Assembly: GCF_964355755.1 (NCBI RefSeq)
Contig: NC_092680.1
Location: 21,957,045 to 22,021,044, forward strand
Length of the DNA: 64,000 bases
Source: Antedon mediterranea
Taxonomy: Eukaryota > Animalia > Echinodermata
Reading direction: 5' to 3'
How positions within the stretch are numbered: position 1 is the stretch's first letter; each line of letters starts with the position of its first letter. Below, piece after piece: positions 1 through 64,000 of the stretch. The notes under the pieces are model-generated. The model did no database searches, had not been told where the DNA came from, and saw nothing but the letters and a program-made list of their open reading frames with translations. The position numbers were made by a program, and so were the translations under genes.

Positions 1-3000
1 TCAAACAAAAGGGAAAGGACGGAAAAGGAAATTTCTTCAATCAATTAATCCTGTCAAACAAATTAACAGTTTAAACAAAATACTGGAGAAGGAGAACAGG
101 GGCCTAGAACGTAAAAACAAAAGAAACAAAATAGTAGAAATTGAGGTTCTGAGTGATGGAAATACTGATGAAATGGAGGTTCATCATCTTGAAGAATGTA
201 ATGAAATGGACAACAGTTATAGAAGAAATAAAAAGCAAAGGAAGAAGAACATGCATGAAATAGAGGTTCTGAGTGATGGACATACTGATGAGGTTCATCA
301 TCTTGAAGAATGTAATGAAATGAACAACAGTAATAGAAGAAATAAAAAGCAAAGGAAGAAGAACATGCATGAAATAGAGGTTCTGAGTGATGGACATACT
401 GATGAGGTTCATCATCTTGAAGAACGTAATGAAATGAACAACAGTAATAGAAGAAATAAAAAGCAAAGGAAGAAGAACATGCATGAAATAGAGGTTCTGA
501 GTGATGGACATACTGATGAGGTTCATCATCTTGAAGAACGTAATGAAATGAACAACAGTAATAGAGGAAATAAAAAGCAAAGGAAGAAGAACATGCATGA
601 AATAGAGGTTCTGAGTGATGGACATACTGATGAGGTTCATCATCTTGAAGAACGTAATGAAATGAACAACAATAATAGAGGAAATAAAAAGCAAAGGAAG
701 AAGAACATGCATGAAATTGAGGTCCATGATGAACAGCAAAAGAACATGGGTGAGATTGAGGTTATGCGTGATGCACATACTGATGATATTGAGTTCCAAG
801 ATAGAGATCTTAATGAACTTCACACAATGGTTGGTTCTATGATTCGGGGTTGTAAACCAAAACAGCAAGGTGCGAAAAGTAAGCAAATGCATACGGTTGC
901 AGATTACAACCAAATGCATACGGTTGCAGATTACAACCAAATGCATACGGTTGCAGATTACAACCAAATGCATACGGTTGCAGATTACAATAAAAAAAAA
1001 AAATTAGAAAGAAAGAAGAAAGAGCAGCAAGAAATAAACAATTACCAGCTTGATGAAAATTACACAAAGAGACAAGAAAGAAGAAAGCCAGGATCTGATG
1101 ATAGTAATGCACGGATTGAGGATTTTGAAACCCCTCAAGAAGTTGTAAGTTGTGAAGAAGATGAAGAAATTGACAAAGAAAAAAGTGAGAATGGTTCATT
1201 GAAGCTGCAGGAGCAAGAAGTAAAGATGAGTAAAATGGAAAACCTTATAGAAACAATTGAGATAATTGACACAGATGATGAAGAAGAGAAAGAAGACCTA
1301 AGTTACAGGAATGAAGAGGAAGATGTATTTGATGAAGAAGCATCTGTTACCAGCTTTGCAACTATGTGTAAGGTAGGTCTACTAAAGCATAGAAGTAAAC
1401 ATGCTGCAAACTCCAGTCAATTAAGCTTGATTCCCACTAGGACACAACGCAAGGATGAAAACCCAACCCAATGACCAGCGACAGTTTGAATAATCCATCG
1501 CTTGTGATTGATCAACTCACTTACGTTGCGTTACGTTCTTGCATTGCGTCTCTAGGGAACCAAGCATTACAAACTAAAATGATCTTAAATGGATTAAAGT
1601 CCCATATATAATTGTTTATCATAAAATATATAATATTTACAGACATTAGAAGAAATTTTAAACCGACAGGCTTTAAAAAAACTATTTATATCCATTATTC
1701 GGTTTCCTTTGAATTTTTAAAACTTTATTTTACTAATTGTTGTTCATAAAAGTTGTTGATGCCAATAATACATTTTTTGGGTTCTTAGGTCTTGATGACA
1801 GACGTGAAGAAATCTAGGAGATCTCGTAGACCTGTAAACTATGAAGAGCGAGGAAGGTAAGTATTTTTTTACAAAAATGACCAACATAGAATTAAATCTG
1901 CTTAATTTTACGTTAAATAAGTTTAATTTAACCTGATTTTGAAGAAATAAATGTTGAAATAGACTATTCGCATCCATATCATTCATCTTGTGTTATGTGT
2001 AACTAATCATTGACGTACGATAATAAAAATTCTTCTTACAATACCTGATAAGTTATTGGAAATTATCAGTGTTTAGTGTTAAAATTAGGGATGACTTGTT
2101 CATCTTGTATGCTATAAAACTGATGGAAGTTTAGAATTAGTGCTTATCCAAGTATTGATAAACCAGTAGGCTATTAATTGTCTGTGTTTTGTTTCATTTT
2201 CAGCTCTTTAGAAGATAGTTCAACAAGTGCCGGGTCACCAGTAAGATTACTTACATTTATTTAAAAATGACATTTATAATTCCCTGTTTCTGCTCCTTCG
2301 TTTTGTCAATTGCATTTGGAAAACTACCTTTTTTACATGTTTTGTAGTAGTAGTATTTAGTAATGGATGTACAATTCTATCCCAAAGATTGATAATCAAC
2401 ATGGTTTTTTTTAAAGTAAAATTAAGTTGTAAGTACATTTCTCTTCATTACAGACAAAGAAAGTGTGTAATAAAGTGGCCCTAAGACCTCAATTGAATAC
2501 CCATAGTCATATGGATATTGGTACAGTTGGTAAAAAGAAGGGAAAAGTCACAAAAGACAATGATGATGCATCGAGTATTACAAGCAGAAGAAGCTGGTTA
2601 GTAGAAAAGGAAAAGAAACAAGTTAGTACGTACTCAAAAGGTCGCACTAATGTATGGGTGAAGCAGAAGGGAAGAACATCTTGGTCTCCGTTGGAACCAC
2701 ACTCAAATAAGAAGAATGGTACAGAAAGGTCTCCGTTGGAACCAGACTCAAATAAGAAGGAGAATGACGCAGAAAGAAAAAGCAAGAAAGGAAAAACAAA
2801 GAGGAAGTTGTCATCACTGGGAAATATGTATATGGAACCAAAAGAAGTGGAAAAGAGTGAAGATGGTAAGAAGAGGAAAAGGGTTGAAGAAGAAGCAGAA
2901 GATGATCTTATGGATGAGAAATTGAAAAGCATTCAGCATGTAATTGATGAATTAGAACAAATAGATATAGAAGAAGATATACACAAAAAGTGTATTGAAA

Positions 3001-6000
3001 CCACTCCTGCACAAGTCAAAGATAAATATCATGACACTCATAAGGTAACGTATTAAAAGACAGATTTACGAAAGCCCATTAATGCCATTTTAAGTATATG
3101 TTTTTCGAACGTAATCCGTTCTAACGAATTAGTAATTCGTTTGAACAGATTAATAATCTGTTCAAACGAATTAGTAATCCGTTCAAACGAATTGCAACAT
3201 ATACAACAAGTGCCATTTAAAGTATATGTTGTAATTACTAATTTGTTTAAACGGATTACTAATCCGTTTAAACAAATTAGTAATTCGTTTGAACGAATTA
3301 GTAATCCGTTTAAACAAATTAGTAATTTGTTTGAACGGATTAGTAATCCGTTTGAACAAATTAGTAATCCGTTTAAACAAATTAGTAATTTGTTTGAACG
3401 GATTACTAATTTGTTCAAACGAATTACAACATATACTTTAAATGGCACTTGTTGTATATGTTGCATTTGTTTGAACGGATTACTAATTCGTTTGAACAGA
3501 TTATTAATCCGTTCAAACGAATTACGTTCGAAAAACATATACTTAAAATGGCATTAATGGGCTTTCGTACAGATTTATGATATCATTACAATGTGTATTA
3601 TTTATGGGAAAATACATTACTGGAACATAGGGCCTGTTCGTAGGGGTTGAAAATACCAGCTTATTCCCGATTTCCGTTCGCGTGATCCAATTAACTTTTG
3701 CCTCAGGCTACAAAAAATTCGAGGTAAAATGTTCACCAAATTTGCAGGTTATTTCAGCGATAATCCAATTATACTCGGCCTTCGAGGATAATAAATCTCC
3801 GATAGAGGCAATGTGTCAAATTTTGACAAACGTTCGCTGCCTAGGCCCGTCATTTCTCCTACGAAGCTCTTCCATACACGCTTCGAGAGCGATCGTCAGC
3901 TGGTGCTGTCCTTGTTGGTGTAGACCGCTTAGTAGGCCTAGCTGGTCGGGGAGCCGCTGGTCGGTGGTGTTTCCGTCGTGTAACATTGGGCTCAAATTCT
4001 TCGTCAATGAGTAAAATAATGGTCGTCAGGAGAAGGCATATTTCGGCAGGATTATCGGCGTTAAGAGGCATAAGGTTTGTCGCAAGGATAAGCAGTGTAA
4101 AAGGTAGCAAGTAATTGTTATTGTAAAGAAAGATCGCGAGTAAAAAATATACAACACGAAACTAGCGTGCGAAAATGGGGTCGTAGGTTGTAAAAACAAC
4201 TGACCTTAAAACGTAATTTCCGGTTTGTGATTCGTCGATTAAGCATTTAAGCGGTTAAATATTTCAAGTACGAACAACGCTCAATTTATAACCCGAGGCA
4301 TGGGTGAAATTAAGCGCTTATTTTAACCACCGTACGAACACGACCATATTTATAAAATACTAGGTATTTATACAAAGATCAACAAAAGTATTATAGAAAG
4401 TTTGCTCACAGTTATAACTTGTTTTGTTTTATCATTACATAGGTGACAAGAACACCTTGTAAACTATCTTCACAGCAAAGTGTAAGCACAGCTCAGGATT
4501 ACATGTACTTTCAAACCTGTGAAGAATTAACATCGACAACAAGCACTCCTTACTTTGACAAGGAGCATAGTGTTGAGGTTTGCTCATTATTTTATTTAGT
4601 ATTTACACTTTTTAGTAATTTATTTAAAATATGTATCTAAAAAAAAAAAATATAAATTTCTATTGACTAGATGGTACGCTCGCTTCGGTCGCGTACCATC
4701 TAGGTCGTACCCACAAATGGTTCTCGAATACACAGTAATTTCAAAGTAGCAAAACTGGCGATTTCAAATGTACGTACCGCAGGACTATAATACATTGTCG
4801 TTTACAGAAATGAATAAATAGACACGATGATTTATGTAGTCAACTAAAATTAGCACCCTGGGAATTACTTCCGAAGGAAAAACTTATCACAAAATGAGTC
4901 CAAATTTTTGATTTGGACTCATTTAAAGAAACCCAATTTGTGTTTTGTATGTAACCAGGGAGATGTAACATTAGGGTTTGAGGGATGGGAAAGCGGATAG
5001 GTGCAAAGAGGAACAATTTTTAAATATATTCTTTATCCACTCAGTAACGAAATATTTTTTTCATGTTTTATAGGCCTATAAATAATATACCTCTAAATAC
5101 AGTAAAACATTTGCGATTTAATACTTTGTTAAAACTGTCACTGTCATAATCGATTGAAATATTAAAGTCACGATACACCACTACGACGTTTATATTTTTG
5201 GTAATTATTAATTAATACAAACGTTGAGAAGGAACTTCGCTCGCGTACCATCTAGGTCGTACCCACAAATGGTTCTCGAATACACAGTAATTTCAGAGTA
5301 GCAAAACTGGCTATTTCAAATGTACGTACCGCAGGACTATAATACATTGTCGTTTACAGAAACGAATAAATAGACACGATTATTTATGTAGTCAACTAAA
5401 ATTAGCACCCTGGGAATTACTTCCGAAGGAAAAACTTATCACAAAATGAGTCCAAATTTTTGATTTGGACTCATTTAAAGAAACCCAATTTGTGTTTTGT
5501 ATGTAACCAGGGAGATGTAACATTAGGGTTGAGGGATGGGAAAGCGGATAGGTGCAAAGAGGAACAATTTTTAAATATATTCTTTATCCACTCAGTAACG
5601 AAATATTTTTTTCATGTTTTATAGGGCTATAAATAATATACCTCTAAATACAGTAAAACATTTGCGATTTAATACTTTGTTAAAACTGTCACTGTCATAA
5701 TCGATTGAAATATTAAAGTCACGATACACCACTACGACGTTTATATTTTTGGTAATTATTAATTAATACAAACGTTGAGAAGGAACTGTCAGTATAAAGT
5801 TTATTTGTATATAATAATGTGTTTATATATCTAACAGTAGAGCCTATCCACAATCTCAGTAATAAGTTTATTTGTATATATTTTTATATTACATCTAACA
5901 GTACGAACATTCACAGTAAGAAATGTTCAATTCAAATGAGGACCAAAAACAGTTAATAGGTATTTACAGTATTGTTCAAGTTTATTCTCAAAGGGCCCAT

Positions 6001-9000
6001 ATATTTACCTACCGTATGTGTTAAACCAAGGGCTCATAAATCTACCTACTTGTGTTAAACCAAACTCTGGCAGACTGAGAGATTAGGATGTTCCATTCAT
6101 CGCAAATCAATACATTTGTATAATCATATATTAAATCTATCAAAATAGTATTTTTTTAAGAAATTCGGCCTGTCTTCAACATTATGATGCTGTACTCTAG
6201 CTGTTCAACCAGTTTTCAGCTATTGAAAACAATTATCGTAGGAGGAGATAGGAAAATGCGAAGCCTCCTCGCATTTTTGTGGCGGGTATTTTTCAAGATG
6301 GACATCCATTAGACAGTGTATACTACGATCGGGAAACACCCCTATTTGGGGCAAATCGTTGAACCTAAATTCGTTTTAATCGTCAATAACTAATTATCTA
6401 ACTTAATTTAATTAGAAACAGGGTTACATCAGGTGGTTAAAATCAGTACTGAAAGTACGAACCAACTTTATATACCATCGAGTAAAAATTCTAGAAGTAA
6501 GGCGCGATTTACCGAATTTTGCCCTTACGTAAATTTATATATAGATTAATACTACAATAAACCACATTTTTCCTACAGCTTTTGAACTTCCATTTTGATT
6601 TTGACCAAGAAATGGGAACTCAAAAAGAAGATGACGAAGAAGAACAAAGAATGACAACAATTCCTGCAATCATTCAAGTTGTACCCAGCTCAAATAAAAC
6701 ACCTGCACTACGAGACAAATCAAACATTGCAAGTTTTTATTGAATTACTATAATATTATTGTTATCCTCAGTTTTTGAAATTCAAGTTAGTCCCTCGGTG
6801 AATCCACTGATCAACACACCAAGATGCTACTTCCTTCAAATACCTAATTCTTTTTAGAACATTGTACCAACTTCTTTACATCCCATCTATGCCCTTCTAT
6901 CATGATTAACACGTTATTAAGAAAGTGTCATGACAAAATTTTCTTTTTTCATAGAAAATAGTTCAACCTCAAACAGTTGTATCAGGACCATCTAAAGATC
7001 CAAGACCCACAAAATCGGCTTTAAAGCGCAAATATCAGGTTGAAATTGAATATGATGAAGAGGACTTGGAGGAAAAGAGTGAAGATGATACTGTTGATTA
7101 TGAAGTTCAGAAAGAAAGAAAACCAACAAGGAACTCAGCAAGAGGATCTTCATTATTGATGCCAAAGAAATTATTTGACTTTGAAGAACAAGAAGCAGAT
7201 CAGAGTTATTGTAAGTAAACTACAAAATGAACAAAGGTTGCATCATTACATTTTTTGTAGTTCAATTGGTTTTGAACATAATTTTTAAAATCATAATTTA
7301 TTTTTATTTTGTTCTTGATCATCAAACATTAAATAATTCTAAAATTAACTAATATATATACTCATTTACTATTAGGTATCCAGTGGTTGAGATAGACCAT
7401 TATACTAGGGTGACCTCTCTTCTTTGAAAAATGGCCTGGGTTCTATAATGCAACACAGTCAGATATAGTTTTTAATCCTTATTTAAGAAGACGAGGAGAG
7501 CCTTCAACATGTGCTATGGTTATGGTGCTTCTGCCTAAACACCTTAGCCACTCTCTGAAATATATATTTTTTTAAATTGAAATAGATTTTAATGATGGCG
7601 AGCAAGTAGGCAAATCAGATGATGGCCAGTTTAATGCTGGTAAAGCATCAACATCATGCTTTACAGGTGATGAAGAGATTGAACAAATTGAACATTTACT
7701 ACAAGTTGTACGTGGTACCATCAACAAGCACATTCAGGTATTATCAGCTTAAAGCTTGGTTCCCACTAGAGATGCAACATAGACGCAGGGAATGGATCAA
7801 TGACAAGCGACTGTTTGAATAATCCTTTGCTTGTGATTGTTCAAATCACTTACGTTGCGTTACGTCCTTGCGTTGCATTCCTGGTGGGAATCCGCCTTTA
7901 AGCTATAAAATATGCATCTTATGTATTTTTGTCAATGGAAAACCAAATTGAAATTATAATTTGATAATGTTGCAGACAAAACAAAGTCAAACCAAGAAAC
8001 TAGCGGGATGTGCTATTAATACTGTCACCAAGCATTTGAAGAGCTTTAGGAGCTATCATCAAGCTAGGTAAGAAATTTGTTTTGAAAACTGGTATATTAT
8101 ATGATAAATAAAAGAGTAAAAACACACAGAAAATTGCACCAACACAGATAAGCACTTCAACAACTTATAATAATTATTTGATATTTCTAACATTAGTAAA
8201 AAGTAGGTTCATCTGGATCTTTAGATTGTGATGTAACAATTTATTTTCATTTCAAGTCTTTATTTGCGCATACACAACCCATTGTGTTTTGTAACAGAAA
8301 ATTTCTTTTTTAAACAGTTTCAAAGAATTGAAATTGGGACAACAAAAGATATTAGGAGAGATTTTGTCTTTGGAAGAAGGTTTAGAGGCGATGAATGCAA
8401 TTGAACTAAAGAGTAGTAAACTAATGAAACAACTGCATGGAAAATTATCACTTAAGCTGTATGAAAAGTAAGGCAATAAGACAAGTTTCTTGTCCATATA
8501 TAGGCACATCACATGATATGCTTGAATGTGGTAGTGATATGATGACATCATGTCTATATATAGGCACATCACATGATATGATGACATCATGTCTATATAT
8601 AGGCACATCACATTTTTTTTTGTCACATGGGTTTCACAGTCTAGACAGAGCTTTAGCAATAAAATTATTTACGATTGTAGAAAGACTATATAATTTTTGC
8701 AGATTTTATTTCTGTTAATAATATATTTTATAACAAATGTTTAATTACTGTTTTCCTTCGAAAAATATTGTGAATCTAACCTGCAATGTAATTTATATAT
8801 TTTAACAGCATTGAAACTATTAGAAATACATTGGAAGAGTTCCAAGAGAGGAATGTCCAACTGGACATCAGCCTTAAGAGGGAGTTGCAAAGTGGACTAC
8901 AGAATATCATCTTCCAAGAGATAAATGAACTTAAGAACAAGATTATTCAAGATGAAGTAAGTAGAAGGTTTCATCCTGTGTAATGTTTGTGTATTATTCA

Positions 9001-12000
9001 AGATGAAGTAAGTAGAAGGTTTCATCCTGTGTAATGTTTGTGTATTATTCAAGATGAAGTAAGTAGAAGGTTTCATCCTGTGTAATGTTTGTGTATTATT
9101 CAAGATGAAGTAAGTAGAAGGTTTCATCCTGTGTAATGTTTGTGTATTATTCAAGATGAAGTAAGTAGAAGGTTTCATCCTGTGTAATGTTTGTGTATTA
9201 TTCAAGATGAAGTAAGTAGAAGGTTTCATCCTGTGTAATGTTTGTGTATTATTCAAGATGAAGTAAGTAGAAGGTTTCATCCTGTGTAATGTTTGTGTAT
9301 TATTCAAGATGAAGTAAGTAGAAGGTTTCATCCTGTGTAATGTTTGTGTATTATTCAAGATGAAGTAAGTAGAAGGTTTCATCCTGTGTAATGTTTGTGT
9401 ATTATTCAAGATGAAGTAAGTAGAAGGTTTCATCCTGTGTAATGTTTGTGTATTATTCAAGATGAAGTAAGTAGAAGGTTTCATCCTGTGTAATGTTTGT
9501 GTATTATTCAAGATGAAGTAAGTAGAAGGTTTCATCCTGTGTAATGTTTGTGTATTATTCAAGATGAAGTAAGTAGAAGGTTTCATCCTGTGTAATGTTT
9601 GTGTATTATTCAAGATGAAGTAAGTAGAAGGTTTCATCCTGTGTAATGTTTGTGTATTATTCAAGATGAAGTAAGTAGAAGGTTTCATCCTGTGTAATGT
9701 TTGTGTATTATTCAAGATGAAGTAAGTAGAAGGTTTCATCCTGTGTAATGTTTGTGTATTATTCAAGATGAAGTAAGTAGAAGGTTTCATCCTGTGTAAT
9801 GTTTGTGTATTATTCAAGATGAAGTAAGTAGAAGGTTTCATCCTGTGTAATGTTTGTGTATTATTCAAGATGAAGTAAGTAGAAGGTTTCATCCTGTGTA
9901 ATGTTTGTGTATTATTCAAGATGAAGTAAGTAGAAGGTTTCATCCTGTGTAATGTTTGTGTATTATTCAAGATGAAGTAAGTAGAAGGTTTCATCCTGTG
10001 TAATGTTTGTGTATTATTCAAGATGAAGTAAGTAGAAGGTTTCATCCTGTGTAATGTTTGTGTATTATTCAAGATGAAGTAAGTAGAAGGTTTCATCCTG
10101 TGTAATGTTTGTGTATTATTCAAGATGAAGTAAGTAGAAGGTTTCATCCTGTGTAATGTTTGTGTATTATTCAAGATGAAGTAAGTAGAAGGTTTCATCC
10201 TGTGTAATGTTTGTGTATTATTCAAGATGAAGTAAGTAGAAGGTTTCATCCTGTGTAATGTTTGTGTATTATTCAAGATGAAGTAAGTAGAAGGTTTCAT
10301 CCTGTGTAATGTTTGTGTATTATTCAAGATGAAGTAAGTAGAAGGTTTCATCCTGTGTAATGTTTGTGTATTATTCAAGATGAAGTAAGTAGAAGGTTTC
10401 ATCCTGTGTAATGTTTGTGTATTATTCAAGATGAAGTAAGTAGAAGGTTTCATCCTGTGTAATGTTTGTGTATTATTCAAGATGAAGTAAGTAGAAGGTT
10501 TCATCCTGTGTAATGTTTGTGTATTATTCAAGATGAAGTAAGTAGAAGGTTTCATCCTGTGTAATGTTTGTGTATTATTCAAGATGAAGTAAGTAGAAGG
10601 TTTCATCCTGTGTAATGTTTGTGTATTATTCAAGATGAAGTAAGTAGAAGGTTTCATCCTGTGTAATGTTTGTGTATTATTCAAGATGAAGTAAGTAGAA
10701 GGTTTCATCCTGTGTAATGTTTGTGTATTATTCAAGATGAAGTAAGTAGAAGGTTTCATCCTGTGTAATGTTTGTGTATTATTCAAGATGAAGTAAGTAG
10801 AAGGTTTCATCCTGTGTAATGTTTGTGTATTATTCAAGATGAAGTAAGTAGAAGGTTTCATCCTGTGTAATGTTTGTGTATTATTCAAGATGAAGTAAGT
10901 AGAAGGTTTCATCCTGTGTAATGTTTGTGTATTATTCAAGATGAAGTAAGTAGAAGGTTTCATCCTGTGTAATGTTTGTGTATTATTCAAGATGAAGTAA
11001 GTAGAAGGTTTCATCCTGTGTAATGTTTGTGTATTATTCACTGGGGCGGATCCAGACATTTTTGAGAGGGGGGGTCCGCCGATAAAAAGGGCACATCAGA
11101 TATTGAGTATTTGAGCCACAGCCCCCCCATGGTGGGGGTTGTGGCGAAGCGAATTTTGTTACAGGACACACTTAGATGGCCAGAAATGGCACTCTCGCAC
11201 GCAAAATCCATGATAAATGGCACCTTTCTAGTTCGCCGGAAATGACACTTTATTAGCAGGGATAACGATGCAAAATTAAAAGTTGTTATTTTTCAACCAA
11301 TTTAAACATTATCTGTTGGTATTTTGTTTCAATATTCCAATAAAGAAAGAATTACGAAAATCTGACTTGTAGTTTTCGAAATATAGGGTCTAAAACATTG
11401 CCGAAAATGATCGTTTTTAGCCACGAACGTTGTAAACAAATTGCGCCATTTTTCGCTAAAATAATTACATATAATTACGTTTTATAGTAATTTCTTTTAT
11501 ATATCAACATTGGAAATATCAATAAAATATGTTATTAAATGTTTATAAAATATATAGAGTTGTTTATTTAACGGAGTTCGTACAAATTCATTGCTCTAAA
11601 TTTGTGTAGTACCGTTCAGTACAGAGTGATCACGTGACTTCTTGGTACACGTACGCGAGAGAAAACATTCCGCTGTGGGTGATTCGCGTCCACCAATCAA
11701 ATAGCCAGAATCCAAAATCATTCAACCGGCCGTGAGCTCTGCCGATCGCGAGAAAGCTCAGCTTTGATTGGCTTACGATGACATCATATCACAAAATGGT
11801 GGTTTTGTAGTTGAGCCTCACGTAATTTTCACAAATAATTGTTTCAAAAATGAAATAAATGAACCTTCTTTATGGTATGTGTGATTTTTCTTTAAAAGAT
11901 TTGAATAATAAAGGCTTGATATCGAGAAAAAAACATTTTTTTTGCACTTATAATAAATATTTCTCAAAGAAAAAAGCACATGGCTTGTAGAACTATATTA

Positions 12001-15000
12001 TCTTGGCGTAGGAAGTCAAACAAATCCCAGGTCATGAGAGGCTCAACTACAAGAACAAAGTTGAATAGTGTAGGATGACCGTTCGATGATTTTTGAGTAA
12101 ACAATCTACCGCGTATGGTCGTACGCGCTAGATAGTACGATATTTTAAATACATTTTTTACATGTTTGGTTGGATGTAATGGAAATAAAAAATAGTTGAT
12201 CTGATGGAATGATATGTAAATAAACAAATACTCAAAAGAATTATGTTTACAGTTCAATTATTTTCAGAATAATAATACATCAAAATGTGTTTACCAATGG
12301 ACAAATAATCACGTCAATGACATAGCGCGCATGGTAACGTACGCGGAGTTGAATCGTAAACAGTTTACATGCGCCCTCTGTAGTATGTGAAACGATCTAT
12401 TTTTAGAAGTTTAAGTAGAGATCATCACGCGTCACCACCTCTCACGATGCTCTTTGATCGGCCGCCGTAACTTAACATCGCGCTCATTGTGATAAATTTC
12501 TGTTTTTATTTTTGGGGTTAGTGTAGCCTACTCTGTGCATACTAATATACACACAAATATGTCACACGAATAAAATATTGAACCTCTAAAAAAAGGGCAC
12601 CCTTAAAATTTAGGGGGGGTCCGGACCCCGTGGACCCCCCCTCTGGATCCGCCCCAGATTCAAGATGAAGTAAGTAGAAGGTTTCATCCTGTGTAATGTT
12701 TGTGTATTATTCAAGATGAAGTAAGTAGAAGGTTTCATCCTGTGTAATGTTTGTGTATTATTCAAGATGAAGTAAGTAGAAGGTTTCATCCTGTGTAATG
12801 TTTGTGTATTATTCAAGATGAAGTAAGTAGAAGGTTTCATCCTGTGTAATGTTTGTGTATTATTCAAGATGAAGTAAGTAGAAGGTTTCATCCTGTGTAA
12901 TGTTTGTGTATTATTCAAGATGAAGTAAGTAGAAGGTTTCATCCTGTGTAATGTTTGTGTATTATTCAAGATGAAGTAAGTAGAAGGTTTCATCCTGTGT
13001 AATGTTTGTGTATTATTCAAGATGAAGTAAGTAGAAGGTTTCATCCTGTGTAATGTTTGTGTATTATTCAAGATGAAGTAAGTAGAAGGTTTCATCCTGT
13101 GTAATGTTTGTGTATTATTCAAGATGAAGTAAGTAGAAGGTTTCATCCTGTGTAATGTTTGTGTATTATTCAAGATGAAGTAAGTAGAAGGTTTCATCCT
13201 GTGTAATGTTTGTGTATTATTCAAGATGAAGTAAGTAGAAGGTTTCATCCTGTGTAATGTTTGTGTATTATTCAAGATGAAGTAAGTAGAAGGTTTCATC
13301 CTGTGTAATGTTTGTGTATTATTCAAGATGAAGTAAGTAGAAGGTTTCATCCTGTGTAATGTTTGTGTATTATTCAAGATGAAGTAAGTAGAAGGTTTCA
13401 TCCTGTGTAATGTTTGTGTATTATTCAAGATGAAGTAAGTAGAAGGTTTCATCCTGTGTAATGTTTGTGTATTATTCAAGATGAAGTAAGTAGAAGGTTT
13501 CATCCTGTGTAATGTTTGTGTATTATTCAAGATGAAGTAAGTAGAAGGTTTCATCCTGTGTAATGTTTGTGTATTATTCAAGATGAAGTAAGTAGAAGGT
13601 TTCATCCTGTGTAATGTTTGTGTATTATTCAAGATGAAGTAAGTAGAAGGTTTCATCCTGTGTAATGTTTGTGTATTATTCAAGATGAAGTAAGTAGAAG
13701 GTTTCATCCTGTGTAATGTTTGTGTATTATTCAAGATGAAGTAAGTAGAAGGTTTCATCCTGTGTAATGTTTGTGTATTATTCAAGATGAAGTAAGTAGA
13801 AGGTTTCATCCTGTGTAATGTTTGTGTATTATTCAAGATGAAGTAAGTAGAAGGTTTCATCCTGTGTAATGTTTGTGTATTATTCAAGATGAAGTAAGTA
13901 GAAGGTTTCATCCTGTGTAATGTTTGTGTATTATTCAAGATGAAGTAAGTAGAAGGTTTCATCCTGTGTAATGTTTGTGTATTATTCAAGATGAAGTAAG
14001 TAGAAGGTTTCATCCTGTGTAATGTTTGTGTATTATTCAAGATGAAGTAAGTAGAAGGTTTCATCCTGTGTAATGTTTGTGTATTATTCAAGATGAAGTA
14101 AGTAGAAGGTTTCATCCTGTGTAATGTTTGTGTATTATTCAAGATGAAGTAAGTAGAAGGTTTCATCCTGTGTAATGTTTGTGTATTATTCAAGATGAAG
14201 TAAGTAGAAGGTTTCATCCTGTGTAATGTTTGTGTATTATTCAAGATGAAGTAAGTAGAAGGTTTCATCCTGTGTAATGTTTGTGTATTATTCAAGATGA
14301 AGTAAGTAGAAGGTTTCATCCTGTGTAATGTTTGTGTATTATTCAAGATGAAGTAAGTAGAAGGTTTCATCCTGTGTAATGTTTGTGTATTATTCAAGAT
14401 GAAGTAAGTAGAAGGTTTCATCCTGTGTAATGTTTGTGTATTATTCAAGATGAAGTAAGTAGAAGGTTTCATCCTGTGTAATGTTTGTGTATTATTCAAG
14501 ATGAAGTAAGTAGAAGGTTTCATCCTGTGTAATGTTTGTGTATTATTCAAGATGAAGTAAGTAGAAGGTTTCATCCTGTGTAATGTTTGTGTATTATTCA
14601 AGATGAAGTAAGTAGAAGGTTTCATCCTGTGTAATGTTTGTGTATTATTCAAGATGAAGTAAGTAGAAGGTTTCATCCTGTGTAATGTTTGTGTATTATT
14701 CAAGATGAAGTAAGTAGAAGGTTTCATCCTGTGTAATGTTTGTGTATTATTCAAGATGAAGTAAGTAGAAGGTTTCATCCTGTGTAATGTTTGTGTATTA
14801 TTCAAGATGAAGTAAGTAGAAGGTTTCATCCTGTGTAATGTTTGTGTATTATTCAAGATGAAGTAAGTAGAAGGTTTCATCCTGTGTAATGTTTGTGTAT
14901 TATTCAAGATGAAGTAAGTAGAAGGTTTCATCCTGTGTAATGTTTGTGTATTATTCAAGATGAAGTAAGTAGAAGGTTTCATCCTGTGTAATGTTTGTGT

Positions 15001-15457
15001 ATTATTCAAGATGAAGTAAGTAGAAGGTTTCATCCTGTGTAATGTTTGTGTATTATTCAAGATGAAGTAAGTAGAAGGTTTCATCCTGTGTAATGTTTGT
15101 GTATTATTCAAGATGAAGTAAGTAGAAGGTTTCATCCTGTGTAATGTTTGTGTTAGCACCATGCATTTAAAGCTCTGTCTACACTATTACACTTTATGTG
15201 AAAACAAAATGTGATGTTCCCATATATGGATATGATGTCTTATCACCACCATATTTTGGGCACATCACATTTTTTTAGTCAAACTAATTTGATAGTGTGG
15301 ACAGAGCCCCCTATTACAAAACAAAAGTTAATTGAACAATTCCAAATCACTGTTATAAATAAGTTTGTTAAATTTATGTATTTTCAATTAATTTCAGAAA
15401 CGCCAGGAATTGATGCAAGTGAAAAGATCATTGCAGTCACTTTTTACGACATTGTGA
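1..15457 (+). CDS. SYCP2/SYCP2L-like synaptonemal complex axial element protein, 5'-truncated, multi-exon
   Basis: Phase-consistent exons <1-1372, 1789-1856, 2204-2240, 2454-3044, 4443-4577, 6579-6728 (GC donor), 6955-7210, 7586-7737, 7976-8067, 8318-8467, 8809-8956, 15398-15457 (TGA). A long charged, disordered region with a PKKLF motif is followed by a C-terminal coiled coil ending ...EINELKNKIIQDE|KRQELMQVKRSLQSLFTTL*, which resembles the SYCP2/SYCP3 (Cor1) C-terminus. Exon model is solid; identity is from recalled similarity. Confidence 0.65.
136..723 (+). repeat. Coding tandem repeat, 120 bp (40 aa) x ~5, in the SYCP2-like exon
   Basis: EIEVLSDGHTDEVHHLEERNEMNNSNRRNKKQRKKNMH repeated in frame. 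Confidence 0.95.
884..990 (+). repeat. Coding tandem repeat, 27 bp (QMHTVADYN) x4
   Basis: caaatgcatacggttgcagattacaac repeated. Confidence 0.95.
1424..1566. mobile_element. ~145-bp MITE (AGCTTGGTTCCCACTAG TIR family, Harbinger-like), copy 1
   Basis: agcttgattcccactag ... ctagggaaccaagc; homologous to 7753-7897. Confidence 0.7.
3067..3569. mobile_element. Foldback non-autonomous DNA transposon with TAC...GTA termini and 6-bp TSD (IS3EU-like)
   Basis: Long (~170 bp) TIRs starting TACGAAAGCCCATTAATGCC; CAGATT at 3061-3066 and 3570-3575; internal 21-bp repeats in both orientations. Confidence 0.85.
3630..4345. mobile_element. Non-autonomous TIR element (PIF/Harbinger- or ISL2EU-like)
   Basis: Imperfect TIRs gggcctgttcgtaggggttgaaaata / tattttaaccaccgtacgaacacgacc; ATA on both flanks; CpG-rich interior. 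Confidence 0.6.
4667..6545 (-). mobile_element. Non-autonomous Helitron with an internal ~550-bp tandem duplication
   Basis: On the minus strand it begins TC(TATATATA) after a host A and ends CTAG before a host T; terminal hairpin CTAGATGGTACGC-n11-GCGTACCATCTAG; no TSD; ~4686-5236 duplicated at ~5237-5787. Confidence 0.8.
7753..7897. mobile_element. ~145-bp MITE (AGCTTGGTTCCCACTAG family), copy 2
   Basis: Homologous to 1424-1566. Confidence 0.7.
8480..8652 (-). mobile_element. Short MITE, AGCTCTGTCTACACTA family, degenerate copy
   Basis: Shared core (gcacatcacat, gtagtgatatga) and terminus tagacagagct with copies at 15171, 15809, 27017 and 28882. Confidence 0.6.
8942..11040 (+). repeat. 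51-bp minisatellite, left arm (~41 copies); each unit is the last 15 nt of the exon plus the donor GTAAGT
   Basis: attattcaagatgaa|gtaagtagaaggtttcatcctgtgtaatgtttgtgt; no variant units seen. Confidence 0.97.
11041..12657. mobile_element. 1.6-kb non-autonomous DNA transposon with 16-bp TIR and 5-bp TSD (hAT5-like), inserted in the minisatellite
   Basis: CTGGGGCGGATCCAGA ... TCTGGATCCGCCCCAG; ATTCA at 11036-11040 and 12658-12662. Confidence 0.88.
12658..15153 (+). repeat. 51-bp minisatellite, right arm (~49 copies)
   Basis: Same unit as 8942-11040. Confidence 0.97.
15171..15307. mobile_element. Short MITE, AGCTCTGTCTACACTA family
   Basis: agctctgtctacacta ... tagtgtggacagagc. Confidence 0.7.
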
Positions 15458-15808
15458 AGGACAGGTGGTCGAGGACAATAACTTGTATGTAAATGAGTTG
15501 CTTTTGATACTGTTTAAAAATATATGCAATAATATCGCTATCTACTGCAATATGTAATATATATGAAATTATTATTAAATTTATAGAAAATTATTTTATT
15601 TTGAAAAAAGATATTTATGATAATTTTGAACATTCCTGTTAATTAGCAGTTGAATTGTTGAGTTATTTAATGTTATTTAAGATAAAACTATTGTTATAAC
15701 TGTTTTTGGAGAAAAATAAATGCGTTACCAAAAAATTACTATGCATACCGATTTTTATTGTATTTATCTGAAAACTATGCACGCAATTAATAATAGTAAA
15801 CACTTTTA

Positions 15809-15926
15809 AGCTCTGTCTGCACTAATTAGACACTGACAAAAAAGTAAGGTGTGCCTAAATATGGTAGTGATCTCTTATACATGGGCACATCACATGTTTT
15901 TGTTGCATACAGTTTGATAGTGTAGA
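15809..15926. mobile_element. Short MITE, AGCTCTGTCTACACTA family, degenerate
   Basis: agctctgtctgcacta ... tttgatagtgtaga. Confidence 0.55.
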
Positions 15927-16724
15927 TTCTGGTATACAGTATGCATTGTTATGTAATCCCAAAATATAAGAAATGCTTGATAAACATTGAAACATAGCTG
16001 AATACAATGCCAACAATTACAAATGTTTGTTTCAGAATTAAAACATTTAATGCATATTTATATTTTATTTTCTTTCTACAACTGAATACATTTCTAGGTT
16101 ATGAATATTATGATAATCTACTGTTGTTCTCACTCAATACAAAAACACAGGTATATTACATATTATAGGGTAACTACTGCATCACTGTACATGCCATTTA
16201 CATAGCACACATAGTGTTATTGTATATTAATTCTAAAATTACTGTTGCTGCGGATTTTATCACGATAGTTCTCTAAAATCAACCTTAGCCATTTTCATTG
16301 CAATTTGCATATTCAAAGTTAAAAAAATCTCTTGGTTTGGGAACACATTACAGTAAAAACAGGTTGACCATGAAAAGACCAAATTAAAAGTGTTGGTGCA
16401 GCTGGCCTTCAGAGCTAGACAGCGTGTTTCATTGTTCAGATGTAAAGGGTGAATATTCACAGTATCTTTCATAATTTTCAGATAGTAGAGCCATATACCA
16501 ACATCTTAGGTAACCAGTAAAATGTATGATCCAAATATAGATAATGCTATCATCAGCAGCGATATTCTTATAGTTATCATATGGGTTAGATTGTTTTCTT
16601 TGGATTGCCCGGGCAATTTACATTTTTCCTGAACTGTAAATGTGTCTGTCTGTTTAGAGGGCTGGAACTCAGCACTGGCCTACAAGGCAATACAAGTTAC
16701 ACCACCAAGTCATGTGACGAGTCT

Positions 16725-18613
16725 TCACATGAAATCGTCTGAAGCGTCCGAATCAACATCTTGATTCGACGTCATTTTATCACTTGTCATTAAAGATGAA
16801 TAACTCCTGAAATTAAAATTACATAAATGTTGAAGCAACAATAATGACTGTACTTTCTAATTAGTAAATTGATGACTTTGTATTATTTTACCTTAATTCT
16901 GCTTCCTCTTTACGTTGTACTGCTGCAGACTTTTCCTTTTCCCTTTCTTCTTGCACTTTCCGCCTACTTTCTTTTCGTTCTTCTTGATCTCGTTTTTCTT
17001 TTTCAGCTCTGAGGTCTGGAAATTTCTCTTCTTTTGTTCTGTTGAGTCTATTTACTATTTCATTTTTCTTTTTTTCAACTTTGATTGATTTAACCTTTTA
17101 TTTGAGAAAAGAGATAATATAATTAGTAAGATCAAATTTAGTTTAAACATAAGTTAACGAACACAGTATAAGTTGCTTATTTAAACTGACTGTGATATCT
17201 TACATCTTTTCCTCTGTGGAAACCTATTTGTCCGACGTCCATATCACCAGTTTTCTTCAGGTTTGCCCAAGGTGTGTACACTATATTGATATTGTTCATC
17301 TTGCACCCTTAAAAAAGGAAAGTTAATTAATTTTGGAAAATTTAATTCAATAATAATTTTATTTTTCTATCAATGATTCTTTTGACATTTGCAATAATTA
17401 TAATTTTGTATTTAAAGTTAATTACCACCAGACCTAAATTTTGGTTGTCTCAATAAAAAAGTATTACAAATTTGGCAGAAACATACTGTCCAGCAGTAAT
17501 GACAGCCTCTTTACACTGTAATTCAAAAATATGAACAGAGTATTTTTATTTAGCACTATACTAATAGTTCATATTACAACTGTATATAAAAATGATAATC
17601 CAAAGTTCACCAGTATTTACCTTGTATACTGTTGGCTTTGACTAGCTGAGCACAGTCTTCTAGGACAGCAGCTGGAATGTCATCAATTGTTTGATGCTTT
17701 GGTAACCGAAGATAGACATGAGCTGATGATAGTTTATCAACATGAAACCTAAAACACAATGAATTTATTACTTATAATTCATAATAAATTCAACTTTTTT
17801 TACAACAATATTTGCATGTTAAGATAACTCACCACACATCTTCTGGGAATCCAAATTTGATTAAACCTTCATCTAAAAATAAATTAAAAAACAGACTACA
17901 CTGCTAGTTATAAAGTTAGTTATTATAATATTTTATATTAAATTATTTAAATGTAATAAATAATTTAGGCCAATAATACTATTTATAAATTAAAATTTTA
18001 CTGAGAATACCTATAGATTAAAACAACACTTTTCACTCACTTTCATGTTTATCCAAACCCATGTATATACAATAGGGAGGTGAAACAACTGAAAAATAAG
18101 AACAATAATTAAATACAGTACTAATTTTAGGCCTATAATATTATTAATAAGGCCTGCCTAGCTACTGTAGGGCTAGTATCCTTGTCCAACTAACTAAGTC
18201 ATAAATTATAAACATTTCTACTAGACTAGGCTACTACTACTCTAGGCCTGCCTAGCTACTGTAGGGCTAGTATCCTTGTCCAACTAACTAAGTCATAAAT
18301 TATAAACATTTCTACTAGACTAGGCTACTACTACTCTAGGCCGGCCTACTTAATAACTTTCATATAGCCTCCTGTATTTGAACCATATAATAAATATCAT
18401 TGGCCCGGGCATATAGCTAGGGGCCCTAGTTAGCCTAGGCCTGGCCCTCTAGCTAGTAGTAGTAGGCCTCTACTAGGCCTAGTAGGCTAGGCCTACCTAT
18501 CCTATTAATATTATTAATATTATATTAAATAATGTTGTTAAATGATAAATTTAGCGTAATTCAACTTAACTTATGCTACTTTACATACCATCACTGATAT
18601 AGTAGAATACCAT
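16725..18613 (-). CDS. CCDC25: Coiled-coil domain-containing protein 25 (7 exons)
   Basis: Spliced translation MVFYYISD|[16 protein letters not shown]|[14 protein letters not shown]|[15 protein letters not shown]...LVKANSIQG|[30 protein letters not shown]...DFM* matches CCDC25; canonical GT-AG sites. Confidence 0.95.
18151..18338. repeat. 94-bp tandem duplication in CCDC25 intron 1
   Basis: ggcctgcctagctactgtagggctagtatcc... occurs twice. Confidence 0.9.
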
Positions 18614-19321
18614 GTCGAATAGCCACCGTTATTCAATTTTTATTTATCAATGGACTTGGCTGCTAAGCCCACCCGCAAAACAATAACAAGGTAGGCCTTT
18701 CCCCCTCTTCCTGCTGCCACCGCCTGCAGAAGCTGCTTGCAGCCGCCGATCTGATGTCTCATACGCCGTCTTCGAAACGCGACACGCTGGCCTCACGCTG
18801 GAGAGAGGATCGGATGGCACCCACATGAAACTTAACGCCCTCTCTAAACTATTAGACTTCGAACAGTCGTCAAGTATGACTCACAATTGTTTTATTATCA
18901 AGGCCGGTCGTAAACGCTACAGTAAAGAGACTACACCCAATATCCTACTAATCCTACGCACCAATCATAACAGCATGGCCGTCATGCTGCTCTGTCCATC
19001 TTTTTAGAACACTCAAATTGAATCTGCTGAAGAATTAATCAACTTATATATTTCAAGCTATCCAACCAAATCTACCATCCTTTAAAAACAACGGAAGACA
19101 TACGTCGTACTGCAGACTTGGTTAGTGAATCCGTAATAAAGAAAAACAGTTTTCTGGTGGACACCACATGTTATTCTACTCATGAACTTGGATTACAAAT
19201 AGTGACGTAATAAGTGGAAAACGCGCGAAATTGAAACATCAACAACAAACACTTCGTACACACAGAGTACGGCCGCACAGGATACGAAGCCAGCTCTGCA
19301 ACCTGTGTGAAGTAGGTCACG
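18614..19321. promoter_or_regulatory. Divergent CCDC25/CAD promoter region with CRE-like and E2F/CHR-like motifs
   Basis: Start codons ~710 bp apart head-to-head; TGACGTAA at 19203; AAAACGCGCGAAATTGAA at 19218-19235. Confidence 0.6.
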
Positions 19322-42239
<22,918 letters not shown>

Positions 42240-43121
42240 CCACAAATCTTTACATATACTGGTCAATCAAGCTGAGTGTGGCATGTATGTCAGAATGGCT
42301 CTATTGGCACTGGTCCTGGGAAAGTGCTAGCCACAAATCTTTACATATACTGGTCAATCAAGCTGAGTGTGGCATGTATGTCAGAATGGCTCTATTGGCA
42401 CTGGTCCTGGGAAAGTGCTAGCCACAAATCTTTACATATACTGGTCAATCAAGCTGAGTGTGGCATGTATGTCAGAATGGCTCTATTGGCACTGGTCCTG
42501 GGAAAGTGCTAGCCACAAATCTTTACATATACTGGTCAATCAAGCTGAGTGTGGCATGTATGTCAGAATGGCTCTATTGGCACTGGTCCTGGGAAAGTGC
42601 TAGCCACAAATCTTTACATATACTGGTCAATCAAGCTGAGTGTGGCATGTATGTCAGAATGGCTCTATTGGCACTGGTCCTGGGAAAGTGCTAGCCAGAA
42701 ATCTTTACATATACTGGTCAATTATCGAATGGCATTATGGGGACTGGCCAAATGCTTGCCATTGACCTTTTTCAATTTATCTAGGCCTAAGAATACATTT
42801 TGAGTACAGACCAAATAACTTAATATTTTGAGTGTCTTAAAATACTGTAAGTGTAATACATTCCTAAATATACTTAAAGTTTGTATACATTATCAACAGC
42901 AGTAAAATTGGTTAAGAAAATGAATTAAAGTAAATAATTATGGAATTCGCACAAGCCGCACAACAGTAGTTCATAAGAAATATACTGTCAAATGTATTAT
43001 CAATTTTTCGTAACAAAAGTTATATATTTACGCACATTGAAATATGAGAAATAAAAGATAATACAGTACTAGCTTGTACAGTGGCGTGTTGTTTTCATTT
43101 ATATGTATCAATGAAAATTAA

Positions 43122-43669
43122 AGATGTATTGTCCCTTTGACTAATTCCCAAAAAATAAAAAATAAAAGATTTTGAAAAAAGGTGGCTCATTTTGAAGTAT
43201 CATAATAATTATTAACTATCACCAAAAAATTTTCGAAAAAAAAAATCATTTAACTGAAATACAGACGTTGTTTTTGTTAAAAAAATAACTTTGACTTCCA
43301 GTCAAAGTTTTCGATAAAAACATATCCCATAATGAAACGCGCTTGTTAGGCTACTCTGTATCCATAATAATAAAACTTCCTTATGATCCGTGTGAAAATA
43401 CCTTCTGAACCGTGACAAGTTGTAAACAATCCTAATTAACGTATGCATAATGCGTACTCATGGTTTGAAATCTTTGTTTACTTTCGCTTGCGATGATTTT
43501 CCAGATGAAATGTAATCAAACTAATTTACCTGTTAATTACGTAAACTTATTGTTTTTAGCTCGAATTTTCGACTTAAAGTAAATAACTTTAATATTACTT
43601 TGATATGGCAACTTTAAATTTAGAATATTTTGACCTTCATTTTTTTGTGTTTCAAGGGACAATACATCT
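43122..43669. mobile_element. Second Kolobok-like MITE family (548 bp)
   Basis: TTAA|AGATGTATTGTCCC ... GGGACAATACATCT|TTAA. Confidence 0.85.
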
Positions 43670-43673
43670 TTAA

Positions 43674-44299
43674 AGCCCCATTCCCTACGTTTTTTAGATC
43701 TAATTTAAGATCACAAACTATATTTAATGTAAAAATAATACTATATGGTCCTATTGCGATAACTTTTTTCGTCTTTAAACGGTTAAAAATGTGAAAAATA
43801 AGTCAATTCTAATAATTATAGCGGCCCGCTATAAATCCCAAAATGCATTGCGCGCGGATTGATATTTTTGTTTTTCACCTGTAATTCGCCCATTTTTCGA
43901 TCGATTGTGAGGCCAAAACAAATGGAAGACTCCTAACTTTTCAGCGGAAATACCGAGTTTTCCCCAATTTGTATCAACGGAGTCTGGCAAAAATAGAAAG
44001 ACAATTAATGCAGCAACTATACAACGTCAGGCTAGGTATATAGGTAGCGTACGATGTTCGTACGTTACCGATGTTTAACAGCTAGGCCTACAAAACTAAG
44101 CCTAGCTAGGCTAGGCCTAAGACCGTCCACGAGAGGTTGATCGCCGCGAGCTACTTAGGTAGTGCATTGTTTCTCACTTTTTATCATAATTTACCATAAA
44201 ACGTACATTTAAGACAAGGAATGACATGGTTTAATATTTTTAAAGTGATATATATGTATTATTTTCCAAAAAACGTCCAAAATTGCAGGGAAGGGGTCT
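43674..44299. mobile_element. Kolobok-like MITE, copy 3, sharing a TTAA with the preceding element
   Basis: ...catct TTAA agccccattccc...; slightly more diverged than copies 1 and 2. Confidence 0.88.
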
Positions 44300-44379
44300 T
44301 TAAACAATGATCAATCATTGTTGGTCATTCTTCAGTCTGTTTTTCACCGGGGAATTATTTCTTGAATAATAATATGGCC

Positions 44380-44600
44380 AAAATCCGATTATCGCCCTCT
44401 GATGTTTTGATTGACGTTACCACCGCTGAGCGCGCCGCTGGATGATGCTGCCTGCCGAAAAGAAGAAAAACGCGCGAACGCCAACGTTCCCAAAATAGAG
44501 GGGGCGTGCTTGATCTATTGGCTTTTTTTGGGTAGGAGGTGGATGGATGGTGGATGAATTGAATTCCCGCATGTGGACTTTGGAAAGAGCCGTTAAAAAG
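44380..44600 (+). promoter_or_regulatory. Putative SMC6 promoter and non-coding first exon
   Basis: CpG-rich patch with TGACGT (44412), AAAACGCGCGAA (44467-44478), GGGGCGTG, ATTGG and TTCCCGC; the SMC6 ATG lies only 6 nt after an acceptor (47573), which implies an upstream non-coding exon. Confidence 0.5.
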
Positions 44601-44780
44601 TACTATTTTTTTGTGGTGTTATGCCTAATGCTTGTTTCAATTATAGATTTAACTATTTAAAAATCAGTACATAGCATTGGTACCATAATATAAGGCTAGA
44701 GGTGTGCTGTTTTAGGCCTGTCTAGCTAGGCCCTAGCTAGCCTAGCTAGCCAGGCCTAGAAAGGCCGGCGCTAGGCTAGG

Positions 44781-47238
44781 GGTGCCTGATCATTTCGGCC
44801 GCCGGTTATGGAATTGCCAAATTCATGAAGCGCCAAAAAGGACAAAATATGTATTGTTCATTTCGGCCGCCGGAATTGTAATATGTATGACACGCCACGT
44901 GTGTTAAAATGTTAATAGTTTACTGATAGTGGATACCTGTATTATTAATTTCAAATCGACGGTCTTCAATTCCAGAAACAGCAGCGATATTTCTGGCGTG
45001 CACATTGCCATCATTACAGTGAATATTAATGATATTTTCAGCAAACGTTGCACTCTAGGCCTACATTTATAATGTAAGAATGTTTATTAAACCTAATTAA
45101 TACTGTTTTTTTCCTCAATTTATTTACAGATGCCAAGAAGTAATGGTTGTTTTTTTTAAATAAAGTGGTTTTTGGGTTTTTGTTTTATCTTGCAAATTGT
45201 ATTATTTAAATGTCGGAAATTAATTTAGATATTTTTAAATTATTTACCAGTATTATTACTTTATTATTTATATTGATAATGATAAACAACTTAGAACATT
45301 CTTTCTGTGCCGCGCCTATCAATCTAATCTTTTTGCTGTTTTACGATATACGATCCATACGTTAGGTATAGCCTCCCTCACTGTCGAACAGATACCGGTA
45401 ACTTTTATTACAATACAATACAATTGAAAAAAATGGGAAATATAGTGGTTATGAGCCTCGTTTGGCGTATGTATAATAATAATATGCAGAAATAAGAAAA
45501 GTATAATACGCATACGATATAGAATATAGTGGACAAATCAAAACATTAAACATTAAAGTATAATACGCATACGATATAGAATATAGTGGACAAATCAAAA
45601 CATTAAAGTATAATACGCATACGATATAGAATATAGTGGACAAATCAAAACATTAAACATTAAAGTATAATACGCATACGATATAGAATATAGTGGACAA
45701 ATTTAAACATTAAAGTATAATAAGCATACGATATAGAATATAGTGGACAAATCAAAACATTAAACATTAAAGTATAATACGCATACGATATAGAATATAG
45801 TGGACAAATCAAAACATTAAACATTAAAGTATAATACGCATACGATATAGAATATAGTGGACAAATCAAAACATTAAACATTAAAGTATAATATGCATAC
45901 GATATAGAATATAGTGGACAAATCAAAACATTAAAACTAACTGTGTCTCTTATAAATACTTGGTATTTATCAGCTACTTGTTGTGAATGATTACGGTAAG
46001 ACACTAGCCTAAATTAAGCATTATACATTCCAACTGTTAAGACTCTTTCGCCAGCGAGATTGCCCGCTTTTTCATTTGCCGACTGATACGTAGCCCTATT
46101 ACCAGTTTTACTTTAAAATACATAGCTTTTATTTTATATAGAAAAAACGTCGCCATTTAAATTAAATGGGAATCCCGGATTTTTTAGTTTTAGCGGACGC
46201 GCATGCGTGGCACACGTGCAGCTCAATACGGCCGTCGTTTCCGCAGCCAAAACAAAATATCGGTTAATGTTTCAACCAATAAAAGTGCGCATGATCAGTA
46301 ATTACCAAACAACCAGATGCCCAATCACATTGCAACAATTTGTCCTTCACGTCAAAGAGTAAAAATTATCGCCTTTATCCGATAATTATCCGATTTGAAT
46401 GAGAAAAAAAAAAATTTCCGCGTAATTGATCGAACCCTCTTCCTTCCTTGGATATTTTGACAAACAAAAAACAATGCATTGTGCGTCATCGCATGTTTAT
46501 TGAAATTTAATATAATTATATAAAAAAAAGATAGTTTAGACTGTTTAGAGTCGGATTTTTTTAGCCAGCCTTTATTTTAAAAAAAAGAATTTTATGATGA
46601 AATGCGTCCGACAATGACAAAGAAAATTCCCATCAGATATGTAGGGTTATCGTTATCGGCGGTTTCAAAGATCATTTGTGTGTACTAAGGTATTAAAACC
46701 AAGACAATAATGTTTGTAAAACTCATCCTAGTAGGGCATTTTGTTGAGAAATTATAAATAAATCTTCCCTATCGCAAAGCTTTCATTTGTTTTTAATAAG
46801 AAAGAGGTGCTGCTGAAGTTTTTTTATGTGCCAGTCAAAAACACTTTTATTTGTATGTTTTACAGTACATTTATAATATATTCATAAAGAAATATATTTT
46901 TACAAAGCACACGCATCTTCGGGACCTGTAAAAATAAATAAACATTTAATCAATATTCATATATTCAGACGGTAAAATAATATAAAAAATGTATTTAGCC
47001 CATCGCACAACTGATCTCTGATTTAAATGACCATGTAGTTCTCTGTGGCGTTCCATAGACTTGGTAACATTATTTTTCACTGTAATACTGTACAGTTATT
47101 ATTGGCTATTTCAATTTAGTGCGCCATACCTGGCGGCCGAAATGATCATGCCATATTTTGTCCTTTTTGGAGTTTTATGAATTTGGTCGTTCAATAACCG
47201 GCGGCCGAAATGATTGCCGTCCGAAATGCACTGTAACC
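44781..47238. mobile_element. 2.46-kb non-autonomous TIR DNA transposon (superfamily unassigned) in the presumed SMC6 5'-UTR intron
   Basis: ~90-bp imperfect TIRs carrying repeated CATTTCGGCCGCC / GGCGGCCGAAATG motifs; only an imperfect TSD (aggctagg / ggcctagg). Confidence 0.7.
45498..45935. repeat. 57-bp minisatellite x ~8 inside the TIR element
   Basis: aaagtataatacgcatacgatatagaatatagtggacaaatcaaaacattaaacatt. Confidence 0.92.
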
Positions 47239-47579
47239 GGCCTAGGATGGCTAGCCTGCTCTAGCTAGAGTCTAGACTAGGCCTATAATTAATAATAATA
47301 TTAGCGGGTTGTGCCTAGCCAGCAGCAGGTTTAGTTTAGTAGTTAGCTAGTGATGGCCAACATTTAGTAGAGGGGTAGTTATTAAATAGTAGGCCCAGTT
47401 AGAGTTTTGCTGTATTACTGTTTAGTATTAGAGACTTAATGTGAATGAGAGTGCCAATTATTATTTATTAATCCACTTCCTTCATTTTACATTTATATGA
47501 TCCATTTTCTACTAGGCCTAGCCTATTATCAATATTAAACATATGCTTTCTTTTGTTTTACATTACTAAACAGATAAAA

Positions 47580-50500
47580 ATGTCAGTTGTGAAACGGACA
47601 TCACAAAATGTTGAAGATGATCCTACGAGAAAAAGACGAAAAACTGGAGAGGACGAAAACAGTGATCCAGACCTAGACTCGGATGCAGAGGAAGAGGTGT
47701 TAATTCAATCATAACTAAATTAAATCTAAATTGATATTGTTTTTTGTCTGATTCAAAGTTCTTTCAATTTTAGTGGTATTTGTTAGGGAAATGCAAGAAG
47801 TATTTAAAATTAAAACATATTATATTCAGTCAAGGGTAAAATGGCAAAAGGTACATGACCACAGTGCTGATTTTGCCATTTTCCCCCTGTATTAGTTAAA
47901 ATCATTGACAAAATTAATTGAATTGAACCAGGAGTGGGAAGATGTGAATTAACCACTCACCATTGGCTCACTACGAGTGCTTAAATTTCAGGAAAAACAA
48001 TGATAAAATATTAAGTTGATTTCATTCACTATCTAATATTGTAGCCTAGTAATTGTAACCCCTTGGTAAAAAAAATGAAGTGGAGAAATGAAGCAGCATG
48101 GCATGACAATTGTAAGAGGTTAGAATGAATATCAATTTATTAATTAAAATGAGTAATATACTTTCTTTCAGGGTAATTCAGTTGGAATTATTGAGAGAAT
48201 AGTACTGAAGAACTTTATGTGTCATGGTCATTTAGACTTTTCTTTTGGGCCAAATGTCAACTTTGTTGTTGGTAGAAATGGAAGTAAGTGATATAAAATT
48301 ATGTTTAGTAATGTTGGTGTCACAGTATTTTATCATTAAATTACAACTAAAAATGTACTGTCGTTTGCTGTGTGTCTAAACAGAACAGCAAAACACAATG
48401 TCAATTAGTTTACCTCAACAAATACAAAAAAGGGTACTTGGAATGAAATAGTACATTTTTTTAAATAGTGAAAGATATTTCTAAAAACGCTGTATAATGA
48501 TTATATATACAAATCAGTCAACATAGAACTTTAAAATATTAGGGAAAAAACTATTTTATGTCATTGCAACTACTTGTAATTAACTATTGTTAATATTAAT
48601 TATGATGTTTATGAGTTTAATACTGAATATATTATTTTGTAATTAAATTGTATTATATAGGTGGCAAGAGTGCTGTTCTGACTGCTTTGGTAGTAGGTTT
48701 AGGAGGAAAGGCTAATATCACTGGAAGAGGATCATCTATGAAAAACTTTGTTAAAAATCAAAAAAGGTAATTCTAATATATAAATATATTTATAAGTGGT
48801 ATAAAATAGTTTAGTTTTTAAATGCAGTTATATTACATTTTTAGAGGTATATTTTAATTTCAGTTATGCAGAAATTACAATCAAAATTAGCAATCAGGGA
48901 ACGGATGCATTCAAGCATGACTTGTACGGCAACTCGGTGACCGTCATTCGTCGAATTAATCAAGATGGTCAGTCGTTTTATAAACTAAAAAGTGAGAAAG
49001 GTGCAGTTGTATCGACAAAGAAGGAAGAGCTTACCCACCTCCTTGACCAATTCAACATACAAGTGGACAATCCAGTCTCTATTCTAAATCAGGACACAAG
49101 CCGTAACTTTCTTCAATCAAAGTTACCAACTGACCGCTATAAGGTATAAATGTTAACTCGATGTAGTCTGTGCTTTTAGCTTGGTATTCAATGTTAAATG
49201 ATTATTATGTCTGTGCTTTCAGCTTGGTATTCAATGTTAACTCGATGTAGTCTGTGCTTTCAGCTTGGTATTCAATGTTAAATGATTATTATAGCATGGC
49301 TGCCTTTAAGTTATCCCAGCTGATTGCCATAAGATAGTTAACATTAATGTAGTCTTAATGTCTTCCCACAAATACCGAATGGCTGCCTTTAAGTTATCCT
49401 ACCTGATTGCCATTAAGATAGTTAACATTAATGTATAGTCTTAATGTCTTCCCACAAATACCGAATGGCTGCCTTTAAGTTATCCTACCTGATTGCCATT
49501 AAGATAGCTAACATTAATGTAGTCTTAATGTCTTCCCACAAATACCGAATGGCTGCCTTTAAGTTATCCTACCTGATTGCCATTAAGATAGCTAACATTA
49601 ATGTAGTCTTAATGTCTTCCCACAAATACCGATTGTTATTTATATTAATATTTATATTTCAGTTTTTTCTGAAGGCAACACAACTTCAGCAAATGACAAC
49701 TGATTACAACACTATTCAGGAGCAAAAGGATATCACGGAAGTAACATTGGCAGATAGAAAGAAAGTAAGTATCTATGTATTTAACATGTAAACAGGAAGT
49801 AAGTATCTATGTATTTAACATGTAAACAGGAAGTAAGTATCTATGTATTTAACATGTAAACAGGAAGTAAGTATCTATGTATTTAACATGTAAACAGGAA
49901 GTAAGTATCTATGTATTTAACATGTAAACAGGAAGTAAGTATCTATGTATTTAACATGTAAACAGGAAGTAAGTATCTATGTATTTAACATGTAAACAGG
50001 AAGTAAGTATCTATGTATTTAACATGTAAACAGGAAGTAAGTATCTATGTATTTAACATGTAAACAGGAAGTAAGTATCTATGTATTTAACATGTAAACA
50101 GGAAGTAAGTATCTATGTATTTAACATGTAAACAGGAAGTAAGTATCTATGTATTTAACATGTAAACAGGAAGTAAGTATCTATGTATTTAACATGTAAA
50201 CAGGAAGTAAGTATCTATGTATTTAACATGTAAACAGGAAGTAAGTATCTATGTACTTAACATGTAATCAGGAAGTAAGTATCTATGTACTTAACATGTA
50301 AACAGGAAGTAAGTATCTATGTATTTAACATGTAAACAGGAAGTAAGTATCTATGTATTTAACATGTAAACAGGAAGTAAGTATCTATGTATTTAACATG
50401 TAAACAGGAAGTAAGTATCTATGTATTTAACATGTAAACAGAAAGTAATTAAAATATAACTTGAATTGCTGTGGAAATATTTTCTTGGTTAAATATCTAA

Positions 50501-53500
50501 TTTTATCCTAATTGTTAGAGTCTGGAAGAACTTGATAAAGACGTTCAAGAAAAGAAACAAAGGTTTCAAGATTTGACTGCTCTTAATGCGCTGAAGGAAA
50601 AGAAAGAAGAACTAATCAAGATGTCTGCCTGGGCTCAAGTTGCAGTGATTGAGAACCAGTTAGATCCTATAATCAGAAATATAAAGAAAGAAGAAAACAG
50701 AACTCCAAAGTTTGATCAAAAAGTAGAAGAGTCTGAAGTGAAGGTGAATCAAGTTGAAGCTGAGTACCAGGAAATTGATACATCATTGCAGGAACATTTA
50801 CAGATGGCTGAGGACTTGAAACCAGATCTTGATCTTGCCAAACAAGAACGTGATGAAGAGAAATCTGGCTTGAAAAGTATACAGAATAACTTAAAACAAT
50901 CAAGAAGTACATTAAGAACATTGAATGATGAGAAAAAAGAACTAGAAGATGAAATATCTAAACTAAAAAACACGTAAGTAAACCTAACCAGTTAGGGGAG
51001 AATGGCAAAATCAGCACTGTTCATGTTACAAGAGTTGTCAAAACAATATAGATTATCTTATAAATCTCCTAGAAAGGAGAACGCCTTCTTTCCCCTGACT
51101 GTAACTATAGATTATGCAAATATACTGAAACTGTAGTAGTTCTTGTGTATTAATAATACACATTTCCAATTGACATTAGTATACTTAAAATTTATGATAA
51201 TTGTGTATCAAATTGACATACTTCAATCCAATGATGTTTAATAGGGACTATGCAACCTCTATTCTAGTACAATACAACCATATTGTTGCAGACCTTAAAT
51301 ATAACTCTAATTCTAACCAGATTCAGTAGATTTTATAATGCTACTATTTAACAGAGCTCATCAAGATTATGAAGAAGAAAGACATTTACGAGTGGCAGCA
51401 ATAGAAGAGAAGAAAGAAGAAAGGGAAAGTTTCTCAAAAACATTGGCTGATAAAGAACATGAGCTAAGTCAGTTTACATCCTCAGTCAGACGAGACCGTG
51501 CTCAATTGAGTCAGTTAAGGTATGAAAGAACATGGGCTAAGTCAGTTTAGTTTCTCAGTCAGACGAGACCGTGCTCAATTGGGTATTACAAAATAGCATA
51601 TGTAGAATTTATTATTAGTATTATATAATAAATATTAAGATAAAGATGGTTATTTTATTTGATAAGGCAAGAAGAAGAAGAAATATCAAGAAATTTGAGA
51701 GATCAGAATGTTCAACTGAATCGTTTAAAGTCAAGTCAAGCAAATCATATGAAGATATTTGGGGATTACACACCAAGATTATTGGAAGAGATCAACAAAG
51801 CTACCAGGAATAAACTCTTTCATAGAAAGCCAAAAGGACCTATAGGTATTGTTATATTTTATTTATTTATTTTATTCAATTTTCAGGCACAAACAATAAC
51901 TTATACAACGGTGCAGGACAAGAATTGGCTCTCTATAGAGAAATAACCTAAAAAAAATTGCAAGGGATAGGAATCAGTGGTAAAACCTCATTACGCCAAG
52001 CAGCTGAAGCGGCGATGTGGGAAGACTTTTCATCGGAGCAGAAATAAATAATAATGATATATTAATTTTACTATTTATTATAAATTATAAGAACTGCAAA
52101 CAGTGCGGTGACATGGAAAGAATTTTAAACAGTGCGGTAAATTAAAGACATGGAAAGAATTTTCAACAGTGCGGTAAATTAAAGACATGGAAAGAATTTA
52201 AAACAGTGCGGAAAATTAAAGACATGGAAAGAATTTAAAACAGTGCGGTAAATTAAAGACATGGAAAGAATTTAAAACAGTGCGGTAAATTAAAGACATG
52301 GAAAGAATTTTATAATTATAAATGATATTTATGCTCTATTTTATACTCTGTAGGATCACATATTTCATTGGTGGATGAGAAATGGGCACTTGCAATTGAG
52401 TGTTGTTTAAAAAGTTTAGTGTATGCTTACATTTGTCATGACTATCAAGACGAAAAGACATTAAAACAAATTATGCAACGAGTCATCCCACATAGTTATA
52501 AACCAGTTGTTATTGTGTCATCATTTGAGGTAAGTTATTGTATTTTATATGTGCAACTTCTCATTAACAATAAGTAACATTAGCAGCTGTGTTTCTTTAC
52601 ATTAATTCAATTTCGAATTTTTTTAGGACGATAAGTATAGTGGTCTGATGAAAGTTTGTTCAACTGAGTTTCCGTGCCTGCTGGATCAGATAAAAATTGA
52701 AGATGCTGATGTTTTTAACTGCTTGATTGATCAGGTAAGACCCTGTCTGGGTTATCAATATTTTGTATTTATTTCATACACATCCAACAGTAGTGACTTG
52801 CCAATTGTAAGTAGATAAACCATAGTGAGGCTTATAGAGGTTACTTGAACTAGGTCAGGATTGAACTCTGGACCTTTGGATTAGAAGGTCACCAAGCTAG
52901 AGCTCCACAACTACTAATTCTAAGTATTTGTGTTTTATTTATAGAGAGGCATTGAATCTGTAATCTTAATTGAGAGTGGAAGGCAGGCAAGAGACTACAT
53001 GTTTTTGTCGCCACCACAGAACTGTAAAGAGTGCTTCACTTTAGAAGGTGACCAAATTTATCCTGGTAAAAACCAAAGATCGTATGCATCAAACCAAACT
53101 AAAGCACGAGTACTTAAGGCTCGCTTAGAAGATGAAGTCAGGTAAGATGCTCTACAATTAAAAAAGCATTGTTCTAAAAAAGTACTGCTACTACATACAT
53201 TTTAATAGCAAAACAGCGCAACTGTAGTTAGTAAATCACATGCATGATTTTGCATGTTGAAATAAACAAATTAAACTATTGTACTTATATGTTGCTAAGG
53301 GATGTGGTCTTTGATATATTTATGTTTATTGCTATAGAGAGACAATGAATGAAATTGAAGCGATCAAACATAGTGGAAATGTGATACAGGAACAGATGAG
53401 GGAAATAAATAACCGCTTTAAACAAAGCCAAGGGCAGGAAAGATCTTTAGCAGTCCATTGCAAGAAAATACAAGCCAAGATTAGCCAGTTATCAATGGCA

Positions 53501-56500
53501 AGTTTATTCATTATTAATAAATTACTAGAAATAGGAGGTTTGAATAATCTTTCATTATGTCTTATTTTTGTTTCCCATTTTATTATTGTTCAATAGGAAA
53601 TAAATGAACTAGTTTCAACTGAAGAGCCAGCAAATGTGGATGTGAGTACTTTAGAAGGAGAAGTTGAAAAGTATTTGTTGGAAATAGGAGCCTTGCAAGA
53701 AGAGTTTGAAATAAAGGAAAAAGAATTCAAGATCAGGCATGCTAGACTAGAAGAACTGCAACAAAACTGGAAACAGAAGGCTGATGAATATGGCGGCATT
53801 GTGAATGACATTGAAGCAAAACAGGTAAGATGTTAATCCTTAATCATTTTATTAGTATAATAGACCTACATAGAAATTGTGTACGGAGTCACAATGCATA
53901 CAAATGAATATGACTGCAAATAAAAATGAAAAACGCATCTATTTGCAGGATGACTTAAAGAAGAAGTTTACAGAACTTGAGACTGCTAAGCAACACTCTA
54001 AGCACTACAAAGACAAGAAAACTGAGCACTTACAAGTACTCATTGATCTAAACCAGAAAGTGGAGGCTAAAGAAAAGGAGATTGAGGTATGTATGTACAG
54101 ATGAGATCATGCTTTTATCTATCGTCATTGTTTTCAGTTGAATTTTAAAGCATAGTTGGCGACAAAGAAAAGAAATTCATTCAGACCTTCACAGTTTATT
54201 TTATTGGTTGTCTTTTTTTCAGATTGCAAGAGGAAAAGCAAGTCAGATATCGGAAGAGAGAATTCCTACTCAGAGGAAGGCTCAAAACATTGATTCTGAA
54301 ATACACCAGATTACTAGAAGGATTGAAAAGGAACGTCAAAGGTACAATTCCATGTTGATAAACCTTTAAAATATTTTAGCATATTCATCTTTGAAACAGC
54401 ACGATGCTATCTACTGCTTCGAATGTGATGGGTTCTCAACTGCCTCTTTCCATAGTTCTGGTGGTAGAACACCACTATCTTCTTGGTTTACACAAAACTT
54501 ATTACAGGACATATTTTGAGATGAGAATTGTTTGTCTTTTTAGTCGTGGTGACCCAGAACAAATAACAAGAGAGTATTACGATGCAAAGAATAAATTCTT
54601 TGCAATTGTTACTCAAATGAAGCAATGTAAAGCATTTGTAACGGTAAGTTAAAAAACTACAATGCCCACACTTTAATTTCTAATAATTATGTTTAAATAT
54701 TGTATAATACTGCACTAATCTGTATAAATTTCACTGTAAGTAGGAAGCCTTTTTAATAACAAAACACACATTATTACTGCACTAAAGTGTACTGCATATA
54801 ATTACAATTTGACTGTTGATGGATTTGTATGTGTGTTATGAATGGTGATGAAAGGAACATTTTGGACAAACTAAACTTGGTGTTATTCTGTATAAATACT
54901 ATGAAAGTATTGCTTTTAATGTAATTCTTTGTTGTTTTTTTTCCTGTCCAAAAGCAAATTTAGCTTATTTATATTATTTATCCCTTTTCTTATCTTTCAA
55001 CTTGTTTCTTCTGAAAGCATCATCGCAACAAAACAGACATTTAGCAAATCAGAATTTTTGATTTTTTGTTTTTTCTTTTCTTTAATAATTGTTTAAATAT
55101 TTAATTAATCACTGTAAACCTGTATAGGATATTTGTATACTAATCTAATAATTAGCAATTTCCATAATTAGAAAACTTTAATATTTAAGCTATGTAGAAC
55201 CGTTAACCAACCATTTGTTTATCATCAGAGAATCCAAAAAAATTTCCTTCACTAATATTACATCTTTGAGTAAAACTTGTTTTTGTTAGCCCTCTCTATA
55301 TAAATATGTATTAAAAATATGCACAAAGATTGGGTAAAAATTCTAGGTGCTACACACGATTTATTATTTTAGATGATTAAAATATTCAATTAATCAATAC
55401 AAAATTACTATATTACTATTATTTTTAGAGTTTTATTTTGTATTTTATGATTTTAGAAACTTAAAGAATTGTTAAAAACGAGAAGACAAACATACCTTGA
55501 ATTTAGACGATATGTTGCTATGCGAGCTAAGTGTTATTTTGCGATGATGCTATCACAAAGAGGCTACAATGGAAAGATGTCGTTTGACCACAAAGATCGC
55601 CAACTGCATATCGTTGTGAGTCCTCCTCATATGGAAAGAGAGAAAATTGCACCTGCCTTAAAAAAAAAACTATTTACAATAAAAAAAAACATTTCGCAGT
55701 CCTCGAGAACCTAAAGTTATATTGTAAAAAGGCAGGTGAAATGTTGTTCTCTTTCAATGTTGTTAAATATATTATAGAAAATAGTTTTTGTTTTTATCCA
55801 AGGCACTTGATGCCTGCCTAGAGGACAGAAGACGTACATATAAACAATTTCGTAAGACAATTGTTATTAGTGTACAATTAAGTTTTATAACCATGATGTA
55901 CGAAAGAGGATACGAAGGAAAAGTGACCTTCAATCATTCAGAGGGAAGCATTGATTTGAAGGTGAGAACATCAAAGTGTATATTTTATATATTATGATAT
56001 ATCCAGGTATCGCTATTCACTAAAACAAAATATAGTTGTAAAAAATAACACTTTTTTTTTATAACAGTTTGAAATTTAAAAATAAATTTTGTGCAAAAAA
56101 AGGTTGCAAAAAAAAAAAAACAAAAAAAATCTCAATTTCAACTAATTACTTTTTGGTAAGCATGGAACAAATAGGTGTAGTGGGTAAGAATTTTTCCACC
56201 AAGTCACTAAGAATTATTTAGAAATATGCAATTACTTTTCCCAAAATTAATTTGTTTTCTTGTTTTTCAGGTACATCCACATCAAGGTCAAGGGTCAGCA
56301 CAAAAGGATATGAGAGGATTGTCAGGCGGTGAAAGATCTTTTTCAACAGTTTGCTTCATCATGGCATTATGGGAATCAATGGAATCGCCATTTAGAGCCT
56401 TGGATGAGTTTGATGTTTTCATGGTAAGATTGTGTTAATGTATGTTTTGTACTGTGATGTTTTCATGGTAAGATTGTGTTAATGTATGTTTTGTACTGTG

Positions 56501-58548
56501 ATGTTTTCATGGTAAGATTGTGTTAATGTATGTTTTGTACTGTGATGTTTTCATGGTGAGATTGTGTTAATGTATGTTTTGTACTGTGATGTTTTCATGG
56601 TAAGATTGTGTTAATGTATGTTCTGTACTGTGATGTTTTCATGGTAAGATTGTGTTAATGTATGTATTGTACTGTGATGTTTTCATGGTAAGATTGTGTT
56701 AATGTATGTTTTGTACTGTGATGTTTTCATGGTAAGATTGTGTTAATGTTTGTTTTGTACTGTGATGTTTTCATGGTAAGATTGTGTTAATGTATGTTTT
56801 GTACTGTGATGTTTTCATGGTAAGATTGTGTTAATGTATGTTTTGTACTGTGATGTTTTCATGGTGAGATTGTGTTAATGTATGTTTTGTACTGTGATGT
56901 TTTCATGGTAAGATTGTGTTAATGTATGTTCTGTACTGTGATGTTTTCATGGTAAGATTGTGTTAATGTATGTTCTGTACTGTGATGTTTTCATGGTAAG
57001 ATTGTGTTAATGTATGTTCTGTACTGTGATGTTTTCATGGTAAGATTGTGTTAATGTATGTTCTGTACTGTGATGTTTTCATGGTAAGATTGTGTTAATG
57101 TATGTTTTGTACTGTGATGTTTTCATGGTAAGATTGTGTTAATGTATGTTTTGTACTGTGATGTTTTCATGGTAAGATTGTGTTAAATGTATGTTTTGTA
57201 CTGTGATGTTTTCATTGTAAGATTGTGTTAATGTATGTTTTGTACTGTGATGTTTTCATTGTAAGATTGTGTTAATGTATGTTTTGTACTGTGATGTTTT
57301 CATGGTGAGATTGTGTTAATGTATGTTCTGTACTGTGATGTTTTCATGGTGAGATTGTGTTAATGTATGTTTTGTACTGTGATGTTTTCATGGTGAGATT
57401 GTGTTAATGTATGTTTTGTACTGTGATGTTTTCATGGTGAGATTGTGTTAATGTATGTTTTGTACTGTGATGTTTTCATGGTAAGATTGTGTTAATGTAT
57501 GTTTTGTACTGTGATGTTTTCATGGTAAGATTGTGTTAATGTATGTTTTGTACTGTGATGTTTTCATGGTAAGATTGTGTTAATGTATGTTTTGTACTGT
57601 GATGTTTTCATGGTAAGATTGTGTTAATGTATGTTTTGTACTGTGATGTTTTCATGGTAAGATTGTGTTAATGTATGTTTTGTACTGTGATGTTTTCATG
57701 GTAAGATTGTGTTAATGTATGTTTTGTACTGTGATGTTTTCATGGTAAGATTGTGTTAATGTATGTTCTGTAATGTGATGTTTTCATGGTAAGATTGTGT
57801 TAATGTATGTTTTGTACTGTGATGTTTTCATGGTAAGATTGTGTTAATGTATGTTTTGTACTGTGATGTTTTCATGGTAAGATTGTGTTAATGTATGTTT
57901 TGTACTGTGATGTTTTCATGGTAAGATTGTGTTAATGTATGTTCTGTACTGTGATGTTTTCATGGTAAGATTGTGTTAATGTATGTTTTGTACTGTGATG
58001 TTTTCATGGTAAGATTGTGTTAATGTATGTTTTGTACTGTGATGTTTTCATGGTAAGATTGTGTTAATGTATGTTTTGTACTGTGATGTTTTCATGGTAA
58101 GATTGTGTTAATGTATGTTTTGTACTGTGATGTTTTCATGGTAAGATTGTGTTAATGTATGTTTTGTACTGTGATGTTTTCATGGTAAGATTGTGTTAAT
58201 GTATGTTTTGTACTGTGATGTTTTCATGGTAAGATTGTGTTAATGTATGTTCTGTACTGTGATGTTTTCATGGTAAGATTGTGTTAATGTATGTTTTGTA
58301 CTGTGATGTTTTCATGGTAAGATTGTGTTAATGTATGTTTTGTACTGTGATGTTTTCATGGTAAGATTGTGTTAATGTATGTTCTGTACTCCTTCAATAT
58401 GTTGATAAATGCAAGAATGTTGTACATTTTTGTGTTTTTCTTCCTACCAGGACATGGTGAATCGCAAGATAAGCATGGACCTGATGTTGAAAGTTGCCAA
58501 AGAGCAAAAAATGCGCCAGTTTATTTTCCTCACTCCACTTGATATGAG
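47580..58548 (+). CDS. SMC6: Structural maintenance of chromosomes protein 6 (final exon not found in the window)
   Basis: [14 protein letters not shown], Walker A GRNGSGKS, Q-loop [10 protein letters not shown], hinge PKGPIG, signature [13 protein letters not shown], Walker [17 protein letters not shown]; about 19 phase-consistent exons from 47580-47696 to 58451-58548. Confidence 0.96.
49147..49290. repeat. Short compound duplication just after an SMC6 donor
   Basis: aatgttaactcgatgtagtctgtgcttt(t/c)agcttggtattcaatgttaaatgattattat blocks repeated. Confidence 0.8.
49296..49632. repeat. 84-bp tandem repeat x4
   Basis: atggctgcctttaagttatcctacctgattgccattaagatag...cccacaaataccga. Confidence 0.92.
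49765..50448 (+). repeat. 34-bp minisatellite x20 starting exactly at an SMC6 donor
   Basis: gtaagtatctatgtatttaacatgtaaacaggaa. Confidence 0.96.
52098..52312. repeat. 37-bp tandem repeat x ~6
   Basis: aacagtgcggtaaattaaagacatggaaagaatttaa. Confidence 0.9.
55457..55615 (+). CDS. SMC6: SMC6 alternative exon A (canonical-like, 53 aa)
   Basis: ttttag|[53 protein letters not shown]|gtgagt; 159 nt, phase 0-0. Confidence 0.9.
55803..55961 (+). CDS. SMC6: SMC6 alternative exon B (divergent paralogue, 53 aa)
   Basis: tttttatccaag|[53 protein letters not shown]|gtgaga; 159 nt, phase 0-0, no stop. Confidence 0.8.
56411..58390 (+). repeat. 44-bp minisatellite x ~45 spanning the donor of the SMC6 Walker B exon
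   Basis: tgatgttttcatg|gtaagattgtgttaatgtatgttttgtactg. Confidence 0.96.
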
Positions 58549-58740
58549 GTAATGAGGACACCTAACGTTTTGCATCTTAATTTTGTCATCCATGTTTTAG
58601 TGTTATAGGATCAATACATATTTAATGAGAATCTTTCTATAACTTATCGTGGATAATTTCGCTAATTGCCAATTTTATTGCATGCAACCAAATAAATTAT
58701 GTTGTTGGTAGTGGGTTGAGCAAGAATCAATTAGGTAATA

Positions 58741-61700
58741 CAGTCAACTCTCCCAATACCGGACACCCTTGGGCGGGCATATATTTTCCGGTTTTTCGAA
58801 ATTCCGGTTTCCTGAAAACATATTTTTGAAGTTATCACGTTGTCACTGAAAATGCTTGAATCACCGGTCCGAATGCTGCCCGGTACGCGGTCTAGCGTAG
58901 GGGAGGCCTAGGCTATGATTGTGTCAAGCTACTGTAGTTTGAATTAAATAAATACTGATAGGCCTAGGCCTACTTTATTAATATTAAGCTAATTTAATTT
59001 ACCTTTTTTAAAAGTTACATTATGTACCCATAAAACATGTTACAGTAGTAAATTATTGTTTCTCAATGTGTTTTTAACGGCAAATAGGCCTAGGCCTACG
59101 TACGTACGGTGAACATAATTTCGGTCTGTTTATTGTTTTTCGTTCGCGAGCTAGCTCTAGCAGCAGCAGCATGCAGCATGTTTGATAAAAAAAATAGGAG
59201 AGCGTAGATTTGATTGATGCGCATGTGCAGCGGTGTCATAATCAAATAAAAACGCCCACACCTAGACCACATGTTTTTTAAGCTCCTTTATTTTGACGTA
59301 ATTTGATAGCAATGATGAAAATTGATTAGGTAAACGAGCCAAGCAATAATGACACAATAATTAATTGGTAACATTTCAAAGTTTATTAACACTAAATTTA
59401 AAATTAACAAATTATGGCAGACATTTACATTTTATCAGATTTTAAACCAATCATCTAAAGACGCCTGTTTGGAGTTTCTGCGTTTAATTAAAATTTCTTT
59501 CTCCATAATTTCCGTTAATTCCTGAAGTTGTTGATCAATAATTTCAAAATGATGTGCCTTTGAACGAACACCGTGCCTAATTTGACCAATCATAGATAAC
59601 ATTTCGCTAAAAGATAAAGTTCTAAAATCATCAGTGTTTTCATCCTCTTCGCCTTCTGGTTCATCATCAGCAATCACTGGTTCCTTGTCACCATTATAGA
59701 TCCTGATTAGTTCATGTTCCCATTCATCGCTAATTTCTTCAACCGGAATTAAATTATCAATGTTTATGTATGTTTCTACGTCTAAATTGGTGTCTATCTC
59801 TCTAACCAATTCTCGAATCTCTCCTTCCACCATGTCTACATTATTGTCGTCAATCTGGGTATTGTTCAAACAGTTAAATCCACAACGGTTAAAGCATTTA
59901 ATTATTGTAGTTTCTGATGTCTCTCTCCATGATGTTGCTGTCCAGTTTACTGCATCTAGAACGTTAGTTTGTTTTGTGATGTCGCTTGCTGATTGTGCAT
60001 CATCAACTTTCGCTAAAACACTCCGCAACAACTTTGCTCTGTAGCGACTTTTAAACGCTTTAATTATTCCTTGGTCAAGTGGTTGTAAAACAGACGTTGT
60101 GTTTGGTGGTAGGAACGCAAGCTTGATGTTGCTCTTCTCTAATCCAACATGAGAGGAGGCGTTATCAAGAAATAATAAAATATTTCTACCCTGAAACCTC
60201 ATTTGATTGTTTAAGTCCGTCAAATAATCATCAAACAACGCACCAGTCATCCAGGCTTTTCTGTTAGCTTTCCACACTACGGGAAGTCGATCTTTCTTTA
60301 TGGTTTTAAAGCATCTTGGGTTTTCAGCACGTCCGATAATCATTGGTTTAAGCTGAAAAAATAAATAACGAACATGATTAAAAAATACAGAAAAAACAAA
60401 ATTTGAATTTGAAGAGGAAACGAGATCTTTTTAGTGATGCTTTTTATTTAAGATATTTAAAAACGGATGGTGCTGCTGTTTTCAAAGGTTTCGTATGGAC
60501 ATAAGACAGACGAAAATAACAAAATCTTATGATGTACAAAAAATAAATAACATGGCTCTAAAATTTACATGAAAAACAATAAAGAAAAAAAAAACGCATA
60601 AACGATGCGCACATGACTGATTGCATGATGTGATGTGGATAGACAAAATAAATGATTAAAAATAAAACGAAAAACGTACCTTTTCACCAGTCATACTGCA
60701 TGTGAACATCACTGTTAATCTTTCTTTAGAAGATTTCACTCCTTTAACGTCATCATGCTTTTCAGCTAGTGTCCTGTCCGGTAATGCACGGAAAAACAGA
60801 CCAGTTTCATCACAGTTAAAAATGTCCTTTGGTTCATAACCAACGCACAGTTCGGAAATCTGTTCTTTCCACTGTGTTACAACTTCCTGATTAACATCCC
60901 CTCTTTCTCCGCAGATAACCAATTGTTTTATGTCATGTCTCCTTTTCCATTTGGTTAACCATCCATCAGATGCTTTGAAGTCCACAATGTTCAATTCCTC
61001 TGCAAATTGCTCTGCCTTTGCCTTTATTAAGGGTCCACTAATGGGGATATGTTTATCCCTAGCAGTTCTAAACCAAACTAACATAAGCTGGTCGATGTCC
61101 GAAAACTTAGTTTTGATCACTCTGAATTTTGTACCTTTGCTGACTTCCTTCTTGCTCCGATATTTATCCTTAGCTTTCATAATGTCATAGATCGTTGATT
61201 TTCCAAGCCCATACTTTTTCGTTGCTTCCATTACTTTCATTCCACCTTCTACATCTGCTATCAATCTAATTTTCGTAGTTAAGTCAAGTTCATTTCGTTT
61301 ACGTTTTGCCATGATGATTTCCAAATTTATAATGATGCACATTTTTAGTTAAACTTTTAAAGTCTTATTGCAATTGTGAATTTAACAATAACTTAAACAA
61401 AACAAAGACACAAAGTGAAATGTAAATTGAACTTTATTAAAAACAATTCATATGCTAAAAACCAGGGAGTTGTTTTAACAACTGCTAAAAACAATAGACA
61501 TTAAGACATAGCGCTTCGATGTGAGAAAGCCCACCGCAGTTCGATACGCAACAAAGCAATTGCCGCCTCGTGGGTTAACAATGAACTGACCTGTCAATCA
61601 CAGTGTAGCGTTCCATGGCAACATTATTTGATCGTACCGCGAAACGTCGCGCACTTTATGCATGGTCAGGGTGTGGTTAAAAGCTTTTGTACGTTGTGAA

Positions 61701-61961
61701 TGTATTGAATCTGAGTCAGCGACGACGATGTTACGTTGTTATTTCGTAAATATTTGGAGTTTTTTAACTGCCAGTCCGGTTTTCAGAAGCTAATTTTCGT
61801 GTTTTGGCCTTCATAATTTGTCCGGATTCCGGAATTGGGTATTCCGGTTTTCATAATAAATTACAGTACATTTAGAATAGGGACAAATTGGGCCATCCAA
61901 AAAAGTCCGGTTTTCCGTGAATTCCGGTTTTGGGAGAGTCCGGTATTGGGAGAGTTGACTG
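58741..61961 (-). mobile_element. Full-length Tigger/pogo DNA transposon
   Basis: 24-bp perfect TIR CAGTCAACTCTCCCAATACCGGAC; TA TSD at 58739-58740 and 61962-61963; subterminal TCCGGT repeats. Confidence 0.95.
59435..61312 (-). CDS. Tigger/pogo transposase, 2 exons (61312-60680, 60352-59435), ~516 aa, intact
   Basis: CENP-B-type HTH domains (IPISGPLIKAKA, FKASDGWLTKWKRRH); catalytic NCDETG, LDNASSH and QPLDQG (DD29D); splicing restores GEK|LKPMIIG; C-terminal PIP-box-like QASLDDWF. Confidence 0.93.
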
Positions 61962-62029
61962 TACTGTAAACCTAAGCTCTTTTTAAAAACCAACTTATAG
62001 GATACCAACTGAATTAAATTAAACTATGA

Positions 62030-62997
62030 CAGTTTGGAATGTATGTAAGCAGTAACATGCAGTAGGCCTACAGTTAGGAGTAGTAGTACAACAATATACA
62101 ATTTGTAATGTATGTAAGCAGTAACATGCAGTAGGCCTACAGTTAGGAGTAGTAGTAGAACAATATACAGTTTGGAATGTATGTAAGCAGTAACATGCAG
62201 TAGGCCTACAGTTAGGAGTAGTAGTAGAACAATATGCAGTAGGCCTACAGTTAGGAGTAGTAGTAGAACAATATACAGTTTGGAATGTATGTAAGCAGTA
62301 ACATGCAGTAGGCCTACAGTTAGGAGTAGTAGTAGAACAATATACAGTTTGGAATGTATGTAAGCAGTAACATGCAGTAGGCCTACAGTTAGGAGTAGTA
62401 GTAGAACAATATACAGTTTGGAATGTATGTAAACAGTAACATGCAGTAGGCCTACAGTTAGGAGTAGTAGTAGAACAATATACAGTTTGGAATGTATGTA
62501 AACAGTAACATGCAGTAGGCCTACAGTTAGGAGTAGTAGTAGAACAATATACAGTTTGGAATGTATGTAAGCAGTAACATGCAGTAGGCCTACAGTTAGG
62601 AGTAGTAGTAGAACAATATGCAGTAGGCCTACAGTTAGGAGTAGTAGTAGAACAATATACAGTTTGGAAGAACAGTAACATGCAGTAGGCCTACAGTTAG
62701 GAGTAGTAGTAGAACAATATACAGTTTGGAATGTATGTAAGCAGTAAACATGCAGTAGGCCTACAGTTAGGAGTAGTAGTAAAACAATATACAGTTTGGA
62801 ATGTATGTAAACAGTAACATGCAGTAGGCCTACAGTTAGGAGTAGTAGTAGAACAATATACAGTTTGGAATGTATGTAAGCAGTAACATGCAGTAGGCCT
62901 ACAGTTAGGAGTAGTAGTAGAACAATATACAGTTTGTAATGTATGTAAGCAGTAACATGCAGTAGGCCTACAGTTAGGAGTAGTAGTAGAACAATAT
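62030..62997. repeat. 69-bp minisatellite (~15 units, some 39-bp truncated)
   Basis: cagtttggaatgtatgtaagcagtaacatgcagtaggcctacagttaggagtagtagtagaacaatata. Confidence 0.93.
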
Positions 62998-63329
62998 AAT
63001 TCTTTTACAATTCATCCTTCATTCATATTCTGATATCCAGAATCCTCATATCAGTCATACGTTCCTCACTCTCATTTGGAATAAGTTGCATTGTGCAATT
63101 TAAATTCATCTATAGGTTGTTTTAGGAGTAAACTACTTTAGTTCAACACTGTTCAATGTGGATATGTATGAAGTTGGTATATTTCTTGTAGACGTAATAG
63201 TAGATTGTAAACAAGTTGTTCTTTTTTGTCTTGTTTTGAGCTGACCAACTAGCAAAGGTGTTTAGTACCTGTTTGCTCTTTTTGTGTGTATTTGGCCGAA
63301 ATTACAAAAAAAAACTAAATATAAATTAA

Positions 63330-64000
63330 AAAAGGCCATATAGATGGGCAGTCGCGTGCTCATTAATGTTTACCGACCAACCTACCAACTGACCGAAATT
63401 ACTGAACATGTTTAAAAATGTTGAAATGTTTAAAAACAGTTATATTTTTTTAATTTACACGTGCGTAGCCTGTCACTTTTGACGTGCTCGTATAACGTAA
63501 TTTCGAGTTGAAAAGTAAGTCAAGAAAACAGAAATCGGGCAAAAAGAGTGCGCAACAACATTTAACGCGCAGTGCGCGCGCAAAACTCTGCGCACTAATG
63601 GCAATTTTGTAAACGCTTAAAATTGCCTGAAACGTACTCTTATTTCGTCGAAAATAAATTTAGAAAATTTTAAGCGCGCGTACGCATGCGTTACATGCGC
63701 TACGCACGTAATTGTATTGCCATATGATGATTTATACCCTGAAATTTATGAGTACCAAATTTTATTTAATTGTGATTCATGGTTGTGAAGATATGATTAC
63801 AAACGTGATTTCGTTAAATCGTGCGTAGACCGCGTAATTTTTTATTGCGCATCGTAAAAACATAACCACATCGATTCCTGGCCATAAGGAATATACTGTG
63901 AAAAATTGACTTAGCTAGATTAAACTGATATCAAGATAAGGTCAGAAAGCGATAAAACGCATAGTGATACCGGACCGACAGACCGACCGACCGACATAGT
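63330..64000. mobile_element. Probable interspersed repeat(s) with (GACC)n microsatellite (HINE/Helentron-like), cut by the window end
   Basis: CpG-rich block; accgaccaacctaccaactgaccga at ~63372 and gaccgacagaccgaccgaccgacatagt at the end. Confidence 0.4.

Follow-up and report, generated by a model that had tools for sequence, protein, structure and literature searches.

Does the feather star Antedon mediterranea make one form of SMC6 or two, and, if two, what sets them apart? The question is raised by a pair of adjacent homologous exons, here called A and B, in a 64,000-nucleotide stretch of its DNA (the window, whose positions are used throughout). A first-pass annotation, made from the letters of the window, had proposed the two as mutually exclusive versions of the junction between the SMC6 neck and head.

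Two homologous exons and their splicing

The gene is the SMC6 orthologue of this crinoid. Pfam matched SMC_N and AAA_23 domains, a sequence search of solved structures returned human SMC6 at E 5e-55 and SMC5 at 2e-08, and the top four structural matches of the protein in Foldseek were Smc6 chains. The LSGGE signature, the Walker B motif, the coiled coils and the hinge are all present, the protein is nearer to SMC6 than to SMC5, and exon A is 100% identical to part of the NCBI SMC6-like isoform X2 of A. mediterranea (P0010). Mapping the annotated protein that contains both exons (P0051) placed 1103 of its 1136 residues; the last 33 codons were not found within the window. Of the 19 introns placed in the window, the three that flank A and B (54644-55456, 55616-55802 and 55962-56270) are all phase 0. 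The relevant features are as follows.

47580..58548, forward strand: SMC6 gene, 20 coding exons including both A and B (exon map against P0051)
54544..54643, forward strand: constitutive upstream exon, spliced to A or to B, with identical 29-nt flanks on both contigs
55457..55615, forward strand: exon A, the conserved copy, encoding the end of the neck helix and the head beta-hairpin (human SMC6 918-970); contig depth 48.6
55803..55961, forward strand: exon B, the derived, fast-evolving copy, with S/Q/S at human positions 940/942/944; contig depth 15.6
56271..56423, forward strand: constitutive downstream exon with the LSGGE signature and Walker B motif, which receives A or B

Both exons are 159 nt long, open in phase 0-0 and followed by GTGAG donors, with TAG (A) and AAG (B) as acceptors. 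Their gapless alignment holds 17/53 identical residues, a value that none of 100,000 shuffles reached (maximum 13). The coordinates, equal length, phase, splice sites, absence of stops and identity count of the first-pass annotation were all exact. At the nucleotide level 80/159 positions agree, with 25, 35 and 20 of 53 at codon positions 1, 2 and 3, and this peak at second positions is the pattern that purifying selection gives. The acceptor of B, which had been called the weaker one, is indeed AAG; the constitutive intron 51520-51666 uses AAG too, however, so this triplet says little about B being the weaker exon. A profile built from 72 exon copies detected two copies within the window, with no third. 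One unbroken DNA contig covers A and B in run X3 (54725-56364), as does one in run X4, both runs deriving from one sample that is possibly the window's own source. An assembly artefact was ruled out, since both exons are used in RNA contigs and both copies recur in relatives, as was the reading of B as a pseudo-exon, since B is spliced at both ends and has an open frame in the second crinoid, Anneissia.

Five sequencing runs cover the stretch, none of them recorded as RNA; run X1 was taken as RNA because its contigs skip GT..AG introns. In this run A and B were each spliced to both flanking constitutive exons by four GT..AG joints, namely 54642>55456 (to A) and 54642>55802 (to B) upstream, and 55615>56271 (from A) and 55959>56269 (from B) downstream. 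Each exon lies unbroken on a 219-nt contig of its own, and the two contigs have identical flanks, of 29 nt upstream and 28 nt downstream. Neither an A>B joint nor a joint skipping both exons occurred among all eight pieces of run X1, contigs being prone to drop rare forms. The four junctions foreseen for either-or use were thus all seen in the run X1 contigs and the A>B junction was not, and exon B was found included in RNA, spliced on both sides. The contig depths of A and B (48.6 + 15.6) come close to that of the downstream contig (58.2) and give an A:B ratio of roughly 3:1, from one run and by contig depth, which is a poor measure of level. Neither exon differed by a letter between run X1 and the window.

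RefSeq holds an Antedon isoform with A only (X2), one with B only (X3) and one with A+B (X1, under two accessions). This last isoform counts against strict exclusion, and exclusion may leak. The length of either exon is divisible by three, so that both-exon or skip-both transcripts would escape nonsense decay. The claim of mutual exclusion is supported by the one RNA run, with its four joints and no A>B, and is weakened by the A+B models that RefSeq carries for Antedon and for Mytilus californianus. On balance, either-or splicing of two functional exons is highly probable. The predicted fold of the A+B protein has confidence <50 over much of residues 961-1075; its alignment is biased, with copy B fully covered in 2/60 rows, and the low-confidence fold was therefore not counted as evidence.

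RNA structures such as those of Dscam1, with their docking-selector pairs, are a known device for mutual exclusion. Two predicted structures at this locus may contribute to exclusion.

55634..55755, forward strand: predicted 122-nt RNA hairpin that fills the 187-nt A-B intron, a candidate block to A>B splicing
55009..55035, forward strand: intronic element complementary to the interior of exon A (55532-55558), a candidate exon-A silencing pairing

The A-B intron folds at -41.8 kcal/mol (z -4.83), with 0/200 shuffles as stable, and its z in a gene-wide run (-4.13) was the lowest of 28 segments from 19 introns, the next being -3.54. That an unrelated intron segment of the gene reaches this latter value tempers the significance of the hairpin. 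Its stem, pairing mostly at probability >=0.9, is preceded by 18 nt and followed by 47 nt, and a small hairpin encloses the donor of A. The linear distance from the donor to 55763, the likeliest branch-like site, is 147 nt, and with the hairpin folded ~30 unpaired nt separate the two; a weak candidate at 55658 lies 42 nt from the donor but has seven AGs ahead of the acceptor. For steric interference, the limit given in the accessible text of PMC5740500 is a donor-to-branch-point distance of <50 nt. By bringing the donor of A to within ~30 unpaired bases of the branch-like site, the predicted hairpin would disfavour A>B splicing yet leave it possible, making it a candidate exclusion device. As in steric exclusion (PMC5740500, partial text), efficient splicing of the intron that separates the two exons appears to be prevented; unlike there, the intron measures 187 nt, and the closeness would come from a local hairpin. 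The matching intron in record L004 is short (65 nt) and unstructured.

The upstream element is 27 nt long and 85% complementary to exon A (duplex -30.7 kcal/mol; 0/300 intron shuffles as good), and it was the only hit among six exon-intron duplex tests. By hiding A, the modelled pairing could favour B. No docking-selector element common to both exons was found among the 25 longest of 99 inverted repeats, nor any docking-selector pairing in the six duplex tests, where only the pairing of the upstream intron with exon A stood out.

Distribution, rate and origin of the second copy

A conserved together with a divergent copy was found in 16 named species plus the records P0003, P0004 and L004. Among deuterostomes and ribbon worms these are the two crinoids (Antedon and Anneissia), Apostichopus, the acorn worm Glandiceps and Lineus; among molluscs, two Haliotis, Gigantopelta, four Mytilus, Saccostrea, Ostrea, Mya and Pinctada. 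For Ptychodera, two Crassostrea, Mercenaria and Haliotis cracherodii a derived-type exon was seen alone, the other isoforms not having been retrieved. In 14 species the annotation gives the conserved and the derived exon in single-exon isoforms of their own, and in 12 of these no both-exon model occurred among the members seen; both-exon models exist in addition in the other two, Antedon and M. californianus (X1-X4), and skip-both models in two of the 14, Apostichopus and Gigantopelta. Anneissia (a single model) and Pinctada carry both copies in one model only. The conserved copy comes first in the crinoids, P0003 and L004, the derived copy first in M. californianus, Pinctada and P0004. An open frame of 53-58 residues is kept by each of the 24 derived copies examined.

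No second exon form was present among the annotated cluster members of Branchiostoma (10), Lytechinus (3), Asterias (2) and Tubulanus (4), nor, again at the level of annotation, in sharks (14 members) or Pocillopora-like corals (15 of 50 listed). At the genomic level, the coral-like loci L001-L003 span both flanking exons with one exon copy and no duplicate. A word-based search with exon B alone gave no match; among five profile matches to B, P0006 is a single-copy SMC6, and P0005 and P0007 are repeat proteins and were dropped.

A second copy is thus present in Anneissia and in further phyla, and the earlier proposal of an old duplication with both copies under selection is borne out by the second crinoid, where A matches at 42/53 and B at 22/53 residues (rest of the protein, 78%). 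So is the proposal that A lies nearer to vertebrate SMC6 (A 24-28/53, B 13-18/53, against four vertebrate copies). The derived copy was less alike than the conserved copy in 170/171 species pairs, which are non-independent, at mean identities of 31% vs 57%. In 6/16 pairs, three of them Mytilus pairs and so non-independent, its conservation was lower than that of any other 53-residue window along the protein (ends excluded); in deeper species pairs, 2-25% of windows are as diverged as the derived copy. Between M. edulis and M. californianus the conserved copy is identical (53/53) and the derived copy agrees at 43/53 residues, the rest of the protein at 97.5%. M. edulis and M. trossulus differ at 4/53 derived and 0/53 conserved residues and at 0.8% elsewhere; between M. 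edulis and M. galloprovincialis neither copy differs.

A first tree (57/72 rows, 53 columns) united 17 derived copies at 95/85. After removal of four long rows and of columns 26-27, support for the crinoid-mollusc union dropped to 88/34, and the starred branches of this trimmed tree force at least three changes. In it, one starred clade (96/88) unites the mollusc derived copies other than that of Mya, from bivalves and gastropods alike, and a second unites those of the crinoids; the derived copies of hemichordates, Mya and L004 group with their own conserved copies. This last grouping points to duplication more than once, or to copies reset by conversion. Three hypotheses stood unrejected in AU tests, namely a duplication specific to crinoids (p 0.35), a single origin of all derived copies (p 0.29) and a lophotrochozoan clade (p 0.42); trees of ~53 columns cannot settle between one origin and several.

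The exon and the regulator interface

Exon position p corresponds, without gaps, to human SMC6 917+p and yeast Smc6 951+p. The first-pass annotation had placed the segment in the neck coiled coil. This is correct for the final 34 neck-helix residues and incomplete for the remainder, which forms the head beta-hairpin in the model of the B isoform. That model keeps helix and hairpin intact at pLDDT 83-91 over the exon, from an alignment made up mostly of conserved copies.

In yeast, Nse4 and Nse6 compete for Smc6 neck residues 949-978, where Nse6 touches N963, N966 and D974 (PMC10636319, partial text). This segment equals exon positions 1-27, and to that extent the proposed kleisin (NSE4) site has partial support. 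According to an AlphaFold model in the accessible part of PMC12656486, human SIMC1-SLF2 contacts L939, R940, K942, L943, Y944, D946, N947 and K957 of SMC6, and three sets of alanine substitutions at these contacts cut or abolished SIMC1-SLF2 binding. The hepatitis B protein HBx contacts twelve listed SMC6 residues, from H925 to K957 (bioRxiv 10.1101/2025.11.11.685253). Spanning human SMC6 918-970, the exon includes every mutated SIMC1-SLF2 contact and every listed HBx contact; the Nse5/6 (SLF2) interface suspected earlier thus maps onto it residue by residue. The broad spread among phyla, the hairpin in the A-B intron and the shared footprint of a viral antagonist go beyond the first-pass annotation.

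At the docking residues 940/942/944/957, exon A reads R/K/Y/K and exon B S/Q/S/K. At position 943 B has L, as in human. Exon A matches human at 8/12 HBx contacts, exon B at 4/12. R940 and F/Y944 are kept together in 36/39 conserved vs 1/16 derived copies, a contrast inflated by labels that were set by outgroup likeness and drawn from non-independent sequences (9/48 conserved and 8/24 derived copies dropped as near-duplicates). Structural residues persist in the derived copies, with R926 in 16/16, F945 in 15/16 and H962 in 15/16. The SIMC1-facing K942 and K957 are still K/R in 15/16 derived copies, and R940 is kept in 11/16. Changes also occur off the patch, F960 being kept in 4/16 and R952 in 9/16, and the human interface is only partly kept in conserved invertebrate copies too, where 946 and 947 vary and 943 is mostly aromatic.

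As to the regulator itself, Nse5/6 of yeast reduces both ATPase activity and the initiation of loops, and it assists recruitment (PMC13167486, partial text), and Nse5 and Nse6 are described in the accessible text of bioRxiv 10.1101/2024.01.07.573240 as ancient, widespread and patchily detected.

We give an even chance to the reading that A and B are alternative neck-to-head segments and that B docks an Nse5/6-type regulator (SLF2 paired with SLF1 or SIMC1) less tightly or in another way, as judged from aligned residues. Both single-exon transcripts exist in run X1, the exon aligns with the segment of human SMC6 that holds the SLF2/SIMC1 contacts, and the aromatic residue at 944 is gone from B and from most derived copies of other animals, R940 from some of them, while R926, F945 and H962 stay. 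Docking of the regulator would then be weakened in the B form. In yeast, Nse5/6 drives Nse4 off the neck; by analogy, complexes with B may escape the Nse5/6 brake and lose Nse5/6-guided recruitment. With a B protein that is predicted to fold normally, the animal would gain a second, differently regulated SMC5/6 complex. We counted in favour of weakened docking the loss of the R940/K942/Y944 type in B, the contact map and the intact fold model, and against it the retention of K942 and K957, R940 in 11/16 derived copies and the partly kept interface in conserved copies. The changes at F960 and R952 also counted against it, as they are what general relaxation would give. A bolder version, which we put forward tentatively as less probable than not, is that several invertebrate phyla have repeatedly duplicated the very SMC6 exon that carries the Nse5/6 docking site and the viral footprint, and that splicing builds from it a second SMC5/6 blind to its own regulator and to viral mimics, a fast-evolving immune or germline variant.

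Competing readings and meaning

The main rival reading is virus evasion. B would diversify the surface under attack from nuclear DNA viruses and let part of the SMC5/6 pool resist their antagonists, with A keeping the housekeeping interface. We judge this unlikely, while it draws on several observations: all 12 listed HBx contacts (925-957) fall within the exon span (bioRxiv 10.1101/2025.11.11.685253), A and B match human there at 8/12 and 4/12, and episodic positive selection acts on primate SMC6 (bioRxiv 10.1101/202671, partial text). Within the protein, the derived copy is the least conserved 53-residue window in 6/16 pairs, and the M. edulis-M. trossulus comparison puts its 4/53 changes beside 0/53 in the conserved copy and 0.8% elsewhere. 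Yet HBx is mammalian, and we know of no antagonist of invertebrate SMC6, be it of echinoderms or of molluscs. The derived copies of M. edulis and M. galloprovincialis are identical, deeper pairs have 2-25% of windows as diverged, and A and B show no letter differences between run X1 and the window; losing SLF2/SIMC1 docking would, moreover, be expected to cut antiviral recruitment too. Since HBx and SLF2 use one surface, evasion is compatible with weakened docking.

Instead of plain loss, B might be a germline or stage form that pairs with another kleisin or Nse5/6 paralogue, a tissue-specific exchange of partners that we find distinctly unlikely. Reproductive proteins typically evolve fast, which was counted in its favour. 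So were the yeast neck segment common to Nse4 and Nse6, which equals exon positions 1-27 (PMC10636319, partial text), and the tissue specificity of three quarters of human tandem-exon isoforms (PMC9741552, partial text). Against it, both forms occur in one RNA run, and the mean identity of 31% over 171 pairs of derived copies argues against one conserved alternative partner.

Quite improbable, too, is that B is a tolerated minor isoform, a spare copy of an exon that would duplicate easily, being phase 0-0 and a multiple of three, and that drifts while weak selection keeps it foldable, without a distinct job or with an effect on dosage only. The origins of the copy look repeated, derived copies are less alike in 170/171 pairs and change outside the docking patch, and the both-exon and skip-both models speak of loose control. 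Against drift stand B's share of about a quarter of summed contig depth (a crude measure, from one run), the open frames of 53-58 residues in 24/24 derived copies and the mollusc derived clade across bivalves and gastropods (96/88), which indicates long retention; vertebrates, corals, amphioxus, starfish and urchins, furthermore, share the segment with no duplicate seen in the annotation sampled. Routine inclusion of A+B as a longer head insertion, with the single-exon forms as by-products, is highly improbable: RefSeq isoform X1 (two accessions), M. californianus X1-X4 and the single Anneissia model contain both exons, but in run X1 A and B each sit on an unbroken contig and no joint links A to B, 12/14 species with isoform pairs have no both-exon model among the members seen, and fold confidence drops over most of 961-1075, though from a biased alignment.

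Weakened docking of an Nse5/6-type regulator to B, our preferred reading, has precedents in part. Human genes hold 236 events of tandem duplicated exon substitution (PMC9741552, partial text; PMC8373072), within a wider landscape of mutually exclusive exons (PMC5740500). Like these, the SMC6 pair consists of two homologous exons of equal length and phase that encode one structural segment and are used either-or, an arrangement that is old and has arisen repeatedly in animals. Unlike them, where the catalogued exons usually keep functional residues and change conservatively (PMC9741552, partial text), exon B loses residues of a mutationally tested partner interface, and SMC6 is neither an ion channel nor a muscle protein but a ubiquitous chromosome ATPase. 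SMC6 had 0 matches in the one supplement file of the human catalogue that was searched (PMC8373072), where TPM1 as control had 27. The use of SIMC1-SLF2 vs SLF1-SLF2 and the yeast Nse4/Nse6 switch resemble the present case in that control lies in the same neck helix and would yield SMC5/6 pools under differing regulation; those systems swap the partner, whereas the crinoid SMC6 swaps its own docking site by splicing. For the 'Leucine key' recognition of SMC6 by HBx (PDB 9LWI-9LWL), the viral footprint lies wholly within the exon-encoded segment; in contrast, HBx is mammalian, and the vertebrate proteins showed no duplicate of the exon.

The available portions of two SMC5/6 reviews mention no SMC6 isoform (PMC13167486, nor splicing; PMC13605376, nor exons), and no published description of SMC6 tandem-exon isoforms was found in the literature within reach, which excluded most subscription journals. 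The A/B isoforms are present in automated annotation without description. The class of tandem-exon substitutions is already known; here it is applied to a regulatory docking site of an SMC core subunit. The both-exon RefSeq SMC6 models of these animals are probably minor forms and are flagged as such.

The apparently repeated origin of the second copy, together with the loss of the same aromatic residue, suggests that the switch is useful. If the preferred reading is true, an SMC core subunit would carry a splice switch at the very site that a human virus attacks. Engineered point mutants serve to study the roles of Nse5/6 as ATPase brake, as loader and as recruiter to damaged or viral DNA; in oysters, mussels, abalone, sea cucumbers and feather stars, one gene would then yield a natural separation-of-function isoform.

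Tandem repeats and a transposon around SMC6

Two tandem arrays start at splice donors of SMC6 introns, and a third tandem repeat lies at the end of the upstream gene:

49763–50448, tandem array of 20 copies of 34 nt, starting at the splice donor of an SMC6 intron
56411–58390, tandem array of 45 copies of 44 nt, likewise starting at the splice donor of an SMC6 intron
42177–42722, tandem repeat of six copies of 91 nt, repeating the final codons and the stop of the upstream gene
~58742–61963, minus strand, pogo/Tigger-type DNA transposon inside the last SMC6 intron

Each 44-nt unit contains the exon end plus a GTAAG donor. As a contig from one RNA run (a contig set taken as RNA because its members skip GT..AG introns) passes from 56424 into the following exon, the first donor of this array is in use. 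The end of the upstream gene may resemble the aspartate transcarbamylase end of CAD. CENP-B_N, HTH_Tnp_Tc5 and DDE_1 domains are encoded in the transposon's two open frames, and its inverted ends were recognized by eye.

Further SMC6 intron features

One SMC6 intron is of the GC-AG type:

53498, GC-AG intron, donor GCAAGT

One contig of the RNA run (55638–55805; depth 3.2) covers just the intron between exon A (the conserved copy) and exon B (the derived copy), and most adjacent intron sequence is uncovered; as a weak hint, this is possibly a slowly removed intron. The beginning of another SMC6 intron (50974–51160) also has a stable predicted fold (z –3.54).

Exon copies and doubled records elsewhere

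Pinctada imbricata (P0019 and P0023) and Mytilus coruscus (P0071 and P0132) each have two SMC6-like protein records, which may be haplotypes or paralogues. Between locus L004 (1022–1404) and protein P0003, records with conserved and derived exon copies, the first copy is identical at 49 of 53 residues and the second at only 17 of 53; the intron separating the two copies in L004 measures 65 nt. The second-copy mismatch may be due to very rapid divergence, or the two records may show different members of an array of three copies.
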